A stretch of DNA of 64,000 bases from positions 237,385 to 301,384 of the forward strand of contig JANQRZ010000018.1 in the NCBI GenBank assembly GCA_028284265.1. The letters are read 5' to 3'. Of this stretch, positions 1-64,000 are shown piece by piece (positions within the stretch are counted from its first letter, which is position 1; every line of letters begins with the position of its first letter). The position numbers were made by a program, and so were the translations under genes. This DNA comes from Rhodothermales bacterium (GTDB taxonomy: Bacteria; Bacteroidota; Rhodothermia; Rhodothermales; JANQRZ01). The notes below the pieces were generated by a model. It saw only the letters and a program-made list of their open reading frames with translations, was not told the DNA's origin and did no database searches.

Positions 1-1882
1 GGTTGTGGCGCGAGAGGTGGATCGGGGTCTGCCAGTTGAACCGGAGCGGACGCTCACCGAGGTCGTGGCGCGGTGTGATGCGGGTGCGCTCGTAATCGGC
101 TCCCGGCGCGGCCCGGTCGAGGCGGAAGTAGTTGCCGAACTGGAAGCCGGTGTAGACGGTGTTGTTGGTCCGAGTGTCGACCGCGATCTGCATCCCATCG
201 CCACCCATGATCCAATCGAAGTCATAGTCGCCCGAGGCACGCCAGCCGGGGCCGGGCATGTGGGTGTGCGGCCCGGCCCAGACGCCGTTGTCCTGCAAGC
301 CGCCGTAGACATGGTACGGCTCCTGCCCATCCACGGCAACCGTGTAAAACTGTCCTACCGGCGGCACATTCGCCTTGAACCAGCTCTCACCGTCGTCATA
401 GGAAATGTTGATCCCACCGTCATTGCCGTTGATGAGGTGGTCGGGGTTGTTCGGATTGACGAAGAGGGCATGATGATCGACGTGGACATGCTCCTGCCCG
501 ATGCTCTCCCACGTCGCACCACTGTCGGAGGACGCGATAATCGGGACGCCGAGGAGGTAGAGCCGGTCGGGATCGTCTGGGGCGACGCGGACTTCGCCGA
601 AGTAGTAGCCGTAGGAGAACACGAAGTCGTCTATGTAGCCCTCGTGTGTGCGCTGCCACGTCTGCCCTCCGTCGTCCGAGCGATACAACTCACCGCCGAT
701 GACCGGCGTGTCGAAGAGTTGGCGGTTGGCATCTTCGAGGTACTCGACGAGCGCGATGGGTTCGAGGTCGCCCTCGCGTACCATCTCCAGCAGCGATGCG
801 GCGGTGTAGGAGAGCGGAAACCCGTTGCGGTCGAGGTACTCGTTGAGATCATCCTCGGCGAGGGCGAGAAAGGCATCGCGGCTCATCGTGCGGAGCACGT
901 CTTTCGTCAGCGCCGGTTCGTTCTCGTCTGGCTCCTCGGGCCGCCGGTTCTGATTGTCGAGTGAGGCGAAAATCGTCTGCGGGTTGCCGGGATAGACGGC
1001 CAGCCCGATCCGCCCAACTCCGCCCCCCGCCGGGAAGCCACTGCCTTCGACCGTCAGCAGGCTCCACGAGCTGCCGCCGTCCGTGCTCTTGTAGATGCCG
1101 GAGCCGGGACCGGCTTCGGTGAAGTCCCACGCCCGCCGCGTCCGCTCCCACGCCGCCGCGTAGAGCACATCGGCGTTCGTTGGATCAATGGCGAGGTCGA
1201 TGACGCCCGTGTTATCATTGATGAAAAGCGACGGCCTCCACGTCTGCCCGCCGTCGGTTGTTTTGTAGACGCCCCGGTCGGGGCCGGGCGAATAGAGGTG
1301 CCCGATGCTGGCGATCCACGCCACGTCGGGATCGTCAGGATGCAGGATGATGCGACCCGTGTGGTGGGTCTCGTCGAGGCCAAGGTGCATCCACGTCTGC
1401 CCGCCATCGGTGCTCTTGTAGACGCCGGTGCCCGCGTAGGATGAGCGGCTAGAGTTGTTCTCGCCCGTCCCCGCCCAGATCGTCACGCCATCGCCCTCCG
1501 GGTCCCGCCAGTCCACCGCGATGTCGCCGAGGGTCATCGCCGCCTGATCGTCGAAGAGCGGCTCAAAGGTCGAGCCGCCGCTCGTCGTCCGCCACAGCCC
1601 GCCCGAGGCGTAGGCCACGTAGAACGTCGCAGGATCGGTCGGCGATACGTCCACATCCACGACGCGCCCGCTCATTACGGTCGGACCGACATTGCGGAAT
1701 GGGACGTTCGTGAGCAGCGAGCGCTCGGCGAGGGCCTGCCTTGACTCGAACCCGGCGAGGCGTTCAGCGGCGGGCGTCGGGGCAACGGGGTTAGGGGCGA
1801 CTTCGGCCTGGTCTGCCACCGGCTGGGCAGCGAGGGGAAGCGCAAGGGCGAAGATGAGTAGGAGCGTGGGTAGACAGCGCAT
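1..1882 (-). CDS. Secreted BNR/Asp-box repeat protein (sortilin/VPS10-like 'BNR repeat glycosyl hydrolase' family); 3' end cut by the window edge
   Basis: Own translation of the minus strand from the ATG at 1882 gives MRCLPTLLLIFALALPLAAQ (signal peptide). Repeated Asp-box motifs follow: YKSTDGGQTW, YKTTDGGQTW, YKSTDGGSSW, YRSDDGGQTW. The frame stays open to base 1, so there is no stop in the window and the gene is absent from the ORF track. Confidence 0.8.
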   Translation of the reverse strand, partial: MRCLPTLLLIFALALPLAAQPVADQAEVAPNPVAPTPAAERLAGFESRQALAERSLLTNVPFRNVGPTVMSGRVVDVDVSPTDPATFYVAYASGGLWRTTSGGSTFEPLFDDQAAMTLGDIAVDWRDPEGDGVTIWAGTGENNSSRSSYAGTGVYKSTDGGQTWMHLGLDETHHTGRIILHPDDPDVAWIASIGHLYSPGPDRGVYKTTDGGQTWRPSLFINDNTGVIDLAIDPTNADVLYAAAWERTRRAWDFTEAGPGSGIYKSTDGGSSWSLLTVEGSGFPAGGGVGRIGLAVYPGNPQTIFASLDNQNRRPEEPDENEPALTKDVLRTMSRDAFLALAEDDLNEYLDRNGFPLSYTAASLLEMVREGDLEPIALVEYLEDANRQLFDTPVIGGELYRSDDGGQTWQRTHEGYIDDFVFSYGYYFGEVRVAPDDPDRLYLLGVPIIASSDSGATWESIGQEHVHVDHHALFVNPNNPDHLINGNDGGINISYDDGESWFKANVPPVGQFYTVAVDGQEPYHVYGGLQDNGVWAGPHTHMPGPGWRASGDYDFDWIMGGDGMQIAVDTRTNNTVYTGFQFGNYFRLDRAAPGADYERTRITPRHDLGERPLRFNWQTPIHLSRHN

Positions 1883-1894
1883 GACGTTGGAACG

Positions 1895-2392
1895 ATGAGG
1901 GCAGGATGTATCTTGACAGCGTGCGTCCCGATGATAGGCACGCCGCCTCACTTTTGCCCGCTCTTCCCGATGCCGCTTCTTTCCTCTCGCTCTTCCGATC
2001 AGCCAATCGGCTTCGAGCGCTTCCGCAAAAAGGCCGAGCGCCTGACCCGCGACCCGAAGCGTGTCCGCAAAGTGGTCCGCCAGGCCTATGACAAGATCGC
2101 GGACCACAGCGAGGAGATCGGCCAGATCCGCGACGACCTGCCGGTGCTGCTGCGCCTCGTCCGGGCATGGACCCGCCGCGAGTACCGCCGCATTCCCGTT
2201 AAGGCCATCGTGCTCATCGCCGGGGCCGTGCTCTACTTTATCAATCCGTTCGACCTAGTCCCCGACTTCCTCCCGATCATCGGCTACCTCGACGACGCTG
2301 CCGTCCTCGGTTATGTCCTGCGGACGCTCCAAGCTGAGGTCGAGCACTACCGCGTCTGGGAAGCAGACCAGCGACCGAAACTGAACGCCTAG
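1895..2392 (+). CDS. DUF1232 (YkvA-like) membrane protein
   Basis: C-terminal half reads IVLIAGAVLYFINPFDLVPDFLPIIGYLDDAAVLGYVL, which matches the DUF1232 signature. The true start may be an internal Met. Confidence 0.6.
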   Translation: MRAGCILTACVPMIGTPPHFCPLFPMPLLSSRSSDQPIGFERFRKKAERLTRDPKRVRKVVRQAYDKIADHSEEIGQIRDDLPVLLRLVRAWTRREYRRIPVKAIVLIAGAVLYFINPFDLVPDFLPIIGYLDDAAVLGYVLRTLQAEVEHYRVWEADQRPKLNA

Positions 2393-2403
2393 CTACTCTT
2401 TCT

Positions 2404-3924
2404 ATGCGCTACACCTCCTGCCTGCTTTTCCTCCTTCTGGTTTTCGCCGGACCATCGGCGGCCCAACCTATCGAGGCAGACGGCCCGTTCCTCGTCGGTC
2501 GCACCGATGTCGTGTTCGATGATGATGTGTTCGGGCAAGGCACGATTCGAGGGCGCATCTATTACCCCGCGACCGCAGCGGGCGTGGAGACACAGCCGGA
2601 TGCGAGCGGTGGCCCATTCCCACTCGTCGCCTTCCAGCACGGCTACCTCGGGCGACCACGCAACTATGACGATCTCTGCGAGCACATCGCAAGCTGGGGG
2701 TTCGTCGTCGCCTCGACCGGCACCGAGACGGGCCTCTTTCCGAACCAACCGCAGTACGCCCGCGACACGCGCTCCCTACTCTACTACGTTGAGGATCAGT
2801 CCGATGCGCCCGGCTCATTCAACGGCATGGTAGACGACGGGCCGTGGGCGGCGTCGGGCCACTCGATGGGCGGCGGCGTGCTTGCGCTACTCATCGGGAT
2901 TGAGCCGCGGGTGCAAACGATCATCGGGTTGCAGTCGGCCTTCGTGAACGACGCCCGGATCGACAACCTCAACGCCTTTACCGGCCGCCATTTTCAGATC
3001 GCCGGATCGGTGGATGGCATCGTGCCGCCCTCGCAGGTGGTCCGCTACTTCAACGAGGCGGATGCCGCCAGCCGCAATGTTTATTTCGAGGTGATCGGGA
3101 TGGGCCATAGCGGGCCGACGGACAACGTGCCGAACAACGAGCCGCTCCCTGCCGCCGACCAGAAGCGTCTTCACAAGCGCCTCGTGACGGGCATTCTCCG
3201 GGCCGAGATCAAGGGCGAGGAAAACCTCTACGCTGAGTTGCTGGGCGAAGGCATCGCGGACGAACCCGTCGAGTTCGACGCTACCTGCACAGACCCGCCG
3301 CTGTGGGTCCGTCCGAGCACCGATCCGTCAACCGTTGTCGTAGGAACCGCCGGAGCGCCGGGAGCCGAGACCGTGCTGGCATGGTCGGATCGGCGGGGTA
3401 TGCGACCAACGCCTGTCGGTGAAATCGGCATCGCGCTTTCGCCCCAACGCATCCTCTTCCGAGGCCCGGCAGCGGCGGATGGTACAGCCGAAGCGCTGCT
3501 GCCACTAGCCGACATCGGCACCGCCGATAGCGTCTTTGTGCAAGGGCTAGCACTCGGCAGCACCGGGAGCGTCACCCGCGTAGAGGCACAGGCCACCGGA
3601 AACTCGGCAGCGCCCGTCTCGGCTGCAAGCCGGAGCACCGATGCGATAGGTACGCGCTTCATCGACGCCTATCCCAACCCATTCCGCGACGACCTCACCG
3701 TCCGCTATCACCTCGCCGAGGCCGGACCTATCGAGGTCGAAGTCTACGATGTGCTTGGCCGCAGCGTGTCCGTCCTCTCAACCAGCACCCAAGCGGTGGG
3801 CATGCACGAAGCGCGGTGGGACGGACGGGACGCATCGGGTAGAGCCGTAGCGCCCGGCCTCTACGTGATCCGTCTCCACGCAGGCGATACGCACCACTCG
3901 CACACCATCGTGCGCGTGCCCTAA
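2404..3924 (+). CDS. Secreted alpha/beta hydrolase (lipase/cutinase/dienelactone-hydrolase-like) with a T9SS C-terminal sorting domain
   Basis: Signal peptide; nucleophile elbow GHSMGGG; FPLVAFQHGYLG oxyanion region. The C-terminus (AYPNPFRDDLTVRYHL...VEVYDVLGRSV...GLYVIRL) is typical of a Por/T9SS CTD. Confidence 0.7.
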   Translation: MRYTSCLLFLLLVFAGPSAAQPIEADGPFLVGRTDVVFDDDVFGQGTIRGRIYYPATAAGVETQPDASGGPFPLVAFQHGYLGRPRNYDDLCEHIASWGFVVASTGTETGLFPNQPQYARDTRSLLYYVEDQSDAPGSFNGMVDDGPWAASGHSMGGGVLALLIGIEPRVQTIIGLQSAFVNDARIDNLNAFTGRHFQIAGSVDGIVPPSQVVRYFNEADAASRNVYFEVIGMGHSGPTDNVPNNEPLPAADQKRLHKRLVTGILRAEIKGEENLYAELLGEGIADEPVEFDATCTDPPLWVRPSTDPSTVVVGTAGAPGAETVLAWSDRRGMRPTPVGEIGIALSPQRILFRGPAAADGTAEALLPLADIGTADSVFVQGLALGSTGSVTRVEAQATGNSAAPVSAASRSTDAIGTRFIDAYPNPFRDDLTVRYHLAEAGPIEVEVYDVLGRSVSVLSTSTQAVGMHEARWDGRDASGRAVAPGLYVIRLHAGDTHHSHTIVRVP

Positions 3925-3927
3925 ATG

Positions 3928-4524
3928 TCAGCGATCAGCGCTCAACTGGAAGCGGGCGGTGACGTCTCGCGCCAGTGCCTCGACACGGGCACGGTCGGCA
4001 GCCAGCACACGGAGCGGACCGTCCACAAAGAGCGCCGCAAGGCCGTGGACAAGACTCCACAATGCAACGGACAGCCGGATCTGTGCCGCCGGGTCAGACT
4101 CGATTTCGGCGACGGCCCCCATGAGGTGGCGAAACCCGGCGATGTCGTCAGGGAGTGAGTCGGTGCCTTCGGCTAGCGCAGCGAACGGGCTACCCATCTC
4201 TGGCCGGAAGGCAAGGCGAAATTGCTCCGGGTGGTCAACCGCATAGAGCACGTAGTTGACCCCCATCGCCCGGATACGCTCGGCTGGGTCGGCATGGTTT
4301 GACGCAGCGAGGGCACGGTCTAGACCCTCCAGCGCGTCTTCGGCGAGCGCGCAGACGAGGTCAGCCTTGCCCTTGAAGTGGTGATAGGGGGCTGTCGGGC
4401 TAACGTCCACGCGGCGAGCGAGGTCGCGGAGGGAGAGTGCCCCCACGCCGCGCTCGGTGAGGACGGTGTGGGCCTCGTCAAGGAGAGCGCGGCGGAGGTC
4501 ACCGTGGTGATAGGCGCCAGACAT
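3928..4524 (-). CDS. TetR/AcrR family transcriptional regulator
   Basis: Starts MSGAYHHGDLRRALLDEAHTVLTERGVGALSLRDLARRVDVSPTAPYHHF (TetR HTH). The 363-aa track ORF (to 5019) is an upstream over-extension that overlaps the divergent gene. Confidence 0.85.
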   Translation of the reverse strand: MSGAYHHGDLRRALLDEAHTVLTERGVGALSLRDLARRVDVSPTAPYHHFKGKADLVCALAEDALEGLDRALAASNHADPAERIRAMGVNYVLYAVDHPEQFRLAFRPEMGSPFAALAEGTDSLPDDIAGFRHLMGAVAEIESDPAAQIRLSVALWSLVHGLAALFVDGPLRVLAADRARVEALARDVTARFQLSADR

Positions 4525-4550
4525 TTTTTGTGACAGGCGAAACTTGGCAG

Positions 4551-4576
4551 TGCTCAGATAGTACACAATCTTAGCA
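4551..4576. promoter_or_regulatory. Candidate TetR operator (26-nt imperfect palindrome) in the divergent promoter region
   Basis: TGCTCAGATAGTACACAATCTTAGCA matches its own reverse complement at 20/26 positions (TGCT-AGAT-GT..AC-ATCT-AGCA). It lies between the tetR start (4524) and the 4606 gene. Confidence 0.4.
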
Positions 4577-4605
4577 CCCGTCAGTTCCACTTTCATTATC
4601 TGGCT

Positions 4606-5037
4606 ATGACGCGCCCGACCAAGCTGCTCGCCGGTCTGATCCTCATCACCATCCCAACGATCCAGTACGGTGGCTACTTCCTCCTCACCATCGTCAGCGG
4701 CTGGTCCGACCTCGCGCTGACCGACTTCCAGCGAGCGTTCTTCCGTGCGGGCCACGCCCATGCGGGCGTGCTTGTGATCCTTGCCCTCATCGGGATGGTG
4801 CTCGTTGATTACACCGCGCTTCCAGCGGGTGGACGGTGGACGGCGCGGATTGCCCTCATCCTCGCCCCGATCCTCGTCAGTGGCGGGTTCTTCGCCTCTG
4901 CCATCGGTGAGAGCGTCACCGAGCCAACGGGCGGCATTGCTCTTCTTTACGCGGGCGTGGCGGTCCTCGCTGTCGCTGTGCTGACACTCGGCGTCGGCCT
5001 CGTCCGCGCAGGCTGGCAAGCCCCGCGCTCAACCTAA
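4606..5037 (+). CDS. Integral membrane protein (4 predicted TM segments), function unknown
   Basis: Hydrophobic segments throughout. Divergent from tetR and followed 14 nt later by the SDR gene, so likely a TetR-controlled operon. Confidence 0.5.
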   Translation: MTRPTKLLAGLILITIPTIQYGGYFLLTIVSGWSDLALTDFQRAFFRAGHAHAGVLVILALIGMVLVDYTALPAGGRWTARIALILAPILVSGGFFASAIGESVTEPTGGIALLYAGVAVLAVAVLTLGVGLVRAGWQAPRST

Positions 5038-5051
5038 CCGCCTAGCTTTCC

Positions 5052-5846
5052 ATGTCCACCTTCCTCTACACATACGGCCCGTGGGCCATCGTCACCGGAG
5101 CGTCGTCCGGCATCGGGCGGGCCTTCGCTGAACGGCTCGCCGAGCACGGGCTGAACCTCGTCCTCGTCGCACGCCGCGAAGTTGTCCTCGACACCCTCGC
5201 CTACGATCTCACGGCCTCGCACGGTATCGGCACCCGTGTTATCGCCGCCGACCTCGGCACCGAAGTGGGCTTGGCTAACCTCGAAACCTCGACTACAGAT
5301 CTCGATGTCGGATTGCTCGTAGCCTCGGCAGGATTCGGCACATCGGGGGCGTTTCTGGACTCCGACCTCGCCGACGAACAGACCATGCTCGACGTGAACG
5401 GTCGGGCCGTCCTTAGGCAGGCGCATTACTTCGGGCGACGCTTTGCCGCGCAGGGACGCGGCGGGCTGATCCTGCTCGGCTCGCTCGTCGGGTTTCAAGG
5501 GACACCATTCGCGGCGCACTACGCGGCGACGAAAGCCTACGTCCAAGCGCTCGGCGAGGCCCTACACGTCGAACTAAAGCCACACGGGGTGGACGTGATC
5601 GTCTCTGCGCCAGGACCGGTCCACACAGGATTCGCCGAGCGAGCAGATCAGCGGATGGGAACAGCACTCCAGCCCGAAGACGTGGTCGGGCCGACGCTTG
5701 CAGCACTCGGGCGACAGCAAACCGTCCGCCCCGGCCTCCTCACGAAAGTGCTTTCCGGCAGCTTGTCTGTCCTTCCCCGCTGGGGTAGAGTCCGCATGAT
5801 GGAACGGGTGATGGGTGGCATGACCGCACACCAACGAACAGCCTGA
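5052..5846 (+). CDS. Short-chain dehydrogenase/reductase (SDR)
   Basis: TGASSGIGRAFA cofactor motif and YAATKAY catalytic motif. Confidence 0.85.
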   Translation: MSTFLYTYGPWAIVTGASSGIGRAFAERLAEHGLNLVLVARREVVLDTLAYDLTASHGIGTRVIAADLGTEVGLANLETSTTDLDVGLLVASAGFGTSGAFLDSDLADEQTMLDVNGRAVLRQAHYFGRRFAAQGRGGLILLGSLVGFQGTPFAAHYAATKAYVQALGEALHVELKPHGVDVIVSAPGPVHTGFAERADQRMGTALQPEDVVGPTLAALGRQQTVRPGLLTKVLSGSLSVLPRWGRVRMMERVMGGMTAHQRTA

Positions 5847-5965
5847 CGCATGTACGCTGCCGTCTCACCGCTCGCATCGAGAGCGACCAGCCCCCGCCCG
5901 TGTAACTATCTGTCCTCCAGTTCGGTATACGGCCGTCCTGCCTGATCGCTTATCCCAGTACCCTC

Positions 5966-6193
5966 ATGACACGTTTCCAGTCGATCCTTATTCTCGTAGT
6001 CGCCACCCTCACGATCCTCGTGCTAGGCCAAGCGTTTTGGGCACTGGTAGTTGGTGCCGGCACAGCCATCGGAGCCAGCTTCGCTGCACTCGTTGGATCG
6101 GTACCGACGTGGGCATGGTGGGTACTCTTCGGCCTTGTGATGTCGCGCTGCTGGGGTGGCGGCTGCCGGGGTCGCAAAGCTTGTAGTGCCTGA
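5966..6193 (+). CDS. Small hydrophobic protein with a Cys-rich tail (hypothetical)
   Basis: 75 aa, two hydrophobic stretches, ends RCWGGGCRGRKACSA. Only ORF-level evidence. Confidence 0.3.
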   Translation: MTRFQSILILVVATLTILVLGQAFWALVVGAGTAIGASFAALVGSVPTWAWWVLFGLVMSRCWGGGCRGRKACSA

Positions 6194-6194
6194 A

Positions 6195-8216
6195 CTACGC
6201 GGCAGGTGACGCCACGCACCCAGTCGTCTGAGCCAACTCGGCCAGCGCTTCCAAGGTGAGCGATTGTGGACCGTCGGAGAGCGCCGCGTCGGGGTCAGGA
6301 TGGGCTTCCACGATGAGGCCATGTGCTCCAGCAGCGAGAGCCGCCTGTGCGAGCGCCGGAACCCACCGCCGAACGCCCGCGGCGTGGCTCGGATCGACGA
6401 TCACCGGGAGGTGCGTCCGTTCGCGCGCGACGACCACCGACGACAGGTCGAGCGTGTTGCGCGTCGCCGTCTCGAAGGTGCGGATGCCGCGCTCGCAGAG
6501 GATCACCCGCTCATTGCCTGCGGCCAGCACGTACTCCGCCGCCGCGAGCCACTCGTCGATGCTCGCCATCATCCCGCGCTTGAGGAGCACCGGCACGCGG
6601 GTAGAGCCGACCGCCTTGAGCAGCTCGAAGTTCTGCATGTTGCGCGCGCCGATCTGGAGCACATCGGCCTCGCGGGCGACGGCCTCTACATCTGCCGGGT
6701 GCAGCACCTCGGTCACGACAGGCAGATCGTAGGCCCGGCCCGCCTCGTGGAGAAGACGCAGGCCCTCGAAACCGAGGCCTTGGAAGTCGTAGGGTAGCGT
6801 GCGTGGCTTGAAACAGCCACCTCGGAGCAGCCGCCCCCCAGCAGCCCGCACGCCGCGCGCGCTCTCGAAAATCTGCTCCCGGCTCTCGACCGAGCACGGC
6901 CCCGCGATCAGCACCGGCGGCGCATCGCCTCCGATCCGCACGCCGCCGATCTCGACTATGGTATCCTCCGACCGGCCCTCGCGACTGACCAACCGGTAGC
7001 GCTTGCCCGTCGGAGCAACCACTGGGGCGCTTGGAGCAAGGCGCGGCTTCACGGTCGGCGTAGACACCGTTGCTATGCCATCGCCGGAGGCTCCCTCCGC
7101 CGTCGCTGCTCCAGCCTGTGGGTACGACCCGAGCACACGCACCGCCGCGACGTGCTCGGCGAGTTCGGCGAGCGCGGCTTCGACCTGCTCCTCGTGTGTG
7201 CCGCCTTCGATGTCAGCGTAGAAGCGGTACCGCCACGGACCATCGGGACTCGGACGAGACTCTAGCTTGGTCAGGTTCAGTCCGCGACGCGCCAGCACCT
7301 GAAGGGCCTCAGCGAGTGCGCCGTGGCGATGGTCGGTCGTGAGCAAGAGCGAGGTCTTGTGCGGCAACCGTGCATCGTGAGCGACCCCGTCACGCGCCAC
7401 AACGACGAACCGGGTGAAGTTATCCTTTCGGTTGGCGATGTGCCGCTGGATCACGACCAGCCCGTAGCGCTCGCCCGCATCCTCGCCCGCGATGGCCGCC
7501 CGCGTCGGGTCGTTGCTCTCCGCGACGAGGCGCGCCGCCCCTGCCGTGTCGTGCTCGTCTTCGATTCGCACGTCGGTCAACCCGGCGAGGAACTGGCTGC
7601 ACTGAGCAAGCGCCTTCGCATGCGAGCCGACGTGCCGAATCTGTCCGATTGGCACGTTCTCTACAGCTAGCAGACAGTGCTCGACCCGGACCACCTCTTC
7701 GCCGACCAGCACCAAACCCCGCTCGGCGATGAGGTCGTACACGTCCTCGATGGGCCCGGCGACGGTATTCTCGATGGGCAGCACGGCTCGGTCCGCCTCG
7801 CCCCGGCGCAGCGCCTCGACGGCGTCCTGAAACGTCCGGTGCCCGGTGAACGCGAGCGCCTGCTGCCCCGCGAGATGCCGACTTGCGGCAGCGTGGCTAT
7901 AGCACCCCTCTTCCCCCTGAAACGCTACCCGGACGGCATCGCGCGGTGCCTGACGCGAGGCCTGCACCCGAATGGAGTGGTCAAGGATGCGACGATAGAC
8001 CGTCGTAGCGAAGTAGCCGTCGAGACCAGCCTCCTCAGCGAGATCGTGGATGCGACCGAGCAGGGCACGCTCGCGGCCCGGATCGTGGAGCGGGAGGGCC
8101 GGGTCGTCGAGCTTGACGGCGGCGACCTCACCGATGAGCCGCTGACGCTCGGCGAGCAGGGCGATGAGGTCGCGGTCGGTCTGGTCGAGACGGTCGCGGA
8201 GGTTGGAGAGCGGCAT
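6195..8216 (-). CDS. pheA: Trifunctional fusion: chorismate mutase (AroQ) + prephenate dehydratase with ACT domain + 3-deoxy-7-phosphoheptulonate (DAHP) synthase type I-beta
   Basis: The N-terminus ([30 protein letters not shown]) is the CM domain. The middle ([15 protein letters not shown]...[11 protein letters not shown]...[10 protein letters not shown]) is PDT, and [34 protein letters not shown] is ACT. The C-terminus ([13 protein letters not shown]...[17 protein letters not shown]...[12 protein letters not shown]...DPSH) is the DAHPS I-beta core. Confidence 0.85.
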
Positions 8217-8236
8217 CGTGGATGGCTATTGGGTAC

Positions 8237-8264
8237 AAAAAAAGCCCGCCGGGAGAGGCGGGCT
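8237..8264 (-). terminator. Intrinsic terminator acting as attenuator stem 3:4, about 20 nt upstream of the pheA-fusion start codon
   Basis: Minus strand reads AGCCCGCC-UCUCCC-GGCGGGCU followed by UUUUUU (perfect 8-bp GC-rich stem plus U tract). It lies inside a 5' leader rather than after a gene. Confidence 0.65.
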
Positions 8265-8289
8265 GCGAAAGAGGGCGTGGGACGCTCGG

Positions 8290-8388
8290 CTAGTCCCCTA
8301 TCCTCCGGCCCGCCGTGGGCTGGCTAAACGCAAAGCCGTAAAAGTAAAAGCTGGCGCGGAGGTCGATATGGGGAACGCGGTGCGTCAC
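8290..8388 (-). CDS. Candidate Phe/Tyr-rich leader peptide (32 codons, GTG start)
   Basis: Own translation: (M)THRVPHIDLRASFYFYGFAFSQPTAGRRIGD*, with 4 Phe and 2 Tyr in 8 consecutive codons. GGCGGGC within codons 26-28 is complementary to the 5' arm of the terminator. There is no ATG in frame, so the start is uncertain. Confidence 0.5.
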   Translation of the reverse strand: MTHRVPHIDLRASFYFYGFAFSQPTAGRRIGD

Positions 8389-8395
8389 GGGCCAC

Positions 8396-8424
8396 AGAAT
8401 ACGACGGGCGGCGACGGAGTGCAA
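8396..8424 (-). promoter_or_regulatory. Possible sigma70-like promoter for the leader/pheA transcript
   Basis: TTGCAC - 17 nt - TATTCT on the minus strand, directly downstream of ffs. It would place the TSS almost at the GTG, so this call is weak. Confidence 0.3.
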
Positions 8425-8438
8425 CCTTTGGAAACGAA

Positions 8439-8543
8439 ATAAGGGCAAGCGACCCGCATCGCGCCGCTACGACCTCCTACCGCTGCTGCCTTCCGGCCCT
8501 GACGGAGTTCAGAGGGAGCTGGCCGTACGGGACTTGCCCTTAT
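8439..8543 (-). ncRNA. ffs: Signal recognition particle RNA (small/4.5S type)
   Basis: Minus strand contains CCGUCAGGGCCGGAAGGCAGCAGCGGUAGGAG, matching the conserved domain IV core GUCAGGUCCGGAAGGAAGCAGC. The terminal helix UAAGGGCAAG / CUUGCCCUUA closes a roughly 105-nt hairpin. Confidence 0.85.
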
Positions 8544-8641
8544 TCCGCCGACAGGCCCCAATCCGGGCGGTCGGCCAAAAACCAGTGATTGCAATATACG
8601 GCGCGTTCACGCGGAGGGTTCGCGTCACGCGATTTTCAACC

Positions 8642-11086
8642 TCACAGCAAACCTACCGGGTCCACGTCTACGTTGATCCGCACGCCGTTCGGCGGCTTTC
8701 CGAATTGATCGTTGGTGGCGCGGACGAGGCGGGAGAGCGCGTACGGCTGTCCCGGCTCAGTGGACTTGACGATGGTGTGGAAGCGAAACTGCTTTTTGAC
8801 CCGTCCGATGAACGCGGGGTTCGGGCCAAGCACCTCGACCGCTCCACCCTGCTGCCGTAGCAGCCGCGTCCACCGCTCGGCGGTCTGCTGCACGGTGCGT
8901 TCGCTCGGCCCTTTGAACTCGACGCCAACGAGCTTGCCGTAGGGCGGATAGCCAAACGCCCGCCGGTCGGGTAGCTCCGTGCGGATGAATCCGGCGAAGT
9001 CGTGCCGTGCGGCGTGCTGGAGCGCGGGGTTGTCCGGGCTTCGGGTCTGGAGGATGACCTCGCCGCGCAGCGCCCCACGCCCGGCCCGACCGGCAACCTG
9101 CATCAGAAGCTGGAACGTCCGCTCCGCTGCCCGGAAATCCGGCAGCAGCAACCCCGTGTCGGCATCGACCACGCCGACGAGGGTGACGCGGGCGAAGTCG
9201 AGGCCCTTCGCCACCATTTGCGTCCCGATCAGAATGTCAGCCTCGCTTCGCCCGAATGCATCGAGGATTTTTTGATGCGCGTTCTTCCGGCCCGTCGTGT
9301 CGAGGTCCATCCGCAGGACGCGGGCGTCTGGGAAGACCTCGGCCAGTTCTTCCTCGACGCGCTGCGTCCCCGCGCCGAGACGAGCTAGGTCGGACGATCC
9401 ACACTGTGGACAGCGCGTGGGTAACGGCTCGACGAGGCCACAGTAGTGGCAGCGTAGATGGCGGTGGCTCTTGTGGTAGGTGAGCGTCACGGCACAGTCG
9501 CGGCACTCGGGCGTCCACCCACAGTCGTCGCAGGTGACGATGGGCGAGTAACCGCGCCGGTTCTGGAGGAGGATGATTCCCTCGCCTTTTTCGAGCCGGT
9601 CGCGGATCGCCTCGCGAAGCGGATGCGAGAGTGCCCCTTTGAGCCGCCGGACCTTCTTCTCCCACGTCAGGTCTACGATCTCGACCGGCGGTAGCTCCGC
9701 TGCCTTTCGGCCCGGCACGGGGACACGATCGGGCATGGTGAGTAGCTCGTACTTCCCAGCCTTCGCGTTAAGGGTGCTCTCCAAACTCGGCGTGGCGCTG
9801 CCGAGGACACAGACGGCTCGTTCGAGGTGGGCACGCATCACGGCCACGTCGCGTGCATGGTAGCGCGGGGCCGGATCGAACTGCTTGTAGCTCCCCTCGT
9901 GCTCCTCGTCCACCACGATCAGCCCGACATTTCGTAGCGGCGCGAAGATCGCCGAGCGTGGGCCGATGGCGACGTCGAACCGCCCGTTGTTCAGGTGCCG
10001 CCACGCATCGTAGCGCTCGCCCGCGCTCATGCGGCTGTGGAGCACGGCCACGCGGTCGCCGAAGTGGGCACGGAAGCGGCGGACGGTCTGTGGGGTCAGC
10101 GCAATCTCGGGGACGAGCACGATCCCGGTGCGCCCGGCCTCCAAAGTGTGCCGAAGGGCACGGATGTAGACCTCCGTCTTGCCGCTGCCCGTAACGCCGT
10201 GGAGCAGAAAGGTCTTTGTCTCGCCCGCGCCGAGCGCCGCGCCGATTTGGAAGAGCGCCTCGACCTGTCCAGCGTTGAGTTCGTGGACGGGGGGCGGTTC
10301 CGGTTCTGGCTCCGTGTCGAACGGCGTACGAACGATCTCTTTTTCGATGCGCTCGACGAACCCTTTCTCGACGAGACTTTTCACCGTCGTGCTCGACGCC
10401 CCCGTCTCGGCGAGCACGTCGGCCTGCCGAGACTCAACCTCGCCGTCAGCCTGTAATCGGGCGAGTGTTTCGATGATGGCCGTCTGCTTCGCCCCGCGCA
10501 GCGAGTCCGCTGCCTCCGGCCCGACGCCGTCCGCGAGACTGAGATGCCACTCGGTCTTGACGGTAACGCTTGCAGAAGTTAGCTCCTTCTCGACCCGAAT
10601 CAACTCATCCCGTTCGAGCCGCCGGAGCAGGCTCGCCGTGACCCCATCGATGCTTTGCTGTACGGTGCCGATGGGTTGGGGGCCGTCCGCTTCCAACAGC
10701 GCCAGCACCTGACCGCCGACGCCGTTCAGTCCAAGCGACGGGCGCTCGGTCCGGTGGACAACGCGATGGCTCTCGACGGTCGTGCCGGACGGCAGCGCAG
10801 CCTTGAGCACGTCGCCCCACGCGCAGACGTAGTAGTCGGCGATCCACTGCGTCAGCCGGAGCAGCACCGGCGAGAACGACGGTACGTCGTCCAGCACATC
10901 GAGGATCGGCTTGAGCCGCGGTCCCGCCTCGTCCGTTCGCTCGACCACGACACCCGTCAGTGTGCGCGCTCCGAACGGGATCACAACGCGCGCACCGGGC
11001 AGCGCCTCGGCCTCCAACTCTGCCGGGACGAGGTACGTGTAGACCTTGTCGACGGGCGTAAGCGGAACGACGCGGGCGGTGGGCAT
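8642..11086 (-). CDS. priA: Primosomal protein N' (replication restart helicase PriA)
   Basis: Walker A LLHGVTGSGKTEVY, DEEH box, Cys-rich zinc fingers (CDDCGWTPECRDCAV...CHYCG...CPQCGS). Start moved to MPTARVVPL at 11086 to avoid overlap with rtcA. Confidence 0.9.
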   Translation of the reverse strand: MPTARVVPLTPVDKVYTYLVPAELEAEALPGARVVIPFGARTLTGVVVERTDEAGPRLKPILDVLDDVPSFSPVLLRLTQWIADYYVCAWGDVLKAALPSGTTVESHRVVHRTERPSLGLNGVGGQVLALLEADGPQPIGTVQQSIDGVTASLLRRLERDELIRVEKELTSASVTVKTEWHLSLADGVGPEAADSLRGAKQTAIIETLARLQADGEVESRQADVLAETGASSTTVKSLVEKGFVERIEKEIVRTPFDTEPEPEPPPVHELNAGQVEALFQIGAALGAGETKTFLLHGVTGSGKTEVYIRALRHTLEAGRTGIVLVPEIALTPQTVRRFRAHFGDRVAVLHSRMSAGERYDAWRHLNNGRFDVAIGPRSAIFAPLRNVGLIVVDEEHEGSYKQFDPAPRYHARDVAVMRAHLERAVCVLGSATPSLESTLNAKAGKYELLTMPDRVPVPGRKAAELPPVEIVDLTWEKKVRRLKGALSHPLREAIRDRLEKGEGIILLQNRRGYSPIVTCDDCGWTPECRDCAVTLTYHKSHRHLRCHYCGLVEPLPTRCPQCGSSDLARLGAGTQRVEEELAEVFPDARVLRMDLDTTGRKNAHQKILDAFGRSEADILIGTQMVAKGLDFARVTLVGVVDADTGLLLPDFRAAERTFQLLMQVAGRAGRGALRGEVILQTRSPDNPALQHAARHDFAGFIRTELPDRRAFGYPPYGKLVGVEFKGPSERTVQQTAERWTRLLRQQGGAVEVLGPNPAFIGRVKKQFRFHTIVKSTEPGQPYALSRLVRATNDQFGKPPNGVRINVDVDPVGLL

Positions 11087-11144
11087 AGGGCAGGCTTCGG
11101 TGGGTGGGGAAACTACGACGGCCCCGAGCCAAACCCGATCCCGT

Positions 11145-12179
11145 TTATGCCGCTTCGTCTTGGACCCCAGCGCCGTATACCTGCACGGTTCCATCCTCCT
11201 GCTCCTCGATGTGGAGCGCGTCGGGCATGAACCGGCGGATTACGTCGATGTTGGTCCGGGCGTGTCGGGAAAGCGGCAGCGTGCGGAACGTCCCGCCGCC
11301 CGCGAGCGCGAATGGTAGCATCAACTGGTCGGCGAGGTAACGCCCAACGGGGACGCCCGCCGCGAGGTAGGTCCGTGCCTCCTCTACGGCGCTGCGCGCC
11401 ACCGCCTCGGCCCGCACACCGACACGACCGAAGCTCGCAAACACCTCGGTCACCGCTTCGCTCTCGATCTCGATGAGGAGCACGTTGCCGGGGCACGCCG
11501 CCCTGACCTCCTCGACCCGAAAACACTCCTCACCCCAGTTCATCTTTTTTGCTACGGCGTTGAGTTCGCGCTTGGCGATTCGCTTCGACAGGTTGGCGAC
11601 GATGGCGCGGGCACACCGCGCCTGAACCTCACCGCGCTCGGCGAGGTCGATGGGCGACAGCCGCTCGGCAGGCTCGATGTGGATGCGGAAGCAGCCACCC
11701 CCGGCGGGGAAGAACCCGTACTGATCCAACTCCGCCGAGACACGCGGCCCCATCCGCTCGACGAGTGGAAGGAAGCACTTCTGGAGGAAGTCAAACGGCG
11801 GTGCCCACGGGTTGTGCGTCCCGCCTTCGAGCGTCAGTTCCGACGGCTCCGGGGCCGTCAGGAGCGCAGGCAACACAGTCTGCAGCACGAGCGTCGCACT
11901 CCCCGCGGTGCCGACCGCGAAGTGATACACGCCGGGCCGAACCACACGCGGCCTGAACGTCACCGTCTGCGACCCGATGGCGTCGCCCTCGACCTTCGCC
12001 CCGCCGATCTCAGCGGCGGCACGAACGGCGGTGAGGTGCTGGCGCATCAGCCCCGGCTTATCGCGTCCGGCGCGGATGTTTTCGATACGAAAAGGCTGGC
12101 CCGTGACGAGGGAGAGCGCGAGCGACGTGCGGAGCACCTGCCCGCCGCCCTCCCCGTGGGAGCCGTCGATGTGGATCAT
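11145..12179 (-). CDS. rtcA: RNA 3'-terminal phosphate cyclase
   Basis: MIHIDGSHGEGGGQVLRTSLALSLVTGQPFRIENIRAGRDKPGLMRQHLTAV is the canonical RtcA N-terminus, including the catalytic His region. Confidence 0.9.
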   Translation of the reverse strand: MIHIDGSHGEGGGQVLRTSLALSLVTGQPFRIENIRAGRDKPGLMRQHLTAVRAAAEIGGAKVEGDAIGSQTVTFRPRVVRPGVYHFAVGTAGSATLVLQTVLPALLTAPEPSELTLEGGTHNPWAPPFDFLQKCFLPLVERMGPRVSAELDQYGFFPAGGGCFRIHIEPAERLSPIDLAERGEVQARCARAIVANLSKRIAKRELNAVAKKMNWGEECFRVEEVRAACPGNVLLIEIESEAVTEVFASFGRVGVRAEAVARSAVEEARTYLAAGVPVGRYLADQLMLPFALAGGGTFRTLPLSRHARTNIDVIRRFMPDALHIEEQEDGTVQVYGAGVQDEAA

Positions 12180-12274
12180 GGGATTGGATAAAAAAGCGGG
12201 GACGCACCGCCGTGCGCCCCCGGTGGTTCATGGTCTGAAAGTAATCGTCACGGAGGGTCCCGTCGTAGCGACCG

Positions 12275-12487
12275 CTACCGAGGCAGCACCGCTTGAAACC
12301 GGCGACCGGAGCCGCACGGGCAGAGGTCGTTGCGCCCGAGCTTCTCGGTCAGCACCTTCCCGTCGCCGACGGTGCGGACGCCGCGCTTGACGCGGGCCTC
12401 GCTCGGGAAGCCGCGACGTCGCTTGCTCATCGGCTCAAAAGGACGCTTCGTTGTCGAATCGTTCGGGATCGTTGCGCATGATGGCAT
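12275..12487 (-). CDS. Small basic protein with a disrupted C-terminal SEC-C zinc motif (possibly frameshifted)
   Basis: Ends ...[21 protein letters not shown]. The second half of the SEC-C motif (GFKRCC) is encoded in the +1 frame of the same nucleotides. An alternative start is MSKRRRG at 12430. Confidence 0.45.
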
Positions 12488-12521
12488 CCTCCGTGTTTGT
12501 GCGGGAGCAGCCCGCGAGGCC

Positions 12522-14021
12522 CTAGGCGGCCCCGCGGTACTGCTTCTCCGCGTCTTTGATGACGAACCGGGCGTCGAGCGATGCGACGGAGCGCGCCAGC
12601 CCGGCCTTTTCGACCGAGGCGATTACCTCGTCGAAGTCCTTGTAGGCGTCGGGCGACTCGTCGAGCGGGTAGCGACGGCAGTTGCTCAGCACGTCTTCGC
12701 GCTCGAACGCGGCATCGACCTCGGCCTGGTCCAGCGTGCGCTTGGCGGCGCGACGGCCCATCGTGCGGCCCGCGCCGTGGTTGACGCTGTAAAGGCTCTG
12801 CGACGCCCCCGGCTCCGCCACCATCACCGCCGAGCCCGAGAGCGGGTCGCCGGGCAGGAGGATCGGGTGGCCGGTGTCGGCGAACGGCGTACCGTCGAGG
12901 CTAGGGTGGCCTGCCGGGAACGCACGCGTCGCACCCTTGCGATGCACCCACGCTTGCTCGCCGTCGAGGTCTTCGAGCCGGGCGATATTGTGGCTGATGA
13001 AGTACACGAGATCGCCCTGCACGCCGGGAAGCACCTCTTGGAAGGCCTCCAGCACAAGCGCGTTGATGAGTAGGTGGTTGACCGTCGCGAAGTTTGCGCC
13101 AAGCGACATGTCGTCAATGTAGGCGTCCGCGAGCGACGTGCCGAGCGGGGCGTAGACGAGTTGCTTGTCGCCCGCCGGGTAGGCCCAGCCTTCGCGCTCG
13201 AAGTGCTGCTCCATCGCACGGAACTGGTTCTGCGCGAGCTGATACCCGAACCCGCGCGATCCGCAGTGGCTCAGGAACGCGACATGCCCATCGCGCAGCC
13301 CGAAGTGCTCCGCGAGATCGGCCTCACCATCGGCGACGTGGACCACCTCGCACTCGCCGAAGTGGTTGCCGCCGCCGTAGGAGCCAAGCTGCCGGACCTT
13401 CGACTCGAACGCCTGAAATCCGCCATGCGATCGCAGCAAAGCGAGCCGGTCGCCGAGCGTATCCCGCGTCCCGTCGTGGCCGACGTGGAAGGCATCTTCG
13501 CAGCGCGTGGCCCAGTGCGCAGGAATCCCGAGCGCTTCGAGGACGTCTTGCGACGCACCCTCCGTCACAGCCTGCGCGCCGAGCGTGGCATCGACCGAGC
13601 GGCCCTTCGCTACCGAGCGCTGGCCCTTGCCGGGACCGGTGGGCGTGCGCTCCAGGATCGCTTCGATCAGGGCGCGACGCGTACGGCGATCTTCAATAGC
13701 ATCCGCCGGAAGGTCGAGTTGGAGCAGGCTCATCGAGCACTTGATGTCCACCCCGACCGGGCCGGGATAGATGTGCGTCGGCGACGAGAGCGCGCAGCCG
13801 ACCGGCGCACCGTAGCCGAGGTGCGCGTCGGGGTTGAGCACGAGGTCGGTGACGCCGGGTGCGGAACGGGTGTTCTGCGCCTGCGTCAGGCACACATCGC
13901 CAAACGTCTGGCGGATGGCCTCGGTGCCGATGACGGTGATCGGCGTGCCCTCGCCGCTGTGCGTGGGCAGCGTGGCAGTGGCTTCGCCGGTGGGCGTGAT
14001 GCGGGATTCGATGGAGGTCAT
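12522..14021 (-). CDS. rtcB: RNA-splicing ligase RtcB (3'-phosphate/5'-hydroxyl RNA ligase)
   Basis: [23 protein letters not shown] and [11 protein letters not shown] motifs. At 499 aa it is the long form. Confidence 0.95.
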
Positions 14022-14052
14022 GGGAGGAAAGGTATGGAGAGAAAAAACAAGC

Positions 14053-14220
14053 GGAGGACGCCCAGTCCGGGCGGGGCGACGAGGTGGTGACGAAACGTCA
14101 CTGCTCTACCACTGAGCTACAGATGCCAAAGCATCTGGCCGGAGTCGAACCGGCGACCTGTGGGTTATGGACCATGTAGTTCCGTCGGCATTCGCCCCGC
14201 CCGGAGCGGGCGCGGCCTCC
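14053..14220 (-). ncRNA. yrlA: Y RNA module M5: YrlA-like RNA with a permuted tRNA-like domain and a 3' U tract
   Basis: Outer stem CCGGGCGGGGCGA (14204-14192) pairs with UCGCCCCGCCCGG (14079-14067); inner helix GACGGAAC:GUUUCGUC. Inside are a T arm GCCGG-UUCGACU-CCGGC (14154-14138), a closed 7-bp acceptor mimic CAGAUGC-UUUG-GCAUCUG (14137-14120) and a D arm GCUC-AGUGGUA-GAGC (14117-14103). A distal extension GGAGG..CCUCC is followed by UUGUUUUUU (14050-14042). Confidence 0.75.
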
Positions 14221-14228
14221 ACAACAGA

Positions 14229-14313
14229 GGAGCGACAAGAGGGTGGCGAGACTCACGGCACAGACAGCGAGCTGCCTGCCACCGTCCGATGTAGTCCCAC
14301 CGGCATTCGCTCC
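14229..14313 (-). ncRNA. Y RNA-like module M4 (simple bulged apical hairpin)
   Basis: Outer GGAGCGA:UCGCUCC, loop AUGCC/ACCCUCUUG, inner GGUGGGAC:GUCUCGCC, then UACAUCGG. The apical part is a GGCAG-CUCG-CUGUC hairpin. Confidence 0.6.
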
Positions 14314-14327
14314 GATCAAAGAACAGA

Positions 14328-14429
14328 GGCAACGACAAGGGGTGGCACCACATCCCGCCGAGGCGGGCCGGGACTCGAACCCGAAGCCTTTCGGCTTTTA
14401 CCGATGTAGTGGTACCGGCATTCGTCACC
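14328..14429 (-). ncRNA. Y RNA-like module M3 (partial tRNA mimic: T arm only)
   Basis: Outer GGUGACGA:UCGUUGCC, loop AUGCC/ACCCCUUG, inner GGUACCAC:GUGGUGCC. The apical part holds an AGCC-GAAA-GGCU hairpin, a T-arm-like UCGGG-UUCGAGU-CCCGG (14384-14368) and a CCCGC-CUCG-GCGGG hairpin. Confidence 0.6.
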
Positions 14430-14435
14430 AGGAGT

Positions 14436-14519
14436 AGCAGCGGCAAGGGGTGGCAGGACATTCCCGGCCATAGGGGCCGGTTGCTTTTGAGGCATGTAGT
14501 CCTACCGGCATCCGCTGCC
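14436..14519 (-). ncRNA. Y RNA-like module M2 (short form with CUCAAAA loop)
   Basis: Outer GCAGCGG:CCGCUGC, loop AUGCC/ACCCCUUG, inner GGUAGGAC:GUCCUGCC. The apical part has the CUCAAAAGC element and a CCGGCC-CCUAU-GGCCGG hairpin. Confidence 0.6.
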
Positions 14520-14535
14520 GTATTCATTTCCCCGA

Positions 14536-14624
14536 GGGTGCGGCGGGCAACGAGTACCGAGACCTGTGCCCGAATGGGCAATCGTTTTGAGCGATGTAGT
14601 CCCGGCGGCATCCCGCCGCACCCC
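14536..14624 (-). ncRNA. Y RNA-like module M1 (short form with CUCAAAA loop)
   Basis: Outer GUGCGGCGGG:CCCGCCGCAC, loop AUGCC/ACUCGUUG, inner GCCGGGAC:GUCUCGGU (2 GU pairs). The apical part has an AUCG-CUCAAAA-CGAU hairpin and a UGCCC-AUUC-GGGCA hairpin. Confidence 0.55.
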
Positions 14625-14683
14625 AACAGGGGTCCGACTCAGCGAGTCGGTTTAGAGGTGAAAGGTTTCAGTTTCAGGTTGGC

Positions 14684-16255
14684 TTACAGTTCGACGCGCT
14701 CGATCTCACCGACCCAGTGGTTGGAGTCGAGACCGTGCTCGGCGAACCGGGCGATCACGTCGAAGACGCGGTCGGAGAAGCCGCCGACGTTGAGGATGTC
14801 CTCGCCGTCGGTGACCTGGCTCGTCCGGTACGGCTGGACGTCGAGGCAGACGAGGCGTGCGCGCGGGTTGCGCTGCTTGAGCGCGTTCCACTCGCGGAGC
14901 ATCGCCGTACCCCCGCCGCCCCACTGCGCGTCCACCCACGACTGGTTGTCGGAGACGAACAGCACGAGGTCGGCCTGGGCACGCTGCTTGTTCAGCCGGG
15001 CCAGCGGCGCGCTACAGTTCGTCCCGCCGCCGCCCACCGACGCGAGCCGGGTGGCGTTGGTCATGACGCTGTCGCGCGGGTTGAGCCGGACGCTGACGAC
15101 GCGGTTCTCGAACGGCAGCACCGTCGCCGACGGATTCGTCCGCAGCACCGCCGCCGTCACAAGCGAGGCAACATCGACGCACCGGACGGCGGAGGTCGCG
15201 CCGCGCCGGTACCCGGTCACGGGGCTGTGCATCGACCCCGACACGTCCGGGCAGACGACGACACGACCCTCGATTTCGGGCACGTTCTCGACGGCGATCT
15301 CCATCGCGTCCTGCAACGCAGCGCGAACTGGCTCCGGTACTCCGCTCGACGCCTGTGTGAAGGCGACCAGCAACTGGTACGGGAAGACCCGTGCCCGCTG
15401 CATGGCCTGCCGGTCGCGCAGCCGCTCGGCGATGAGGTCCGTCAAACCCTCCACATCGAACACGCCGTGGCGTGCGAACGTGTTGAGGTTCATCCGGGTC
15501 GTCTGCCACGTCGCACGGCGTGCAATCGCAGCCCACGCCTCACGGTCGAGGTCGAGCGCAGTTAGCATCTGGAACGGCACGTCCGGCACGGGAACCGACG
15601 GGTCGCGCTTGAACCGCTCGAAGTCACGGACGACCTCAGGCAGGAGCGCGGCGTCGTGCTCGCGGCCAAGCAGGTAGCCGTAGAAGGCGGCCCGCTCCGG
15701 CGTCGCCGGGGTCGGGTGGACCATCTTGACGATGTCCGCCAGCGACGGCGACTGCCCCACCGAGGCGTAGAACAACTGCGTCTCGGTGCGTGCGGCGAGC
15801 CAGCTACGGACCATCCGCTTCGGTGCCGACCCGAGCGACTTCCGCCCGACGGCTCCCGACCGCATGATCTGCACGAACGTCCGCAGCATCCGGCTGTTGT
15901 CGATCACACGCGGGAAGATCCGCTCCAAGAGCCGGATGTCCGCCTGCGGCCGACCGGTATCGGCGAGCGCAGCGCAGAGCAACGCGGGCATGTCCTTCAT
16001 GAAGGCGTGCTCGCGGGCGTAGACCGCTGTGCGAGCGACGAAGTCTCCATCGAGGTTGGCCGCCAGCTTCAGCACCGTGTCGAGTTGACTCTCTGCCGAT
16101 GCGTAGAACGTGGCGTTGAGGCAACCGGTCGCAGCGAACTGAGCGAGCGCGTGCTTCGGCGTGAAGGCATAGGCGGGTGCCCCCTCACGGTTAACCGCAT
16201 CGGTGGCCGGCGCACGCCGACCGCGAAGCGTGTTGAAGAGTGCGAGGTTGACCAT
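14684..16255 (-). CDS. rsr: Ro60 ortholog Rsr (TROVE domain + vWA domain)
   Basis: N-terminus LFNTLRGRRAPATDAVNREGAPAYAFTPKHALAQFAATGCLNATFYA (TROVE). C-terminal vWA domain with MIDAS motif VVCPDVSGSM. Genomic context with rtcB, rtcA and rtcR. Confidence 0.9.
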   Translation of the reverse strand: MVNLALFNTLRGRRAPATDAVNREGAPAYAFTPKHALAQFAATGCLNATFYASAESQLDTVLKLAANLDGDFVARTAVYAREHAFMKDMPALLCAALADTGRPQADIRLLERIFPRVIDNSRMLRTFVQIMRSGAVGRKSLGSAPKRMVRSWLAARTETQLFYASVGQSPSLADIVKMVHPTPATPERAAFYGYLLGREHDAALLPEVVRDFERFKRDPSVPVPDVPFQMLTALDLDREAWAAIARRATWQTTRMNLNTFARHGVFDVEGLTDLIAERLRDRQAMQRARVFPYQLLVAFTQASSGVPEPVRAALQDAMEIAVENVPEIEGRVVVCPDVSGSMHSPVTGYRRGATSAVRCVDVASLVTAAVLRTNPSATVLPFENRVVSVRLNPRDSVMTNATRLASVGGGGTNCSAPLARLNKQRAQADLVLFVSDNQSWVDAQWGGGGTAMLREWNALKQRNPRARLVCLDVQPYRTSQVTDGEDILNVGGFSDRVFDVIARFAEHGLDSNHWVGEIERVEL

Positions 16256-16297
16256 GGCGGTAGAGGTCTGGTGAGCGAAACGTGAGCGCTCTCCTTA

Positions 16298-16314
16298 TGC
16301 CAAGCGCCGTGCCA
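16298..16314 (-). promoter_or_regulatory. Sigma54 (-24/-12) promoter for rsr-Y RNA-rtcBA
   Basis: Minus strand reads TGGCACGGCGCTTGGCA against the consensus TGGCAC-N5-TTGCA (one extra G in the -12 element). It sits about 43 nt upstream of the rsr ATG and is divergent from the sigma54 activator gene rtcR. Confidence 0.55.
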
Positions 16315-16331
16315 ACTCGCTACCTCGGACT

Positions 16332-16384
16332 CGAATCGACCTAAAATCGCCCGAATCGACGATTCTACATTTCCCAAACTCGAC
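16332..16384. promoter_or_regulatory. Candidate RtcR upstream activating sites (direct repeats)
   Basis: CGAATCGAC occurs at 16332-16340 and 16352-16360 (20-nt register), with a degenerate third copy AACTCGAC at 16377-16384. The repeats lie between the sigma54 promoter and rtcR. Confidence 0.3.
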
Positions 16385-16454
16385 ACGACCCTCGTTTTTA
16401 TAGAGCATGATATCGTAGTTTAGATTTATATCTACTCTATCCTTCAGACCTACG

Positions 16455-18059
16455 ATGTCCCAAACGGTTGCACTCGGCCTGCTCGGCGTCTCGCTCGACG
16501 GTAGCAAGGGCACCGCCGCACGCTGGGAGCGGTGGCGTCCGAGCGTCGCGCTCTGCCAGCACGAAGACCTCCTCATCGACCGCTTCGAGTTGCTCCATCA
16601 GCCGAAGTTTGCCGACACCGCCGAGGCCGTCGCCACCGACATCCGCACCGTCTCGCCGGAGACCGACGTGCGCCTCCACACACTCGACTTCGATGATGCG
16701 TGGGACTTCGAGGAGGTCTTCCGCACGCTCCACGACTTCGCCGTCGACTACCCCTTCGACCCCGACGCCGAGGACTACCTCGTCCACATCACGACGGGCA
16801 GCCACGTCGCCCAGATCAGCCTCTTCCTCCTCGTCGAGAGCCGGTTCTTTCCGGCCCAGCTGATCCAGACCAGCCCGCCGCGACGAAGCAACGCCAACCC
16901 CGCCGGGTCCTACCGACTCATCGACCTCGACCTCTCGAAGTACGACCGCCTCGCCTCGCGCTTCGAGCAAACATTCTGGGAGGACCTCGACTTCCTCAAG
17001 TCCGGCATCCAGACGCGCAATGCTGCCTTCAACGCGCTCATTGAGCAGATCGAGCGCGTGGCGATCTACTCCCGCGACCCGATACTACTGACAGGGCCGA
17101 CGGGCGCAGGCAAGAGCCAACTCGCCCGACGGATTTACGAACTGAAGCAAACGCGGCGACAGGTTGAGGGCGCATTCGTTGAGGTCAACTGTGCGACACT
17201 GCGGGGCGATCAAGCGATGGCAGCGCTGTTCGGGCATACCAAGGGCGCATTTACCGGTGCCGCTCGCGCCCGCCCCGGCCTCCTCCGCACCGCTGACGGC
17301 GGCGTCCTTTTTCTCGACGAGATTGGCGAGCTAGGACTCGATGAGCAGGCGATGCTGCTGCGGGCACTCGAAGAGAAACGCTTCCTCCCTGTCGGAGCCG
17401 ACGCCGAGGTTGAGAGTGATTTCCAACTCATCGCCGGGACCAACCGAACGCTCACCGATGCTGTCCGGGGGGGCGACTTCCGCGAAGACCTCTTCGCTCG
17501 GATCAACCTCTGGACCTTCCGCCTCCCAAGCCTCCGCGAGCGCCCCGAAGACATCGAGCCGAACCTCGACTACGAGCTATCAAAGGCCGCCCACCGGCTG
17601 AACCAGATGGTGCAGTTCTCGACCGAGGCACGCGCGCAGTTTCTGACCTTCGCCACCTCGACCGAGGCGCGCTGGAGTGCCAACTTCCGCGACCTCAACG
17701 CTGCAGTTACCCGGATGGCAACGCTAGCTCCCGGCGGGCGCATCACCGAAGACGTAGTCACGGATGAGATCGAACGCCTGCGCGCAGCATGGGCCGAGCC
17801 TTTCGATGCACCGGGACAAGACACGGAGCGCCTGCACCAACTTCTCGGTGGCGCAGCCAACGACCTCGACCTCTTCGACCGAGTGCAACTCGCCGAGGTG
17901 AGCCGTGTCTGCGCGCAGGCTCCGTCGCTGTCGGAGGCAGGTCGCCGCCTGTTCGCCGAGTCCCGCAAGCGGAAGAAAACGAGCAACGATGCGGACCGTC
18001 TCCGCAAGTATCTCGCCCGCTTTGGGCTGACGTGGGATGACCTCCATTCCGCACCTTGA
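16455..18059 (+). CDS. rtcR: Sigma54-dependent transcriptional activator RtcR (CARF-like N-domain + AAA+ + HTH)
   Basis: AAA+ Walker A LLTGPTGAGKSQLA and the GAFTGA sigma54-contact motif (HTKGAFTGA). The roughly 190-aa N-terminal domain is typical of RtcR. Divergent from the rsr/rtcBA operon. Confidence 0.9.
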   Translation: MSQTVALGLLGVSLDGSKGTAARWERWRPSVALCQHEDLLIDRFELLHQPKFADTAEAVATDIRTVSPETDVRLHTLDFDDAWDFEEVFRTLHDFAVDYPFDPDAEDYLVHITTGSHVAQISLFLLVESRFFPAQLIQTSPPRRSNANPAGSYRLIDLDLSKYDRLASRFEQTFWEDLDFLKSGIQTRNAAFNALIEQIERVAIYSRDPILLTGPTGAGKSQLARRIYELKQTRRQVEGAFVEVNCATLRGDQAMAALFGHTKGAFTGAARARPGLLRTADGGVLFLDEIGELGLDEQAMLLRALEEKRFLPVGADAEVESDFQLIAGTNRTLTDAVRGGDFREDLFARINLWTFRLPSLRERPEDIEPNLDYELSKAAHRLNQMVQFSTEARAQFLTFATSTEARWSANFRDLNAAVTRMATLAPGGRITEDVVTDEIERLRAAWAEPFDAPGQDTERLHQLLGGAANDLDLFDRVQLAEVSRVCAQAPSLSEAGRRLFAESRKRKKTSNDADRLRKYLARFGLTWDDLHSAP

Positions 18060-18103
18060 AGCCCGTCGCGCCGCGCTGTAGGCGTGTCAACCAAGCAATG
18101 CCG

Positions 18104-18775
18104 TCAAGCCGTCCGCAAAACGGCCTGCTGGAAGGCTGCGATGTTCTCACTAATCGAACCGTCGCCCCGGAAGATGGCGCTTGCAGCGACGAGCACATCA
18201 GCCCCGGCATCGACAAGAGCACGGGCGTTCGTCGGCTTGACCCCGCCATCGACCTCGATGAGTGCTCCGGCTCCGAGCGTGTCGATGAGGCCACGAATCC
18301 GACGGATCTTCCGCACCGATGACTCGATAAATGCCTGCCCCGAAAAGCCGGGGTTGACCGACATCACGAGAATGAGGTCGAGGTCCGGCAGGAGTTCTTC
18401 GAGCAGGTATGGTGGTGTCGCCGGATTCAGCGCAACGCCCGCCTTTGCCCCGGTCTCCTTGATCTGCTGCACGACGCGGTGGAGGTGCGGCGTCGCCTCC
18501 TGATGCACCGTGATGACGGACGCCCCCGCCTCGGCGAAGTCTTCCACGTACCGCTCCGGCTCAGCGATCATCAGGTGGACATCGAGCAGCGTGCCCGTCT
18601 CATCGGCGAGACTCTTCAGCCCCCGCATCACCGGCACACCGAGCGAGATATTCGGGACGAAGTGTCCATCCATCACGTCGATGTGCAGCCACTCACAGCC
18701 TGCTTCGACCGCCGCGCGGGCGTCACGTTCGAGGTGGCCGAAATCGGCAGAGAGAATCGAGGCAGACAGAATCAT
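18104..18775 (-). CDS. rpe: Ribulose-phosphate 3-epimerase
   Basis: ILSADFGHLERD...LHIDVMDGHFVPNISLG...MSVNPGFSGQAFI motifs. Confidence 0.95.
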   Translation of the reverse strand: MILSASILSADFGHLERDARAAVEAGCEWLHIDVMDGHFVPNISLGVPVMRGLKSLADETGTLLDVHLMIAEPERYVEDFAEAGASVITVHQEATPHLHRVVQQIKETGAKAGVALNPATPPYLLEELLPDLDLILVMSVNPGFSGQAFIESSVRKIRRIRGLIDTLGAGALIEVDGGVKPTNARALVDAGADVLVAASAIFRGDGSISENIAAFQQAVLRTA

Positions 18776-19170
18776 TCGCTTTGGCGCTCGCAGTCGCGGT
18801 ACGTCTCCTCGCCGCCGAGGTCTAGGAAAGCTTGGGGGCCGCGAAGCGTCAGCGTGTAGACTGCGTCCTCGCTCAGATACCTAGCGCCGTCCCCACTCTG
18901 AAGCGTCACGCTTTGATCGTCCAAGGTGACGACTGCCGTGCGCCCATCATCCGACCGAGCCACAAAAAAGGACGCATCCTCTGCACAAGTATACTGGATA
19001 CGTGCTGTCAACCCCTGCTTGAAACCATCGGGAGCAAGAGAAGCGTCGGGGTCGCTGGCCTCCTCGTCCTGTACCGAATCATAGGGCTGATCGTCGGGCG
19101 ACGCACACGCGACTATGCCAGACAGCAAAGCAACCCCTAAGCAGAGAGACCATGAACGGTTCATCGACAT
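18772..19170 (-). CDS. MliC-like lipoprotein (membrane-bound lysozyme inhibitor family)
   Basis: Lipobox LLSGIVAC. The pattern Y-x-C ... LQSGDGARY ... YRDC parallels the MliC fold signature (Y.C...SASGARY...C). Confidence 0.55.
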   Translation of the reverse strand: MSMNRSWSLCLGVALLSGIVACASPDDQPYDSVQDEEASDPDASLAPDGFKQGLTARIQYTCAEDASFFVARSDDGRTAVVTLDDQSVTLQSGDGARYLSEDAVYTLTLRGPQAFLDLGGEETYRDCERQSE

Positions 19171-19174
19171 GGCC

Positions 19175-21214
19175 TCAGCTTTTGACGAGCACCCGTGCCG
19201 CGTCAGCGACCGCGTCAGCCGTGAGGCCGAGGTGCGCGTAAATCTCTTGGTACGGGGCCGAAGCGCCGAAGCGGTTTAACCCGATGACCGTGCCATCGAG
19301 CCCGATCCACTCATGCCAGCCCAGCGGATGGGCCGCCTCGATGGCGACGCGGGCGCGGACGGATGGCGGAAGCACGGCATCGCGATAGCTCCGATCTTGC
19401 TCGCGGAAGATCTCCCAGCACGGCATCGAAACGACGCGAGCGGCGATACCCTCGGCAGCGAGTTGATCTTTCGCTTCGAGGGCGAGATGCACCTCGGAGC
19501 CGGTGGCCAAGAGGAGCACATCGAGATCACCGTCCGCATCGGCGAGGACATACGCGCCACGCCGGGTGCCCTCGACGGAGGCATAGGTCGAGCGGTCGAG
19601 CGTGGGTACGTTCTGCCGGGTGAACGCGAAGGCGGTCGGGCCTGTGGTCCGCTCCAGCGCGAGCCGCCATGCCTCGACGGTCTCGTTGGCATCGGCGGGC
19701 CGGATGGTCCAAAGGTTCGGCGTCGCCCGAAGCGCAGCGATGTGCTCGATGGGCTGGTGCGTCGGCCCGTCCTCGCCGAGGCCGACCGAATCGTGGGTAT
19801 AGACCCAAATGACCGGCGCGTGCATCAGCGCCGACAGCCGGACCGCGGGCTTCATATAATCATAGAACGTGAGGAACGTCCCACCGAAACCGCGCAGCCC
19901 GCCGTGAATGGTGAGGCCGTTGAGGATCGCGCCCATCCCGTGCTCACGCACGCCGAAGCGGAGGTAGCGCCCCTCGGGATGTTCGTGCGAGAAGTTTTGT
20001 GCGCCGGAGGTCTTCGTCTTGTTCGACGGCGTCAGGTCCGCCGAGCCACCCATCAGCGAAGGCACCGTGTCGAAGATCGCTTCGAGCACCTTGCCACTCG
20101 CGGCGCGCGTCGCCATGCCTTTCGCGTCGGCCTCGAAGGTGGGGAGTGCATCGGTCCAACCCTCCGGCGGAGCGGGGTCGTGCATTGCATCCCAGGTGGC
20201 GGCGAGGTCGGGGTTGGCCTCGCGCCATGCCGCCCAACGATTCTTCCAGTCGGAGTGCGACTCGGCGCGGTCGCAGGTGGCGCGGCCCATGTATTTCTTG
20301 GCCTCATCCGGGACGTAGAACGTGGGCTCCAGCGGGATGCCGAGGTTCTCTTTGGTCAGCCGGATTTCCTCTTCGCCGAAGGCATCGGAGTGCGCGTCCG
20401 ACGTGCCTGCCTTGTTGGGACTGCCGAAGCCAATCGTCGTGCGAACGTCGATGAGCGTAGGCCGGTCGAGGATACTTTTGGCGGTGCGGAGCGCGTCGCG
20501 GACGGCATCCTTGTCGTGCCCATCCACGGCGCGGATGACGTGCCAGCCGAGTGCCTCATAGCGGGCGACCGGATCCTCGGTGAACGCGAGGTCGGTCGAG
20601 CCGTCGATGGTGATCTCGTTGTCGTCGTAGAGCACGATCAGCTTTCCGAGACCGAGGTGCCCAGCGAGCGAGCAGGCTTCGTTCGAGACGCCCTCCATCA
20701 GGTCGCCGTCGGAGGCGATGACCCACGTCCAGTGATCGACGATCGGGTGGGCGTCGGTGTTGAAGACAGCCGCGAGGTGCTTCTCTGCAATCGCCATCCC
20801 GACGGCCGTTGCGATCCCCTGTCCGAGCGGGCCGGTGGTGGTCTCGATGCCGGGCGAGAGTTCGATCTCCGGGTGCCCGGCGGTGATGCTGCCCCATTGC
20901 CGGAAGTTCGTCAGTTCATCCAGCGTCATGTCCTGATAGCCCGCGAGGTGGAGCAGGCTGTAGAGCAGCATCGACCCGTGCCCGCCAGAGAGCACGAAGC
21001 GGTCGCGGTCTACCCATGTCGGATCCGCGGGATTGTGACGGAGAAACTCGGTCCAGAGGACGGTCGCGGCGTCGGCCATGCCCATCGGCAGGCCGGGGTG
21101 CCCCGAGTCAGCGGCCTCGACCGCGTCGATCGTCAGGCCCCGGATGGTGTTGGCGACGAGGGTTTGTAGGTGCTCGATTTCTTCGGGCGAGGAGGCGACG
21201 GCAGTTTCAGCCAT
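19175..21214 (-). CDS. tkt: Transketolase
   Basis: [24 protein letters not shown] and [12 protein letters not shown] motifs. Start moved to MAETAV at 21214. Confidence 0.95.
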
Positions 21215-21315
21215 GGCGAACGGATGCGAGGTGAGAGAGCGAGACGGCAAGGTAACGCCCGCGACGGCGTTGGGGCTGTACCCCCCGCTTTTCGATTCAT
21301 CACTTCGTTCAGGAA

Positions 21316-21350
21316 TCAAAAAGCTGTCCCCCTCGGCGAGGGGGACAGCT
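21316..21350 (-). terminator. Intrinsic terminator after nuoH
   Basis: Minus strand reads AGCUGUCCCCCU-CGCCG-AGGGGGACAGCU followed by UUUUU (12-bp perfect stem). Confidence 0.75.
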
Positions 21351-21379
21351 TGACGAGCGACAGCAAGGAAAGCAGGGGA

Positions 21380-22417
21380 TCACCCAGCGAAGAACGTGTG
21401 CCAGACGGCGACGAGGCCCGCGATCACGACGATGTTGGCAATCGAGATCGGGAGGAGGTACTTCCAGCCGATGTTCATGAGCTGGTTGTACTTGAAGCGA
21501 GGCAGCGTCCACCGAACCCAGATGAAGACGAAGGCCATGAACGCCGACTTGGCTGTGAACGCGCCCACCTGAAGTAGGGTCAGTAGCACGCCGTCGAGGC
21601 CCAGCACCTCCTGAAGCGGGACCAGGTAGCCGCCGAGGAAGAGCGATACGATCACCATGCTCGCGATGAACATGTTGACATACTCCGCGAGGAAGAACAT
21701 CCCGAACTTCATGCCCGAGTATTCTGTGTGGTAGCCGCCGACGAGTTCTTGCTCGGCCTCGGGGAGGTCGAACGGCGCACGGTTGGTCTCGGCGAAGGCG
21801 GCGATGGTGAAGATGATGAACCCGACCGGGTTGCGGAAGATGTTCCAGCCGAGGATGCTCCACCCGTGATTCTGGCTCTCGACGATGTCGGTCATGTTGA
21901 GCGAGGCGCTCATCAGGATGACCGAGATCACCGCCGCGCCCATCGCGAGTTCGTAGGAGATCATCTGTGCCGAGGAGCGCAGCCCACCCAAGAGCGCATA
22001 CTTCGAGTTCGACGACCAGCCCGCGAGCGTCACGCCGTAGACCGAGAGCGAGGTCATCGCCAGAATGACGAGGATGCCCATGCCGACATCGGCGATCACG
22101 AGGCCCTCGGCAAACGGAATCACGCTCGCCGTCGTCATGGCGATCACCACCATCAGCGTCGGCGCAAAGCTGTGGAGGAACTTGTTGGCCGCCGTCGGGA
22201 CAATGTCCTCTTTGAGGATGAGCTTGACCACGTCCGCGAACGGCGTCAGGATACCCGCCGGACCGACGCGGTTGGGGCCGCTCCGCTCTTGGATGTAGGC
22301 CGCGACTTTACGCTCGGCATAGACCAGCGCCGACGCCGAGAGCAGCAGCACGTTGAGGACGCCGAAGATGACGAGCGGAAGGTCAATGACTTCCCAGATG
22401 CCCGCGATGGTTGCCAT
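21380..22417 (-). CDS. nuoH: NADH-quinone oxidoreductase subunit H
   Basis: Polytopic membrane protein. AERKVAAYIQERSGPNRVGP and FAETNRAPFDLPEAEQELV motifs. Confidence 0.95.
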   Translation of the reverse strand: MATIAGIWEVIDLPLVIFGVLNVLLLSASALVYAERKVAAYIQERSGPNRVGPAGILTPFADVVKLILKEDIVPTAANKFLHSFAPTLMVVIAMTTASVIPFAEGLVIADVGMGILVILAMTSLSVYGVTLAGWSSNSKYALLGGLRSSAQMISYELAMGAAVISVILMSASLNMTDIVESQNHGWSILGWNIFRNPVGFIIFTIAAFAETNRAPFDLPEAEQELVGGYHTEYSGMKFGMFFLAEYVNMFIASMVIVSLFLGGYLVPLQEVLGLDGVLLTLLQVGAFTAKSAFMAFVFIWVRWTLPRFKYNQLMNIGWKYLLPISIANIVVIAGLVAVWHTFFAG

Positions 22418-22459
22418 AGGTGTAAGGGTCAGCGGGCATGGCCCGCGGCGGTTCAGAGG

Positions 22460-24190
22460 TTAAACGGCTTCGCCGACATCTTCGAGCGGGACGCCCGTAA
22501 AGCCCATCGCCTTGTGGGTCGCCCCGGCGAAGGCGTCGGTCTGGGCAAGTTCGTCCATGATGGAGGCGGGACCGTCCCAGCGCATCTTGCGCCCGAGGCG
22601 CTCGGCGATCTCAGGGATGGCGGCCCAGCCGGGCTGGCAGTCGATCTTGTTGCTCTCGTCGTGCCAGCGGTCGAAGGGCGTACCCTGCCGGTCGAGGCGG
22701 CTCAGGCCCATCTCCATCATCTGCGGACGATGCATGTGGCGCGTCGCCTTCGCCGGACGGAGGCGCTGCGCCCGTCCATCGGCGTTGACGTAAGTGCCAA
22801 TGGTCTCAACCGCCATAGCGATGGGAAGCGCGACGTTGGCAAAGGGCAGCGTCTCGTTCGTCGTGTGCGTGTGGTGCAAGATGACCTGCACCCCGTCGAG
22901 GTCGGCTTCGCTCAGGACGCCCATCCCGACGGGGTCGTCCTGCAAGATGTAGAGCACCTTGAGTTCGCCACTGGCAAGGCGCGACTTCAGCAAGTCGGCA
23001 TCGAGTTCCTGCATGCCGAGGCGCTCGCAGCCCTGCGCGTTCGGGGCGCGGTCGTCGGTGATGAGCCAATCGTCGCCCGAGCCTGGCTCGACGTGTGAGA
23101 GGTACTGCGGGGCGGGCGCGCCGAGGTGTTCGGCGAGTTGCATGAGGAGGTAGTTGTCCTCAACCGTGGCAAGGGCCGAGCCGAGAAGGAAGGTCTCGCT
23201 GCCCTCGACGCCTTTCAGCAGGAACGCCGCCGCGTCGTAGGCCTGCCGCCAGTCCGCCGGACCCCGACCGCCATCGCGGAAGAGCATCTCGGGGCCCGCC
23301 GGGCGATCCTCGTTGAAGGTGGTGTAGATCAGCCGCGCCGCGTCGGGCATCCAGTACTCGTTCACATCGAGGTTCTGGCGCGGGGTGATGCGAAGCACCT
23401 CGTTGTCCTTGACCCAGTAATCGACGTTGATGCCCTTCGAGCCGTAGGTCGAGATGCCGGGCGTCTTGGACATCTCCCAGACACGGGCGCGGAACCGGAA
23501 GTAGTCCTCCGTCAGCGCCCCGACCGGGCACAGGTCGCAGACATTCATCGAGTACGGATCGTCGAACTCGACACCGGGCGCGGTGATCGGGTAGTTCTTG
23601 TCGCCCCGGTTGTGGATCGAAAGCTGGTGCGTCTCGGTGATCTCGGATGTGAAGCGCGTGCAGCGCGTGCAGTTGATGCACCGCTCGGCGTCAAGGACGA
23701 CGTGGGGGCCGAGTTGGATGCGCTTCGGCTTGTGGACTTTCTGAAACTCGAAGCGCGAGCCTTCAGGACCAAACTTGTACGCTTGGTTCTGGAGCGGGCA
23801 CTGGCCGGCTTGATCGCAGATCGGACAATCGAGCGGGTGGTTGATGAGCAGCAGTTCGAGGTTATCGACCTGCCCCTCCTCCACGATGTCGTCCGAGCGC
23901 TGGGTGTGAACCACCATCCCATCGGTGATGGCGATGGCGCAGCTCGGCTGGAGCTTCGGCATGAAGTTGATAACCGGCGTGCCGTCCTCGTTCATCTCCG
24001 GCTCGCCCGTCGCCCGGTTCCGCGCCGGGGTGCCAATCTTGACGAGGCACTGGCGGCAGTTAGCCGGGGCGCTCATCGCCGGGTGGTAGCAGAAGTGCGG
24101 CACCTCGATCCCGATGTCCGAACAGAATTGGAGGAGTACATCCCCGTTCTCGAACTCGTAGACCTGATTGTCAATCGTAACGGTGGGCAT
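22460..24190 (-). CDS. nuoG: NADH-quinone oxidoreductase subunit G (75-kDa subunit, short form)
   Basis: MPTVTIDNQVYEF...EVPHFCYHP...CRQCLV..., NHPLDCPICDQAGQC Fe-S motifs. Start moved from 24394 to 24190. Confidence 0.9.
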   Translation of the reverse strand: MPTVTIDNQVYEFENGDVLLQFCSDIGIEVPHFCYHPAMSAPANCRQCLVKIGTPARNRATGEPEMNEDGTPVINFMPKLQPSCAIAITDGMVVHTQRSDDIVEEGQVDNLELLLINHPLDCPICDQAGQCPLQNQAYKFGPEGSRFEFQKVHKPKRIQLGPHVVLDAERCINCTRCTRFTSEITETHQLSIHNRGDKNYPITAPGVEFDDPYSMNVCDLCPVGALTEDYFRFRARVWEMSKTPGISTYGSKGINVDYWVKDNEVLRITPRQNLDVNEYWMPDAARLIYTTFNEDRPAGPEMLFRDGGRGPADWRQAYDAAAFLLKGVEGSETFLLGSALATVEDNYLLMQLAEHLGAPAPQYLSHVEPGSGDDWLITDDRAPNAQGCERLGMQELDADLLKSRLASGELKVLYILQDDPVGMGVLSEADLDGVQVILHHTHTTNETLPFANVALPIAMAVETIGTYVNADGRAQRLRPAKATRHMHRPQMMEMGLSRLDRQGTPFDRWHDESNKIDCQPGWAAIPEIAERLGRKMRWDGPASIMDELAQTDAFAGATHKAMGFTGVPLEDVGEAV

Positions 24191-24215
24191 GGCAGTCGGG
24201 TGAGAGAGCGGGCGG

Positions 24216-24758
24216 CTACGATTGAACGGCAGCCGCAGGCTTGACGAGCGCGCCGTTCGCAGTAAGGATGACCGTCGGCTGCGGCTCGGTGATGGCGTCG
24301 ATTTCTTCCTGCGAGCGGCCCTCGTCTTCGGCGAAGTGGCGGAGCGTCTCGACGCTCGTCGTGTCCATCTTCGCGGTGCCCTCGATGATGACATCGCTCA
24401 CGGGCAGGTCGGTCGGGAAGGTGTAGACGTACTGGCCTTCGGCGTCGCGCGGAACGTCGACGCGGATCGGTGTAGCTGTTGGGTTTTCGAGGGTGAGCCA
24501 GCAGCCTTTGTTGCGGCAGACTTTGGCAATCGTCCCCTCAACGCGGACGACGGTGCCGTCATAAGCCGACGGGTCAGCGGTGAGTTCCGCCGGGGTGATC
24601 ACCACGAGGTCCACGTCCATCGCCAGTTCGTCGCCGTAGCTCATGAACTCGGCGACAGCGGTTTCTGCTTCAGGCTCGGCTTCGTAGGTGTCAGGCGCAT
24701 CGACACAGCCCATGAACAGGAGGGCGAAGGCGAGAGCGAAAAGAGGAAGACGGTTCAT
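24216..24758 (-). CDS. Lipoprotein inserted between nuoF and nuoG (DUF4920-like, KVCxxKGCW motif)
   Basis: Lipobox LLFMGC and the central motif GTIAKVCRNKGCWLTL. The family assignment is from memory and needs an HMM check. Confidence 0.5.
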   Translation of the reverse strand: MNRLPLFALAFALLFMGCVDAPDTYEAEPEAETAVAEFMSYGDELAMDVDLVVITPAELTADPSAYDGTVVRVEGTIAKVCRNKGCWLTLENPTATPIRVDVPRDAEGQYVYTFPTDLPVSDVIIEGTAKMDTTSVETLRHFAEDEGRSQEEIDAITEPQPTVILTANGALVKPAAAVQS

Positions 24759-24769
24759 CGGTCGGGATG

Positions 24770-26134
24770 TCAGGATACAGGAGCAGGTTCAGTGGATGCT
24801 CCATCGCCCAAGTCGGCACCAGCGAAGGTGGACGGCTTGCACTTGGCCTCGAACTCGGGGCGGAAGCGGCGGATGGTCCAGCGGACAGGCCACGCAGCGG
24901 CATCGGCGAGGGCGCAGATCGTCCGGCCCTCAATCTGGTCGCACAGGTCGAGGAGCAGGTCAAGGTCGCGGAAGTTGCCCTCGCCCTCGTCGATCCGGGT
25001 GACGAGCTTTTCGAGCCAGCCGGTGCCTTCGCGGCACGGCGTACACTGGCCGCACGACTCGTGGTGGTAGAAGTGGGTGATGCGGCGGAGGAAACTCACC
25101 ATGTTGGTGTCTTCATCCATCACCAGCATCCCAGCGGTGCCGAGCATCGACCCGGCTTCGCGGAGCGAGTCGGCGTCCATCGTCGTGCCGATGCACTGCT
25201 CGGCGGTGAGGACGGGCGTCGAGCTTCCGCCGGGGACGAGCGCTTTGAGCTTCTTTCCGCCGCGCATCCCGCCGCAGACCTCGTCGATGAGATCGGTGAT
25301 GAGCATCCCGGTCGGGAATTCGTAGACGCCGGGTTTGTTGACGTGGCCGGAGATGCCGTAGAGCACCGGGCCGGGGTGCTTCTCGGCCCCCGTCGCGGCG
25401 AACCAGTCGGCCCCCTTGTTGACGATCAGCGGGACACAGGCGAGGGTCTCGACGTTGTTGATGGTCGTAGGGCGTGCCCAGATGCCCTTCTGCGCGGGGA
25501 ACGGCGGCTTGACGCGGGGATAGCCGCGCTTGCCTTCTAGGCTCTCCATGAGCGAGGTCTCCTCGCCGCAGATGTACGCGCCTGCCCCCTTGTGGACAAC
25601 GATGTCCGTCGAGAAGCCGGAGCCGAGGATGTTCTCGCCGATGTAGCCCTTGGCGTAGGCTTCGTCGACCGCCTTCTGGAAGTGGTCGATCCAGCTCGCG
25701 TACTCGCCGCGGATGTAGATGTAGCACGCCTTCGCCGAGATGGCGTAGTTGGCGAGCACCATCCCCTCAATGACGAGGTGTGGGTTGTACTCGAAGAGTT
25801 GGCGGTCCTTGAAGGTGCCCGGCTCGGACTCGTCGCCGTTGCAGCAGAGGAAGCGCGGCACGTCGGGGTCGACGGGCGGCATGAAGCTCCATTTCAGGCC
25901 GGTGTTGAACGCCGCACCGCCGCGTCCGCGCAGGCCGCTCTGCTTGACGTGCTCGCCCAGTCCTTTCGGATCGAACTTGTTCTCGTTCAGGACGGCGCGC
26001 AGGGCCGAATAGCCGCCGTTCTGCTCGTAGACCTCCAGCTTGTGGAGGTCGCGCACGGGCGGGAGCAGGACGCGCTTGTAGTTGCGCCAGTCGCCCGCCT
26101 TCGAGGTGCCGTCGTTGATCTTAGGTACTTCCAT
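24770..26134 (-). CDS. nuoF: NADH-quinone oxidoreductase subunit F (51 kDa; NADH/FMN-binding)
   Basis: GLRGRGGAAFNTGLKW, CNGDESEPGTFKDR and ESCGQCTPCREG motifs. Confidence 0.95.
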   Translation of the reverse strand: MEVPKINDGTSKAGDWRNYKRVLLPPVRDLHKLEVYEQNGGYSALRAVLNENKFDPKGLGEHVKQSGLRGRGGAAFNTGLKWSFMPPVDPDVPRFLCCNGDESEPGTFKDRQLFEYNPHLVIEGMVLANYAISAKACYIYIRGEYASWIDHFQKAVDEAYAKGYIGENILGSGFSTDIVVHKGAGAYICGEETSLMESLEGKRGYPRVKPPFPAQKGIWARPTTINNVETLACVPLIVNKGADWFAATGAEKHPGPVLYGISGHVNKPGVYEFPTGMLITDLIDEVCGGMRGGKKLKALVPGGSSTPVLTAEQCIGTTMDADSLREAGSMLGTAGMLVMDEDTNMVSFLRRITHFYHHESCGQCTPCREGTGWLEKLVTRIDEGEGNFRDLDLLLDLCDQIEGRTICALADAAAWPVRWTIRRFRPEFEAKCKPSTFAGADLGDGASTEPAPVS

Positions 26135-26140
26135 GATCGC

Positions 26141-26812
26141 TTATTCGATAGTCGCTGAGACAGGCGGGGTGACATACTGCTCGATCACCTCCGCATCGGA
26201 GCGGCGGTTGCCGTCGAGTTCGGCCTCGTCCTGCGGCAGCGTCACGCTCTCGAAGCCGGGGAGCTTACCCTCGCGCAGATTGGCGAGGAGGGTATCGCAC
26301 TTGGCGGGCGTGAGGTTGTGGACGTAGGGGCCGTTGGTGACTTGCAGCATCGGGGCCGAACCGCACGCGCCGAGGCACTCGACCTCTTGGATCGAGAACA
26401 TCCCATCCTGCGTGGTCTCGCCTTTCTTGATGCCGAGTTGGTCTTCGAGGTAGTGCAGGATGTCGTAGCCGCCGCAGAGCTGGCAACTGAAGCAGGTACA
26501 CACGTCGAGCACCCACTTGCCCATCTCCTGCTTGTAGTACTGCGTGTAGAACGTCGCCACGCCGAAGACTTTGGCGCGGGGCAGGTCGAGGGTGTCGGCG
26601 ACGAACTCGATGACTTCGGCGGGGAGCCACGCGAACTTCTCCTGCGCCAGCCAGAGCACCTTCATCACCGCGCCGTCGGCGGTCGGATACTGGGCGACCC
26701 AGCCGTCAATCGTCTGCTGTTCCTCGGCGGTCCACACGAGGTCGTCGGGGCCGAAGTGGCGCGCCGGCTCTTCACCGGGGACGTACAGCGGTTCGGGAGA
26801 GGAAGATGCCAT
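26141..26812 (-). CDS. nuoE: NADH-quinone oxidoreductase subunit E (24 kDa)
   Basis: CTCFSCQLCG ... ECLGACGSAP 2Fe-2S ligand pattern. Confidence 0.9.
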   Translation of the reverse strand: MASSSPEPLYVPGEEPARHFGPDDLVWTAEEQQTIDGWVAQYPTADGAVMKVLWLAQEKFAWLPAEVIEFVADTLDLPRAKVFGVATFYTQYYKQEMGKWVLDVCTCFSCQLCGGYDILHYLEDQLGIKKGETTQDGMFSIQEVECLGACGSAPMLQVTNGPYVHNLTPAKCDTLLANLREGKLPGFESVTLPQDEAELDGNRRSDAEVIEQYVTPPVSATIE

Positions 26813-26889
26813 TGGGTGATTGAGTGATTCGCCGATTCGCTGATTGAGGCGACAAAAGCACCCAATCAGTAAATCAGTCAGTCAGCAAA

Positions 26890-28218
26890 TTACTTATCGG
26901 CCTCGCCCATCACGGGGTCGATGGAGCCGATGAGCACAACGGTGTCAGCGACCATCGCGCCTTCGAGGAGGTGTTCGAGACCTTGCAGATTGCAGAAGCT
27001 CGGGGAGTTGATCTTCATGCGCCACGGGCTGCCGGTGCCGTCGGAGGCGAGGAAGAAGCCGAGTTCGCCCTTCGGCGCTTCGGTGGCGTGATAGACCTCG
27101 ACGCCGTCCGGCGGAGCCACGCCTACATCAGTCATCAGGAAGTCGTGGATCATGCCTTCCATCGAGTAATAGACCTCGTCCTTACTCGCGTAGGCGTGCT
27201 TCGCGTTGTCGGCGCGGATCGGTCCCTTGACCTCGTTCGGGCCGCGCAGCCGGTCGAGGCACTGGCGAATGATGCGAAGCGACTGCTCCATTTCCTCGAC
27301 GCGGACGAAGTAGCGGGCGAGGCTGTCACCTTCGGTTCGCATCGGCACGTCGAACTCGACCTCATCGTATTTGAGGTACGGCTCGAAGATGCGAATGTCG
27401 TAGTCGATCCCGCAGGCGCGGAGGTTCGGGCCGGTGAAGCCTAGGTCGAGACACTCCTCGGCGCTCAGCGTGCCGATGTCCTTGTTGCGGTCGATCCAGA
27501 TGCGGTTGCGGTTGAGGAGCTTCTTCCAGTCGGCGATGTCGTTCTGGAAGTTGTCGCAGAAGCGCTGGATCAGGTCGAGTGCCGTCGGGCTGACATCGAA
27601 CGCGACGCCGCCGATGCGGCTGTGGCTGACGGTGAAGCGTGCCCCCGCGACCTCGTCGAAGATGGAGTACAGTTCCTCGCGGTACTTGAAGGTCCACAGG
27701 AAGACGGATAGCGCGCCCGCGTCCATCACCATCGTCCCGATCCACAGGAGGTGCGCCGAGATGCGGGCGCACTCGCACATCATCGTCCGAATCCACTGCG
27801 CCCGCTGCGGAACCTCGATGTTCGCCAGCTTCTCGACCGAGAGACACCACGCAACGTTGCTGTTGTAGGGCGACATGTAGTCCATGCGATCCGTGTAGGG
27901 CATGAACTCTTGGAACGTCTTCACCTCGGCGAACTTCTCGAGGCCCCGGTGGAGGTACCCGATGTCAAGCACCGCCGTGCGGATGTTCTCGCCATCGAGC
28001 TTCACCACCACGCGGAGTACGCCGTGCGTCGCCGGGTGCTGCGGCCCGATGTTGAGTGTCATCTCGGCTTCGAGCGGGTCGCCCTGCTCGATGTGGACGT
28101 GCTTGCTCTCCAGCCGCTTGTAGAGCGCTTCGTTGTGGCGCGGCCAGAACGTAAACGTCTCGTCGTCCGGGTCCTGACGGACGGTGTCCACGGCGAAGGG
28201 GCGATTTTTGATTTCCAT
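26890..28218 (-). CDS. nuoD: NADH-quinone oxidoreductase subunit D (49 kDa)
   Basis: LNIGPQHPATHGVLR, YLHRGLEK and C-terminal DPVMGEADK motifs. Confidence 0.95.
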   Translation of the reverse strand: MEIKNRPFAVDTVRQDPDDETFTFWPRHNEALYKRLESKHVHIEQGDPLEAEMTLNIGPQHPATHGVLRVVVKLDGENIRTAVLDIGYLHRGLEKFAEVKTFQEFMPYTDRMDYMSPYNSNVAWCLSVEKLANIEVPQRAQWIRTMMCECARISAHLLWIGTMVMDAGALSVFLWTFKYREELYSIFDEVAGARFTVSHSRIGGVAFDVSPTALDLIQRFCDNFQNDIADWKKLLNRNRIWIDRNKDIGTLSAEECLDLGFTGPNLRACGIDYDIRIFEPYLKYDEVEFDVPMRTEGDSLARYFVRVEEMEQSLRIIRQCLDRLRGPNEVKGPIRADNAKHAYASKDEVYYSMEGMIHDFLMTDVGVAPPDGVEVYHATEAPKGELGFFLASDGTGSPWRMKINSPSFCNLQGLEHLLEGAMVADTVVLIGSIDPVMGEADK

Positions 28219-28290
28219 AGCTTTTGGCTTTTAGCTCTTGGCTATTGGTTGAAGGCTGCGAGCTAAAAGCCAACAGCCAAGAGCTGACAG

Positions 28291-28971
28291 CTAGTCCTCC
28301 GGGATGTTGCCGTGGGCGCGGGCGAAGGGGTCGAGCGTGATCTCGCCGTCGTTCTCCTGCGGAGGGAGCGGGAGCGAGCCGGGGATGCCGAGCGTCGGAA
28401 ATTCCTTGCGGGCAGGGTGGTACTCGAAGTCTTCGGGCATGAACATCCGCCGCAGGTCCGGGTGCCCGTCAAACGAAATGCCCATCATGTCCCACGCCTC
28501 GCGCTCGTGCCACGTCGCGGCGCGGTGAACGCCCGTGATACTCGGCACCGAGATGCCGTCGCCGACGCGGAGCTTGACGCGGATGCGCTTGCGCTTCGGG
28601 ATGTGGCACAGGCTGTAGAACACCTCGAAGCGGTCGTCTTCCGTGAAGCGATCAATCGTGCCGAGGTCCGAGAGGTAGGTAAAGCCCTGCGCCTTCAGGA
28701 AGCGGACGACCTCTACGATCCGCTCGCGCTCGACGAAGACCGTCTGCTCACCGGCATACTCAACAACCTCACCGACGGCGTCACCGAACTCGCCGCGCAG
28801 CGCGTCGATGGTCTCGCCTACCTGCGTGCTCGCTTTGGCGTGCGGGTTGGGCGCTCCCTCTGATTTCGGCGGGGCAGCAGGCGTGAAGAGGAACTTCAGC
28901 GTCTGCTTTTCCTGCGCCGGGTCAATCGTTTCGGTGCCGTCCGAGGCGATGTGGAGAGGCTCTTTCTTCAT
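28291..28971 (-). CDS. nuoC: NADH-quinone oxidoreductase subunit C (30 kDa)
   Basis: ATWHEREAWDMMGISFDGHPDLRR motif. Confidence 0.9.
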   Translation of the reverse strand: MKKEPLHIASDGTETIDPAQEKQTLKFLFTPAAPPKSEGAPNPHAKASTQVGETIDALRGEFGDAVGEVVEYAGEQTVFVERERIVEVVRFLKAQGFTYLSDLGTIDRFTEDDRFEVFYSLCHIPKRKRIRVKLRVGDGISVPSITGVHRAATWHEREAWDMMGISFDGHPDLRRMFMPEDFEYHPARKEFPTLGIPGSLPLPPQENDGEITLDPFARAHGNIPED

Positions 28972-28987
28972 GGCTCAGGCAAATCGC

Positions 28988-29539
28988 TTAGGCAGCGGAG
29001 TAGCGGGCGGTTTCTTCGGACGTGGCCGGACGCACGGCGTGCTCTTCGGAGCGCCCCTCGGCATCGACGGCTTCGCGCTCGTCCTGGGTAATGGAGTACT
29101 CGTTGCGAATCTTCTCCTGGATGTCCATCAGCGCGTGGATGATGGCCTCCGGGCGCGGCGGGCAACCGGGCACATAGACATCAACCGGGAGGAAGTTGTC
29201 GACGCCCTGCACCACACCGTAGCAGCGGTGCATCCCACCCGTCGAGGCACACGCGCCCTGAGCGATGCACCACTTGGGGTCCGGCATCTGATCCCAGATG
29301 CGGCGGATGGCGTGCGCCATTTTGTGCGAGACCCAGCCCGCGACGATCATCAGGTCGGCCTGCCGGGGTGAGAAGCGCATAGCCTCGGAGCCGAAGCGCG
29401 ACACATCGGCCTTGGGCCCGGCGAACGCCATCATCTCGATGGCGCAACAGGCGAGGCCCATCGGCATCGGCATGAGCGAGTTGGAGCGCGCCCAGTTGGT
29501 GACGGCGTCGACCGTCGTGGTGAGATAGCCTTCTTGCAT
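28988..29539 (-). CDS. nuoB: NADH-quinone oxidoreductase subunit B (20 kDa/PSST)
   Basis: [17 protein letters not shown] and GCPPRPE N2-cluster motifs. Confidence 0.95.
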
Positions 29540-29635
29540 AGCAGGTCAGAGTCAGGTCAGGGTATCTCCAACAGAGTGAGGTCCCGAATGATTCAGGCGC
29601 ACTGCACCATTTTCAGTCTGGATTGAAAATTCGTG

Positions 29636-30007
29636 TCAGTCCCAGTCCAGCCCCCCCTTTTTGATGTCGTAGATCAGCCCGACAAAGAGGATGAGGATGA
29701 AGACAAAGATGACGGCGAATGCGCCCAGCCCGGCCCCAGCATCGAGGAAGCTCTGGAAGCTGACGGCCCACGGGTACATGAACACAACCTCCACGTCGAA
29801 CACAATGAAGATCATCGCGACGAGGTAGAACTTGACCGAGTACCGCTCACGGGCGGTCCCGATGGGGTCCATCCCGCTCTCGTAGGGGCTGGCTTTGACA
29901 CCACGCGGGCGGCGCGGGCCAAGCCACTCAGCAAACTTGAGGAGCGTGAGCGCCAGCCCGAGGGCCAGCACCACCATCAGAAAGATCGGAGCGTAATCGA
30001 CGAGCAT
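29636..30007 (-). CDS. nuoA: NADH-quinone oxidoreductase subunit A
   Basis: 123 aa, 3 TM segments, YESGMDP and FDVEVVF motifs. First gene of the cluster. Confidence 0.9.
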   Translation of the reverse strand: MLVDYAPIFLMVVLALGLALTLLKFAEWLGPRRPRGVKASPYESGMDPIGTARERYSVKFYLVAMIFIVFDVEVVFMYPWAVSFQSFLDAGAGLGAFAVIFVFILILFVGLIYDIKKGGLDWD

Positions 30008-30102
30008 CGGGGCAAGGAGAAAATGCAGTCGGAAAGGTAAGGCAGACGCTAGGAGCGAGGAAAGGAAGACCGTAAGAATGGAGGTACGATGTGCGCTCTA
30101 TC

Positions 30103-31398
30103 TCACCCGAGTCCGACGCGCTCGAAAATGGTGTCGACTTCGTGGAGGTGGTACGCAGCGTCGAAGGCATCAGCGATGGCGTCGGCGGAGAGATGTTCGG
30201 GGATGGGCGACGCCTCGACGATGGCGCGGAAGCTCCGGCGCTCACGCCACGCCTGCATCGCAAGCGGCTGGACAAGGTCGTAGGCCGCCTCGCGGCTCAT
30301 CCCGGTGTCGATCAACTTGAGAAGCAGACGCTGGCTGAATACGAGGCCGTGCGTGCGGTCCATGTTCTCCTGCATCCGGTCGGGGTAGACCTGCAGGTTC
30401 TCGATGATGTTCGCCATCCGGTGCAGCGCATAGTGCAGAACCGTCGTGGCGTCGGGGAGGATGACGCGTTCGACGGATGAGTGGCTGATGTCGCGCTCGT
30501 GCCAGAGAGCCACGTTCTCGTAGGCTGCGACCATGTAGCCCCGCAGCAGCCGCGCCATGCCGGTGATGTTCTCCGAGCCGACCGGGTTGCGCTTGTGCGG
30601 CATCGCGCTCGACCCCTTCTGCCCTGCCCGGAAGGCCTCCTCGGCTTCGAGCACTTCGGAGCGCTGGAGGTGCCGGACCTCGACGGCCAGCCGCTCCAGA
30701 CTCGCCCCGATCACGGCGAGCGTCGCGAGGTAGTAGGCGTGCCGGTCGCGCCCGAGCACCTGGGTCGAGATCGGCGCGGGGCGGAGGCCAAGCTTCTCGC
30801 ACGTCAGGCGCTCCACCTCGGGCGGAATGTTGGCGAAGGTTCCGACTGCTCCCGACAGCTTGCCGACGCGGACCTCCTCGGCGGCGCGCTCGAAGCGCTC
30901 GCGGTTGCGGACCATCTCATCGTAGGCGAGGGCAAGTTTGAGACCGAAGGTGGTCGGCTCCGCATGGACGCCGTGGGTGCGGCCAATCGTGAGCGTGGTA
31001 CGGTGCTCGTTCGCCTTCGCAGCCAGCACATCGATCATCCGGTCGAGCACCTCGGCGAGCAGGGCGTTGGCCCGCATCAGGCGAAGGCTGAGGGCCGTAT
31101 CGACCACGTCGGACGACGTCAACCCGTAGTGGACCCACTTCTTCTCCTCGCCGAGCGTTTCGGAGACCGCCCGCGTGAATGCGACGACGTCGTGCCGTGT
31201 CGTGGCCTCGATCTCGTGAATGCGGGCGACATCGAAGCTGGCCTCCTTGTAGAGGGTTTCTACGTCCTCTATAGGGATCACTCCCGTGGCTTCGCTCCAC
31301 GCCGCACAGGCGGCAAGCTCCACGTCGAGCCACGCTTGAAACTGCCCCGTCTCACTCCATAGGGACTCCATCTCGGGGCGGGTGTATCGGGCGATCAT
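30103..31398 (-). CDS. purB: Adenylosuccinate lyase
   Basis: [10 protein letters not shown]..., [10 protein letters not shown] and [11 protein letters not shown] signature. Start moved to 31398. Confidence 0.95.
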
Positions 31399-31496
31399 AC
31401 TTCGCGGGGTGGCGGATAGATAGATGGGACCGAAAGGTACCACTCCTCATCGGGACGTACTCGACCCAATAGCCTAACCCCGCTAACACGCAAGAC

Positions 31497-31526
31497 TTGA
31501 CAAAACCTACAAAACGGGCCTATATA
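31497..31526 (+). promoter_or_regulatory. Possible sigma70-like promoter of the first S8 protease gene
   Basis: TTGACA - 18 nt - TATATA, about 60 nt upstream of the ATG at 31585. Confidence 0.35.
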
Positions 31527-31584
31527 CGCGGCGCTTCGTTCCTCCTTCATCGGCTGCTCACGGCCTATCACCCTTACCAGTACC

Positions 31585-32862
31585 ATGAGAACTGTTCTTC
31601 TCCGTACCGTCCCCTTCTTTTTCCTGCTCACCGCGCTCGTTGGGTGTGATGCCGTCAACGGCCCCGCGCCTACTGACGCCGCGACGTCCCAGACCGAAGA
31701 CGTCGCGGCTGTGGCCACTCCGGATGAGACCGCCCTGATCCCCGGTCGCTACATCGTCGTGGTGTCCGAGAAAGGCGTTGCCCAGTCCCGCGCCTCGGCG
31801 AGAGCCGACCTTCGTGCCCTCACCGATGAGGTCACCGCTCGCGGTGCCATCGTGCGCCACACCTACGAGCATGCCCTGACCGGCTTCGCCGCCGCCATGA
31901 GCGCTGAAGAAGCCGAGGCGCTCATGGCGGACTCGCGCGTGCTCTACGTTGAGCAAGAGCGGCGAGCCTACCTCAACGGCACCGGCACCCAAGGCGGTGT
32001 GACATGGGGCATCGACCGCGTTAACGCGCGCTCGGGGCTCGACGGCCAGTACGGCTGGCGGGCATCGGGCGAAGGCGTGACCGCCTATGTCATTGATACC
32101 GGCATTCGCATTACCCACAACGAGTTCGGTGGTCGGGCAAGCTATGGCTACGACTTCCGCGACAACGATCCGGTAGCGAGCGACTGCAACGGGCACGGCA
32201 CGCACGTCGCGGGCACCATCGGTGGCGCGACCTACGGGATGGCGAAAGACGTAGACCTAGTCGCTGTTCGCGTCTTCGGCTGTGGAAACTTCGGCAACAG
32301 CGGTGACATCATCGCGGGCTTCGACTGGGTGGCGGCGAACGCGCAGCTTCCGGCCGTCGCCAATGCCAGCCTGACGGTCTCTGATTCGCCCGCCTCCCGA
32401 GCCGCCACGCAGAGCATCGTGGACGCAGGCGTGGCCTTCGCCGTCGCGGCCGGTAACGGCTACGGTGCGAATGCGTGCAACTACACGCCCGCCCGCGTCG
32501 CCGATGTGATGACCGTCGGCTCAACAGATTCCAGCGACCGTCGCTCCAGCTTCTCGAACGTGGGAAGCTGCATCGACTTTTTCGCACCCGGCTCCAGCGT
32601 CACCTCAGCGTGGTACAACAGCGACTCGGCGACCAACACCATCAGCGGGACGTCGATGGCCTCGCCGCACGTCGCCGGGGCCGCGGCAATGCTGCTGGAG
32701 GTGAAACCGAACTTCAGCCCGGAGCGCGTGCGCAACATCATCTACAACTTCACCACCAAGAACGCGGTCTCTAACTCCAACACCGCGAACAACCACCTGC
32801 TCTACAACGGTGGCAACCCGAACGGCATCGCCCTCACCGACGACCCGGCTTTCGACCTGTAG
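31585..32862 (+). CDS. Secreted subtilisin-like serine protease (peptidase S8, proteinase K-like) with I9 propeptide, copy 1
   Basis: Signal peptide; I9 propeptide (YIVVVSEKG...HTYEHALTGFAAAMSAEEAEAL). Catalytic triad contexts VIDTGI (Asp), GHGTHVAGT (His) and GTSMASPHVAG (Ser). Confidence 0.9.
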   Translation: MRTVLLRTVPFFFLLTALVGCDAVNGPAPTDAATSQTEDVAAVATPDETALIPGRYIVVVSEKGVAQSRASARADLRALTDEVTARGAIVRHTYEHALTGFAAAMSAEEAEALMADSRVLYVEQERRAYLNGTGTQGGVTWGIDRVNARSGLDGQYGWRASGEGVTAYVIDTGIRITHNEFGGRASYGYDFRDNDPVASDCNGHGTHVAGTIGGATYGMAKDVDLVAVRVFGCGNFGNSGDIIAGFDWVAANAQLPAVANASLTVSDSPASRAATQSIVDAGVAFAVAAGNGYGANACNYTPARVADVMTVGSTDSSDRRSSFSNVGSCIDFFAPGSSVTSAWYNSDSATNTISGTSMASPHVAGAAAMLLEVKPNFSPERVRNIIYNFTTKNAVSNSNTANNHLLYNGGNPNGIALTDDPAFDL

Positions 32863-32881
32863 GCCCTCGTCTTTGATTCGG

Positions 32882-32921
32882 CAAGGGGCGTGTCTCATGC
32901 GAGGCGCGCCCCTTGTTGCTG
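32882..32921 (+). terminator. Candidate terminator hairpin after S8 copy 1
   Basis: CAAGGGGCG - 16-nt loop - CGCCCCUUG followed by a weak U-rich tail (UUGCUG). Confidence 0.4.
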
Positions 32922-33056
32922 AACTCCCTGTGGCTGAACAAGGTGCGGGATTTGCCTTCAGCAGATTCTCTGCCTACACTTCGGCACCTTCCTTCTTTAC
33001 CATCTGCGCGTGAAGCGCCCTCAAGGCGGCTCACGCACACAACCTCTAACCTTCGC

Positions 33057-34364
33057 ATGAATCGCTTCTCTTTCCGCGCCCTGCTCGGCGCGCTCGTTCT
33101 CACCTTCACGCTCGCGGCCTGTGATACGGCCACCGAGACGCCTGCACCCTCGGCGACGGCGGACACCGAAGCCCTCCGCACCGGATCCGAGGTCACCGTA
33201 AACGCACCACCCGACGAGGACCTGCGGATTCCGAACCGCTACATCGTCGTCGTGGCTGAGGAGGCCGCTGCTCAGGCTCGCGCTGCCGCCGCGACCGACC
33301 TCCGTGCCCTTACCGCTGAGGTCGCTGCCCGCGGAGCCACCGTGCGCCACACCTACGAGCACGCTCTGACAGGCTTTGCCGCCGAAATGAGCGCCGAGGA
33401 AGCCGAGGCGCTGAAGGCGGACCCGCGCGTGCTCTACGTCGAGCAGGAGCAGCGGGTCTATCTCACCGGCACCGGCACGCAAGGCAACGCGACATGGGGT
33501 CTCGACCGTGTCAACGCCCGCAGTGGCCTCGACAACCAGTATGGCTGGCGGGCGAGTGGCGAAGGCGTGACCGCCTACGTCATCGATACCGGCATCAACC
33601 TCTCGCACAACGAGTTCGGCAACCGCGCCTCCTACGGCTACGACTTCCGCGATAATGACGCCATCGCTGAGGACTGCAACGGGCACGGGACGCACGTCGC
33701 GGGCACGCTCGGCGGAGCGACCTATGGCATGGCGAAGGACGTGAACATCGTCGCCGTTCGCACCTTCGGCTGCGGAAACTCCGGCGATACGGGTGAGATC
33801 ATCGCGGGCTTCAACTGGGTGGCGGCGAACGCGCAGCTTCCGGCCGTCGCCAACGCCAGCCTCGGCGGTGGGGCCTCTGACGCGATGGACGCAGCGGCGC
33901 GCGGCGTGGTCAACGCGGGGGTCGCCTTTGCGGTCGCGGCGGGCAACGGCTTCCTTGGCCTGTTCCCGCAGAACGCCTGCAACAGCTCACCGGCCCGCGA
34001 GCCGGTCGTGATGACGGTCAGCTCCACCAACGACAACGACCAGCGCGTCTCCTACGCCAATTTCGGCGACTGCGTCGACTTCTTCGCACCGGGCAAGGCC
34101 ATCACCTCGGCGTGGTACACGAGCAACTCGGCCACGAACACCATCGAGGGTACCTCCATGGCCTCGCCGCACATCGCGGGTGCCGCGGCGATGCTTCTCG
34201 AAGCCCGGCCGAACTTCACCCCGCAGCAGGTACGCGACGTGATCTTCAACTTCACCACGAAGAACATCGTCGGGAACGCACGGTCGGAGAACGCCCACCT
34301 GCTCTTCAACGGTGGCAACCCGAGTGGCCTCGCCCTCACCGACGATCCGGCGCTCAACCAGTAG
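33057..34364 (+). CDS. Secreted subtilisin-like serine protease (S8, I9 propeptide), copy 2 (lipoprotein-type signal)
   Basis: Starts MNRFSFRALLGALVLTFTLAAC. The domain order and catalytic motifs match copy 1. Start moved from 32913 to 33057. Confidence 0.9.
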   Translation: MNRFSFRALLGALVLTFTLAACDTATETPAPSATADTEALRTGSEVTVNAPPDEDLRIPNRYIVVVAEEAAAQARAAAATDLRALTAEVAARGATVRHTYEHALTGFAAEMSAEEAEALKADPRVLYVEQEQRVYLTGTGTQGNATWGLDRVNARSGLDNQYGWRASGEGVTAYVIDTGINLSHNEFGNRASYGYDFRDNDAIAEDCNGHGTHVAGTLGGATYGMAKDVNIVAVRTFGCGNSGDTGEIIAGFNWVAANAQLPAVANASLGGGASDAMDAAARGVVNAGVAFAVAAGNGFLGLFPQNACNSSPAREPVVMTVSSTNDNDQRVSYANFGDCVDFFAPGKAITSAWYTSNSATNTIEGTSMASPHIAGAAAMLLEARPNFTPQQVRDVIFNFTTKNIVGNARSENAHLLFNGGNPSGLALTDDPALNQ

Positions 34365-34391
34365 GACTGAGCAACGACTGCTAATCCCAAA

Positions 34392-34423
34392 AGAGGGTGG
34401 CTCTCGCTGGAGAGCCACCCTCT
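34392..34423. terminator. Bidirectional intrinsic terminator between convergent genes
   Basis: AGAGGGUGGCUCUC-GCUG-GAGAGCCACCCUCU (14-bp perfect stem), flanked by AAAAG on the 5' side and UUUCU on the 3' side. Confidence 0.7.
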
Positions 34424-34449
34424 TTCTGTCCCTTCCGTGCCCCGGAAAC

Positions 34450-35361
34450 CTAGTCTGAAAAGCTCCCGGTCTGGCACGTCACCTTACCTACTCCAGCCTC
34501 GATGCGAACGAGGAAGGCATCGTCCTCATCGCGCACTTGAGGACTGTGCCATAGGCCCTTGCCGCGCTTGATGTAGCCATCAGGAATCTCGACCTGCGCA
34601 AGCCAGGAGTCCGTTGCGTAGAGGACGACAGGGGCATTCTCAGGCAGCGCGACACGGAGCGAGGCCATCCCCACGTCAATGTCAGCGCGGGCACCAGCCG
34701 GGAGCGGAGCGCCGGTGAAGTCAAGCTCAAATGAACCGGCTCCGCCCTCAAACATGAAGTGCTCGAACCGGGCATTGCCCAAGCCATGACCAATGAACGT
34801 CGACATCCCGGCCTCGATGGCAAGCTCCTCCATCACCACCGGGTTACGCTCGTCGAAGGCGAGGTGCGTCTTCGCCATCCCGGACTCAAGGTAGAGACGC
34901 TCGACTTGGAATCCCGTCAGGTTGAGGTCGGCGTCGGCCATGCCGAGTTCAAAATCGAGATCGAGCGGTACACGGTCGGAGAAGAAGAGGAGCCACTCAT
35001 TGTCTTCGGGAATGCGGATGCCGCGCACGGTGATGCCGGAGTGGTCTTTGCCGCCGGATCCCAACTCCAACCCGATGTGGGCTGTGCGCCCGTCGTGCTC
35101 TACGTCCATTTCCGGCACCATGTCCTCGTCTTCGAGCGCGATCTCGGCCTGAAACAGGTAGCCGTCCTCGGCCTTGCCAATGGCGATGTGCCCGAGGGCC
35201 AGTTCAAGCTCGGCTTCGAGTTTTGTCTCACGCTCGTGCGGCACCTCGAAGTAGTACCGCTCGGTGAACGCGGCCAGCACAGGCAAGGCCACGAGGAGGG
35301 CGGGCAGTACCAGCCACGAGTTGCGGAAAGAGGCGTTTCGCCGGAATAATCGCTTGCTCAT
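34450..35361 (-). CDS. Membrane-anchored beta-rich protein downstream of an ECF sigma (toast-rack/DUF4097-like; putative sigma-linked partner)
   Basis: N-terminal TM segment (WLVLPALLVALPVLAAF), then repetitive beta-strand-like segments (LDLDFELGMADADLNL, GSFELDFTG, ADIDVGMASLRVAL). Lies 67 nt downstream of the sigma gene on the same strand. Confidence 0.4.
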   Translation of the reverse strand: MSKRLFRRNASFRNSWLVLPALLVALPVLAAFTERYYFEVPHERETKLEAELELALGHIAIGKAEDGYLFQAEIALEDEDMVPEMDVEHDGRTAHIGLELGSGGKDHSGITVRGIRIPEDNEWLLFFSDRVPLDLDFELGMADADLNLTGFQVERLYLESGMAKTHLAFDERNPVVMEELAIEAGMSTFIGHGLGNARFEHFMFEGGAGSFELDFTGAPLPAGARADIDVGMASLRVALPENAPVVLYATDSWLAQVEIPDGYIKRGKGLWHSPQVRDEDDAFLVRIEAGVGKVTCQTGSFSD

Positions 35362-35428
35362 ACACCACCCTACGGAAGGTTGAGAATCGAGTTACGAAGA
35401 GCCGACGGCTCCTCCGTAAATCAACGAT

Positions 35429-36037
35429 TCAGAAGTCGCCGCGCTGGTCGCGGAGATGTTTGTAGAGAAGCGCCCGGGCGCGAAAGATGTGGGCCTTGAC
35501 CGTCCCGAGCGGTAGGTCGAGTTCGTCGGCGATCTCATCGTAGCTCATCTCCTGCTGGTGCCGCATCACGATCACCCGGTGATACTTCGGCGGCAGCGCC
35601 TCGATGGCCTCTTGGATCAACTCGCGGCGCTGGTCCGCCATGACGTGGCGGTCCGGGCGGTACGTGACATCCGGCAGTTCGTAGGGCCGGTCGTCCTCGC
35701 GCCCCGGCGCGGGCTGGTCAATGGAGAACGTCTTGAGCTTCTTCTTGCGGAGATAGTCAATGGTGTGGTTCGTGGCGATTTTGTAGAGCCACGTCGAGAA
35801 AGCGTAGTCGCTGGAATAGGAGCCGAGCGAGGTGAACGCCTTGATGAAACTCTCCTGCACGAGGTCATCCACCATCTGCTTCTCGCGCACCATCCGGCCA
35901 ACGTGGCGGCGGATCGGCTCGCGGTACTTCTGCATGAGCTGCTGATACGCCTCCTGATTCCCCCCGAGGGCATCGGTGACGAGGGTGCGGTCCTGCTCGC
36001 TGGAGGCGGAGGGGCTGTCGGCAGAAGAGCGGGCCAT
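35429..36037 (-). CDS. RNA polymerase ECF-type sigma-70 factor
   Basis: Region 2 (DDLVQESFIKAF...FSTWLYKIATN) and region 4 (MSYDEIADELDLPLGTVKAHIFRAR). Confidence 0.85.
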   Translation of the reverse strand: MARSSADSPSASSEQDRTLVTDALGGNQEAYQQLMQKYREPIRRHVGRMVREKQMVDDLVQESFIKAFTSLGSYSSDYAFSTWLYKIATNHTIDYLRKKKLKTFSIDQPAPGREDDRPYELPDVTYRPDRHVMADQRRELIQEAIEALPPKYHRVIVMRHQQEMSYDEIADELDLPLGTVKAHIFRARALLYKHLRDQRGDF

Positions 36038-36102
36038 GCAGGGGCAGGAACAGAGGAACAGGACGGGCGGAATCTACGAACGACGAGTCGAGGGTCCACG
36101 AC

Positions 36103-38352
36103 TCAAGCCAGCACCTGCCCGAAGGCGATCTCTTCAGCGGCGAGAACGAAGACGGTCGAGGGCAGCCCGGCGGTGCGCTCGCCGAGTTGTTCATAGTAGC
36201 GCTCGAAGTCGTCATTTGTTGCCTCAGGGTCGGGAGCCGCCATGCCGAGGAAAACGAGGTCGGCATCGGCGGACGCTTCGCGGAGGATGGCATCGAAGGG
36301 CCGACCGTGCCCGACGATCACATCGAGCGTGGCTCCAGTGCGCGTCTGCTCAACGATAGGCGCGAGGTTGGCCTGCGTCGCCTCAGCGGCGGCCTCGGTG
36401 GGGACGACTACCTTCAGGAAAATCTCGCTGCTGCGCCAACGCAGGCTCGTATGGAGAAGATAGGCGAGAATAATCATCAGCCCGCCGTTGCCCTTCAGCC
36501 CACCCCACCACACGTCGATTCGCTTGCGCTCGCCGAAGCCGAGGTCCTCATCATCGCGGACGATGAGAACGTTGCGCTGGTTCTGGTAGAAGTGCGAGAT
36601 CATCTCGCAGTAGCGCGCCCGGATCGCCGGGTTCCGGCTGTCGCCGAGGAGAACCGTGTTCGGCGCGAGCGCGCCTAGCCCGTAGGCATCGACGAGCCGC
36701 TCGGCTCCGACGAACGGGTCCGGCGCAGCGATTACGCGGACGAGGCTCTGGACGGCCCGCTCTTCGAGGAAGTCGTTGATGGTGTTTTCCATCGCCAGTT
36801 GCCGCTCGGCGGAAACCCCCTTCGCTGTAAGGACCGTCGAGACGGTCATCAGCGCCCGGTTGTGGGTCAGCGAGCGGGCGAGGTCGATCAGATGCCAGCG
36901 GCGGGTCGGCGCGCCGGAGAGAACGAGGAGGTGGGGTCGCCAGTTCTTGGTGTCCTCCTCGCCGCGTAACCGGAGCAGACCGGCCCGCGTCACCGCCATC
37001 CAGAGGCCGCGCCGCACATCCCCCCACGCCGTCTCCAAGCTCCGCCGCTCCAGCCACACATAGACCCCGACCACGAACACGATCGCCACGACCGTCGCCA
37101 GCGCGTTGATGAGAAACATGACCGCGACGCAGCCGACGAACCCGAGGAGCGAGAGGGCCCAAGGCACGCGGAACGTTGGGCGGAAGGAGGGGCTGCGGAG
37201 GAAGGTCTCGACGGCCGCCGAGATGTTGAGCACGCCGTAGGTCGTCAGGAAAAACATCGACAGAACTGGGGCGATGAGGTTGAGGTTGCCAAACCACACG
37301 GCGACGAGCGCGAGCGCGAGCGTGAGCATCGTCCCGACGCGCGGCGTGTCCTCTTCCCCTACGCCTTTACCAAGCCATTCGAGGCGGCGCGGCAGCACGC
37401 CGTCGCGGGCGAGCGCTTGAAGCACGCGCGGTGCGCCGAGGATCGAACCGAGCGCGCTGGAGAGGGTCGCGCCCCAGACGCCGAGGAGTATCGCATCGCC
37501 CCAGACCGCCATCTTCCGCATCACGAGCGGGTCGGCGATGAGCGTCTCGGCGTCGGCCCGCATCGCCAAGAGAATCGGCAGCACCATGTAGATCACGTAG
37601 CCTACGCCGACCGCTGCAAATGTCCCGCGCGGGATCGACCGGTTCGGGTCTTCGAGGTCGCCCGAGAGGTTGACGCCTGCCATGATCCCGGTGACGGCGG
37701 GGAAGAACACAGCGAAAACCACCCAAAACGATTCGCGCTCCACCGGAACCGGAGCCGTCGCCACCTCCGCTGCCTCGACCGGCCCGCCGAAGAGCAGCGA
37801 TAGCAGCGACAGTGCGATGGCGGCCATGATGAAATACTGCGCCCGGATCGCCGTCTTGGCCGAGACGAGTGCAAGGACCGTCACGAGGACCGTCGTCACT
37901 AGGCCGACCGCCTTCTCGTCGAGCGCCGGGAACGCGCGAACCACGCTCTCGGCAAAGCCGATGGTGTAGAGCGCCACCGACAAGCCCTGCGCGATGTAGA
38001 GCGGAATCCCCACCGCCCCACCGGTCTCAATCCCGAGCGAGCGGCTGATCATGTAGTACGCCCCGCCTGTCCGCACGCGCTGGTCGGTGGCAATCGCCGC
38101 AATCGAGAGCGCCGTCAGAAATGTGATCGAGGTCGCCAGCGTGACGATCACGAGCGTCCCGGCGAGCCCTACGTTGCCGACCACCCATCCGAACCGGAGA
38201 TACATGATCACCCCGAGGATCGTCAGAATCGACGGGGTAAAGACGCCACCGAAGGTGCCGAGGCCGCCTGCCTTGCTGCTGACGACCTCCTCGCGCGGAG
38301 GACGGAGACGGGGCCGAACGCGGGGCAGACGTGCGCGGAGACGCCGGAGCAT
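36103..38352 (-). CDS. APC-superfamily transporter of the cation-chloride cotransporter (SLC12-like) type with a cytoplasmic C-terminal domain
   Basis: LGTFGGVFTPSILTILGVIMYLRFGWVVG and GGAYYMISRSLG motifs, 12 TM segments, then a roughly 280-aa soluble domain. Start uncertain (38352 chosen; the track gives 38469). Confidence 0.75.
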   Translation of the reverse strand: MLRRLRARLPRVRPRLRPPREEVVSSKAGGLGTFGGVFTPSILTILGVIMYLRFGWVVGNVGLAGTLVIVTLATSITFLTALSIAAIATDQRVRTGGAYYMISRSLGIETGGAVGIPLYIAQGLSVALYTIGFAESVVRAFPALDEKAVGLVTTVLVTVLALVSAKTAIRAQYFIMAAIALSLLSLLFGGPVEAAEVATAPVPVERESFWVVFAVFFPAVTGIMAGVNLSGDLEDPNRSIPRGTFAAVGVGYVIYMVLPILLAMRADAETLIADPLVMRKMAVWGDAILLGVWGATLSSALGSILGAPRVLQALARDGVLPRRLEWLGKGVGEEDTPRVGTMLTLALALVAVWFGNLNLIAPVLSMFFLTTYGVLNISAAVETFLRSPSFRPTFRVPWALSLLGFVGCVAVMFLINALATVVAIVFVVGVYVWLERRSLETAWGDVRRGLWMAVTRAGLLRLRGEEDTKNWRPHLLVLSGAPTRRWHLIDLARSLTHNRALMTVSTVLTAKGVSAERQLAMENTINDFLEERAVQSLVRVIAAPDPFVGAERLVDAYGLGALAPNTVLLGDSRNPAIRARYCEMISHFYQNQRNVLIVRDDEDLGFGERKRIDVWWGGLKGNGGLMIILAYLLHTSLRWRSSEIFLKVVVPTEAAAEATQANLAPIVEQTRTGATLDVIVGHGRPFDAILREASADADLVFLGMAAPDPEATNDDFERYYEQLGERTAGLPSTVFVLAAEEIAFGQVLA

Positions 38353-38525
38353 AGCGGGCGAGATGAACGGAACGAAGCGGCAGAGAATACCGCTGAGACA
38401 GAGCGACGCGCTTCGCCTTACCGAATCCTCACAGGTGATGAGCCAAAGTAAAGCGCCCGCCCCAACCATGCGTTGAGACGGGCGCCTGCTTTTCCTCCTT
38501 CACCTGGAAAAGCGCAGAGCGAGTC

Positions 38526-39077
38526 CTACGACTCGGTGCTCTGCACAGCCTGCACTTCGAGTTCGATCTCGACGGTGTCGCCAACGAGGAAGCCGCCGAC
38601 TTCGAGCGCTTGGTTCCACGTCAGGCCGAACTCGGTGCGGTCGATGGAGCCGCTGGCTTCGAGCGCGATGCGGCTGCCGCCCCACGGGTCGGTGGCCTCG
38701 CCGAGGTACTCGACGTCGAGCACGACGCGCTTCGTGGTGCCACGGATCGTCAGGTCGCCCGCAAGCTTGGCGGAGTGGCCGTTGACCTCGCTGACGCCGT
38801 CGCTCTTGAATGTCATCTGCGGGTGCTGATCGGCGGCGAAGAAATCGTCCGACCGTAGGTGCCCATCGCGCTTCTCGTCGCCGGTGCTGACGGTAGCGAC
38901 TTGGACGCTACCCTCTACTTCCAGCGTATCGAGCGTGCCGGGGGCCATGCGGGCGGTGCCATCGAAGCCGTGAAAGCGCCCGCGCACTTTGCTGAAGCCG
39001 AGGTGGCGGACTTTGAACGTGACCTGCGAGTGCGAGGGGTCGACGGAATAGGTCTGAAGAGCGGTTTGGGTTTCCAT
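38526..39077 (-). CDS. YceI family periplasmic polyisoprenoid-binding protein
   Basis: Starts METQTALQTYSVDPSHSQVTFKVRHLGFSKVRGRF, followed by HGVTKxV-like TIRGTTKRV. Start trimmed from 39350. Confidence 0.85.
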   Translation of the reverse strand: METQTALQTYSVDPSHSQVTFKVRHLGFSKVRGRFHGFDGTARMAPGTLDTLEVEGSVQVATVSTGDEKRDGHLRSDDFFAADQHPQMTFKSDGVSEVNGHSAKLAGDLTIRGTTKRVVLDVEYLGEATDPWGGSRIALEASGSIDRTEFGLTWNQALEVGGFLVGDTVEIELEVQAVQSTES

Positions 39078-39221
39078 GATCGTGTGGGTTGAGGTAGGCA
39101 AGAAGTAGAGGGCGGAGCATTTAATTGTTGCAACAAGTAATAGTTCCCAAGGAATCACTCTTCCATTGGGAACGAACCGCTCGCATCGCCGGATCAACGC
39201 TGCTCCTCTCTTCTCTTCGCT

Positions 39222-40397
39222 ATGGCAACTCGCATCCTCCTCTTCACCGGCAAAGGCGGCGTCGGCAAGACGACCTGCGCCGCCGCAACCGCCCTCGAAG
39301 CGGCTCGGCGCGGGCACCGCACCCTCGTCATGTCGAGCGACCCCGCCCACTCGCTCGCCGACGCCCTAGACCGCGACCTCGGCCCAGAGCCGACACCCAT
39401 CGCGGACAACCTGTGGGCGATGGAAGTGGACCTCTACTACTCGATGCAGAAATACTGGTCGAGTATGCGCGACCTGATGCTAAGTGTGTTCAAGTGGCAG
39501 GGCGTGGATCAGATCGCGGCTGAGGAGATGGCCGCGCTCCCCGGCATGGGCGAAGCAAGCGCCCTGCTCTGGCTCGACAAGTTCTACCGCTCAGAGGAGT
39601 ACGACCTTATCGTCCTCGACTCGGCTCCGACGGGCGAGACGCTGACGCTGCTTACACTTCCGCAGGTGGCACAGTGGTGGGTCTCGAAGGCGTTCCCGTT
39701 CCAGAAGACCGCCTTCAAGGTTGGCGGCTTCGCCGTCCGCAAGACGACCGGCATCCCGCTCGACCGGGGCTACGCCGAACTCGACCGCCTCTTCGGGATC
39801 CTCGGCGATATGCAGAAGGTGATGCAAGACTCATCGGTCGCCTCGACGCGGCTCGTGATGAACCCGGAGCGCATGGTCATCGCCGAGGCACGGCGGGCCT
39901 ACACCTACCTCCAGCTCTACGGCTACGGTGTCGATGGGGTCATCGTCAACCGCATCATTCCCGAAGACGAGGCCGGAGGCGTCATGGCGAAGTACGTCGA
40001 GGCGCAGGCGGGCTATCTCGACGAGATCGCCGGGACGTTCGCGCCGCTCCCGATCCTCCGCGTGCCGCACGTCGGGCAGGAGGTCTTCGGCCTCGACCTA
40101 TTGCGCGAGATTGGGCAGGGGCTGTATGCCGAGCGCGACCCGGCAGAGGTGTTCTACGAGGAACAGGCCTACCGGATGGAGACCGACGGCGACGCCTACG
40201 TGCTCTCGGCCCACCTCCCACTCTCTGACGCGGAAGACGTGTCCGCCGAGCAGTTCGGCGACGAGTTGGTAGTTCAAGTCCGCAATCAGCGCCGGAGCTT
40301 TGGGCTGCCCAACTTCCTCGCCTACTACCGGCTGGCGTCCGTAGCCCTCGACGGCGACTGGCTCCGCGCCCGCTTCGAGCCACAGCAGGCGACCTAA
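39222..40397 (+). CDS. ArsA/GET3-family ATPase with a C-terminal HSP20-like domain
   Basis: Deviant Walker A FTGKGGVGKTT and SSDPAHSLADAL motif. The final roughly 80 aa (YVLSAHLPLSDAEDVSAEQFGDELVVQV...) resemble the ArsA-associated alpha-crystallin-like domain. Confidence 0.8.
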   Translation: MATRILLFTGKGGVGKTTCAAATALEAARRGHRTLVMSSDPAHSLADALDRDLGPEPTPIADNLWAMEVDLYYSMQKYWSSMRDLMLSVFKWQGVDQIAAEEMAALPGMGEASALLWLDKFYRSEEYDLIVLDSAPTGETLTLLTLPQVAQWWVSKAFPFQKTAFKVGGFAVRKTTGIPLDRGYAELDRLFGILGDMQKVMQDSSVASTRLVMNPERMVIAEARRAYTYLQLYGYGVDGVIVNRIIPEDEAGGVMAKYVEAQAGYLDEIAGTFAPLPILRVPHVGQEVFGLDLLREIGQGLYAERDPAEVFYEEQAYRMETDGDAYVLSAHLPLSDAEDVSAEQFGDELVVQVRNQRRSFGLPNFLAYYRLASVALDGDWLRARFEPQQAT

Positions 40398-40519
40398 ATG
40401 CAGGAGGCGGCTTGGATAGGAGACCCGAAAGGCGCAGAGGAAATGCGCCGCTTGTCCCTTCCTTTCAGCGCTACAATGCTGTAGCTTGGGCTTCTACCCT
40501 CATACACGCTGCCCTCGTC

Positions 40520-42346
40520 ATGCGCTTCCTTTTGCTCGCTTTCCTCCTCGCTGCCCTCACTGTTCCGGTCACGGCCCAGTCTCAGCGCTCGGCTCCCGAC
40601 CCCCAGAAACAACAGGACGACGACCTCTCCACGCAAGCCCGCAGCGGAGGCGATGCGCTCAACGCCACCTTCCTCGGTCAGCTTGATGAGCGGTCGAGCT
40701 ATGGTGACGTCTGGGGCTACGTGGACCCGGCGACGGGCCGGGAGTATGCCCTCCTCGCCGTCCGCTATGACGGCCTCAGCATCATCGACCTCGACGGGCC
40801 GTCGCTTCAGGAAGTCGGCTTCGTCGATGGCTTGGGCAGCTTCTTCGGCGTGGATGATGCAAAAGACATCAAGACCTACGGCCACTATGCCTACCTCGCC
40901 CACGAGTTTAACGACATCCTCGTCATCGACCTGTCGGACCCGACCAACCCGGACGATGTCGCCCAAATCGACGCACGGCCCGGCCCCGGAGACGATGGCT
41001 CGCACAACATCCTGATTGAGGGCGACTACCTCTACGTCGTCGGCGGGCGCTCACCGGGCGGGCTGCGCATCTTCGACCTCGGCGTCAGCCCGACGTCTCC
41101 GCCACTCATCGGAGAGATCGCGGGCGAGTTTGGCAACACCTACTACCACGACCTCGACATCGTCGGCGACCTCGCCTATGCCGCTGCGATCTACGACGAA
41201 GGCATCGACGTGCTCGACCTCTCGGACCGCACAGACCCCGAAGTCATCACGACGATCATCTACCCAGCCAGTTACCAAGGCGCGCACAACGTCTGCGCCA
41301 CCCCTGACGGGCAGACCATCTTCGTCGGCGACGAGATCGGCTCCGGCCCGTGGACCCGCGCCTTCGACGTGAGCGACCTCAATGACCCGGAGATGATCAG
41401 CGAACTCATCGTGGACGCCAACCGGCCCGTTCACAACTGCTACGTGGAAGGCGACTTACTCTACGTCGCCCACTACACCCTCGGGCTTCAGGTCTTCGAT
41501 GTGAGCAATCCCGCCAACCCGGACGTGGTGGCATTCTACGACACGTACACAGGGTCCAGCACCGGCTTCAGCGGCGCATGGACGGCCTATCCCTACCTCC
41601 CGAGCGGGCGCATCATCATCTCCGACCTTCAGGGTGGCCTGTTCATGGTACGCGCGGATGTCGGCATTGGCCTTTCCGCCAGTTCGGTGGGGTCGCTGAA
41701 TGTTGCCCCCGGCGGCTCGGTGGACTTCGACTACACCATCACGAACAATGACAACGCGGCCACGAGCGGCGACCTCTTCTTCACGGCGAAGCGCAATGAG
41801 ACCGTCGTGGCACAGGGCGTCATCATGTCGGGCACGCTCCCGGCCGGTCAGTCGGTGAGCGGCACGTACACGCAGCAGGTACCCGCGAACGCTCCGGCAG
41901 GCGTGTACACTTACGAACTCCATGTGGGTCGCTCCCCGTCTATCAAGACCAACACCTCGGCCTTCCCGCTCACCGTGGTAGGCTCCGGCGTGGCAGGGTC
42001 TGAGGTAGACTGGTCTATCGCGGACGCTACGCCGTGGACCTCGACCGCCACGCCCGACCCAATCGTCGCGAGCAAGGCAACGCCCACAGCCACCATCGAA
42101 GCCTACCCGAACCCGTTTAGCGAGGCGACTACGCTGCGGTTTAGCCTCGACGAGGCCGCGCCGGATGTCCGCCTTGCGGTGTATGACGTGCTGGGCCGCG
42201 AGGTAGCGGTGCTGGTGGATGGCGAACTAGACGCGGGGATGCATGAGGTCGTGCTTGACGGGCGCGACCTTCCGAACGGGGCCTACGCCTACCGCCTGAA
42301 CGTGGCGGGCACCGTGCAGACCGGGAGCCTCACCCTGCTCCGGTAG
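40520..42346 (+). CDS. Secreted LVIVD-repeat beta-propeller protein with a T9SS C-terminal sorting domain
   Basis: Signal peptide MRFLLLAFLLAALTVPVTAQ. Repeats of the type YAYLAHEFNDILVIDLSDPTNP and LYVAHYTLGLQVFDVSNPANP. CTD reads AYPNPFSEATTLRFSL...VYDVLGREV...GAYAYRL. Confidence 0.75.
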   Translation: MRFLLLAFLLAALTVPVTAQSQRSAPDPQKQQDDDLSTQARSGGDALNATFLGQLDERSSYGDVWGYVDPATGREYALLAVRYDGLSIIDLDGPSLQEVGFVDGLGSFFGVDDAKDIKTYGHYAYLAHEFNDILVIDLSDPTNPDDVAQIDARPGPGDDGSHNILIEGDYLYVVGGRSPGGLRIFDLGVSPTSPPLIGEIAGEFGNTYYHDLDIVGDLAYAAAIYDEGIDVLDLSDRTDPEVITTIIYPASYQGAHNVCATPDGQTIFVGDEIGSGPWTRAFDVSDLNDPEMISELIVDANRPVHNCYVEGDLLYVAHYTLGLQVFDVSNPANPDVVAFYDTYTGSSTGFSGAWTAYPYLPSGRIIISDLQGGLFMVRADVGIGLSASSVGSLNVAPGGSVDFDYTITNNDNAATSGDLFFTAKRNETVVAQGVIMSGTLPAGQSVSGTYTQQVPANAPAGVYTYELHVGRSPSIKTNTSAFPLTVVGSGVAGSEVDWSIADATPWTSTATPDPIVASKATPTATIEAYPNPFSEATTLRFSLDEAAPDVRLAVYDVLGREVAVLVDGELDAGMHEVVLDGRDLPNGAYAYRLNVAGTVQTGSLTLLR

Positions 42347-42558
42347 ATCGGCACTGGAGGCACCTCAAGGCTGGGAAACCAGCATCGCAGGCGCTCAGAA
42401 CAAGCCTTCGTGAAATCGCCCAAAGCGCGTGAACAGATGCGAGCTTCACGCGCTTTGAGTGCGGTGTACGTATTTTTGGGTTCGCCCCAGCACCCAAACG
42501 GGTCACACCCACAAAGGCGACACCCTACCTCATACCACCCTCAGGAGGCATTACCCCG

Positions 42559-43143
42559 ATGACCACTTCCCGTTTCTTTACCTTTTTCTGTGCCCTCGCC
42601 CTCGTGGCGTTCGTTGGCTGTGGCGATAGTGAAGCCCCCGCCGAAGACGACATGATGGAAGAAGACGGCGCCATGATGGACGACACGATGGCTTCCGACA
42701 GCCCGCTCATGGTTGCCGAAGGCGCAGGCCTCACCACCTTCCGCGCCGCTGTGGCGCACGCTGGCCTCGACGAGACCCTCAGCGGCGAAGGCCCCTTCAC
42801 CATCTTCGCCCCGAGCGACGAAGCCTTCCAGGCCCTGCCCGAAGGCACGCTTGAGTCGCTCATGGAAGAGGGCAACCGCGACATGCTCGTCAAAATCCTC
42901 ACCTACCATGTCCTCCCGACGAGCGCCATGTCCGGCGACGTGAGCGGCGAAATGGCCCTCGCCTCGGTGCAGGGTCAGGAGCTGACCGTGATGGCTGCCG
43001 ACGGCAGTGTCATGATCACCGACGCGATGGGCAACACCGCCACCGTCACCTCCGCTGACATGGCGACCTCCAACGGCGTCATCCACGTCATCGACAGCGT
43101 GCTGATGCCCGCCGAAGAGGAGATGATGGAGGAAGGCAGCTAA
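42559..43143 (+). CDS. Fasciclin (FAS1) domain lipoprotein
   Basis: Lipobox FVGC; FTIFAPSDEAFQALP, ILTYHVLP and NGVIHVIDSVLMP motifs. Confidence 0.85.
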   Translation: MTTSRFFTFFCALALVAFVGCGDSEAPAEDDMMEEDGAMMDDTMASDSPLMVAEGAGLTTFRAAVAHAGLDETLSGEGPFTIFAPSDEAFQALPEGTLESLMEEGNRDMLVKILTYHVLPTSAMSGDVSGEMALASVQGQELTVMAADGSVMITDAMGNTATVTSADMATSNGVIHVIDSVLMPAEEEMMEEGS

Positions 43144-43189
43144 GGCTTTGCCTGACCGTCGCGGAACGTTTCATTCGTTTCCGCTTCCC

Positions 43190-43226
43190 AGCCCGGAGTG
43201 CTCGCCTGAGTGCTCCGGGTTTTTTC
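43190..43226 (+). terminator. Intrinsic terminator after the fasciclin gene
   Basis: CCCGGAG - 14-nt loop - CUCCGGG followed by UUUUUU. Confidence 0.55.
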
Positions 43227-43245
43227 ATTCTCCTCTCTCCTCTCC

Positions 43246-43995
43246 ATGTCCTCTCCTGTCTACCTCATCCTTGGTGCCACTGGCGGTATCGGCTCGGCCC
43301 TCACCCGCCGCCTCGCAGCCAGTGGCGCTCACCTCGTCCTCGGTGCCCGCCGCAAAGACGCGCTCCACACCCTCGCCGCCGAAGTAGGCGCGACCGCCCA
43401 CCCGCTCGACGCGACTGACTATTCCCAAGTCCAAGCTGCCGTGGATGCCACCGTCGAAGCCTATGGTCGGCTCGATGGAGCGGCGAACCTCGTCGGCTCG
43501 ATCCTCCTCAAGCCTGCGCACCTGACGAGCGTCGAGGAGTTCGACACCACGGTCTCGCTGAATCTCAACACCGCGTTCTATCTGGTCAAAGCAGCCGCCC
43601 GAGCGATGCAGACCAACAAAGACCCGGAGGGCGGAGCGATTGTGCTGATGGCGTCGGTGGCGGCCCGGCTGGGCCTCGCCAACCACGAAGCCATTGCCGC
43701 GGCGAAGGGCGGCGTGGCGGGCCTCACCCTCGCAGCATCGGCAAGCTACGCGCCACGCAGCATCCGCGTCAACGCCGTCGCCCCCGGCCTCGTCCGCACC
43801 CCGCTCACCGAGCGTCTCACGAGCAGCGACGCCGCCGAGCAAGCCTCGGCCAAGATGCACGCGCTCGGTCGGATCGGCGAGCCGGACGACCTTGTGGACG
43901 CGCTGGCCTTCCTCCTCGACAGCGAGCGGAGCGGGTGGATCACAGGCCAGATGCTGTCGGTCGATGGCGGCTTCGCCACCGTTCGCCCGCGCTAA
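43246..43995 (+). CDS. Short-chain dehydrogenase/reductase (SDR)
   Basis: LILGATGGIGSAL and the AAKGGV catalytic region. Start moved to MSSPVYL at 43246. Confidence 0.85.
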   Translation: MSSPVYLILGATGGIGSALTRRLAASGAHLVLGARRKDALHTLAAEVGATAHPLDATDYSQVQAAVDATVEAYGRLDGAANLVGSILLKPAHLTSVEEFDTTVSLNLNTAFYLVKAAARAMQTNKDPEGGAIVLMASVAARLGLANHEAIAAAKGGVAGLTLAASASYAPRSIRVNAVAPGLVRTPLTERLTSSDAAEQASAKMHALGRIGEPDDLVDALAFLLDSERSGWITGQMLSVDGGFATVRPR

Positions 43996-44090
43996 TGGGC
44001 ACCGCTAACCAGCCGGAGTAGCGAAGCGGGAACGGTACGGGCAGGGTGCGACATACAACCCCCGCCTCTCTTCCTGCCTATCACCTCCTC

Positions 44091-45539
44091 ATGTCCTCTG
44101 CTACGCTCGTCTGGTTTCGTCATGATCTTCGCCTCGCCGATCACCCTGCGCTGTACCGGGCTGCCGGACGTGGCGGCCCCGTCGTGCCCGTCTTCATCTG
44201 GGCACCGGAGGAAGAGGGCGACTGGCCGCCCGGCGGCGCGCACCGGTGGTGGCTGCACCACTCGCTGACCAAGCTCGGCGAGCGACTCCGCAGCAAAGGG
44301 TCCGGCCTCGTCCTTCGCACGGGCCCGAGCCTCGCTACGCTCCGCGACCTCATCGCCTCAACCGGAGCCGACGCGGTCTACTGGAATGCTCGCCTCGACC
44401 CAGCCCCCCGTCAGCGCGATGCCGAGATCGCTGATGCGCTACGCGCCGATGGGATCGAGGTCAAGACCTTTGCCTCGCGCATCCTCCACGATCCCGACGC
44501 CGTCCGCACCACCACCGACGGGCCGTATCACGTCTATACCCCGTTCCGCGCCAAGTTCGAGGAGACGGTTGAGGTCGGCGACCCGCTCGACGTGCCTCGG
44601 ATGGGCGAGCGCACGACACCTGATGACTGGCCCGAAAGCGCTGACCTCGACTCGTTCGGCCTCTTGCCCGAAGCACAGGATGGCGTCGATTGGGCCGAAG
44701 CGATGGCCGACTTCTGGACGCCGGGCGAGCGCGCAGCCCATGCCCTCCTCCACCGCTTCCTCGATGACGAATTGATCGACTACGCCGAGGACCGCAACCG
44801 GCCCGATGAGGACGGCACCTCGCACTTCTCGCCCTACCTGCATCACGGCGAACTCAGCCCCCGGCAGGTCTGGCACCGCGTCAACAACTGGGTCCGCAAC
44901 GGCTCAATGCGCGAGGCCGCCGACGTCTTCCTCGGCGAGATCATCTGGCGCGAGTTCTCCTACCACATCCTCCACCATTACCCCACGCTGCCGACCGAAC
45001 CGCTTAAAGGCAAGTTCGAGAAGTTCGATTGGCAGGTGGATGACGAAGCCCTCCTGCGGTGGCAGCGCGGGCAAACCGGCTACCCGATTGTGGACGCTGG
45101 GATGCGGCAGCTCTGGGCGCTCGGCTGGATGCACAATCGGGTCCGCATGATTGTCGGCTCGTTCCTCACCAAAGACTTGATGATCCCGTGGCAGGAGGGC
45201 GAGCGCTGGTTCTGGGACACGCTCGTCGATGCCGACCTCGCCAACAACGCGATGAACTGGCAGTGGGTCGCAGGCTCCGGCCCCGACGCCCAGCCATTCT
45301 TCCGCGTCTTCAACCCCGTCAGCCAAGGCGAGAAGCACGACCCCGACGGCGCGTATGTCCGCGCTTGGATCCCCGAGCTGAAGGACGTGCCGACGACGTA
45401 CATCCACGCCCCGTGGACCGCACCGGACGAGATGCTCGAAGCGGCAGGCGTTGTGCTCGGCACAACCTATCCCGAACCCATCGTCGATCACAGCGACGCC
45501 CGCAACCGCGCCCTCGCGGCCTACGCTGAAATCAAGTAA
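44091..45539 (+). CDS. phrB: Deoxyribodipyrimidine photolyase (class I CPD photolyase/cryptochrome family)
   Basis: LVWFRHDLRLADHPAL, TSHFSPYLHHGELSPR, GYPIVDAGMRQL...GWMHNRVRMIV and NWQWVAGSG motifs. Confidence 0.9.
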   Translation: MSSATLVWFRHDLRLADHPALYRAAGRGGPVVPVFIWAPEEEGDWPPGGAHRWWLHHSLTKLGERLRSKGSGLVLRTGPSLATLRDLIASTGADAVYWNARLDPAPRQRDAEIADALRADGIEVKTFASRILHDPDAVRTTTDGPYHVYTPFRAKFEETVEVGDPLDVPRMGERTTPDDWPESADLDSFGLLPEAQDGVDWAEAMADFWTPGERAAHALLHRFLDDELIDYAEDRNRPDEDGTSHFSPYLHHGELSPRQVWHRVNNWVRNGSMREAADVFLGEIIWREFSYHILHHYPTLPTEPLKGKFEKFDWQVDDEALLRWQRGQTGYPIVDAGMRQLWALGWMHNRVRMIVGSFLTKDLMIPWQEGERWFWDTLVDADLANNAMNWQWVAGSGPDAQPFFRVFNPVSQGEKHDPDGAYVRAWIPELKDVPTTYIHAPWTAPDEMLEAAGVVLGTTYPEPIVDHSDARNRALAAYAEIK

Positions 45540-45623
45540 GAGCGGAAGCCGGGAAGATTGGAGGAGCGGAAGGTAGATACACACTCTCCGCACCCTCCTT
45601 TTCCCTCCACGCTCCTCATCCCC

Positions 45624-47012
45624 ATGCCCACCTTCACCCGCCGCCTGTCCCTCGACGTACCCGCTGAACGTCTGTTCGCGTGGCACGACCATCGGGGCGC
45701 GTTCGACCGGCTGACGCCGCCGTGGCAACCCGTTCGGCTGGAACGGTTCGAGGGCATCCGCGATGGACAGCGGGCTGTCATCAAGCTCGGACCGGGGCCG
45801 CTCGCGCTGACATGGGAGGCCGAACACTTCGGGTTCGCGCAGGGCCGACAGTTCAACGATCGGCAGGTGCGCGGTCCGTTCGCCGCGTGGACCCACGCCC
45901 ACCGAATGCTGCCCGATGGGCCAAACCGTTCGACGCTGGAAGACCACGTCGAATACCGCCTACCGCTTGCCCCGCTGTCGAAGGTCGCCCGTGGCTTCGC
46001 CCGGAGCGAGATCGACCGCCTGTTCGCCTATCGGCACCGCGTGACGAAGGAAGACCTCGCCCGTCACGCGGCCTACGACCTCGCCCCGATGACCGTCGCC
46101 ATCACCGGCTCGACGGGCCTACTCGGCGAAGCACTCGTCGCATTTCTGACGACCGGCGGGCACCGCGTCGTCCGGCTCGTCCGGTCGCGGGAGGCAGTGA
46201 ATCGGTACGCAGATCGGAAGGACGAGCGGGCGGCCTATTGGAATCCGTCAACGGGCGAAATAGATCAGGCCGCGCTGGACGGCATCGACGCCGTTGTTCA
46301 CCTCGCGGGCGAGAACGTCTTCGGGCTGCGCTGGAGCGAGGCCAAGAAGCAGCGCATCCTCGACAGCCGCGTGCTCGGCACCCGACTCCTCGCCGACACC
46401 TTTGCCCGACTCGACAACCCGCCACCCGTCTTGCTCTCCGCCTCAGCGAGCGGGTTCTATGGCGACCAGCGCGACGCCCGCGTTACTGAAGCCGACGGCT
46501 CAGGCTCAGGCTTTCTCGCCGACGTCTGCCGAGCGTGGGAAGATGCGACAGCCCCTGCTATGGACGCAGGCCTTCGCACGGTCCACCTCCGCATCGGCCT
46601 CGTGCTGACGCCGCGGGGCGGCTTCCTCGGAACGATGCTGCCTGCGTTTCAGCTCGGCCTCGGCGGGACGGTTGGTGGCGGAGAGGCCTATCTGCCCTGG
46701 GTCGCGCTCGACGACATCCTCTACGCCGTGCTGCACCTGCTTGCGACGGAGCAGAGCGGGCCAATCAACCTCGGCGCGCCGGAGCCGGTCACGCAGCGCG
46801 TGTTCACGAAGACTCTCGGGAGGGTGCTGCGTCGCCCAGCGATTATGGGCGTCCCGGCAGTCGCCATCCGCACCGTCATGGGCGAGGCCGCCGACGAGAT
46901 GGCTCTCAAGAGCGTCCGCATGATCCCCGAGGCGCTCGTGAACTCCGGCTTTTCGTTCGCGTATCCCGACCTCGAACCGGCCCTCCGCCACCTTCTCGGT
47001 CGCACGACATGA
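45624..47012 (+). CDS. SRPBCC (START/cyclase-like) domain fused to a TIGR01777/YfcH-type atypical SDR (epimerase family, DUF1731 C-terminus)
   Basis: The N-terminal roughly 150 aa contain FAWHDHRGAFDRLTPPW...HRM. These are followed by ITGSTGLLGEAL, a Rossmann fold and a C-terminal FSFAYPDLEPALRHLL. Confidence 0.8.
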   Translation: MPTFTRRLSLDVPAERLFAWHDHRGAFDRLTPPWQPVRLERFEGIRDGQRAVIKLGPGPLALTWEAEHFGFAQGRQFNDRQVRGPFAAWTHAHRMLPDGPNRSTLEDHVEYRLPLAPLSKVARGFARSEIDRLFAYRHRVTKEDLARHAAYDLAPMTVAITGSTGLLGEALVAFLTTGGHRVVRLVRSREAVNRYADRKDERAAYWNPSTGEIDQAALDGIDAVVHLAGENVFGLRWSEAKKQRILDSRVLGTRLLADTFARLDNPPPVLLSASASGFYGDQRDARVTEADGSGSGFLADVCRAWEDATAPAMDAGLRTVHLRIGLVLTPRGGFLGTMLPAFQLGLGGTVGGGEAYLPWVALDDILYAVLHLLATEQSGPINLGAPEPVTQRVFTKTLGRVLRRPAIMGVPAVAIRTVMGEAADEMALKSVRMIPEALVNSGFSFAYPDLEPALRHLLGRTT

Positions 47013-47656
47013 CTCGCCTCCCGCTTCTTGCTCTCGTCCTCGCGCTCGCCGCTACCGGCTGCGTGAGTGTCAACGAGACGGCCTCGCCCGACCTCGACGA
47101 AGCTGCCGTCGATCTCGATGACCAACTCGACGCGCCCGGCTTGCTGGCTGCGACAGCGGTGCTCTACCACACCTCGACCGAGCGCTATCCCGTCACGCCA
47201 TTCGACCTCCTCGGCTCGAAGGCGGCGCGCGAAACGGGCTTGCAGAACCTCGGCCTGAGCGACCTGACCGTGTCGCCCGACGGCAACGGCGTCCGCCTCA
47301 ACTATACCCTGCTCCCCACCGCCGCCGATCCGTCCGACCGTTTCGGCTCGGTGACAGTGACCGAGACCGACACCGCCGGCACCTACACCGTCGGCCTGCT
47401 CTTGGAGCGCATCGCCGATCCTGACCTGAGTGGCAAGGCGCTGCCGCTGGCACAACGCGGAGTGTACAACGTGGTCCGGGCGAAGGGCACACTCTGCGCC
47501 GAGGTCGAGACGATCCGCGAGCGCATAGCCGCACAGGACGAGGTCGGTGCCCCGCCGCTGACCACGGGCGAGGCGTACACGGTCACGTTTACGGCGTCGG
47601 ATGGCGTCACGTCCGGGGCGCTCCGCGAGGGCATCACGGTCACCCTGCCTCGCTGA
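47009..47656 (+). CDS. Lipoprotein, function unknown
   Basis: Starts MTRLPLLALVLALAATGC (lipobox). Its ATG overlaps the upstream stop (ATGA). The 373-aa track ORF beginning at 46535 is an out-of-frame over-extension. Confidence 0.5.
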   Translation: MTRLPLLALVLALAATGCVSVNETASPDLDEAAVDLDDQLDAPGLLAATAVLYHTSTERYPVTPFDLLGSKAARETGLQNLGLSDLTVSPDGNGVRLNYTLLPTAADPSDRFGSVTVTETDTAGTYTVGLLLERIADPDLSGKALPLAQRGVYNVVRAKGTLCAEVETIRERIAAQDEVGAPPLTTGEAYTVTFTASDGVTSGALREGITVTLPR

Positions 47657-47710
47657 CACCGGCTGCCGTAGTTTGACGGCACCGCCTTTTTCCACTTCTC
47701 CTCTTCAGCG

Positions 47711-48967
47711 ATGCCAACGTATGACGTGCTCATCGTCGGCGCAGGACTGGCCGGGTTGAACTGCGCCCGCGAACTGCACCGGCACGGCGTCTCGTGCAAA
47801 GTGATCGAAGCCTCCGACGGCGTCGGCGGGCGCGTCCGCACCGACGAGGTGGACGGCTTCCTCCTCGACCGAGGCTTTCAGGTTCTGCTAACGGCCTACC
47901 CCGAGGCGCAGCGCGTGCTCGACTATGACGCGCTCGACCTCCGCTCGTTCTACGATGGCGCACTCGTCCGCTTCGACGGGGCCTTCCACCGCGTCGCCGA
48001 TCCGCTCCGCGAGCCGCTTGCTGCGCCCTCGACCGTCTTCTCCCCCGTCGGCACGCTCGGCGACAAGCTCCGCACGCTCAAGCTCCGGCAAGCCGTCCGC
48101 TCGCCCGACCTCGCCGCGCTGTGGGCACGCGACGAGATCACGACGCGCCAGGCCCTGACCGAGCGCTACGGGTTCTCCGACACGATGGTCCGCCGCTTCT
48201 TCGAGCCGTTCCTCGGCGGCATCCTGCTGGACCCCGACCTCGGCGCATCGAGCCGGGCGTTCGAGTTCTACTTCCGCATGTTCACTGAGGGCGACACCGC
48301 CGTGCCCGCACGCGGGATGCAGCAAATCCCCGAGCAACTGGCGGCGGGGCTGGAGGATCACACGATCCAGCTCAACACCCGCGTGCAGCGCGTCGCCCCC
48401 GGCACGGTGACGCTTGAAACAGGTGCGGAGGTCGAAGCCTCGGCGGTCGTCGTCGCCACCGACGGGCCTGAGTTGGCGTACCTCCTTGACGGGTTCGACC
48501 CGCCCGCCTCGCGCTCGGTCCTGTGCCTCTACTACGCGGCGGACGAAGCGCCGACGGACGACCCAGTCCTAGTGCTTGATGGCGAAGGCGGCGGGCTGGT
48601 CAACAACCTCGTGGTGATGAGCAACGTCTCGCCGCACTACGCGCCACCGGGCAAGGCACTTGTCTCCGTCTCCGTCATCGGCAACCCAACACAGTCGGAC
48701 GCCGAGGTCGAGACCAGCGTGCGCGCCCATCTCCGGCGGTGGTACCCTGCCGCCGGGGCGTGGCAGCACCTCAAGACCTACCGGATTCTGCACGCGCAGC
48801 CCTCTCAGGCTCCGCCCGCGCTCTCGCCACCGGAGCGGTCGGCTAAACTCAGCGACGGCCTCTACCTCGCGGGCGACCACCGAACGAACGCCTCAATCAA
48901 CGGCGCGCTCGTCTCGGGCCGACGCGCTGCCGAGGCCGTCCTCGCCGACCTCGGCGTGCCGGTGTGA
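47711..48967 (+). CDS. FAD/NAD(P)-dependent oxidoreductase (amine oxidase / phytoene desaturase-like)
   Basis: YDVLIVGAGLAGLNCARELHRHGVSCKVIEASDGVGGR dinucleotide-binding motif. Confidence 0.8.
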   Translation: MPTYDVLIVGAGLAGLNCARELHRHGVSCKVIEASDGVGGRVRTDEVDGFLLDRGFQVLLTAYPEAQRVLDYDALDLRSFYDGALVRFDGAFHRVADPLREPLAAPSTVFSPVGTLGDKLRTLKLRQAVRSPDLAALWARDEITTRQALTERYGFSDTMVRRFFEPFLGGILLDPDLGASSRAFEFYFRMFTEGDTAVPARGMQQIPEQLAAGLEDHTIQLNTRVQRVAPGTVTLETGAEVEASAVVVATDGPELAYLLDGFDPPASRSVLCLYYAADEAPTDDPVLVLDGEGGGLVNNLVVMSNVSPHYAPPGKALVSVSVIGNPTQSDAEVETSVRAHLRRWYPAAGAWQHLKTYRILHAQPSQAPPALSPPERSAKLSDGLYLAGDHRTNASINGALVSGRRAAEAVLADLGVPV

Positions 48968-49410
48968 TGACCACCGCGCACGCCCTCGTGCTGGCGAACG
49001 TCTTCGCCACGCTGACGATGTTCGGCGTGATCTGGATCGTGCAAATCGTTCACTATCCACTCTTCGCGGGCGTCGGGGCAGAAGGGTTTGTCGACTACGA
49101 GGCCGCGCATCAGGCGCGGATTACATGGATCGTCTTCCCGGCGATGCTGCTCGAACTCGGCACCGCCCTTGCGCTCCTCTGGCACCGGCCCGAGGTGGTG
49201 CCCGCGTGGCTCATCTGGACCGGCGCGGCGCTCGTCGGCGTCGTGTGGCTCTCGACCGCCTTCATCCAAGTGCCGCTGCACACCACCCTCTCCGCTGGAT
49301 TCGACGGCGACGCCCACGCCCGACTCGTCGCGTCGAACTGGATTCGGACCATCGCGTGGTCGCTGCGCGCCGGACTGGTACTTTGGATGACCGCGCTGCT
49401 TATGCGATGA
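48964..49410 (+). CDS. Four-TM membrane protein (DUF1772-like, tentative)
   Basis: 148 aa, hydrophobic. Its start overlaps the upstream stop (GTGATGA), suggesting translational coupling with the oxidoreductase. Confidence 0.45.
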   Translation: MMTTAHALVLANVFATLTMFGVIWIVQIVHYPLFAGVGAEGFVDYEAAHQARITWIVFPAMLLELGTALALLWHRPEVVPAWLIWTGAALVGVVWLSTAFIQVPLHTTLSAGFDGDAHARLVASNWIRTIAWSLRAGLVLWMTALLMR

Positions 49411-49438
49411 CGCTAGCGCCACATTATCCATACAACTT

Positions 49439-49522
49439 GTCATTGCGAGCGCAGCGAAGCAATCTCTCGAGAAATGGAGCTACTTAGGGAGATTGCCGCG
49501 TCGCTACGCTCCTCGCAATGAC
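49439..49522. repeat. Palindromic REP/MITE-like element (GTCATTGCGAG...CTCGCAATGAC)
   Basis: Left arm GTCATTGCGAGCGCAGCGAAGCAATCTC; right arm GAGATTGCCGCGTCGCTACGCTCCTCGCAATGAC. The outer 11 nt and inner 8 nt are perfectly complementary, with a 22-nt loop. The right arm contains the first ATG of the glpD ORF. Confidence 0.6.
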
Positions 49523-51098
49523 AACTCACCTAGACGCCATGAACCGCGACACGATGCTCGACGCCCTCACGGGCACGACCGAACTTTGGGACTTCGTGAT
49601 CGTCGGCGGCGGAGCGACGGGGCTAGGGTGTGCCATCGAGGCGGCCTCGCGCGGCTACCGGACGCTGCTGCTGGAGCAAAGTGACTTCGCCAAGGGCACG
49701 TCGAGTCGCTCGACCAAGCTCGTCCACGGCGGGGTGCGGTATCTCCGGCAGGGCAACGTCGCCCTCGTCCTCGAAGCACTCAAGGAGCGCGGCCTCCTCC
49801 TCCAGAACGCGCCCCACCTCGTGCGCGACCTGCCGTTCGTCGTGCCGAACTATGCGTGGTGGGAAGGGCCGTTCTACGGGATCGGGCTGAAGATGTACGA
49901 CCTCCTCGCCGGGCGCTCTGGCTTCGGGCGGAGCGAGCACCTCTCGAAAGAAGAAACCCTCGCCCGACTGCCGACACTCGAACCCGACGGCCTCGACGGC
50001 GGAGTGATCTATTACGACGGTCAGTTCGACGACGCCCGCCTCGCCATCAACCTCGCGCAGACAGCGGCGGAGCAGGGTGGCGTACTGCTGAACTACGTTG
50101 AGGTCGTCGGCCTCATCCACGAGCACGACGAGGTGCGCGGTGTCCTCGCCCGCGATGTGGAGACGGGTACTGAGCACGAGATTCGGGCGAAGGCCGTCAT
50201 CAACGCGACCGGCATCTTCACCGATCAGATTCGCCGGATGGACGACGCCGAGGCCAAGCCGATGATCACGACGAGCCAAGGCATCCACATTGTCCTCGAC
50301 CGGCAATTCCTCCCCGGCACCACTGCCATCATGGTCCCCAAGACCGACGACGGGCGCGTCCTCTTCGCCATCCCGTGGCACGACCGCGTGCTCGTCGGGA
50401 CGACCGACACCGAGGTGCCGAAGGCTGAGTTGGAGCCGCGTCCGCTGGCAGAGGAACTCGACTATCTCTTCGAGCACACCGCCCGCTACCTCACCCAGAA
50501 CCCGACCGCCGAGGATGTCCTCTCGACCTTCGCCGGGCTGCGTCCGCTCGTCGGCAACCCCGACGGTGAGGGCACGGCGGCGCTCTCGCGGGACCACACG
50601 CTCCACATCTCTAAGTCGGGCCTCGTCACGATCACCGGCGGCAAGTGGACCACCTACCGCAAGATGGCCGAGGACACCATCGACCAAGCCGCCACCCTCG
50701 CCGACCTCCCCGACCGCGACTCGGTCACGCGCACCCTCCCGATCCACGGACACCACCCGGACTCTGGCCCCTTCGGCGACCTCGCCGACTACGGCTCCGA
50801 CGCTCCGGCGGTGCAAGCGCTCATCGAAGAGCGCGAGGCGTGGGGCGAACGGCTGCACCCTGACCGACCGGTACGGGCGGGCGAGGTCGTGTGGTCCGTA
50901 CGGCACGAGATGGCGCGGACGGTGGAGGACGTGCTCTCCCGGCGGCGGCGGACGCTGTTGCTGGATGCGAGGGCGAGTATCGAGATGGCCCCGGCGGTGG
51001 CGGCGCTCATGGCCGAGGAACTAGGGCGCGACGAGGCGTGGCAACGCGAACAGATCGAGGTGTACCGAGCGCTGGCAAGTGGTTATCTGGTGGCATGA
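49518..51098 (+). CDS. glpD: FAD-dependent glycerol-3-phosphate dehydrogenase/oxidase
   Basis: DFVIVGGGATGLGCAIEAASRGYRTLLLEQSDFAKGTSSRSTKLVHGGVRYL motif. The true start may be the ATG at 49539 (MNRDTML), because 49518 lies inside the palindromic repeat. Confidence 0.9.
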   Translation: MTTHLDAMNRDTMLDALTGTTELWDFVIVGGGATGLGCAIEAASRGYRTLLLEQSDFAKGTSSRSTKLVHGGVRYLRQGNVALVLEALKERGLLLQNAPHLVRDLPFVVPNYAWWEGPFYGIGLKMYDLLAGRSGFGRSEHLSKEETLARLPTLEPDGLDGGVIYYDGQFDDARLAINLAQTAAEQGGVLLNYVEVVGLIHEHDEVRGVLARDVETGTEHEIRAKAVINATGIFTDQIRRMDDAEAKPMITTSQGIHIVLDRQFLPGTTAIMVPKTDDGRVLFAIPWHDRVLVGTTDTEVPKAELEPRPLAEELDYLFEHTARYLTQNPTAEDVLSTFAGLRPLVGNPDGEGTAALSRDHTLHISKSGLVTITGGKWTTYRKMAEDTIDQAATLADLPDRDSVTRTLPIHGHHPDSGPFGDLADYGSDAPAVQALIEEREAWGERLHPDRPVRAGEVVWSVRHEMARTVEDVLSRRRRTLLLDARASIEMAPAVAALMAEELGRDEAWQREQIEVYRALASGYLVA

Positions 51099-51245
51099 GC
51101 CTCCGCTTCTCGTGTACCCCCGCTTTCAGGTGCTTGAGCGAAGCGATGCGCGTCCGAACGGGGGGCCGATGTTACCGGATCGTGAGCGGGCATCGCGAAC
51201 GCGGGCGTATTCTTGTGACTCTCTTTCCTCGCCAGCACCCTGACT

Positions 51246-51695
51246 GTGTTCGAGCCACGCGATCCCGACTTTGAAGCCCGCGTCCGGGCGAGCTTCGCCC
51301 GGCAGCATCTGATGCAGACCATCGGGGCCGAGATGACCGCCGTCCGCCCCGGCGAGGTCGAACTCACGCTGCCGTTCCGCGACGACCTCACGCAGCAGCA
51401 CGGCTTTCTCCACGCCGCTGTCGTCACGGCCATCGCCGACAGCGCAAGCGGCTACGCGGCGTTTACGCTCATGGCCGCCGACCGCGACGTGCTCTCGGTC
51501 GAGTTCAAGGTCAACCTCCTCGCCCCGGCGGCAGGCGAGCGATTCATCGCCACGGGTCGCGTGCTCCGACCGGGCCGCACACTCACCGTCTGCGCCGCCG
51601 AGGTCCACGCCGAGCACTCCGGCCAGCGCAAGCTGATCGCCGCGATGCAAGCGACGATGATGGCCCTCGAACCGATCCACGACCAACCGCTCTAG
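51246..51695 (+). CDS. PaaI-family hotdog-fold thioesterase
   Basis: HGFLHAAVVTAIADSASGYAA and RTLTVCAAEV resemble the PaaI/DUF4442 hotdog core. Confidence 0.75.
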   Translation: MFEPRDPDFEARVRASFARQHLMQTIGAEMTAVRPGEVELTLPFRDDLTQQHGFLHAAVVTAIADSASGYAAFTLMAADRDVLSVEFKVNLLAPAAGERFIATGRVLRPGRTLTVCAAEVHAEHSGQRKLIAAMQATMMALEPIHDQPL

Positions 51696-51698
51696 CCC

Positions 51699-52466
51699 AT
51701 GCCCTCCCGCCGCCTCACCATCACCAGCCCGCACGGCCACACCCTCGCCGCTCGCCTCGACCTGCCCGACACCGAGCCGGTCGCCGGGGCGCTCTTCGCC
51801 CACTGCTTTACGTGCTCCAAAGACCTCAAGGCCGTCGGCGCGATCAGCCGAGCGCTCAACGCCGAGGGCATCGCCGTCCTCCGGTTCGACTTCACCGGCC
51901 TCGGTCAGAGCGAAGGCGAGTTCGCCGACTCCACCTTCTCGACCGACGTGGCCGACCTCGTAGCCGCCGCCGAGTGTATGCGCAATGAACTGGCTGCGCC
52001 TGCGATCCTCGTCGGGCACTCGCTTGGCGGGGCGGCGGTGCTGCAAGCAGCGGGTCGGATTCCGAGCATCAAGGCCGTCGCCACCATCGGGGCACCGTGC
52101 GACCCGGAGCATGTCCGCCACCTGTTCGCCGAATCGCTGGGCGAGATCGAAGCAAAGGGCGAGGCGTGCGTGGTCCTCGCCGGGCGGGAGTTCACGATCC
52201 GCAAGTCGTTCGTGGACGACCTTGCGATGCAGCGCATGGACGAGGCGATCCGCAGCTTGGGCCGGGCGCTGCTCGTCTTCCACGCGCCGGGCGACCAGAC
52301 GGTGGGCATTGAGAACGCGGCGCACATCTTCCAAGCCGCGAAGCACCCCAAGAGCTTCGTCTCGCTCGACACCGCCGACCACCTCCTGACCGATGAGCGC
52401 GACGCCGAGTACGCCGGCGATGTCCTCGCGGCGTGGGCACGGCGCTACATCACCGAGGCAGGCTGA
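51699..52466 (+). CDS. Alpha/beta hydrolase
   Basis: LVGHSLGGAAVL nucleophile elbow and FAHCFTCSKD region typical of the hydrolase half of OsmC-fused hydrolases. Confidence 0.8.
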   Translation: MPSRRLTITSPHGHTLAARLDLPDTEPVAGALFAHCFTCSKDLKAVGAISRALNAEGIAVLRFDFTGLGQSEGEFADSTFSTDVADLVAAAECMRNELAAPAILVGHSLGGAAVLQAAGRIPSIKAVATIGAPCDPEHVRHLFAESLGEIEAKGEACVVLAGREFTIRKSFVDDLAMQRMDEAIRSLGRALLVFHAPGDQTVGIENAAHIFQAAKHPKSFVSLDTADHLLTDERDAEYAGDVLAAWARRYITEAG

Positions 52467-52783
52467 TGTGGGAGACGTTCAAGGAGTGGTTCTTCAGTCT
52501 CGGAGCCGAGTACGGCGTGGACCCGCTAATCTTCGGCGCGATCTACGTCGGGGCGATCCCGTTCTTCACACTCTCGCTGGGGTGGCTGATTCGGAATCTG
52601 CGGCGGAAGAAGTCGGCGGCGCTCCCGGCGTTCTTCACGCTGTTCTTCTTCTGCTCGGCGTACCTGTACCTGCTCGTCGCCGGACAGAACATCCCGTGGT
52701 GGGTCTACGGCCTCGTCGCAGCGATGGTCGTCCTCGGCGCGGTCTCGACGGTGCGGAAGGTGCGGGCGCGACTCGCGGAATAG
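52466..52783 (+). CDS. Small 3-TM membrane protein (hypothetical)
   Basis: Starts MWETFKEWFFSLG. Its ATG overlaps the upstream TGA (TGATG). Hydrophobic. Confidence 0.45.
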   Translation: MWETFKEWFFSLGAEYGVDPLIFGAIYVGAIPFFTLSLGWLIRNLRRKKSAALPAFFTLFFFCSAYLYLLVAGQNIPWWVYGLVAAMVVLGAVSTVRKVRARLAE

Positions 52784-52784
52784 G

Positions 52785-53354
52785 TCAACCCGCCGCTTCG
52801 AGACCGGTAACGATCTCTTCCAGCGTAGTCCGCCCCTTGTCGCGAGCGTAGAACCGGCGGACGATTTTGTAGCGCTCCTCGGAGTCCATCTTCAGGCCCT
52901 CCTCCAGCACCCACCGCTGCAGGTCGGTCGGGCGCGGCCCCCACCAGCCCTGCTCCTCGAAGTCCGCGTTGAGTAGGATCACGACGGGGATCGAGCGCGA
53001 CTTGCCGTTCGTCAGGTGCTGGTCCATCAGGTCGAGGTGCTCATCGCGCGCGATTAGGCGGAGGTCGAGATTCGGAACGGCCTCGGCGAGGCGGGCGAGG
53101 ACGGGAACGATATTGACCGCATCGCCGCACCAGTCTTCGGAGAGGACGAGGAGGTGCCAGTCGCCCGGCACAGCAGCGGCCCGCGCCACAAGGTCGTCGG
53201 GCAGGCGGACGCGGTCCCACACGCTCTGCCAAAGCTGAGTGTTTTTCTCGGCGGTCGGCAGAAAGGTCTCGAACGAGACGCCTTGCTCGTAATAGGCTTC
53301 GAGCGAGCCGTCAGTAGCAGCGGGAAAGAGTGGGGTGAGAAGACGATCAGACAT
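52785..53354 (-). CDS. Thioredoxin-fold family protein
   Basis: LLVLSEDWCGDAVNIVPVL is a thioredoxin-like motif with a single Cys. Confidence 0.65.
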   Translation of the reverse strand: MSDRLLTPLFPAATDGSLEAYYEQGVSFETFLPTAEKNTQLWQSVWDRVRLPDDLVARAAAVPGDWHLLVLSEDWCGDAVNIVPVLARLAEAVPNLDLRLIARDEHLDLMDQHLTNGKSRSIPVVILLNADFEEQGWWGPRPTDLQRWVLEEGLKMDSEERYKIVRRFYARDKGRTTLEEIVTGLEAAG

Positions 53355-53466
53355 GGCGCATCGATTGGGTGAGGGCGCTTGTATGCCCCACCGTCCGGCA
53401 CGTTCTCACGGCCCGGTCACAACGAAACCTAGCGGAACCGGACCGGCGATCTTGCTTTCACGCACG

Positions 53467-55977
53467 ATGCCTGATGCGCTGCCTATCGACTCCGTCCTAC
53501 ACGACCTACGCGAGACGCTACGGGCACATCCGAGCGCCGTCCTGCAAGCACCGCCGGGAGCCGGGAAGACGACCCGCGTTCCGCTCGCCCTACTCGACGA
53601 AGACTGGCTCGGCGGACAAAAGATCGTCATGCTCGAACCCCGGCGACTGGCAGCCCGGGCAGCGGCCCACCGGATGGCGGCTACGCTCGGCGAGCGAGTC
53701 GGCGAGACAATCGGCTACCGGGTGCGGCTCGACACGAAGGTGAGCGCCCGGACGCGCATCGAGGTCGTCACCGAGGGTGTGCTGACGCGGATGCTCCAGA
53801 GCGACCCGTCGCTGAACGGTGTCGGCCTCGTGATCTTCGACGAGTTCCATGAGCGCAACCTCCCCTCCGACCTCGGCCTCGCCTTCACGCTCGAAACCCA
53901 AGACGCCCTACGCGACGACCTCCGTCTCCTCGTCATGTCGGCCACGCTCGACGGCGCACGAGTCGCCGAACTACTCGATGACGCGCCGCTGCTGACGAGC
54001 GAAGGCCGCGCCTACCCCGTCGAGACGCGCACCCTCGACCGGATGCCGGAGCCGCACTGGAAAATCGAAGGACACGTCGTGACCGCCGTCCACCGAGCAC
54101 TCGGCGAGCACGAGGGCGACATCCTCGTCTTTCTGCCCGGAGGCGGAGAAATTCGGCGAACGGAGTCGATGCTAAATGAAGGCGGACTTTCGCCGGGCGT
54201 GATCGTTGCGCCGCTCTACGGCAACCTCCCGCAAGAGGTACAGGACCGAGCGATAGTACCCAGCCCGCCCGGCCAGCGCAAGGTCGTCCTCGCCACGCCG
54301 ATTGCCGAGACGAGCCTAACCATCGAGGGCGTGCGCGTCGTGATCGACAGCGGGCTGGCGCGGGCACCTCGCTTCGACCCGAACAGTGGCATGACCCGGC
54401 TGGAAACGGTCCGCATCTCGAAGGCGTCGGCGGACCAACGGCGGGGACGCGCCGGTCGACTCGGGCCGGGCATCTGTTATCGGCTGTGGACACCGCCCGT
54501 GCAGGCCGCGATGGCCGAGCATACCCAGCCCGAAATCCTCACCACCGACCTCGCCCCGCTCGCACTCGAACTCGCCGCGTGGGGTGTCCACGATCCCACC
54601 GACCTCCGCTGGCTCGACCCGCCGCCCGACGCCGCCTTCGCCGCTGCGCGCGACCTCCTCGCCGACCTCAACACGCTCGACAGTGGAGGCATCACCGCGC
54701 ACGGTCGGGAGATGGCGACCTTGGGCTTACACCCTCGCCTCGCCCACCTCGTGCTGAAAGGACGTGCCCTAGGTGTGGGCGCGACGGCATGCGACCTCGC
54801 AGCGCTCCTGAGCGAACGTGACCTGTTCAAACCGCAGGGCCACCACCCACCGCCTGCCGACCTTCGCCTCCGGCTCGACCTCCTCGCGGGTGAGGATCGT
54901 GATACCGGGTTCTCGCAGAGCTACGCCGTGTCGCGCGGCACCGTGCACCGGGCACGGCAGGAGGCAAAGCACTGGCGCAAGCGACTCGGTATCTCCTCCA
55001 GTGACCGCGACGCCAATACAGCAGGTCTCCTGCTCGCTTTCGCCTATCCCGACCGGATCGCGCAACGGCGACCCGACTCGGAAACCCGCTACCGACTGCG
55101 AAACGGTCGCGCTGCCGTCCTCACCGAATCGCAAGCCCTTGCTGGAGCCGACTACCTCGTCGCGGCCCACCTCGACGGGCGGCGCAGCGAGGCTTGCATC
55201 TTTCTCGCTGCTCCAATCACACAGGACGAGATCGAGCGGTACTTCGCCGAGAAAATTGTGACCGAGGATATGGTGGCGTGGGATACCGAGGTACGGCGCG
55301 TGCGAGCGCGGCGGCAGGAGCGACTGGGGGCCGTCGTGCTGCGCGAGGCAAAACTACGGGACCCCGACCCGCAGGCTGTCACGGCAGCCCTGCTCGACGG
55401 TATTCAGGCTGAGGGACTGGCAATGCTGCCGTGGTCAAAAGAGGCGCAGCGACTGCGCAAGCGACTCGCCTTCCTGCACCACCTCGATCCCGACTCGTGG
55501 CCGGACGTGTCGGACGACGCACTCATCGCCGACCCCGACAACTGGCTCGGCCCGCACCTCACGGGCGGGCGCACCGGCCTCGGACACCTCGATCTCTCGC
55601 AGTTGCTACTCGGTCTCGCGGGGTGGAACCGTCGCGACGACCTCGACCTGCTCGCACCGACGCACCTCGTCGTGCCGAGCGGCTCGAACATTCCTATCGA
55701 CTACAGCGACCCCGAAGCACCTGTGCTGGCCGTGCGGTTGCAAGAGGTCTTCGGCCTGACCGAAACGCCGCGTATCGGCGGGGGCCGAGTGCCGCTGACG
55801 ATGCACCTGCTCTCGCCCGCCCACCGACCGGTCCAGGTGACGCAGGACCTCGCCAGCTTCTGGCGCAACGCCTACTTCGATGTCCGCAAAGACCTACGCG
55901 GGCGCTACTCGAAACACCCGTGGCCCGAGGACCCGCTCACCGCAACGCCGACGAACCGCGCCAAGCGACGCCGCTAG
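53467..55977 (+). CDS. hrpB: ATP-dependent RNA helicase HrpB (DEAH-box)
   Basis: PPGAGKTT, DEFHER, SATL and QRRGRAGR motifs, plus a C-terminal HrpB domain (YSKHPWPEDP). Start moved to MPDALPI at 53467. Confidence 0.9.
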   Translation: MPDALPIDSVLHDLRETLRAHPSAVLQAPPGAGKTTRVPLALLDEDWLGGQKIVMLEPRRLAARAAAHRMAATLGERVGETIGYRVRLDTKVSARTRIEVVTEGVLTRMLQSDPSLNGVGLVIFDEFHERNLPSDLGLAFTLETQDALRDDLRLLVMSATLDGARVAELLDDAPLLTSEGRAYPVETRTLDRMPEPHWKIEGHVVTAVHRALGEHEGDILVFLPGGGEIRRTESMLNEGGLSPGVIVAPLYGNLPQEVQDRAIVPSPPGQRKVVLATPIAETSLTIEGVRVVIDSGLARAPRFDPNSGMTRLETVRISKASADQRRGRAGRLGPGICYRLWTPPVQAAMAEHTQPEILTTDLAPLALELAAWGVHDPTDLRWLDPPPDAAFAAARDLLADLNTLDSGGITAHGREMATLGLHPRLAHLVLKGRALGVGATACDLAALLSERDLFKPQGHHPPPADLRLRLDLLAGEDRDTGFSQSYAVSRGTVHRARQEAKHWRKRLGISSSDRDANTAGLLLAFAYPDRIAQRRPDSETRYRLRNGRAAVLTESQALAGADYLVAAHLDGRRSEACIFLAAPITQDEIERYFAEKIVTEDMVAWDTEVRRVRARRQERLGAVVLREAKLRDPDPQAVTAALLDGIQAEGLAMLPWSKEAQRLRKRLAFLHHLDPDSWPDVSDDALIADPDNWLGPHLTGGRTGLGHLDLSQLLLGLAGWNRRDDLDLLAPTHLVVPSGSNIPIDYSDPEAPVLAVRLQEVFGLTETPRIGGGRVPLTMHLLSPAHRPVQVTQDLASFWRNAYFDVRKDLRGRYSKHPWPEDPLTATPTNRAKRRR

Positions 55978-56741
55978 CCGATCTGGGCCGCGTGGGCTAC
56001 CTCGCCTGTTCGCACACCGCCCGGCCCGAATGAGCGCTCGGCAAAGCGGACCTCGCCATCGTCGCGAACCGTGAGAAGCGTCGTCGTCCGGGTACCGTAG
56101 TCTGCCCCCTCGATAAACAACGCTGACAGGGTGCGCTCCAGCCGAAGGTTGACACCCGTCTGCGGTAACTGATTGTCCGGTGCCTGAGTCGCATCGCGCA
56201 TGAGCGCAAAGGCCGCGTCCTCGTCGGATGCGCCCTCTTCTACCCACTGCCGAAAAGCCTGGCCGCCGCGTACCACCTTCGGCCAAGGTTCGTCGAGCGT
56301 ACCGTTGCTCAGTCCGTAGAAACCCGAACCAAGCGAGCGGGGCGCTTCCTTCCGACTCGACACAAACCACAGGCTATCGAGGGAACCAACGAGGAGATTG
56401 AACCCGCCGTACTCGTCCTGCTCGTCAGCAACGCGGGCCGCGAAGGCCGCAGGATTGGATTCACCGCCGAGGTAGTCCGCAACGAGCGCACCGCGCGAGC
56501 GAGCCGCCTCATAGCTGAACCACCTGGGTGCGCGGATGTTGGTGACGATGGCCCACTGTCCATCGGCGGTGACCCCGTGCCACGCGCCGCCTGCCCGGAG
56601 GTCACGCCCCGCGAGCATGCGGGGGTACTCGTCCCAGAACCCCGCCGGAGTCGTCGGACGGTCGTGCGCCTCATCGCGGTTGGACAGGACGATGAGCGGA
56701 TAGTGCGGATGAGCGTCGCGGGCGACGAAGAGCGTACACAT
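55974..56741 (-). CDS. NRDE family protein (TANGO2/DUF833-like)
   Basis: Starts MCTLFVARDAHPHYPLIVLSNRDE (N-terminal Cys plus the NRDE motif). Start trimmed from 57029. Confidence 0.8.
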   Translation of the reverse strand: MCTLFVARDAHPHYPLIVLSNRDEAHDRPTTPAGFWDEYPRMLAGRDLRAGGAWHGVTADGQWAIVTNIRAPRWFSYEAARSRGALVADYLGGESNPAAFAARVADEQDEYGGFNLLVGSLDSLWFVSSRKEAPRSLGSGFYGLSNGTLDEPWPKVVRGGQAFRQWVEEGASDEDAAFALMRDATQAPDNQLPQTGVNLRLERTLSALFIEGADYGTRTTTLLTVRDDGEVRFAERSFGPGGVRTGEVAHAAQIG

Positions 56742-56802
56742 AGGCGGCAGAGTTGAGCGTGCTGGCAACCACCATCGACCGGCTCCGGTTTCTCGGTGAT
56801 GT

Positions 56803-59145
56803 TCACTCTTGGTAGGCCGCGGCCTGATCGGGCTTACCCCAAGCCGTGTACAACTCGGCGAGGGCTTCGCGGACGACACCCGGCCCGCTCGACGGTCCGC
56901 CGTGCTCACCTTGGTAGAATCGGTGCGCTTCCTGAAGGTGCGCTTCGGCCTCGGGGTATCGATCCAGCACCGTGAGCGCCCGGCCCAACCCGACGCGGGC
57001 GGTGGCAGTCTTCCAGTGCTGCTCACCATTCACCTGCTGGCTGATGCGGAACGCCTGGCGGAACAGCGGCTCGGCCTCGCTGGGTTTGTCCAGCACGAGC
57101 AGCAGCCGACCGAGTTGGTGGCGTGACCCTGCCGCCCGGTCGTGCTCCTCGCCGAAGAGGCGGAGGTCCATCGCGAGACTTTCGCGGAGCAGCGGTTCGG
57201 CCTCGTCGTAGCGCTCTTGGGCACGGAGCACGAGGGCCAGCATATTCAGGCTAGAGCTGATGTTGGGGTGATCGCCCTCGAACAGCCGCCGTTGCATGCC
57301 GAGGGTCTCGCGATAGAGCGCTTCGGACTCTGCGTAGGCCTCGCGGGCGCGAAGCACCCCGCCTAAGTTCGCCATTGTCACCGCCATCTCGGGCTTGTCC
57401 TTGTCGAACAGGCGGCGCTGCATGGCCAGCGACTCGTGCAACAGCGGCTCCGCCTGTTCGAGGTCGTTCTGGTAGAGCAGGGCCAAGGCAAGGTCGTTCA
57501 GACTCGCGGCCACATCGATGTGCTCGTCACCCAGCAGGCTCTGCCGCATCGATAGTGCGTCGCGGTAGAGGCGCTCGGCTTCCGCATAAAGCCCTTGGTC
57601 GAGTTTCAGGGCACCGAGGCTCGACAGGCTCTTGCCGATCGCTTCGTGCTTGTCGCCGTACAAGGCTCGTCGAGCAGCGAGTGCTTGCCTCAGCAGCCCC
57701 TCGGCCTCCTCTTCCAGCCCGAGGCTCGCGTAGACGTTGCCTAATGCTTCCATCAACTCCGCTTGCACCGCCGGTTCGTCCTCCAGTGCCTCGACCCGCT
57801 CGACGCCCCGGTCCAGTAGCTCCCGCGCCGTAGTCTCGGCTCCGCCTGCCTCCTCCCACGGGTTCGACGCGCTGAAGACCTCGACGAGGTACGCCTTGAC
57901 CTGCTCCGAGGTCGCGGCTTCGGCTTCGGCGCGGGCAGCGGCAGCATTGGCGCGCTGTGCCTGCCACAGCGCGGCTCCCAGTCCGCCGATGAGGGCGAGG
58001 ACGACAAGCACCGTCGCGGCCACCCCCACGCGGTGCCGCTCCGCAAACTTCCGCATCCGGTAGCGCACCGACGCCCGTCGCGCCTGAATCGGCTGCCCCG
58101 TGCGGTAGCGCCGCACGTCATCGAGCAGGGCTTCCACCGACGAGTACCGGGCGTCCGGCTCCTCGCGCAGCGCTTTCTCTGCGATCACGTCGAGATCGCC
58201 GTGGAGGAGGTAGCGCAATCGGGTCGAGGTAGCGGCGGCGCTCGGTAGCTTGAGCGGCACCCCATCCTGCCAATCGGGGCGGGCACCGGTCAGCAACTCG
58301 TAGAGGATTACGCCGAGGGCAAATACATCAGCGGCGGTCGTCACGGCCTCGCCTCGGAACTGCTCGGGGGCAGCGTAGGCCGGCGTAAGCATGCCGGAGC
58401 CAGTGCGCGTCAGCATCTCGTCGGCGTCCGACTCCAAGAGCTTGGCGATGCCAAAGTCGAGCAGCTTGACCTGCGGCTGCCCATGCTCGTCTTCGGCCAC
58501 GAGGATGTTCGATGGCTTCAGGTCGCGGTGAACCACCAAACGCCGATGCGCGTGAGCGACCGCCTCGGCGACCTGCTCGAACAAGGCTAGTCGGTCCTCG
58601 ACAGAGAGGTCGTGGGCCTCGCAGTACATCGTGATCGGCTCGCCTTCGACCAGTTCCATGACGATATACGGACGCCCATCGTCCGCTGCCCCACCGTCGA
58701 GTAGCCGCGCTACCGCCGGGTGGTCGAGGCTCGCGAGGACTTGGCGCTCGCGGCGGAAGCGGGCTAGCACTTCGTCGGTGTCCATTCCACGCTTGACCAG
58801 CTTCAGTGCGACGGTCTTGTCGAAAGTGCCATCGACGCGGCGCGCCCGGTAGACCGTCCCCATACCGCCGCGCCCCACCTCTTCGTCGACTTGGTACGGA
58901 CCCACGCGATGACCGGCAGGCAGCCCGCTCAACTCAACCAAGCCTCTGCTCTTGTCGTGCAGCAGCCGATCTTCGACGCCCAATGCAGAGTCCGCCGTAT
59001 CGACCTCCAGAAGTGCCTCGACCTCACGGCGTAGCTCGGCATCCTCGCCGCAGGCACGGTCGAGAAAGGCACCGCGCTGGTCGGGCGGTAGGTCGATGGC
59101 GTCGGAGAAGATCGCCTCGACTCGGTCCCACGTCTGGGTATCCAT
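56803..59145 (-). CDS. Ser/Thr protein kinase with TM segment and C-terminal TPR repeats (paralog B)
   Basis: Kinase motifs GRGGMGTVY, VALK, HRDLKPSNIL, DFGIAK and PAYAAPEQ. A TM helix follows (VGVAATVLVVLALIGGLGAAL), then multiple TPR-like repeats. Confidence 0.85.
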   Translation of the reverse strand: MDTQTWDRVEAIFSDAIDLPPDQRGAFLDRACGEDAELRREVEALLEVDTADSALGVEDRLLHDKSRGLVELSGLPAGHRVGPYQVDEEVGRGGMGTVYRARRVDGTFDKTVALKLVKRGMDTDEVLARFRRERQVLASLDHPAVARLLDGGAADDGRPYIVMELVEGEPITMYCEAHDLSVEDRLALFEQVAEAVAHAHRRLVVHRDLKPSNILVAEDEHGQPQVKLLDFGIAKLLESDADEMLTRTGSGMLTPAYAAPEQFRGEAVTTAADVFALGVILYELLTGARPDWQDGVPLKLPSAAATSTRLRYLLHGDLDVIAEKALREEPDARYSSVEALLDDVRRYRTGQPIQARRASVRYRMRKFAERHRVGVAATVLVVLALIGGLGAALWQAQRANAAAARAEAEAATSEQVKAYLVEVFSASNPWEEAGGAETTARELLDRGVERVEALEDEPAVQAELMEALGNVYASLGLEEEAEGLLRQALAARRALYGDKHEAIGKSLSSLGALKLDQGLYAEAERLYRDALSMRQSLLGDEHIDVAASLNDLALALLYQNDLEQAEPLLHESLAMQRRLFDKDKPEMAVTMANLGGVLRAREAYAESEALYRETLGMQRRLFEGDHPNISSSLNMLALVLRAQERYDEAEPLLRESLAMDLRLFGEEHDRAAGSRHQLGRLLLVLDKPSEAEPLFRQAFRISQQVNGEQHWKTATARVGLGRALTVLDRYPEAEAHLQEAHRFYQGEHGGPSSGPGVVREALAELYTAWGKPDQAAAYQE

Positions 59146-59213
59146 CGGCGGCGAAGGGGCTACGGGTGATAGGTTGGCTTACTAGAGAACGCGCTAGTCG
59201 CAGGCTCCGCTGA

Positions 59214-61595
<2,382 letters not shown>

Positions 61596-61645
61596 CGGCT
61601 TTGGGGTGCCCTATTCCCTATGGCGACATTGCGTCGCCGGACTGA

Positions 61646-62242
61646 TCACAGCCCGGTAACGTCGCGCCCGATCTCTTTGCGGAGCCAGTTGCGCGCCGCC
61701 CGCCACGACCGGTGGACGGTCGGCACGGAGAGGTCCATCACGTCGGCGGTCTCCTCCAGCGTGAGGCCACCGAAGAAGCGGTGCTGGACCACCTGGCTCC
61801 CGCGTGGGTTGATCGCTTCGAGCCGGGTCAGGGCCTCGTCGAGCGCCAGCACCTCGTCGGCCTCGCCATCGGACAGCAGTGCATCCGGCGGCAAGCCTGT
61901 GTCGTCGAGAGAGACAGGCTGCTGACCGCCGCCGCGCTTGAGGCGGCCCCGCGACCGGGCGTAGTCCACCAGCACGCGGCGCATCGTTGTAGCGGCCACG
62001 CCGAAGAACTGGCGGCGATCTTCGGCTTCCAGTTTGTCCTGCTTCACGAGGCGAAGGTAGGCCTCGTTAACGAGCGCAGTCGTGTTCAGAGTATGGTCCG
62101 AGCGCTCCCGGCGAAGCTGGGCATGAGCGAGGCCACGCAGCTCATCGTAGAGCACTGGGATCAGCCGGTCGAGCGCATCAGCCGAGGCCTCGGCATCGCG
62201 CAGCCGAATCAGAAGCTGGGTTACGTCAGACGCAGCCTGCAT
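61646..62242 (-). CDS. ECF sigma factor of the kinase-associated type (TIGR02999 / ECF43-like)
   Basis: DVTQLLIRLRDAE...ALDRLIPVLYDELRGLAHAQLRRE..HTLNTTALVNEAYLRL and the C-terminal SVPTVHRSWRAARNWL. Directly upstream of two STK genes. Confidence 0.85.
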   Translation of the reverse strand: MQAASDVTQLLIRLRDAEASADALDRLIPVLYDELRGLAHAQLRRERSDHTLNTTALVNEAYLRLVKQDKLEAEDRRQFFGVAATTMRRVLVDYARSRGRLKRGGGQQPVSLDDTGLPPDALLSDGEADEVLALDEALTRLEAINPRGSQVVQHRFFGGLTLEETADVMDLSVPTVHRSWRAARNWLRKEIGRDVTGL

Positions 62243-62568
62243 AGGACAACGGGGAGAGCGGCAATGGGAAGAAGATAAGGTAGGCTATACCCTCATTTGT
62301 GCATCTCAGAGACTGTTTGGTGAGCATGTCTGAAGGCGAGAGCGCGTGAGCGGGACGGCTGCCAGAAGCCTGAAGCAGACGATGCGCCCGCATCGGCGAT
62401 GCAAGGCGACGCCGCAACCGCTCCTGCGTAGCCGCTCGCAGTCCGGAATCCGTCTTGCCAAACAGTCTCTCAGTTACGCGGTGATCAGAAACACGAGCAG
62501 GTGGCGCGATGAGGGTAAAGCAGGCTGCTTGCCTGCCTCACCCCCAACAACCTGTCAGAGACTTTCTC

Positions 62569-64000
62569 ATGCACCCCTCAACGATCTACCTCATGCGCGC
62601 CTCGCGTTCCTACTGGCACCTCGGACTCCTCTTGGTCATGCTCTTCCTGCTAGCCGCTCATCCTGCGTCCGCCCAGAACCTCATCGGCACTCCCGAAGCC
62701 TACGACCAAGTCGGGCACGCGGTCGCAGCGGGCGACTTCAACGGCGACGCCATCGACGACCTCGCCACCGGAGCACCCGGCGAGGACGGCGCTCGGGGTT
62801 CCGTCCACATCACCTACGGCAGCGCCGACGGCCTCAGCGGCGTGGGGGATGAAGTCTGGTCCCAAGCGACTCCCGGCATCCTCGGCACACGCGAGAGCGG
62901 CGACCGTTTCGGCAACACCCTTGCCGCAGGCGACTTCGATGGCAACGGGATCGCCGACCTCGCCATCGGCGTGACCGGCGAGAGCATCGGGGCCATCAAC
63001 AACGCTGGGGCCGTCAACGTCATCTACGGCCAGAACGGCGGCCTCTCAACCACCGGCAACCAGGTCTGGGACCAAGGCGATGTCATCGGAAGCGCGCCAG
63101 AAGTGGATGACCGCTTCGGCGAAGTGCTCGTTGCGGGCGACTTCAACGGCGACGGCTATGACGACCTCGGCATCGGTGTCCCGTTCGAGGACCTCTTTGA
63201 GCATACCGACGCGGGGATCGTCCACGTCATCTACGGCTCGGCGAGCGGGCTGACCGCCGCCGGAAACGAGCACTGGACCCTCGCCAACACCACCCCCTTC
63301 AGCACAGACGAGTCTACCCTGTTTGGGCACGCGCTGGCGGCGGGGGACTTCAGACCGGCCCTTGAGGTGCCCCGCGACGAGCTTGCCATCGGTATTCCGG
63401 GCCTCCTGGTGAACTGGAGTGACCACGCTGGGGGTGTCGCTGTCCTCCGGGGCGTTCCGGCTGGCCTCCTCGCCATCGACGAAGTGTGGACGCAAGACTC
63501 ACCGGGACTATTCAGCAGTTCCGGCCCGAACGAGCAATTCGGCTGGGCGCTCGCGGCGGGCAACTTCGATGACGACGGGGCCGACGACCTCGCTATCAGC
63601 AGTCCCTTCGAGGACGTGAACGGGGCGGGCAATGCCGGGGCGGTCCACATCCTCTACGGCAGCGCCTTTGGCTTCGATCCAGAAGAGCATTCCAGCTTCT
63701 GGACACAGGACACGCCATTCATCGCCGAAACGGCGGAAGACAACGACTACTTCGGCTGGGCGCTCACCACGGGCGACTTCGACGACGACGGGGCCGACGA
63801 TCTCGCCATCGGGGTGCAGGAGAATCTTTCCTTCTTCGGGAACGAAGGAGCCGTCAACGTGCTGTTCGGCATCTCCGGCATCGGACTCACCACGAGCGGC
63901 GACCGGATCGTACACCAGAATAAGCCTGGCCCCGTCAAGGACACCGCCGAGCAATTCGACTACTTCGGCAACACCCTCGCCGCGGGCGACTTCGACGGCA
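62569..64000 (+). CDS. Secreted FG-GAP (integrin-alpha-like) repeat protein; 3' end cut by the window edge
   Basis: Own translation from the ATG at 62569: MHPSTIYLMRASRSYWHLGLLLVMLFLLAAHPASAQ. It is followed by at least 7 repeats of the form FG.ALAAGDFNGDG.DDLAIG.P. The frame stays open to 64000, so the gene is absent from the ORF track. Confidence 0.8.
   Translation, partial: MHPSTIYLMRASRSYWHLGLLLVMLFLLAAHPASAQNLIGTPEAYDQVGHAVAAGDFNGDAIDDLATGAPGEDGARGSVHITYGSADGLSGVGDEVWSQATPGILGTRESGDRFGNTLAAGDFDGNGIADLAIGVTGESIGAINNAGAVNVIYGQNGGLSTTGNQVWDQGDVIGSAPEVDDRFGEVLVAGDFNGDGYDDLGIGVPFEDLFEHTDAGIVHVIYGSASGLTAAGNEHWTLANTTPFSTDESTLFGHALAAGDFRPALEVPRDELAIGIPGLLVNWSDHAGGVAVLRGVPAGLLAIDEVWTQDSPGLFSSSGPNEQFGWALAAGNFDDDGADDLAISSPFEDVNGAGNAGAVHILYGSAFGFDPEEHSSFWTQDTPFIAETAEDNDYFGWALTTGDFDDDGADDLAIGVQENLSFFGNEGAVNVLFGISGIGLTTSGDRIVHQNKPGPVKDTAEQFDYFGNTLAAGDFDG

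Follow-up and report, generated by a model that had tools for sequence, protein, structure and literature searches.

A ribosome-mediated (leader-peptide) transcription attenuator very probably controls a fused aromatic amino acid gene in this Rhodothermales bacterium, and we infer that it adjusts expression of the gene to how much charged tRNA-Phe and tRNA-Tyr is available, and in most relatives also to the level of tRNA-Trp. The candidate regulated gene (6195–8216, minus strand) lies in the window, meaning the whole 64-kb stretch of DNA that was analyzed. It encodes a 673-aa fusion of chorismate mutase, prephenate dehydratase, an ACT domain and a type I-beta DAHP synthase, with its ATG at 8216 (Pfam CM_2, PDT, ACT, and DAHP_synth_1; NCBIfam PRK08673, PRK12595, and PRK10622). 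As this enzyme joins the first common step of the pathway (DAHP synthase) to the Phe branch, it fits a sensor of Phe and Tyr (and Trp). Along the minus strand the ATG of the fusion gene is preceded, in order, by a promoter-like site, a short leader ORF, the motif GGCGGGC inside that ORF and ahead of its stop codon, and a terminator with its U-tract.

The preliminary description of this DNA had reported a short minus-strand ORF (8388–8290) in which six of eight consecutive codons are aromatic (4 Phe, 2 Tyr), and this ORF is present as described. It runs from GTG to TAG with 32 sense codons before the stop (8290–8388; (M/V)THRVPHIDLRASFYFYGFAFSQPTAGRRIGD*), and its regulatory codon run, TTT TAC TTT TAC GGC TTT GCG TTT (FYFYGFAF, 8326–8349), is the proposed ribosome stall site. 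A window of six aromatic codons in eight occurs only here among the 110,252 stop-free 8-codon windows of the six frames of the 64 kb, and all four Phe codons of the run are TTT, a codon used for only 16% of Phe residues in the long ORFs. Such a short ORF, enriched in codons for end products of the pathway, is what is expected of an attenuator. Other aromatic-rich windows are found at 596–625, 48260–48283, and 52628–52654, each with at most five aromatic codons in eight; that at 596–625 was rejected as a leader, as it sits within a long protein-coding frame.

The same layout of promoter, ATG, aromatic run, region 2, stop codon, terminator and gene was found in 22 orthologous leaders, these being all that could be recovered from the Rubricoccaceae, Rhodothermaceae and Salinibacteraceae, one Gemmatimonadota MAG and one unclassified MAG. 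Comparison of orthologous leaders had been set in the preliminary description as a test by which its reading could be refuted, and both the aromatic run and the hairpins are retained in 22/22. At least four aromatic residues in eight are present in 19 of the 22, with three in the rest (weak runs of three in eight were noted in L003, L035, and L082, and also in L016); the background frequency of 8-codon windows is 0.076% for at least four and 0.55% for at least three. The orthologous ORFs are 21–49 codons long, and their runs differ across families (FPFYGYWF, YAFYFYFYRF, YAYFYFYL, FRFYFF, and WVFQFSFF), often including Trp. Between families the leader peptides cannot be aligned except at the aromatic run, which points to selection on codon class and not on a protein. 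A scan of metagenomes added three leaders alone (L079, L080, and L082), with no fresh variation in regions 2–4, and a simple screen found no such leader at fusion-gene orthologs labelled Planctomycetota, Myxococcota, Vicinamibacteria, or Ignavibacteria/Melioribacter. A conserved upstream motif was also seen in relatives and hints at additional regulation.

Ahead of the leader ORF, a −35-like hexamer TTGCAC (8419–8424, minus strand) is followed after 17 nt by a −10-like hexamer TATTCT (8396–8401), which stands 7 nt before the leader start codon; TTGCAC-N17-TATTCT is sigma-70-like, and a promoter role for these hexamers is suggested by their sequence. Taken by itself, its occurrence in the window falls short of significance (1 match, 0.32 expected). 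When 24 leaders were tabulated (the window and 23 orthologous loci, one of these frameshifted), TTGnnn-N17/18-TAnnnT was found ahead of the start codon in 22. In the orthologs TAnnnT lies 5–7 nt before the ATG, or 9 nt in two Salinibacteraceae. With TAnnnT so close to the start codon, the mRNA would be leaderless, and transcription probably starts at or beside the leader start codon. The GTG of the window, at 8388, is its sole in-frame start codon 3′ of the promoter, and the orthologous leader ORFs all start with ATG. The start, a GTG with no Shine-Dalgarno site, had been called the weakest element of the proposal; that objection would be answered by a probably leaderless mRNA, to which the conserved promoter-like pattern 5–9 nt before the start codon points.

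Between the leader ORF and the gene lies a predicted intrinsic terminator (3:4; 8237–8264, minus strand), AGCCCGCC-TCTCCC-GGCGGGCT followed by TTTTTT, with 8 bp and a predicted energy of −16.7 kcal/mol. Its parts are AGCCCGCC at 8264–8257, the loop TCTCCC, GGCGGGCT at 8250–8243 and six more T at 8242–8237; the hairpin may also be given as AGCCCGCC/GGCGGGCU with a U-tract. The placement of a perfect terminator about 20 nt before the structural gene holds, the gap from the T-run to the ATG (8216) being 20 nt, and a scan of this gap found no promoter-like site. An attenuator is expected to have this arrangement of leader ORF, intrinsic terminator and then the gene without a further promoter. Strong hairpin and T-run sites number just 7 in the 64 kb; this one alone follows a short ORF with an amino-acid run, and no leader-like ORF was found before the window's other terminators. 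A hairpin with a T-run precedes the gene in 21/21 sequences of the main set and in three added later; in the orthologs it begins 49–131 nt upstream of the gene. A terminator belonging to the SRP RNA or to another upstream gene was considered and rejected. An SRP RNA gene lies upstream in the 64-kb window only (the 18 orthologous loci searched carry no Rfam family at gathering score), the unit precedes the fusion gene at loci that have no SRP gene, and in L005, the sole ortholog whose upstream gene was inspected, that neighbor is divergent. The leader unit stays with the fusion gene and not with the upstream neighbor; its terminator is thus not that of a gene lying further upstream.

The possession of its own promoter-like site and of a strong terminator would also suit a separate small gene, coding for a small RNA or small protein, with the fusion gene transcribed from a promoter of its own that perhaps overlaps the T-tract. 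The Bacteroidetes −7 promoter box has the consensus TAnnTTTG, and TTTTTTTG loosely resembles it. This box is mentioned in PMC9723704, and trans action of attenuator-derived RNAs and leader peptides has been described in Sinorhizobium (PMC7298713, PMC7968998). However, in none of the sequences does the T-tract contain the A that is conserved in TAnnTTTG, a −33 element is missing, and the leader promoter of these genomes is clearly of the TTGnnn/TAnnnT type; a role for the T-tract as a −7 box was rejected on these grounds. Neither the 20-nt gap of the window nor the 49–131 nt from hairpin to gene in the orthologs holds a promoter-like site, the unit always adjoins the fusion gene while upstream neighbors vary, and the peptide is not conserved between families save for its aromatic codons. 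We therefore regard a separate gene as very unlikely and an attenuator of the fusion gene as the better reading.

The terminator 5′ arm has a second potential partner, and such an alternative pairing is again expected of an attenuator. The core of region 2, GGCGGGC (8308–8314, minus strand), is complementary to this arm and identical to the 3′ arm, with extended pairing to 8294. It had earlier been named as a candidate antiterminator pairing with GCCCGCC and placed in codons 26–28; the complementarity is as described, and the motif in fact begins with the third base of codon 25 and fills codons 26–27. The predicted pairing extends beyond these 7 bp: the whole antiterminator (2:3; 8257–8314) is predicted as a 58-nt imperfect hairpin of −29.9 to −31.0 kcal/mol, in which a 7-bp GGCGGGC/GCCCGCC base is stacked on an inner hairpin (8307–8266) with the stop codon TAG (8292–8290) near its apex. 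Region 1 (8349–8374; core CCTCCGCGCC, 8362–8353) pairs with region 2 in the minimum-free-energy folds computed without a ribosome, and in Rubricoccaceae orthologs it is GCCCGCC, in codons 4–6. A search for GGCGGGC-N30-60-GCCCGCC-N2-8-GGCGGGCTTTT gave 1 occurrence in the window and 0 in 100 shuffles.

An equivalent antiterminator hairpin, of −27.7 to −36.3 kcal/mol, folds in 18/18 Rubricoccaceae sequences. Of 18 Rubricoccaceae leaders, 17 share GGCGGGC unchanged, the exception (L010) having GGTGGGC with G-U pairing retained. Compared with shuffles, the inner hairpin segment scores a mean z of −1.7 in this family, and its stem varies (GGGAC/GUCCC, GGGAU/AUCCC, GAUGGU/AUCAUC, and AGGAG/CUCCU). 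Base-pair covariation (RNAalifold, Rubricoccaceae) was uninformative, the terminator and 2:3 pairs being invariant and the inner hairpin alone varying. Since regions 2, 3, and 4 do not change within the Rubricoccaceae, support comes from the differing sequence solutions of other lineages. The Rhodothermaceae, Salinibacteraceae, Gemmatimonadota MAG and unclassified MAG have unrelated nucleotide sequences with the same architecture, and region 2 fits the terminator arm of its own lineage, for example GCACCGGCGG against CCCGTCGGTGC in L040 and GGCTGGCGG against CCGCCGGCC in L042. A complement of the terminator 5′ arm lies 3–34 nt before the stop in all orthologous leaders (3–23 nt without L016). 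Of 200 shuffles, the number equalling the observed pairing was 0 for L016, L040, L041, and L026, 2 for L036, 3 for L042 and 8 for the window.

The very strong conservation of the inner hairpin and regions 2–4 in the Rubricoccaceae would suit an RNA that binds a ligand or protein, and the upstream motif of relatives, which hints at further regulation, is in keeping with this. A trans-acting factor (an RNA-binding protein or metabolite) might then set the switch in place of ribosome stalling, with the ORF incidental. We give this little credence, as no Rfam riboswitch, T-box or protein-binding leader was matched (window at E ≤ 1; 18 loci at gathering score), and lineages with unrelated RNA keep an ATG beside the −10 box, a run of aromatic codons and a stop codon in the same place, none of which an untranslated element would need. 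The Rfam cmscan of 7900–9000 at E ≤ 1 picked up nothing but the SRP RNA and a chance terminator match below threshold. The covariance models of Phe_leader (RF01859) and Bacteroid-trp (RF01692) gave no match in the window or the 18 orthologous loci, no Rfam leader family was found in those 18 loci at gathering score, and six leader peptides searched against Pfam and NCBIfam had no match at E ≤ 10.

A ribosome on the leader ORF, whose translation such an attenuator would require, was simulated as covering positions −15 to +12 relative to the A site, with folding restricted to the downstream RNA. With a simulated stall on the aromatic codons, region 2 is free and region 3 pairs upstream (7/8 nt in the window), while a simulated ribosome at the stop codon sits between regions 2 and 3. 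Region 2 begins 11 nt past the last Phe codon in the window, and the aromatic run lies 8–11 nt before region 2 in most lineages examined. The ribosome-stalling geometry put forward earlier thus agrees with these simulations, in which a stall would permit the antiterminator and a ribosome at the stop would prevent it. Without a ribosome the lowest-energy fold of the window combines 1:2 with the terminator. The nascent RNA of several orthologs, when free of ribosomes, already prefers 2:3 over 1:2, unlike the classical four-region scheme.

The comparison of terminator and antiterminator energies proposed in the preliminary description did not yield an equilibrium switch: the terminator state is favored in 21/21 sequences under every simulated condition, and a purely thermodynamic switch was rejected. 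Stalling nevertheless cuts the mean advantage of the terminator state from −16.7 to −5.8 kcal/mol. With the terminator always favored at equilibrium, the switch must be kinetic (kinetic trapping). Four-region logic and a kinetic decision are also features of the E. coli trp attenuator (trpL), whose terminator hairpin is more stable than its antiterminator, as was computed for the present leaders. In E. coli trp, however, the codons that regulate are part of region 1 and translation stops between regions 1 and 2, whereas the run abuts region 1 in the window and lies in the 1:2 loop in Rubricoccaceae orthologs, with the stop following region 2 in both.

It could be supposed that the leader is translated and the terminator works, but that termination is constitutive and partial, or that control acts mainly on translation or mRNA stability. 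The folding that always favors the terminator at equilibrium and a GTG that may initiate poorly in the window both accord with constitutive termination, which, however, leaves a conserved aromatic run 8–11 nt before region 2 unexplained; the hairpin with its U-tract also has the form of a canonical intrinsic terminator. Such readings seem improbable to us beside attenuation by a stalled ribosome, for which the following course is proposed. Transcription would begin at or beside GTG 8388 from TTGCAC-N17-TATTCT, and a 70S ribosome would load on the 5′-terminal start codon and trail the polymerase. With aromatic amino acids plentiful, the ribosome would reach the TAG at 8292–8290, inside the antiterminator hairpin, and part region 2 (8314–8308) from region 3 (GCCCGCC), so that regions 3 and 4 would pair; the hairpin AGCCCGCC/GGCGGGCU and its U-tract would then halt transcription about 20 nt before the gene. 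With Phe or Tyr scarce, the ribosome would stall on FYFYGFAF (8349–8326), covering region 1 and leaving region 2 free to pair with region 3 once the latter is made, the terminator could not nucleate and the polymerase would enter the gene. Were the ribosome absent, regions 1 and 2 would pair and the terminator would form.

A close counterpart is the E. coli/gammaproteobacterial pheL-pheA attenuator (RF01859), in which a leader ORF with Phe codons precedes a chorismate mutase-prephenate dehydratase gene (PMC3082878). The two have in common a leader with a run of Phe codons, the alternative pairings 1:2, 2:3, and 3:4, and the position of an intrinsic terminator immediately ahead of the gene. The leader described here is an analog of Phe_leader and not a member: it has no sequence or structure homology (no Rfam match at E ≤ 1), its run mixes Phe and Tyr, with Trp in relatives, its mRNA is apparently leaderless where pheL-pheA has a Shine-Dalgarno site, its stop codon lies inside the antiterminator hairpin and 3′ of region 2, and the regulated gene adds a DAHP synthase domain. 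Leaderless leader peptides are known in Actinobacteria (PMC4046766, PMC8079986), among them a Phe-Tyr-Phe leader of the Corynebacterium glutamicum DAHP synthase gene aroF (PMC4046766; Neshat et al., 2014 as cited in PMC8079986). Besides Corynebacterium, Streptomyces has leaderless attenuators of this kind. The aroF leader is similar in its leaderless peptide, mixed aromatic codons, DAHP synthase gene and a hairpin with a U-stretch after the ORF, and differs in that the run here is longer (6 of 8) and the gene a trifunctional fusion; Rhodothermota and Actinomycetota are unrelated phyla, and homology is not expected. In the FCB group at large, which has few Shine-Dalgarno sites, leader-peptide attenuation has been proposed in Flavobacterium, with candidates in Flavobacterium psychrophilum (PMC9723704), and the Bacteroid-trp motif (RF01692) is a cis-regulatory leader of amino acid biosynthesis operons (PMC2864571). 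These are also cis-regulatory biosynthesis leaders but differ from the present one, which has no Rfam match, in amino acid (Trp), sequence and phylum.

The mechanism is a textbook one and no current idea is overturned by this attenuator; its lineage and form are not yet catalogued. On balance, we favor the view that the leaders of the three Rhodothermota families sampled, one Gemmatimonadota MAG and one unclassified MAG make up an uncatalogued class of leaderless attenuator, in which one Phe/Tyr/Trp run integrates three aromatic amino acids for one trifunctional enzyme at the entry and branch points of the pathway. By analogy with rnTrpL/peTrpL of Sinorhizobium, the terminated leader RNA of ~150 nt or its peptide could also act in trans. 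As the element is missing from Rfam, Pfam, and NCBIfam, adding it would improve annotation of such genomes. It represents a compact aromatic amino acid sensor that may be tested in tractable relatives (Rhodothermus marinus and Salinibacter ruber), and, for the Rhodothermota, a concrete example of leader-peptide attenuation that is conserved, which implies tight coupling of transcription and translation there. If true, leaderless translation of the leader would allow ribosome-coupled attenuation in lineages without Shine-Dalgarno sites, and it suggests that bacteria poor in such sites manage attenuation by placing the first codon of the leader ORF right at the transcript's 5′ terminus.

The minus strand upstream of the fusion gene was found to contain the parts of a leader-peptide attenuator, as the preliminary description had claimed for 8217–8424, and its coordinates and sequences for these parts proved correct on re-reading of the window. 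The parts are unusual against chance and are conserved in orthologs. The fusion gene itself (8216–6195, ATG at 8216) encodes 673 aa, with chorismate mutase, prephenate dehydratase, an ACT domain and a type I-beta DAHP synthase in one chain (Pfam, NCBIfam). The region is bordered upstream by priA (11194–8642), followed by a small SRP RNA gene (8546–8439; Rfam RF04183, Bacteroidales_small_SRP, 98.1 bits, E=5e-21), the 3' end of which lies 14 nt before a -35-like hexamer, TTGCAC (8424–8419). After a 17-nt spacer (8418–8402), a -10-like hexamer, TATTCT (8401–8396), and 7 nt, the leader ORF (8388–8290) runs from a GTG start to a TAG stop and encodes (M)THRVPHIDLRASFYFYGFAFSQPTAGRRIGD. It is followed by the terminator hairpin (8264–8243; AGCCCGCC-TCTCCC-GGCGGGCT), a run of six further T (8242–8237) and a gap of 20 nt (8236–8217), all on the minus strand. 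The element GGCGGGC is present at 8314–8308, but it occupies the last base of codon 25 and codons 26–27 rather than codons 26–28 as first described. A 75-aa hydrophobic ORF (5966–6193, plus strand) faces the fusion gene tail to tail, its stop being only 1 nt away from that of the fusion gene (6193 and 6195); should this ORF be genuine, the attenuated transcription unit would comprise one gene only.

As the G+C content of the window is 65%, aromatic codons are rare. The run FYFYGFAF (8349–8326, minus strand), the proposed stall site, is the sole window with six aromatic residues among 110,252 stop-free 8-codon windows in six frames, nine of which have five. All four of its Phe codons are TTT, a codon used for 16% of Phe in the long ORFs of the window (TTC, 84%), and orthologous leaders likewise favor TTT and TAT; through this bias the stall region may stay unstructured or be decoded more slowly. 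An overlapping frame (8324–8395, minus strand), starting at a GTG 7 nt upstream of the leader start, codes for MARDAPRSPYRPPRQLLLLRLCV, in which the T-rich stretch is read as a Leu run, and stops ahead of region 2; this frame is most likely incidental to the T-rich codons. A single copy of the composite motif GGCGGGC-N30-60-GCCCGCC-N2-8-GGCGGGCTTTT is found in the window, against none in 100 shuffles. A custom scan of the 64 kb returned seven strong hairpin-plus-T-run sites, with a short ORF carrying an amino-acid run preceding the attenuator terminator only. Another aromatic-rich segment, FVFSYGYYFG (596–625, minus strand), was rejected as a leader, being an ordinary segment of a long ORF that has repeated 'S/TxDGGxTW' motifs (BNR/sortilin-like) and extends beyond the left edge of the window.

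The fusion protein shares 65–71% identity with Rubrivirga and Rubricoccaceae genomes, which puts the organism near Rubricoccaceae within Rhodothermota. Collections of genomes and metagenomes yielded upstream regions for 18 Rubricoccaceae loci (one frameshifted), one Rhodothermaceae locus (L040), two Salinibacteraceae loci (L041, L042), one Gemmatimonadota MAG (L036) and one unclassified MAG (L026). All share the order of short ORF, aromatic run, hairpin plus T-run, and fusion gene; example leader peptides are MIAARPDSAAFPFYGYWFRRPAGRRRSG, MTSRSTQIAPALPATGAATLRYAFYFYFYRFGSGTGGADATSS, ...GDLYAFAFFYLGYAYFYFYLLTAGGT (N-terminal part omitted), MMRKVSSFRFYFFADSKPSGG and MMRNAVHRFCWVFQFSFFASRGSPAMV. 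Conservation of the run and the hairpin, a check proposed in the preliminary description, was borne out: at least four aromatic residues in eight were present in 19 of 22 orthologs and three in the other three, against six-frame backgrounds in these loci of 0.076% (at least four) and 0.55% (at least three). Between families, the leader peptides are unalignable except for the aromatic run, where Phe, Tyr and Trp interchange at single positions, a sequence signature of selection on codon class and not on protein. While the run in the window has Phe and Tyr only, 11 of the 17 intact Rubricoccaceae orthologs carry a G-Y-W-F motif and would thus sense all three aromatic amino acids. In locus L039 (2832–2990), the leader ORF and the fusion-gene N-terminus look frameshifted (e.g., GGGTATGGTTTATG vs GGGTATTGGTTTATG in relatives), probably through assembly error and not real loss.

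The trifunctional fusion was also seen, at 46–56% identity, in MAGs labelled Planctomycetota, Ignavibacteria/Melioribacter, Gemmatimonadota, Myxococcota and Vicinamibacteria (loci L011–L054). A simple screen of fusion-gene orthologs labelled Planctomycetota, Myxococcota, Vicinamibacteria and Ignavibacteria/Melioribacter found no such leader and, among the loci screened, the only aromatic leaders outside Rhodothermota were those of the one Gemmatimonadota MAG and the one unclassified MAG.

An SRP gene is missing at this place from all 18 orthologous loci searched, making that neighborhood specific to the genome of the window. The idea that the terminator belongs to the SRP RNA or another upstream gene does not hold, as the leader unit accompanies the fusion gene at loci without the SRP gene, and in L005, the one ortholog inspected, the upstream gene is divergent. 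It is unlikely that the fusion gene has a promoter of its own: the stretch after the T-run is only 20 nt long, a scan of it found no promoter-like site, and the conserved A of the Bacteroidetes TAnnTTTG box is missing from the T-tract.

A TTGnnn-N17/18-TAnnnT promoter-like site is found in 22 of 24 leaders (the window and 23 orthologous loci, one frameshifted), with near-matches in the other two. Judged on the window by itself, the pattern lacks significance (1 match vs 0.32 expected); conservation is what gives it weight. From the end of the site to the leader start codon there are 5–7 nt (9 nt in both Salinibacteraceae loci), so that normal sigma-70 geometry would put the transcription start on or next to that codon. 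Such an mRNA would be leaderless. The GTG start without a Shine-Dalgarno sequence, previously named as the weakest element, is indeed present, but on a leaderless mRNA a ribosome-binding site would not be needed. The start is ATG in every ortholog and GTG only in the window, which leaves some residual uncertainty on leader initiation there. This arrangement is documented in Actinobacteria, where leader peptides of leu, trp and ilv are leaderless and, in C. glutamicum, a Phe-Tyr-Phe leader precedes aroF (DAHP synthase) (PMC8079986, PMC4046766). A motif, GAGAAGAAAAGCGCTTCC, with palindromic core AAGCGCTT, is present as a single copy in each of 13 Rubricoccaceae orthologs (L001 2758–2770, L005 2740–2752, L006 2751–2763 and 10 others), always 81–84 nt upstream of the leader ATG, and could be a transcription-factor or UP-like site forming a second control layer. 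It is absent from the window: its place there is taken by the SRP RNA gene, and the best match in the rest of the window is at chance level.

The terminator (regions 3:4) of the window has 8 bp and -16.7 kcal/mol. The proposed antiterminator pairing (2:3) of GGCGGGC with GCCCGCC was retained, but not its 7-bp extent: the predicted structure is a 58-nt imperfect hairpin (8314–8257, -29.9 to -31.0 kcal/mol) in which this duplex stacks on an inner hairpin (CGGAGGA..GGGGAC-loop-GUCCC..UCUUUCG), with the UAG stop codon near the apex. Equivalent hairpins were predicted in 18/18 Rubricoccaceae sequences (-27.7 to -36.3 kcal/mol). Their inner stems differ (GGGAU/AUCCC, GAUGGU/AUCAUC, AGGAG/CUCCU, GGGAG/CUCCC), and the inner segment is more stable than its shuffles (mean z of -1.7, below -1 in 16/18). 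Region 1 of the window (core CCUCCGCGCC, 8362–8353) pairs with region 2 and its extension, and 1:2 plus the terminator is the lowest-energy fold without a ribosome; the Rubricoccaceae orthologs have GCCCGCC, a copy of region 3, as their region 1, within codons 4–6. Regions 2, 3 and 4 are invariant in Rubricoccaceae, save one G-U-compatible change in L010, and base-pair covariation is therefore unscorable there. Other lineages build the same complementarity between region 2 and the terminator from different sequences: GCACCGGCGG against CCCGTCGGTGC in L040 (equalled in 0/200 shuffles), CCGGCGG against CCGCCGG in L041 (0/200), GGCTGGCGG against CCGCCGGCC in L042 (3/200), CCGAGTGGG against CCCGCTTGG in L036 (2/200) and GGAGCC.GGCG against CGCCGGCTCC in L026 (0/200). 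The corresponding values were 0/200 for locus L016 and 8/200 for the window.

Region 2 of the window begins 11 nt past the last Phe codon; in most orthologs the distance is 8 nt. With an assumed ribosome footprint of -15 to +12 around the A-site codon, a ribosome stalled on an aromatic codon would leave region 2 free, in the window also covering region 1. In the simulation, the downstream RNA then folds as the antiterminator, with 7/8 region-3 bases paired upstream in the window; this geometry rests on folding only the RNA downstream of the ribosome (ribosome-spanning pairs gave artefacts). Relative to the stop codon, region 2 lies at -22 to -16 and region 3 at +28, so a ribosome at the stop codon would sit between them, keeping them apart and leaving region 3 for region 4. 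The geometry thus fits the ribosome-stalling model proposed earlier. As to the suggested energy comparison, stalling narrows the gap, cutting the mean advantage of the terminator-containing state from -16.7 to -5.8 kcal/mol, but there is no flip, that state being favored at equilibrium in 21/21 sequences under every condition. The switch must therefore be kinetic, and 2:3 would form before region 4 is transcribed. In the trp attenuator of E. coli the terminator state is likewise favored at equilibrium and the decision is kinetic.

An Rfam search of positions 7900–9000 of the window and of 18 orthologous loci gave no match to Phe_leader, Bacteroid-trp or any other leader model, and six leader peptides had no match in Pfam or NCBIfam; the attenuator is outside every catalogued family. 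No Rfam match supports a riboswitch, T-box or protein-binding leader in the window region or the 18 loci, and such a reading leaves conservation of the promoter-adjacent ATG, the aromatic codons and the stop-codon position unexplained. The terminated RNA, or else the leader peptide, might act in trans, though nothing points to this. For Bacteroidota, leader-peptide attenuation has been proposed on the basis of the Bacteroid-trp motif (PMC2864571), and candidate attenuators are described in Flavobacterium psychrophilum (PMC9723704); full-text literature searches found nothing on it in Rhodothermota. Among known systems, the nearest in function are the pheL-pheA attenuator of Gammaproteobacteria (PMC3082878) and, in C. 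glutamicum, the leaderless leader (Phe-Tyr-Phe) of aroF (PMC4046766).

Given that aromatic run, complementarity and geometry are kept across orthologous leaders, a classical leader-peptide attenuator in mechanism is supported, all functional steps of which we infer from sequence. To this are added a layout that would be leaderless, a predicted extended antiterminator holding the stop codon, and a spread over three Rhodothermota families, one Gemmatimonadota MAG and one unclassified MAG.

What the first reader, a model, noticed from the sequence alone, without database searches (positions are those of the whole stretch)
14053..14624. Five tandem, covarying Y-RNA-like modules fill the rsr-rtcB spacer
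The transcribed (minus) strand between the rsr stop (14684) and the rtcB ATG (14021) has no credible ORF. It resolves into five consecutive units: M1 14536-14624, M2 14436-14519, M3 14328-14429, M4 14229-14313 and M5 14053-14220. All five have the same architecture: an outer stem, an asymmetric internal loop (5' AUGCC opposite 3' ACCCCUUG or a close variant), an 8-bp inner helix, an invariant UACAU, and then a variable apical domain. Primary sequence is conserved only in the loops. Both helices differ between units yet stay complementary. Outer stems are GUGCGGCGGG:CCCGCCGCAC, GCAGCGG:CCGCUGC, GGUGACGA:UCGUUGCC, GGAGCGA:UCGCUCC and CCGGGCGGGGCGA:UCGCCCCGCCCGG. Inner helices are GCCGGGAC:GUCUCGGU, GGUAGGAC:GUCCUGCC, GGUACCAC:GUGGUGCC, GGUGGGAC:GUCUCGCC and GACGGAAC:GUUUCGUC. 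Compensatory change across five paralogs is strong evidence for a selected RNA structure. The position next to rsr (Ro60) matches bacterial Y RNAs (YrlA/YrlB of the Salmonella rsr-yrlBA-rtcBA operon). Five back-to-back Ro-type stems with graded apical domains (two CUCAAAA-loop forms, one T-arm-only form, one plain hairpin, one full tRNA mimic) may exceed the one or two Y RNAs I recall per locus. This suggests either a polycistronic Y RNA precursor or a single scaffold able to load several Rsr rings.
Basis: partly seen in the sequence, partly recalled or inferred. Interest (0 to 1): 0.85.

Follow-up and report, generated by a model that had tools for sequence, protein, structure and literature searches.

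The report
Five tandem Y RNAs beside Ro60
The gap between the Ro60 (rsr) gene and the RNA ligase gene rtcB holds five back-to-back small-RNA modules that share one conserved Ro60-binding stem but have different tips; this is a large example of a known bacterial system, and such arrays turn out to be common in related bacteria.

Summary
On the minus strand between rsr (16255-14684) and rtcB (14021-12522) lie five modules at the stated coordinates. Each has an outer stem, AUGCC, an 8-bp inner helix, UACAU, a variable apical domain and a 3' ACCNCUUG-type loop.

The motif ATGCC-N7-CTACAT occurs five times in 64 kb, all here (0.32 expected). M5 passes the Rfam YrlA gathering score (70.2 bits). M3 and M4 are sub-threshold YrlA matches. 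M1, M2 and M4 score 44-54 bits with my stem-only covariance model.

A relative with 90% identical Rsr (L001) has the same five modules. All stems are kept, with compensatory changes. Stem parts are 82-92% identical; apical domains only 36-81%.

The locus is a classic rtcR | sigma54-like promoter | rsr-Y RNAs-rtcB-rtcA operon.

Five is not exceptional. In 74 related rsr loci, the strict descriptor finds 3 or more modules in 36 and 5 or more in 6. Rfam's curated threshold calls only 0-2 per locus.

Best reading: a polycistronic set of Rsr-binding Y RNAs with different effector domains. Expression, processing and binding are untested, and M1 and M2 depart from the published Rsr-binding motif.

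The parts
16455..18059 (+). rtcR, a divergent sigma54-dependent activator
   Evidence: Pfam RtcR (1.4e-79) plus Sigma54_activat (2.9e-49)
16298..16314 (-). sigma54-type -24/-12 element TGGCACGGCGCTTGGCA upstream of rsr. The -12 part is one base off the TTGCW consensus.
   Evidence: Read from the sequence. The same element is present in L001. A similar element occurs in 27 of 34 loci with rtcR against 5 of 47 without.
14684..16255 (-). rsr (Ro60 / TROVE-vWA protein), 523 aa
   Evidence: Pfam vWA_Ro60 4.8e-17 and TROVE. PDB 2NVO, D. radiodurans Rsr, E = 2.2e-17 over residues 18-505.
14625..14683 (-). Leader between the rsr stop and M1. It holds a 24-nt stretch conserved with L001 (CUGAAACCkUUmACCUCUAAACCG) and a small hairpin CCGACUC-GCU-GAGUCGG. 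It is not a module.
14536..14624 (-). M1: Y-RNA-like module. Outer stem 12-13 bp, AUGCC, inner helix GCCGGGAC/GUCUCGGU, UACAU, and a 30-nt apical domain of two small hairpins. It is first after rsr, the position YrlB holds in Salmonella. The 5' strand reads GGGAUG, not CGAAUG.
   Evidence: Fold z = -5.1. Stem model R1 43.8 bits, E = 3e-9. Rfam YrlB only 14.7 bits. Stems kept in L001.
14436..14519 (-). M2: Y-RNA-like module. Outer stem 8 bp, inner helix GGUAGGAC/GUCCUGCC, 34-nt apical domain of two hairpins. The 5' strand reads CGGAUG.
   Evidence: Fold z = -3.4. R1 49.3 bits, E = 1e-10. Compensatory A-U to G-C change in the inner helix against L001.
14328..14429 (-). M3: Y-RNA-like module with a T-arm but no D-arm. 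The T-arm CGGGUUCGAGUCCCG lies at 14369-14383 and is flanked by two hairpins. Canonical GACGAAUG motif.
   Evidence: Rfam YrlA 32.4 bits, E = 4.7e-5, end to end. Fold z = -3.0. Apical domain 81% identical to L001.
14229..14313 (-). M4: Y-RNA-like module with a plain 36-nt hairpin tip. Motif AGCGAAUG. The orthologue in L001 carries an 81-nt tip with a T-arm and a D-arm remnant.
   Evidence: R1 54.0 bits, E = 5e-12. Rfam YrlA 24.4 bits, E = 0.0098. Apical identity to L001 only 36%.
14051..14222 (-). M5: full YrlA-type tRNA mimic. The core is 14066-14205 and the Rfam match is 14070-14198. T-arm 14138-14154, 7-bp 'acceptor-like' hairpin 14120-14137, D-arm 14103-14117. The basal stem extends to about 28 bp.
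   Evidence: Rfam YrlA 70.2 bits against a gathering score of 69. Fold z = -4.5. Constrained fold. Two compensatory changes in the 14120-14137 hairpin against L001.
12522..14021 (-). rtcB RNA ligase
   Evidence: Pfam RtcB 3.3e-101
11145..12179 (-). rtcA RNA 3'-phosphate cyclase
   Evidence: Pfam RTC 2.6e-80

Best explanation
The spacer is a tandem array of five bacterial Y RNA genes of the YrlA/YrlB kind, inside an RtcR/sigma54-controlled rsr-(Y RNAs)-rtcB-rtcA RNA-repair operon.

Shown here
- Five independently folding modules share one conserved stem unit: NNNNCGA-AUGCC-(8 bp)-UACAU ... (8 bp)-ANNCUUG-UCGNNNN.
- This unit is the stem of the Rfam YrlA model. Its 5' strand carries the published candidate Rsr-binding motif GNCGAAN0-1G.
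- The helices covary while the loops stay fixed.
- The tips differ: a full tRNA mimic (M5), a T-arm-only form (M3) and simple hairpins (M1, M2, M4).

Inferred from precedent in S. Typhimurium, M. smegmatis and D. radiodurans
- The array is transcribed with rsr from the sigma54-type promoter when RtcR is activated.
- It is cut at the short single-stranded linkers into five RNAs of about 85-170 nt.
- Each stem binds one Rsr ring, and each tip tethers or gates Rsr for a different partner.
- The long basal helix of M5 may add an RNase III site.
- The tRNA-like M5 sits next to rtcB, as YrlA does in Salmonella.
For: Identity as Y-RNA-like modules
- M5 passes the Rfam YrlA threshold. M3 and M4 are full-length sub-threshold YrlA matches.
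- M1, M2 and M4 score 44-54 bits with the stem-only model R1. Apart from a partial 19-bit match inside M5 and a 10.7-bit, 11-nt match (E = 2.3), nothing else in 64 kb matches.
- The motif occurs five times against 0.32 expected.

Operon context
- Pfam assignments, the PDB Rsr match and the sigma54-like element.
- There is no conserved terminator between M5 and rtcB. The window's U-run is absent from L001.

Orthologue L001 (Rsr 90% identical)
- It has the same five modules.
- Outer and inner helices of M1, M2, M3 and M5 are 100% paired in both sequences. There are 5 double compensatory changes and more than 20 one-sided changes; slid controls pair only 37-50%.
- Stem parts are 82-92% identical, apical parts 36-81%.

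Family level
- Of 189 motif-only hits in 81 related loci and the window locus, 165 (87%) have both complementary 3' strands. With 5' strands swapped between modules, only 64 of 945 (6.8%) do.
- 14 of 15 stem pairs show double changes across 90 modules (these sequences were selected for pairing).

Precedent in PMC4201824
- Y RNAs lie within 4 kb of rsr on the same strand.
- M. smegmatis YrlA and YrlB are 'processed from a single precursor', and that YrlB has a T-arm.
- D. radiodurans Yrn2 is polycistronic with a tRNA and Yrn1.

Module independence
- Module number (0-6), order and spacing (5 nt to more than 1 kb) vary between loci. This fits independent units.
Against: - There are no expression, end-mapping or binding data for this organism.
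- M1 and M2 have G-C instead of A-U at the last outer-stem pair, giving GGGAUG and CGGAUG. Only 5 of 90 family stems share this, and 4 of those are this lineage. They break the published GNCGAAN0-1G motif, so Rsr binding is uncertain.
- M4's tip is not conserved even in the 90% relative, so its effector role may be weak or in flux.
- Only M5 passes any curated family threshold.
- No processing signals are shown.
- The family covariation alignment was built from sequences pre-selected for pairing, and the orthologue test rests on a single relative.
Confidence: 0.68

Rival explanations
1. The roughly 600-nt array stays unprocessed, alone or as part of the rsr-rtcB mRNA. Several Rsr rings load onto it side by side, giving a multi-ring particle.
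For: - Linkers are very short (6-16 nt between M1-M4).
- The whole spacer folds as a chain of independent stems with z = -5.6.
- No internal promoters or conserved terminators were found.
Against: - In every characterised bacterium, Y RNAs accumulate as separate 80-130-nt RNAs, and are processed from a precursor where tested (PMC4201824).
- Module number, order and spacing differ widely between loci, and some arrays are interrupted by more than 1 kb. A fixed scaffold geometry would not be expected to tolerate this.
Confidence: 0.12
2. M1, M2 and M4 are mainly cis-acting parts of the operon transcript. They could be Rsr-binding sites for feedback control, or structured blocks that set the relative stability of the rsr and rtcB segments. 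Only M5, and perhaps M3, would be true trans-acting Y RNAs.
For: - M1, M2 and M4 have simple, fast-evolving tips (36-63% identical to L001) while their stems are kept.
- They fail all curated Rfam thresholds.
- M1 and M2 depart from the binding motif.
Against: - Hairpin-type Y RNAs without tRNA-like domains are known and are bound by Rsr: YrlB and Yrn2 (PMC4201824).
- Short first modules occur right after rsr in many loci that have no rtcB downstream, so they are not tied to rtcB expression.
Confidence: 0.1
3. Some modules are decaying tandem duplicates of a YrlA gene with no function of their own. M4 is the main candidate, having lost its tRNA-like tip.
For: - L001's M4 still has a T-arm and a D-arm remnant, while the window's copy has a plain hairpin.
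- M1 and M2 look like paralogues of each other.
Against: - The stems of all five are intact at 8 of 8 inner pairs and are maintained by compensatory changes between the two genomes, including several in M4.
- The loops AUGCC and UACAU are unchanged in every window copy.
- Decay would hit stems and loops alike.
Confidence: 0.1

Closest known systems
S. Typhimurium rsr-yrlB-yrlA-rtcB-rtcA operon (YrlA RF02553, YrlB RF02565)
   Same: - Same gene order, with divergent rtcR and sigma54-type control.
- Y RNAs lie between rsr and rtcB. A hairpin-type RNA comes first and the tRNA-like YrlA comes last, next to rtcB.
- M5 passes the YrlA model.
   Different: - Five modules instead of two.
- M1-M4 do not pass the YrlA threshold, and M1 scores only 14.7 bits on YrlB.
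- A small SEC-C-motif ORF and a terminator-like hairpin sit between rtcB and rtcA.
M. smegmatis YrlA and YrlB (PMC4201824)
   Same: - Several Y RNAs are cut from one precursor.
- The second RNA has a T-arm only, like M3.
- YrlA has a 7-bp acceptor-like stem and is an RNase P substrate. M5 also has a 7-bp stem (14120-14137).
   Different: The RNAs are encoded upstream of rsr there, and there are two rather than five. Cleavage of M5 by RNase P is untested.
D. radiodurans Yrn1, Yrn2 and small RNAs a, b, d
   Same: A cluster of several small RNAs next to rsr, made as a polycistronic precursor. One has a T-arm-like stem-loop and one is a long hairpin.
   Different: A different stem sequence family: the Rfam Deinococcus_Y_RNA model gives only 21 bits on M3. 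The cluster is upstream of rsr and is not in an rtcBA operon.
Vertebrate Y1, Y3, Y4 and Y5 RNAs
   Same: Two to four paralogues share one Ro60-binding stem and differ in their loop or effector domain. This is the same logic as M1-M5.
   Different: They are separate Pol III genes with a different conserved helix, and they have no tRNA mimicry.

Membership tests
Bacterial Y RNA, YrlA subfamily (Rfam RF02553; Chen et al. 2014) | Encoded within about 4 kb of an rsr (Ro60/TROVE) gene, on the same strand | tested here: met
   All five lie 60-640 nt downstream of the rsr stop on the minus strand.
Bacterial Y RNA, YrlA subfamily (Rfam RF02553; Chen et al. 2014) | Score at or above the Rfam gathering threshold of 69 bits | tested here: inconclusive
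   M5 scores 70.2 (met). M3 32.4, M4 24.4, and M1 and M2 have no YrlA match (not met).
Bacterial Y RNA, YrlA subfamily (Rfam RF02553; Chen et al. 2014) | Long 5'/3' terminal stem carrying GNCGAAN0-1G on the 5' strand, the candidate Rsr-binding site | tested here: inconclusive
   The stem is present in all five. Motif: M5 GGCGAAUG and M3 GACGAAUG are met. M4 AGCGAAUG is one base off. M2 AGCGGAUG and M1 GCGGGAUG are not met.
Bacterial Y RNA, YrlA subfamily (Rfam RF02553; Chen et al. 2014) | tRNA-like effector domain: T-arm, then an acceptor-like hairpin, then a D-arm | tested here: inconclusive
   M5 has all three (alignment). M3 has the T-arm only. M1, M2 and M4 have none.
Bacterial Y RNA (any subfamily) | Bound by Rsr, and accumulation depends on Rsr | not testable with these tools
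   Needs immunoprecipitation, EMSA or Northern blots in an rsr mutant.
YrlB (Rfam RF02565) | Score at or above the gathering threshold of 97 bits | tested here: not met
   M1 scores 14.7 bits, E = 9.9. Only the position (first after rsr) and the hairpin shape resemble YrlB.
Deinococcus Y RNA (Rfam RF01053) | Score at or above the gathering threshold of 80 bits | tested here: not met
   M3 scores 21 bits, E = 0.45.
rtcR-controlled rsr-rtcBA RNA-repair operon | Divergent RtcR (CARF-like N domain plus sigma54-interaction domain), a sigma54 promoter, and rsr, rtcB and rtcA co-oriented | tested here: met
   Pfam assignments. TGGCAC-N5-TTGGCA lies about 45-60 nt upstream of rsr, with its -12 element one base off consensus.
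tRNA gene | Cloverleaf with an anticodon arm and an open acceptor stem | tested here: not met
   ARAGORN finds none in 13900-14800. Rfam tRNA has no match.

The most novel reading that the evidence does not exclude
Rsr loci of this clade may encode a kit of 3-6 adaptor RNAs, all sharing one Rsr-binding stem, whose different tips send the same Ro60 ring to different partners. The tips seen so far are a tRNA mimic, a T-arm-only form, hairpins and, in Acidobacteria, a conserved non-tRNA three-way junction. In this window the five adaptors would be released together with RtcB and RtcA on tRNA damage. Alternatively they might stay joined as a multi-ring scaffold. Curated models see only the tRNA-like members, so this diversity is largely unannotated.
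Probability: 0.3. Interest if true: 0.65.

Novelty: new variant of a known kind. Interest (0 to 1): 0.4.

Why it matters
Bacterial Ro60 is thought to work through Y RNAs that tether it to effectors, but only one or two Y RNAs per species have been studied. In the accessible literature the only effector shown for a bacterial Y RNA is PNPase.

This array has one invariant Rsr-binding stem with five different tips. Arrays of 3-6 such modules recur across several phyla. Together these suggest Ro60 has more partners than are known.

The finding also gives defined RNAs to test by pull-down. It shows that the Rfam YrlA model under-annotates these loci, calling 0-2 modules where 4-6 exist.

The locus itself remains an ordinary member of the rsr-Y RNA-rtcBA operon type.

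Tried and rejected
- Protein-coding reading of the spacer: rejected. There are no Pfam hits, and indels against L001 break the reading frames.
- tRNA genes or pseudogenes: rejected.
- Dispersed repeat or mobile element: rejected. The motif and the stem model match nowhere else in 64 kb.
- YrlB identity for M1, and Deinococcus-type Y RNA for M3: far below threshold.
- Stem-only covariance model R1: it finds M1, M2 and M4 strongly. It misses M3 and gives only a partial hit on M5, because apical inserts above about 40 nt exceed the model's maximum hit length. I therefore did not use it for counting and used a scripted descriptor instead.
- First control for the descriptor, shuffling the inner 5' strand: uninformative. 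G-rich shuffles still pair (53 hits). I replaced it with a swap of 5' strands between modules.
- Looser descriptor with 7-9-bp inner helices: it recovers more first modules but has about 0.03 false hits per kb. A few distant 'sixth' modules are probably spurious.
- Terminator-like site after M5 (14064-14048): it has a weak stem and is not conserved in L001, so I do not treat it as a terminator.
- Literature: reviews by Sim & Wolin 2018, Boccitto & Wolin 2019 and Sim et al. 2020 are not held. The supplementary tables of Chen et al. 2014 are not held either. I could not check how many YrlA-like sequences per locus were already tabulated there; the paper reports 355 in 276 genomes.
Full report
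**Locus**

- On the minus strand the window encodes a 523-aa Ro60/TROVE-vWA protein, rsr, at 16255-14684. Pfam gives vWA_Ro60 at 4.8e-17. The protein matches D. radiodurans Rsr (PDB 2NVO) at 2.2e-17 over residues 18-505.
- A 662-nt gap follows, then rtcB (14021-12522, Pfam 3.3e-101), a 70-aa ORF with a SEC-C motif, and rtcA (12179-11145).
- rtcR (16455-18059) is divergent and has RtcR and sigma54-interaction domains.
- About 45-60 nt upstream of the rsr ATG lies TGGCACGGCGCTTGGCA (16314-16298), a sigma54-type -24/-12 element one base off consensus.
- A comparable element is present in 27 of 34 related loci that have rtcR, and in 5 of 47 that do not.
- This is the rsr-yrlBA-rtcBA operon type described for S. 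Typhimurium (PMC7790460).
- NCBI names a 90%-cluster member of this Rsr protein (MEM1043208.1) as from a 'Bacteroidota bacterium' MAG. The window also carries a Bacteroidales-type SRP RNA.

Z-scores against dinucleotide shuffles are -5.1, -3.4, -3.0, -2.3 and -4.5.
- The whole spacer folds as a chain of these stems, z = -5.6.
- ATGCC-N7-CTACAT occurs five times in the window, all here, against 0.32 expected.
- No tRNA gene is present. The spacer ORFs have no Pfam match.

**What the modules are**

- Rfam places M5 (14070-14198) in YrlA at 70.2 bits, against a gathering score of 69. The T-arm, acceptor-like hairpin and D-arm all align.
- At a relaxed threshold, M3 (32.4 bits, E = 4.7e-5) and M4 (24.4 bits, E = 0.0098) also align end to end to YrlA through their stems. 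M1 gives only 14.7 bits on YrlB, and M2 gives nothing.
- I built a stem-only covariance model from 90 related modules. It scores M4 at 54.0, M2 at 49.3 and M1 at 43.8 bits. Apart from a partial 19-bit match inside M5 and a 10.7-bit, 11-nt match (E = 2.3), it finds nothing else in 64 kb.
- That model misses M3 and gives only a partial hit on M5, because their apical inserts exceed its maximum hit length.
- Every module is therefore significant with at least one structural model.
- The shared unit is the terminal stem of YrlA. Its 5' strand holds the candidate Rsr-binding motif GNCGAAN0-1G (PMC4201824).
- M5 (GGCGAAUG) and M3 (GACGAAUG) meet the motif. M4 (AGCGAAUG) is one base off.
- M2 (AGCGGAUG) and M1 (GCGGGAUG) are not matches. 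Their last outer-stem pair is G-C instead of A-U, a state seen in only 5 of 90 family stems.

**Orthologue test**

- Only one close relative exists in the protein collection searched: P0002, 90% identical. The next hits are 69% or lower.
- Its 4.3-kb contig, L001, carries rtcR | rsr | spacer | rtcB with the same five modules.
- In a structure-blind MAFFT alignment of the two spacers, 95.4% of the cells of the window-derived structure are paired. Slid controls pair 37-50%.
- Outer and inner helices of M1, M2, M3 and M5 are 100% paired in both sequences.
- There are five double compensatory changes: one in the M2 inner helix, one in an M3 apical hairpin, one in the M4 apical hairpin and two in the M5 acceptor-like hairpin. 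More than 20 one-sided changes also occur.
- M4's inner helix is misaligned by MAFFT. The descriptor shows it is 8 of 8 paired in L001 (GACCGGAC/GUCCGGUC against GGUGGGAC/GUCUCGCC), with two double changes.

| Module | Stem parts, identity to L001 | Apical domain, identity to L001 |
|---|---|---|
| M1 | 90% | 63% |
| M2 | 86% | 59% |
| M3 | 92% | 81% |
| M4 | 82% | 36% |
| M5 | 89% | 81% |

- L001's M4 carries a T-arm and a D-arm remnant that the window's copy lacks.
- The stem is therefore the constrained unit. The tRNA-like tips are constrained, and the hairpin tips are not.

**Family survey**

- I scanned one genome per species with an Rsr alignment. This returned 80 loci with Rsr 58-68% identical to the window's.
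- They come from Acidobacteriota, Verrucomicrobiota, Planctomycetota, Proteobacteria, Sumerlaeota and MAGs labelled Clostridia or Heliomicrobium.
- The same module recurs downstream of rsr on the same strand.
- Selecting only on the 5' loop motif, 165 of 189 hits (87%) have both complementary 3' strands. With 5' strands swapped between modules, 64 of 945 (6.8%) do.
- In the 90-module stem alignment, 14 of 15 pairs show double changes. The covariation score is 0.759, against 0.21 for shuffles and 0.20 or less for slid controls. These sequences were pre-selected for pairing, so the percentage paired is by construction.

Module counts per locus, in the 74 loci (of 82, including the window and L001) with at least 1.5 kb downstream of rsr:

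| Modules per locus | 0 | 1 | 2 | 3 | 4 | 5 | 6 |
|---|---|---|---|---|---|---|---|
| Strict descriptor | 5 | 12 | 21 | 21 | 9 | 5 | 1 |
| Looser descriptor, 7-9-bp inner helix | 1 | 7 | 22 | 17 | 11 | 13 | 3 |

- The looser descriptor has about 0.03 false hits per kb.
- The usual order is a short hairpin module directly after the rsr stop, intermediate forms, then the T+D-arm YrlA last. The window follows this order.
- On 15 module-rich loci, Rfam's gathering threshold calls only 0-2 YrlA each. This explains why one or two per locus is the familiar picture.
- Five modules is thus in the upper range but not exceptional for this clade.

**Mechanism**

Shown here:
- structure under selection;
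- a shared Rsr-type stem with variable tips;
- the operon context.

Inferred from precedent:
- The array is co-transcribed with rsr and rtcB from the RtcR/sigma54 promoter.
- It is processed into separate Y RNAs, and each binds one Rsr ring.
- The tips specify different partners.

Further points:
- The window's U-run after M5 is not conserved in L001, so read-through into rtcB is likely.
- Wide variation in module number and spacing between loci argues for independent units rather than a fixed multi-ring scaffold. That rival is not excluded.
- M5's 7-bp acceptor-like stem resembles the RNase P-cleaved M. smegmatis YrlA.
- M5's basal helix of about 28 bp could be an RNase III site. Both are speculation.

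**Comparison and novelty**

- M5 is a new member of YrlA.
- M1-M4 share the defining stem but fail the curated YrlA, YrlB and Deinococcus Y RNA thresholds. I call them Y-RNA-like variants, not members.
- The accessible literature states 'at least two' Y RNAs per species and reports 355 YrlA-like sequences in 276 genomes, without describing arrays (PMC4201824).
- The relevant reviews and supplementary tables were not available, so prior tabulation of multi-copy loci cannot be excluded.
- I rate this a new variant of a known kind, of moderate interest (0.4). It is a clear, well-supported example, but of an established system.

Noticed in passing
L002-L081; for example L081:5-3900, L059:59-3900, L004:25-3900, L014:1245-3534, L055:2193-3963: In about 40 of the 80 related loci, rsr is directly preceded on the same strand by a large tRNA gene array. 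Most are Acidobacteriota that lack rtcR and rtcB. Arrays hold 7-30 tRNA genes within the 4 kb fetched, giving the order tRNA array - rsr - Y RNA array. The window has no tRNA genes. A full-text search listed no paper among its top hits that pairs 'tRNA array' with Ro60, Rsr or TROVE.
   Followed up: partly
L003:5643-5757, L023:4257-4383, L047:5836-5968 and 15 others (alignment A4): Acidobacterial modules with inner helix RRAGGAC carry a conserved non-tRNA tip. It is a multi-helix junction, GAGCC..GUGGAG-UGUGAUGA-CUCCAGCGGUGG..ACCGUGCUC, with compensatory changes in three helices. It may be an undescribed Y RNA effector domain. It is absent from the window.
   Followed up: partly
window 12197-12222 (minus strand), with the small ORF at 12275-12487: A strong terminator-like hairpin (11 pairs, 9 of them G-C, followed by a U-run) lies between a 70-aa SEC-C-motif ORF and the rtcA start at 12179. 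It could attenuate or uncouple rtcA from rsr-rtcB.
   Followed up: no
window 14684-16255: The window's Rsr is 90% identical to one metagenomic protein. Otherwise it is at most 69% identical, mostly to Pyrinomonadaceae and other Acidobacteriota, although the host is named a Bacteroidota MAG. This hints at horizontal transfer of the operon.
   Followed up: no
window 14648-14671 and L001:2536-2559: A 24-nt leader just after the rsr stop, CUGAAACCkUUmACCUCUAAACCG, is nearly identical in the two genomes, while the hairpin that follows it is not. It could be a processing or binding site.
   Followed up: no
window 14328-14429 (M3): M3 has an alternative register in which CACUACAUC pairs with GAUGUGGUG and so buries the UACAU motif. 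This fold is 1.6 kcal/mol more stable than the canonical one.
   Followed up: no
window 11145-11194: The priA ORF (8642-11194) overlaps the 3' end of rtcA by 50 nt on the same strand, if the longest ORF start is used.
   Followed up: no
L073:2417-2548 and 3828-3955: In this Pyrinomonadaceae locus two modules lie upstream of rsr rather than downstream, as in M. smegmatis and D. radiodurans.
   Followed up: no

Follow-up and report, generated by a model that had tools for sequence, protein, structure and literature searches.

The window analysed here, a stretch of 64,000 nucleotides from an uncultured Rhodothermales bacterium, contains a gene for a Ro60 orthologue embedded among RNA-repair genes. 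The Ro60 gene, rsr (14684..16255, minus strand), encodes a protein of 523 aa that matched Pfam vWA_Ro60 at 62.8 bits together with TROVE, and that aligned over its full length with the Deinococcus radiodurans Rsr (PDB 2nvo, E 2e-17). Directly downstream of rsr lies an array of five tandem Y-RNA modules, followed by the RNA ligase gene rtcB (12522..14021, minus strand; Pfam RtcB, 340 bits) and the RNA 3'-phosphate cyclase gene rtcA (11145..12179, minus strand; Pfam RTC, 269 bits; NCBIfam equivalog, 455 bits). Divergent from rsr is rtcR (16455..18059, plus strand), which encodes a sigma-54-dependent activator with a CARF-like RtcR domain (Pfam RtcR, 266 bits, and Sigma54_activat; NCBIfam RNA_repair_RtcR equivalog, 804 bits). 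Divergent rtcR followed by rsr, Y RNAs, rtcB and rtcA is the layout of the Salmonella-type rsr-yrl-rtcBA operon, the setting of Salmonella Typhimurium YrlA (RF02553; PDB 6CU1). The original prediction, made from the DNA letters, had assumed RtcR, RtcB and RtcA in the context of the RNA, and both Pfam and NCBIfam confirmed this; the sensing of tRNA fragments by RtcR, which it also invoked, is already published (Hughes 2020, PMC7790460). A sigma-54-like promoter (TGGCACG-GCGC-TTGGCA) is predicted at 16298..16314 on the minus strand, 43 nt upstream of the rsr ATG. Its -24 element TGGCACG is invariant in two related loci, L060 and L061, and its -12 element is off-consensus with TTGG rather than TTGC, so that a search with the strict sigma-54 pattern TGG-N8-TTGC missed the site, which was recognised on reading the letters directly. 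From the sequence we infer that the site may function as a sigma-54 promoter of rsr.

The fifth and last module of the array (M5; 14067..14204, minus strand) combines a Ro60-binding stem with a tRNA-like effector domain and, by Rfam match, covariance model and fold, has the make-up of a complete YrlA-type Y RNA. On the strand that also encodes rsr, its 5' terminus (14204) comes 480 nt after the rsr stop codon (14684), and the rtcB start codon follows 46 nt past its other end. The Rfam YrlA model RF02553 matched M5 at 14198..14070 (minus strand) over model positions 1-114 of 114 with 70.2 bits against a gathering threshold of 69 (E 4.4e-14 in the 64-kb window), which is the sole above-threshold YrlA match in the window; the margin of 1.2 bits is small because, compared with the Rfam consensus, the variable region of M5 carries 14 inserted nucleotides. 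Our own covariance model R1 scored the module at 120.7 bits (14201..14067). Chen et al. 2014 (PMC4201824), who described the YrlA class and its permuted topology, took as YrlA the best Infernal match less than 4 kb from a Ro60/TROVE gene on the same strand; M5 has this position and orientation, carries the GNCGAAN0-1G motif near its 5' end, and presents T arm, acceptor-like stem and D arm in that order with the tertiary-contact nucleotides. The suggestion that M5 has the topology of the YrlA tRNA-like domains and should be compared with an Infernal YrlA model was thus borne out on both counts. Considering match, position and structure together, we regard M5 as the YrlA-type Y RNA belonging to an RNA-repair operon (rsr / Y-RNA / rtcB / rtcA) under RtcR control, with a probability of roughly 0.85.

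Inspection of M5 from 5' to 3' on the minus strand recovered every predicted element in the predicted order and correct to the base. The two ends of the RNA pair as helix 1, in which CCGGGCGGGGCGA (14192..14204) faces UCGCCCCGCCCGG (14067-14079) over 13 bp with 13/13 pairs canonical. The segment GGCGAAUG (14189..14196) reads as the GNCGAAN0-1G motif named by Chen 2014 and is a putative Ro60/Rsr contact. An asymmetric internal loop, AUGCC / ACCACCUCG, lies between helix 1 and helix 2, the latter formed by GACGGAAC (14179..14186) and GUUUCGUC (14089-14096) over 8 bp. CUAC (14176..14179) is the conserved YUAY, likewise named in Chen 2014, that opens the variable region, and both CGAAUGC and ACUACA are invariant in alignment A1 of 13 Rfam-level homologues. 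The long variable region (14155..14175, 21 nt) consists of AUGGUCCAUAACCCAC and a variable-loop-like AGGUC (14159..14155) equivalent to tRNA positions A44 G45 G46 U47 C48. The T arm GCCGG-UUCGACU-CCGGC (14138..14154), supported by conservation and covariation, is succeeded by the acceptor-stem-like hairpin CAGAUGC-UUUG-GCAUCUG (14120..14137), by the UA linker equivalent to U8-A9 (14118..14119) and by the D arm GCUC-AGUGGUA-GAGC (14103..14117), which supplies A14, G15, G18, G19 and A21; A26 (14102) comes directly after it, and U55 and U20 are present in their canonical loops. The hairpin is, as had been claimed, a closed helix of acceptor length, with 7 bp capped by a tetraloop, and the statement that there is no free CCA end holds for the gene, in which no CCA is encoded. 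Covariation supports a 3-bp anticodon-stem stub (CAC 14162..14160 with GUG 14101..14099); this stub, enclosed by the 13-bp and 8-bp helices, is all that M5 has of an anticodon arm, in agreement with the proposed replacement of that arm by a Ro-type stem.

The minimum free energy fold of M5 contained the T, acceptor-like and D hairpins as well as the terminal helix and, compared with 200 dinucleotide shuffles, had a z of -5.4; such a fold and Rfam match lie well outside what chance would give. Pair probabilities from ViennaRNA were 0.99 for the acceptor-like stem, the T stem and helix 1 and 0.91 for the D stem. The inner Ro-type helix reached just 0.06 because a non-conserved local hairpin, GUGACG-UUU-CGUCAC (14101..14087), competes with it; in the naked RNA ViennaRNA preferred this hairpin to the inner helix (-69.0 vs -62.4 kcal/mol). 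The hairpin was not found in the orthologues L060 and L061 and is therefore treated as incidental, and its interpretation as a real anticodon-arm mimic or conformational switch was rejected on the same grounds.

Conservation was evaluated over 54 Ro60 loci, which supplied 81 related modules; 66 domains of these were parsed by motif. A total of 167 related modules were located in the 54 loci and the window. Every one shares the strand of rsr and, apart from two marginal matches (L043 6940-7100; L024 2003-2085, E 0.75), none is more than about 1.4 kb from rsr. Across the 81 homologues, 96.7% of cells were paired, as opposed to 72% after shuffling and 37-48% in slid controls; the paired percentages are somewhat inflated because the M5 sequence is part of the model to which alignments A2 and A3 were fitted. 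Double changes occurred at 32/37 pairs and every helix covaries. Helix 1 displayed them at 8/8 modelled pairs, helix 2 covaries at six of its eight pairs (98.3% of cells paired in alignment A3), and all three pairs of the anticodon-stem stub and all seven of the acceptor-like stem covary. The T stem was 100% paired with covariation at 3/5 pairs, and the D stem was 99% paired with compensatory GUUC/GAAC and ACUC/GAGU variants. Loss of the UUCGA and GG elbow nucleotides from orthologues had been named as an observation that would overturn the mimic, and the opposite was found. U54 and A58 are present in 81/81 homologues, U55 and C56 in 80/81, A14 in 80/81 and G18 in 79/81; the UA linker occurs in 66/66 parsed domains (U in 79/81 and A in 77/81 of the aligned set), and the D-loop GG likewise in 66/66. 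The G19 alignment column reads G in just 66/81, a shortfall probably explained by D loops of differing length that displace the column. G46 is conserved in 72/81, and the Levitt position 15:48 is G15:C48 in 61 homologues, A15:U48 in 15 and other in 3.

The length of the acceptor-like stem is also maintained. In L060, whose Ro is 90% identical to that of the window, the hairpin reads CGGGUGC-UCCG-GCACCCG, again 7 bp with two compensatory pairs, and in L061 it reads CCGCCCG-AUUCAC-CGGGCGG, also 7 bp; in the three orthologues of the M5 lineage, the 7-bp length is thus held by compensatory changes. Seven base pairs is the modal length of the 66 parsed domains (23 exactly 7 and 42 with at least 7). 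Our first motif-based classification called about 50 modules 'T-arm only', a count that overstates the D-less modules since many of the high-scoring ones have complete covarying D arms.

The four sister modules, all on the minus strand, show a stepwise loss of the tRNA-like domain within the same array. M3 (14323..14431; R1 50.5 bits, Rfam YrlA 32.4 bits) retains the Ro stem, a V-like hairpin, the T arm CGGG-UUCGAGU-CCCG and an acceptor-like hairpin, and has no D arm. M1 (14535..14621; R1 40.8 bits) and M2 (14432..14521; R1 43.8 bits, detected only with filters off) consist of the Ro stem only; in M2 the change of CGAAUG to CGGAUG is compensated by a change of UCG to CCG in the 3' strand. M4 (14223..14316; R1 42.6 bits; Rfam YrlA 24.4 bits, below threshold) is a YrlB-like, Ro-stem-only and decayed paralogue. 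The M4 of L060 retains a T arm and a UAGCUCAGU remnant where the M4 of the window has deletions.

The resemblance of M5 to tRNA raises the question of whether it is one. ARAGORN detected no tRNA genes in the 64-kb window or in isolated M5, and no tmRNA in the window. When M5 was re-permuted and given a borrowed anticodon arm, ARAGORN called a 75-nt tRNA, while none was called in five controls whose D, V and T segments had been shuffled. Both statements of the original prediction, that M5 is not a tRNA gene and that a tRNA finder should fail on it, therefore stand, as ARAGORN finds a tRNA only after re-permutation. A canonical tRNA gene was rejected based on the UUUG closure of the acceptor-like stem, the 3-bp stub in place of an anticodon arm and the negative ARAGORN result, and a permuted tRNA gene that matures into a functional tRNA was rejected for lack of a complete anticodon arm. 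Having no anticodon loop and no encoded CCA, M5 cannot decode. The Deinococcus Y RNA Yrn1 (RF01053) was also rejected, its best match in the region being 21 bits on M3 against a gathering threshold of 80.

M5 might alternatively be a functionless leftover of two adjacent tRNA genes, the first contributing its T arm and the second its D arm, so that the YrlA model would have matched a pseudogene or returned a false positive. Chen 2014 warned that YrlA scores can arise from dimeric tRNAs, an origin of YrlA from dimeric tRNA transcripts was proposed by Wang 2018 and by Sim & Wolin, and the L007 locus has real tRNAs interleaved with YrlAs. However, no tRNA is detectable in the window, the supposed spacer is a perfect and covarying 7-bp hairpin, and the flanks of M5 form a Ro-binding stem with conserved motifs rather than acceptor or anticodon arms. 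The module stays beside rsr in relatives with 90% and 69% Ro identity and has acquired compensatory substitutions there, which indicates purifying selection rather than decay; real decay, by contrast, looks like M4. With covariation of the acceptor-like and Ro stems and conservation in orthologues against it, a tandem-tRNA remnant was rejected and is almost certainly wrong. A different reading makes the structure a cis-acting leader of rtcB, in which the fold and a downstream U-rich tract attenuate read-through. A terminator-like hairpin does lie directly after M5 (stem 14064..14048, U6 14047..14042, minus strand), 20 nt before the rtcB start, but the stem is weak (just 3/6 of its pairs are G-C) and neither hairpin nor U tract is conserved in L060, which has an array 83% identical in other respects, and the intrinsic terminator or attenuator was consequently dropped. 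YrlA modules are moreover positioned upstream of rsr, away from rtcB, in Cardiobacterium and Neisseria loci, and the Mycobacterium smegmatis YrlA is upstream of rsr and outside RtcR control. A leader function is accordingly highly improbable.

For M5 itself, our analysis established the sequence, the propensity to fold, membership of the family, covariation and the operon context. Regarding function, binding of YrlA by Rsr, its Psi55 and D modifications and its crystal structure in an L-shape were shown in species other than this one, and we infer the expression, processing, partner and physiological role of M5. The RNA would probably be excised from an operon transcript that apparently starts upstream of rsr, at the sigma-54-type promoter. 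The two ends of the RNA are expected to pair as a two-helix stem carrying GGCGAAUG, to be bound by the Ro60 (Rsr) ring, a binding for which the conserved motif and the linkage to rsr speak. The middle would fold as a tRNA L-shape in which the T stem stacks on the closed 7-bp acceptor-like stem and the D stem stacks on the 3-bp stub leading to the Ro stem, with an elbow presumably held by G18/G19 with U55/C56, by U8:A14, U54:A58 and the G15:C48 Levitt pair, and by a G46 triple. A crystal structure of YrlA with this L-shape and a conserved elbow was reported by Wang 2018 (10.1101/312249), and the tRNA call that ARAGORN made on re-permuted M5 lends indirect support to such a shape here. In its most likely role, the tRNA-like domain may be the effector arm of the Rsr ribonucleoprotein, acting as a very stable, nuclease-resistant, tRNA-shaped handle for proteins that bind tRNA elbows. 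Modification enzymes such as TruB and DusA could hold this handle, and PNPase or RtcB are candidate partners, through which Rsr would be joined to RNA decay or repair activities once tRNA damage turns the operon on. Salmonella YrlA is a substrate of TruB (Psi55) and DusA (D20) (PMC4201824), and regulation of the operon by damaged tRNAs has been described (PMC7790460). On the opposing side, deletion of the T arm of D. radiodurans Yrn1 left complex assembly undisturbed (PMC4201824). A literature search for newer functional data on YrlA returned none beyond Chen 2014, Wang 2018 and Hughes 2020/2023.

The domain could also serve as a decoy instead of a tether for Rsr; by engaging an anticodon nuclease, the RtcR CARF domain or RtcB, it would damp tRNA cleavage or tune induction of the operon. 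The idea of a decoy or guide in the original prediction is speculation that parallels a published one, in which YrlA competitively inhibits an anticodon nuclease or assists RtcB as a cofactor. Induction of the operon follows when tRNA halves or nicked tRNAs with a 2',3'-cyclic phosphate end bind RtcR (PMC7790460; PMC10159003), and YrlA, which is uncut by the anticodon nuclease, could be such an inhibitor (Hughes 2020, PMC7790460). M5 has no anticodon loop and is therefore not itself cleavable there, and its level would rise on induction since it would be co-transcribed with the repair genes. RtcR, however, binds 5' halves that carry a cyclic phosphate end, and an intact closed mimic has none to present; a pure decoy would need neither the conserved Ro60-binding stem nor the linkage to rsr seen in 54/54 loci; we consider a decoy unlikely.

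A variant of the effector-arm explanation concerns the acceptor-like stem, which may not stay closed in vivo, as a 7-bp stem is a known RNase P determinant in M. smegmatis YrlA. After an RNase P cut at 14127/14126, where the loop G meets G+1, the half upstream of the cut would be trimmed and given CCA, and mature M5 would be a two-piece, CCA-tailed mimic held together by the Ro stem. Cleavage of the M. smegmatis YrlA by RNase P was attributed to its 7-bp acceptor stem and CCA addition was shown in vivo (Chen 2014, PMC4201824), a statement on RNase P and the 7 bp that Wang 2018 (10.1101/312249) repeats, and in the lineage of M5 the 7 bp, also the modal length, are kept through compensatory changes. 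Of the 42 relatives whose stem has 7 bp or more, 9 have a loop that begins with NCCA, where about 0.7 are expected, and 4 more have one that begins with NCC. Such an enrichment suggests that several lineages make use of an opening here, and the NCCA after base pair 7 in proteobacterial relatives hints at widespread opening there. In contrast, the M5 loop is UUUG only, with neither C74/C75 nor a single-stranded leader, the L060 loop UCCG is a stable UNCG-type tetraloop that looks selected for closure, and most YrlAs are poor RNase P substrates in the judgement of Wang 2018. Opening of M5 is thus rather unlikely. A further step, decidedly improbable, is that the 7 bp are held because RNase P opens M5, with RtcB resealing the break or RtcA processing the ends of a nicked CCA-tailed mimic on Rsr; if true, the repair operon would have in YrlA a substrate or sensor of its own and not a passive handle.

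Comparison with described RNAs places M5 in context. Salmonella YrlA and M5 have in common the order of Ro stem, variable region, T arm, closed acceptor-like stem, UA, D arm and Ro stem, the GNCGAAN0-1G and YUAY motifs, the elbow and triple nucleotides, and the absence of both anticodon loop and CCA. They differ in the acceptor-like stem (7 bp with a 4-nt loop in M5, 6 bp with a 3-nt loop in Salmonella), the Levitt pair (G15:C48 versus A:U), the variable region (long, 21 nt, versus short), the array (five modules versus two, YrlB and YrlA) and the host, here a Rhodothermales (Bacteroidota/Rhodothermota) bacterium. The M. smegmatis YrlA resembles M5 in its 7-bp acceptor-like stem, and its companion YrlB, with which it is processed from one precursor, resembles M3 in having a T arm only; the M. 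smegmatis Y RNAs, however, are located upstream of rsr, are not RtcR-controlled and were shown to be RNase P-cut and CCA-tailed, whereas the M5 loop encodes no C74. D. radiodurans Yrn1 is a Ro60/Rsr-bound Y RNA with a T arm that tethers Rsr to PNPase, the model for the mechanism proposed here, but unlike M5 it lacks a full D arm, its arms are oriented differently and its intervening stem is at the anticodon rather than the acceptor position. Circularly permuted tRNA genes of Cyanidioschyzon merolae and some archaea likewise place the T-arm half before the D-arm half with an acceptor stem initially closed by a loop, but their precursors have a complete anticodon arm and yield working tRNAs, where M5 has a 3-bp stub running into a Ro60-binding stem and no anticodon. 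The tRNA-like domain of tmRNA, the viral tRNA-like structures and the predicted b7a-tRNA are, like M5, non-decoding copies of the tRNA elbow. The first two have free CCA ends and are aminoacylated, unlike M5; b7a-tRNA is, as is M5, linked to RtcB, but it is a tRNA of normal topology tied to a Band-7 protein and not to Ro60.

M5 is a fresh example of the already described YrlA class and not a discovery, and the original prediction, though correct, repeats what Chen 2014 and Wang 2018 had published; it matters little as such because the family, the permuted topology, the crystal structure and the Ro60/RtcB linkage are published and a public Rfam model finds it. Its value is one of annotation, in that an uncultured Rhodothermales bacterium has a complete RtcR-controlled Ro60 / Y-RNA / RtcBA cassette, and no such cassette was present at the syntenic site in the closest relatives examined. 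M5 also provides a clean comparative data point for an actively maintained 7-bp acceptor-like stem in its lineage, and well-resolved natural YrlA variants of this kind may help the choice of constructs for experiments on tRNA-mimic function.

The M5 module, a YrlA-type Y RNA, reads on the minus strand (14204..14067) as CCGGGCGGGGCGA-AUGCC-GACGGAAC-UACAUGGUCCAUAAC-CAC-AGGUC-[GCCGG UUCGACU CCGGC]-[CAGAUGC UUUG GCAUCUG]-UA-[GCUC AGUGGUA GAGC]-A-GUG-AC-GUUUCGUC-ACCACCUCG-UCGCCCCGCCCGG. The original prediction had described this RNA as a circularly permuted tRNA mimic with a closed 7-bp acceptor stem, and all of its elements were found at the order and coordinates claimed. RNAfold predicts the T, acceptor-stem-like and D hairpins as well as a 13-bp terminal helix (MFE -74.2 kcal/mol; z = -5.4 against dinucleotide shuffles), with pair probabilities of 0.99 for the acceptor-like stem, 0.99 for the T arm, 0.91 for the D arm and 0.99 for helix 1 of the Ro60-binding stem that the module ends form. 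As had been anticipated, a tRNA finder came back empty while an Infernal YrlA model matched: ARAGORN reported 0 tRNA and 0 tmRNA over the whole 64-kb window, and Rfam YrlA (RF02553, 'Y RNA-like') aligned over its full model length at 14198..14070 (-) with 70.2 bits (gathering threshold 69, E 4.4e-14). The margin is narrow because an insertion of 14 nt enlarges the variable region of M5. M5 is a textbook YrlA, detectable by a public Rfam model, and the interpretation offered with it is supported; YrlA may not have been listed in this lineage before.

In tRNA numbering, the D side of M5 supplies U8, A9, the D stem (10-13/22-25), A14, G15, G18, G19, A21 and A26; the variable loop supplies A44, G45, G46, U47 and C48; and the T side supplies the T stem (49-53/61-65), U54, U55, C56, G57 and A58. 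The 7-bp stem occupies positions 66-72/1-7 and is capped by UUUG. The domain was re-permuted by joining the 3' strand of the acceptor-like stem, UA, the D arm, A26, an anticodon arm borrowed from E. coli tRNA-Ala, AGGUC, the T arm, the 5' strand of the acceptor-like stem and UCCA. ARAGORN reported a 75-nt tRNA in this construct, with none in native-order M5 and none in five controls whose D, V and T segments had been shuffled. Directly after A26, at the anticodon-arm position, lies a local hairpin, GUGACG-UUU-CGUCAC (14087-14101, -). In naked M5 RNA it is predicted to beat the inner helix of the Ro60-binding stem (-69.0 versus -62.4 kcal/mol; pair probability 0.91 versus 0.06), and has no conserved counterpart in L060 or L061, the Ro60 loci of two relatives from the same lineage.

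Searching for Ro60 protein relatives yielded 54 loci from many phyla, and Rfam YrlA scored above threshold, often twice per locus, in those scanned with it. A covariance model built from M5 and 12 Rfam-level homologues (R1) detected 167 modules in the 54 loci and the window, arranged in arrays that run from a single module to about eight. Every one shares the strand of rsr and, apart from two marginal matches (L043 6940-7100; L024 2003-2085, E 0.75), sits no more than about 1.4 kb from that gene. The 81 best modules (E < 1e-15) were aligned to the model. Canonical pairs filled 96.7% of pair cells, compared with 72% after column shuffling and 37-48% after sliding the partners by 1-3 columns, percentages that are inflated since the alignment was fitted to the model. 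Two-sided changes occurred at 32 of 37 pairs, including 7/7 pairs of the acceptor-like stem; its pair 4 (GC 24, UA 21, CG 15, UG 11) exemplifies a per-pair diversity that is independent of model fitting. The Levitt pair was C48:G15 in 61 modules, U48:A15 in 15 and other in 3, and a motif-based parse of 66 domains gave 52 G:C and 14 A:U with 0 exceptions. The D stem is mostly GCUC/GAGC, with compensatory variants GUUC/GAAC, ACUC/GAGU and GUCU/AGAC. The original prediction held that the UUCGA and GG elbow nucleotides should persist in orthologues, and they do: U54 and A58 are present in 81/81 modules, U55, C56 and A14 in 80/81, U8 and G18 in 79/81, and the D-loop GG in 66/66 parsed domains.

Whether the acceptor-like stem stays closed is the point on which M5 might depart from its description. 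By a strict terminal-helix count, this stem spans 1-10 bp across the 66 parsed domains, with a mode of 7 (23/66) and at least 7 bp in 42/66. Seven base pairs are common to M5 (CAGAUGC-UUUG-GCAUCUG), L060 (CGGGUGC-UCCG-GCACCCG, with two A-U to G-C compensations; Ro60 90% identical to that of the window) and L061 (CCGCCCG-AUUCAC-CGGGCGG; 69%), although the sequences are unrelated. RNase P cleaves the YrlA of M. smegmatis, which acquires CCA in vivo, and a 7-bp stem was unique to it among the three species studied (Chen 2014, PMC4201824), so M5 could be opened and CCA-tailed likewise. However, most YrlAs were judged poor RNase P substrates (Wang 2018, 10.1101/312249), M5 encodes no C74/C75 and the L060 loop is a UNCG-type tetraloop. 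The latter two features favour a stem that stays closed in M5, and opening of the M. smegmatis kind appears unlikely there. It is more improbable still that the conserved 7-bp stem marks a mimic opened by RNase P and resealable by RtcB.

Some other members of the family carry a different loop. Among relatives with an acceptor-like stem of at least 7 bp, the loop right after base pair 7 reads NCCA in 9/42, against about 0.7 expected by chance in a statistic that ignores kinship, with NCC in a further 4 and NC in a further 15. The modules for which this was noted include L020 5835-5973, L019 6777-6914, L033 3340-3642, L053 3503-3642, L022 3546-3688, L042 5702-5848 and L043 5945-6077. This loop looks like an encoded discriminator plus CCA, and its sequence suggests that the stem undergoes RNase P-type opening in five or more proteobacterial lineages, on the pattern of M. 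smegmatis YrlA. The UUUG loop of M5 has no NCCA-type sequence.

R1 resolved the rsr-rtcB gap into five tandem Y-RNA modules on the minus strand, with M1-M4 (14223-14621) preceding M5 at linkers of 0-21 nt. M1 (14535-14621, 40.8 bits), M2 (14432-14521, 43.8 bits) and M4 (14223-14316, 42.6 bits) consist of the Ro60-binding stem only, M3 (14323-14431, 50.5 bits) has a T arm and an acceptor-stem-like hairpin with no D arm, and M5 (14067-14201, 120.7 bits) holds the complete tRNA-like domain. In M1 and M2 the A-U pair of CGA/UCG is replaced by G-C (CGG/CCG). L060 and L061 likewise have arrays of five modules, and other Ro60 loci have up to about eight. The fourth module is a complete tRNA-like YrlA in L061; its L060 orthologue (2880-3017) keeps the T arm CCGGG-UUCGAUC-CCCGG together with UAGCUCAGU, a remnant of the D arm; and M4 of the window has three deletions exactly where L060 has that T arm and remnant. 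Read from sequence, this series shows stepwise decay of a duplicated YrlA, and the plain modules therefore look like decayed YrlA paralogues, the full mimic being kept in M5 only.

Neighbouring genes were identified with Pfam and NCBIfam. The locus has the same layout as the Salmonella rsr-yrlBA-rtcBA operon (PMC7790460; PMC9879122): rtcR (16455-18059, +; RtcR equivalog, 804 bits), rsr (16255..14684, -; vWA_Ro60 and TROVE, full-length match to D. radiodurans Rsr, PDB 2nvo, E 2e-17), the 662-nt non-coding gap between rsr and rtcB, rtcB (14021..12522, -; Pfam RtcB, 340 bits) and rtcA (12179..11145, -; Pfam RTC and NCBIfam equivalog). The rsr start has a sigma-54-like site, TGGCACG-GCGC-TTGGCA (16314..16298), 43 nt upstream, and two lineage relatives keep its -24 element unchanged. 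Just upstream of this site, a direct repeat CGAATCGAC (GTCGATTCG on the rsr strand; 16332-16340 and 16352-16360, 20 bp apart), partly conserved in L060, may be an RtcR enhancer site. The hairpin CCGACUC-GCU-GAGUCGG (14634-14650, -), 33 nt past the rsr stop codon and ahead of M1, has no U tract after it and may be a processing or stability element. Between rtcB and rtcA, a 51-aa ORF (12275-12430, -) ends in a SEC-C-like CPCGSGRRF motif without the final Cys/His pair; it is called in the Logan annotation with a weak PF02810 match. The longest priA ORF (8642-11194, 850 aa) shares 50 nt with rtcA. Its homologues measure 804-830 aa and align to 96% of it, which puts the true start probably about 36 codons further into the ORF.

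By its PriA, the organism belongs among uncultured Rhodothermales, in agreement with a Bacteroidales-type small SRP RNA (RF04183, 98.1 bits; 8439-8546, -) found in this 65% GC genome. In the three closest PriA relatives (79-86% identical) the order is tkt, rpe, a 146-148-aa response-regulator gene, priA; that regulator gene stands in place of the segment 11138-18107 (about 7 kb; rtcA-rtcB-Y array-rsr-rtcR), which this syntenic region lacks. The more distant L061 carries the cassette in the same place, near rpe, and the nearest Ro60 proteins outside the lineage are acidobacterial (64-69% identity). Given this patchy presence, the unit from rtcA through rtcR behaves as an accessory unit; its GC content is not distinct. 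In L007, from a Calditrichia MAG, genuine tRNA genes (5910-5983 and 6144-6220; Rfam tRNA, 61 and 53 bits) sit in between YrlA modules downstream of rsr, which fits the published proposal that YrlAs arose from dimeric tRNA transcripts (10.1101/312249).

In other species YrlA is bound by Rsr, and part of Rsr and YrlA co-purifies with PNPase. Salmonella YrlA is modified by TruB and DusA at tRNA-equivalent positions (PMC4201824), and in crystals the tRNA-like domain takes a tRNA-like L shape that shows the same tertiary contacts (10.1101/312249). RtcR turns the operon on once it has bound tRNA halves or nicked tRNAs with a cyclic phosphate end (PMC7790460; PMC10159003). The 'decoy or guide' idea put forward for M5 is plausible and already in print as speculation (PMC7790460); among the papers searched, no newer one settles it. 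At this locus, M5 would be excised from the operon transcript and its terminal stem would bind Rsr. The bound RNA would then present an elbow-binding partner with a tRNA-shaped arm that resists nucleases.
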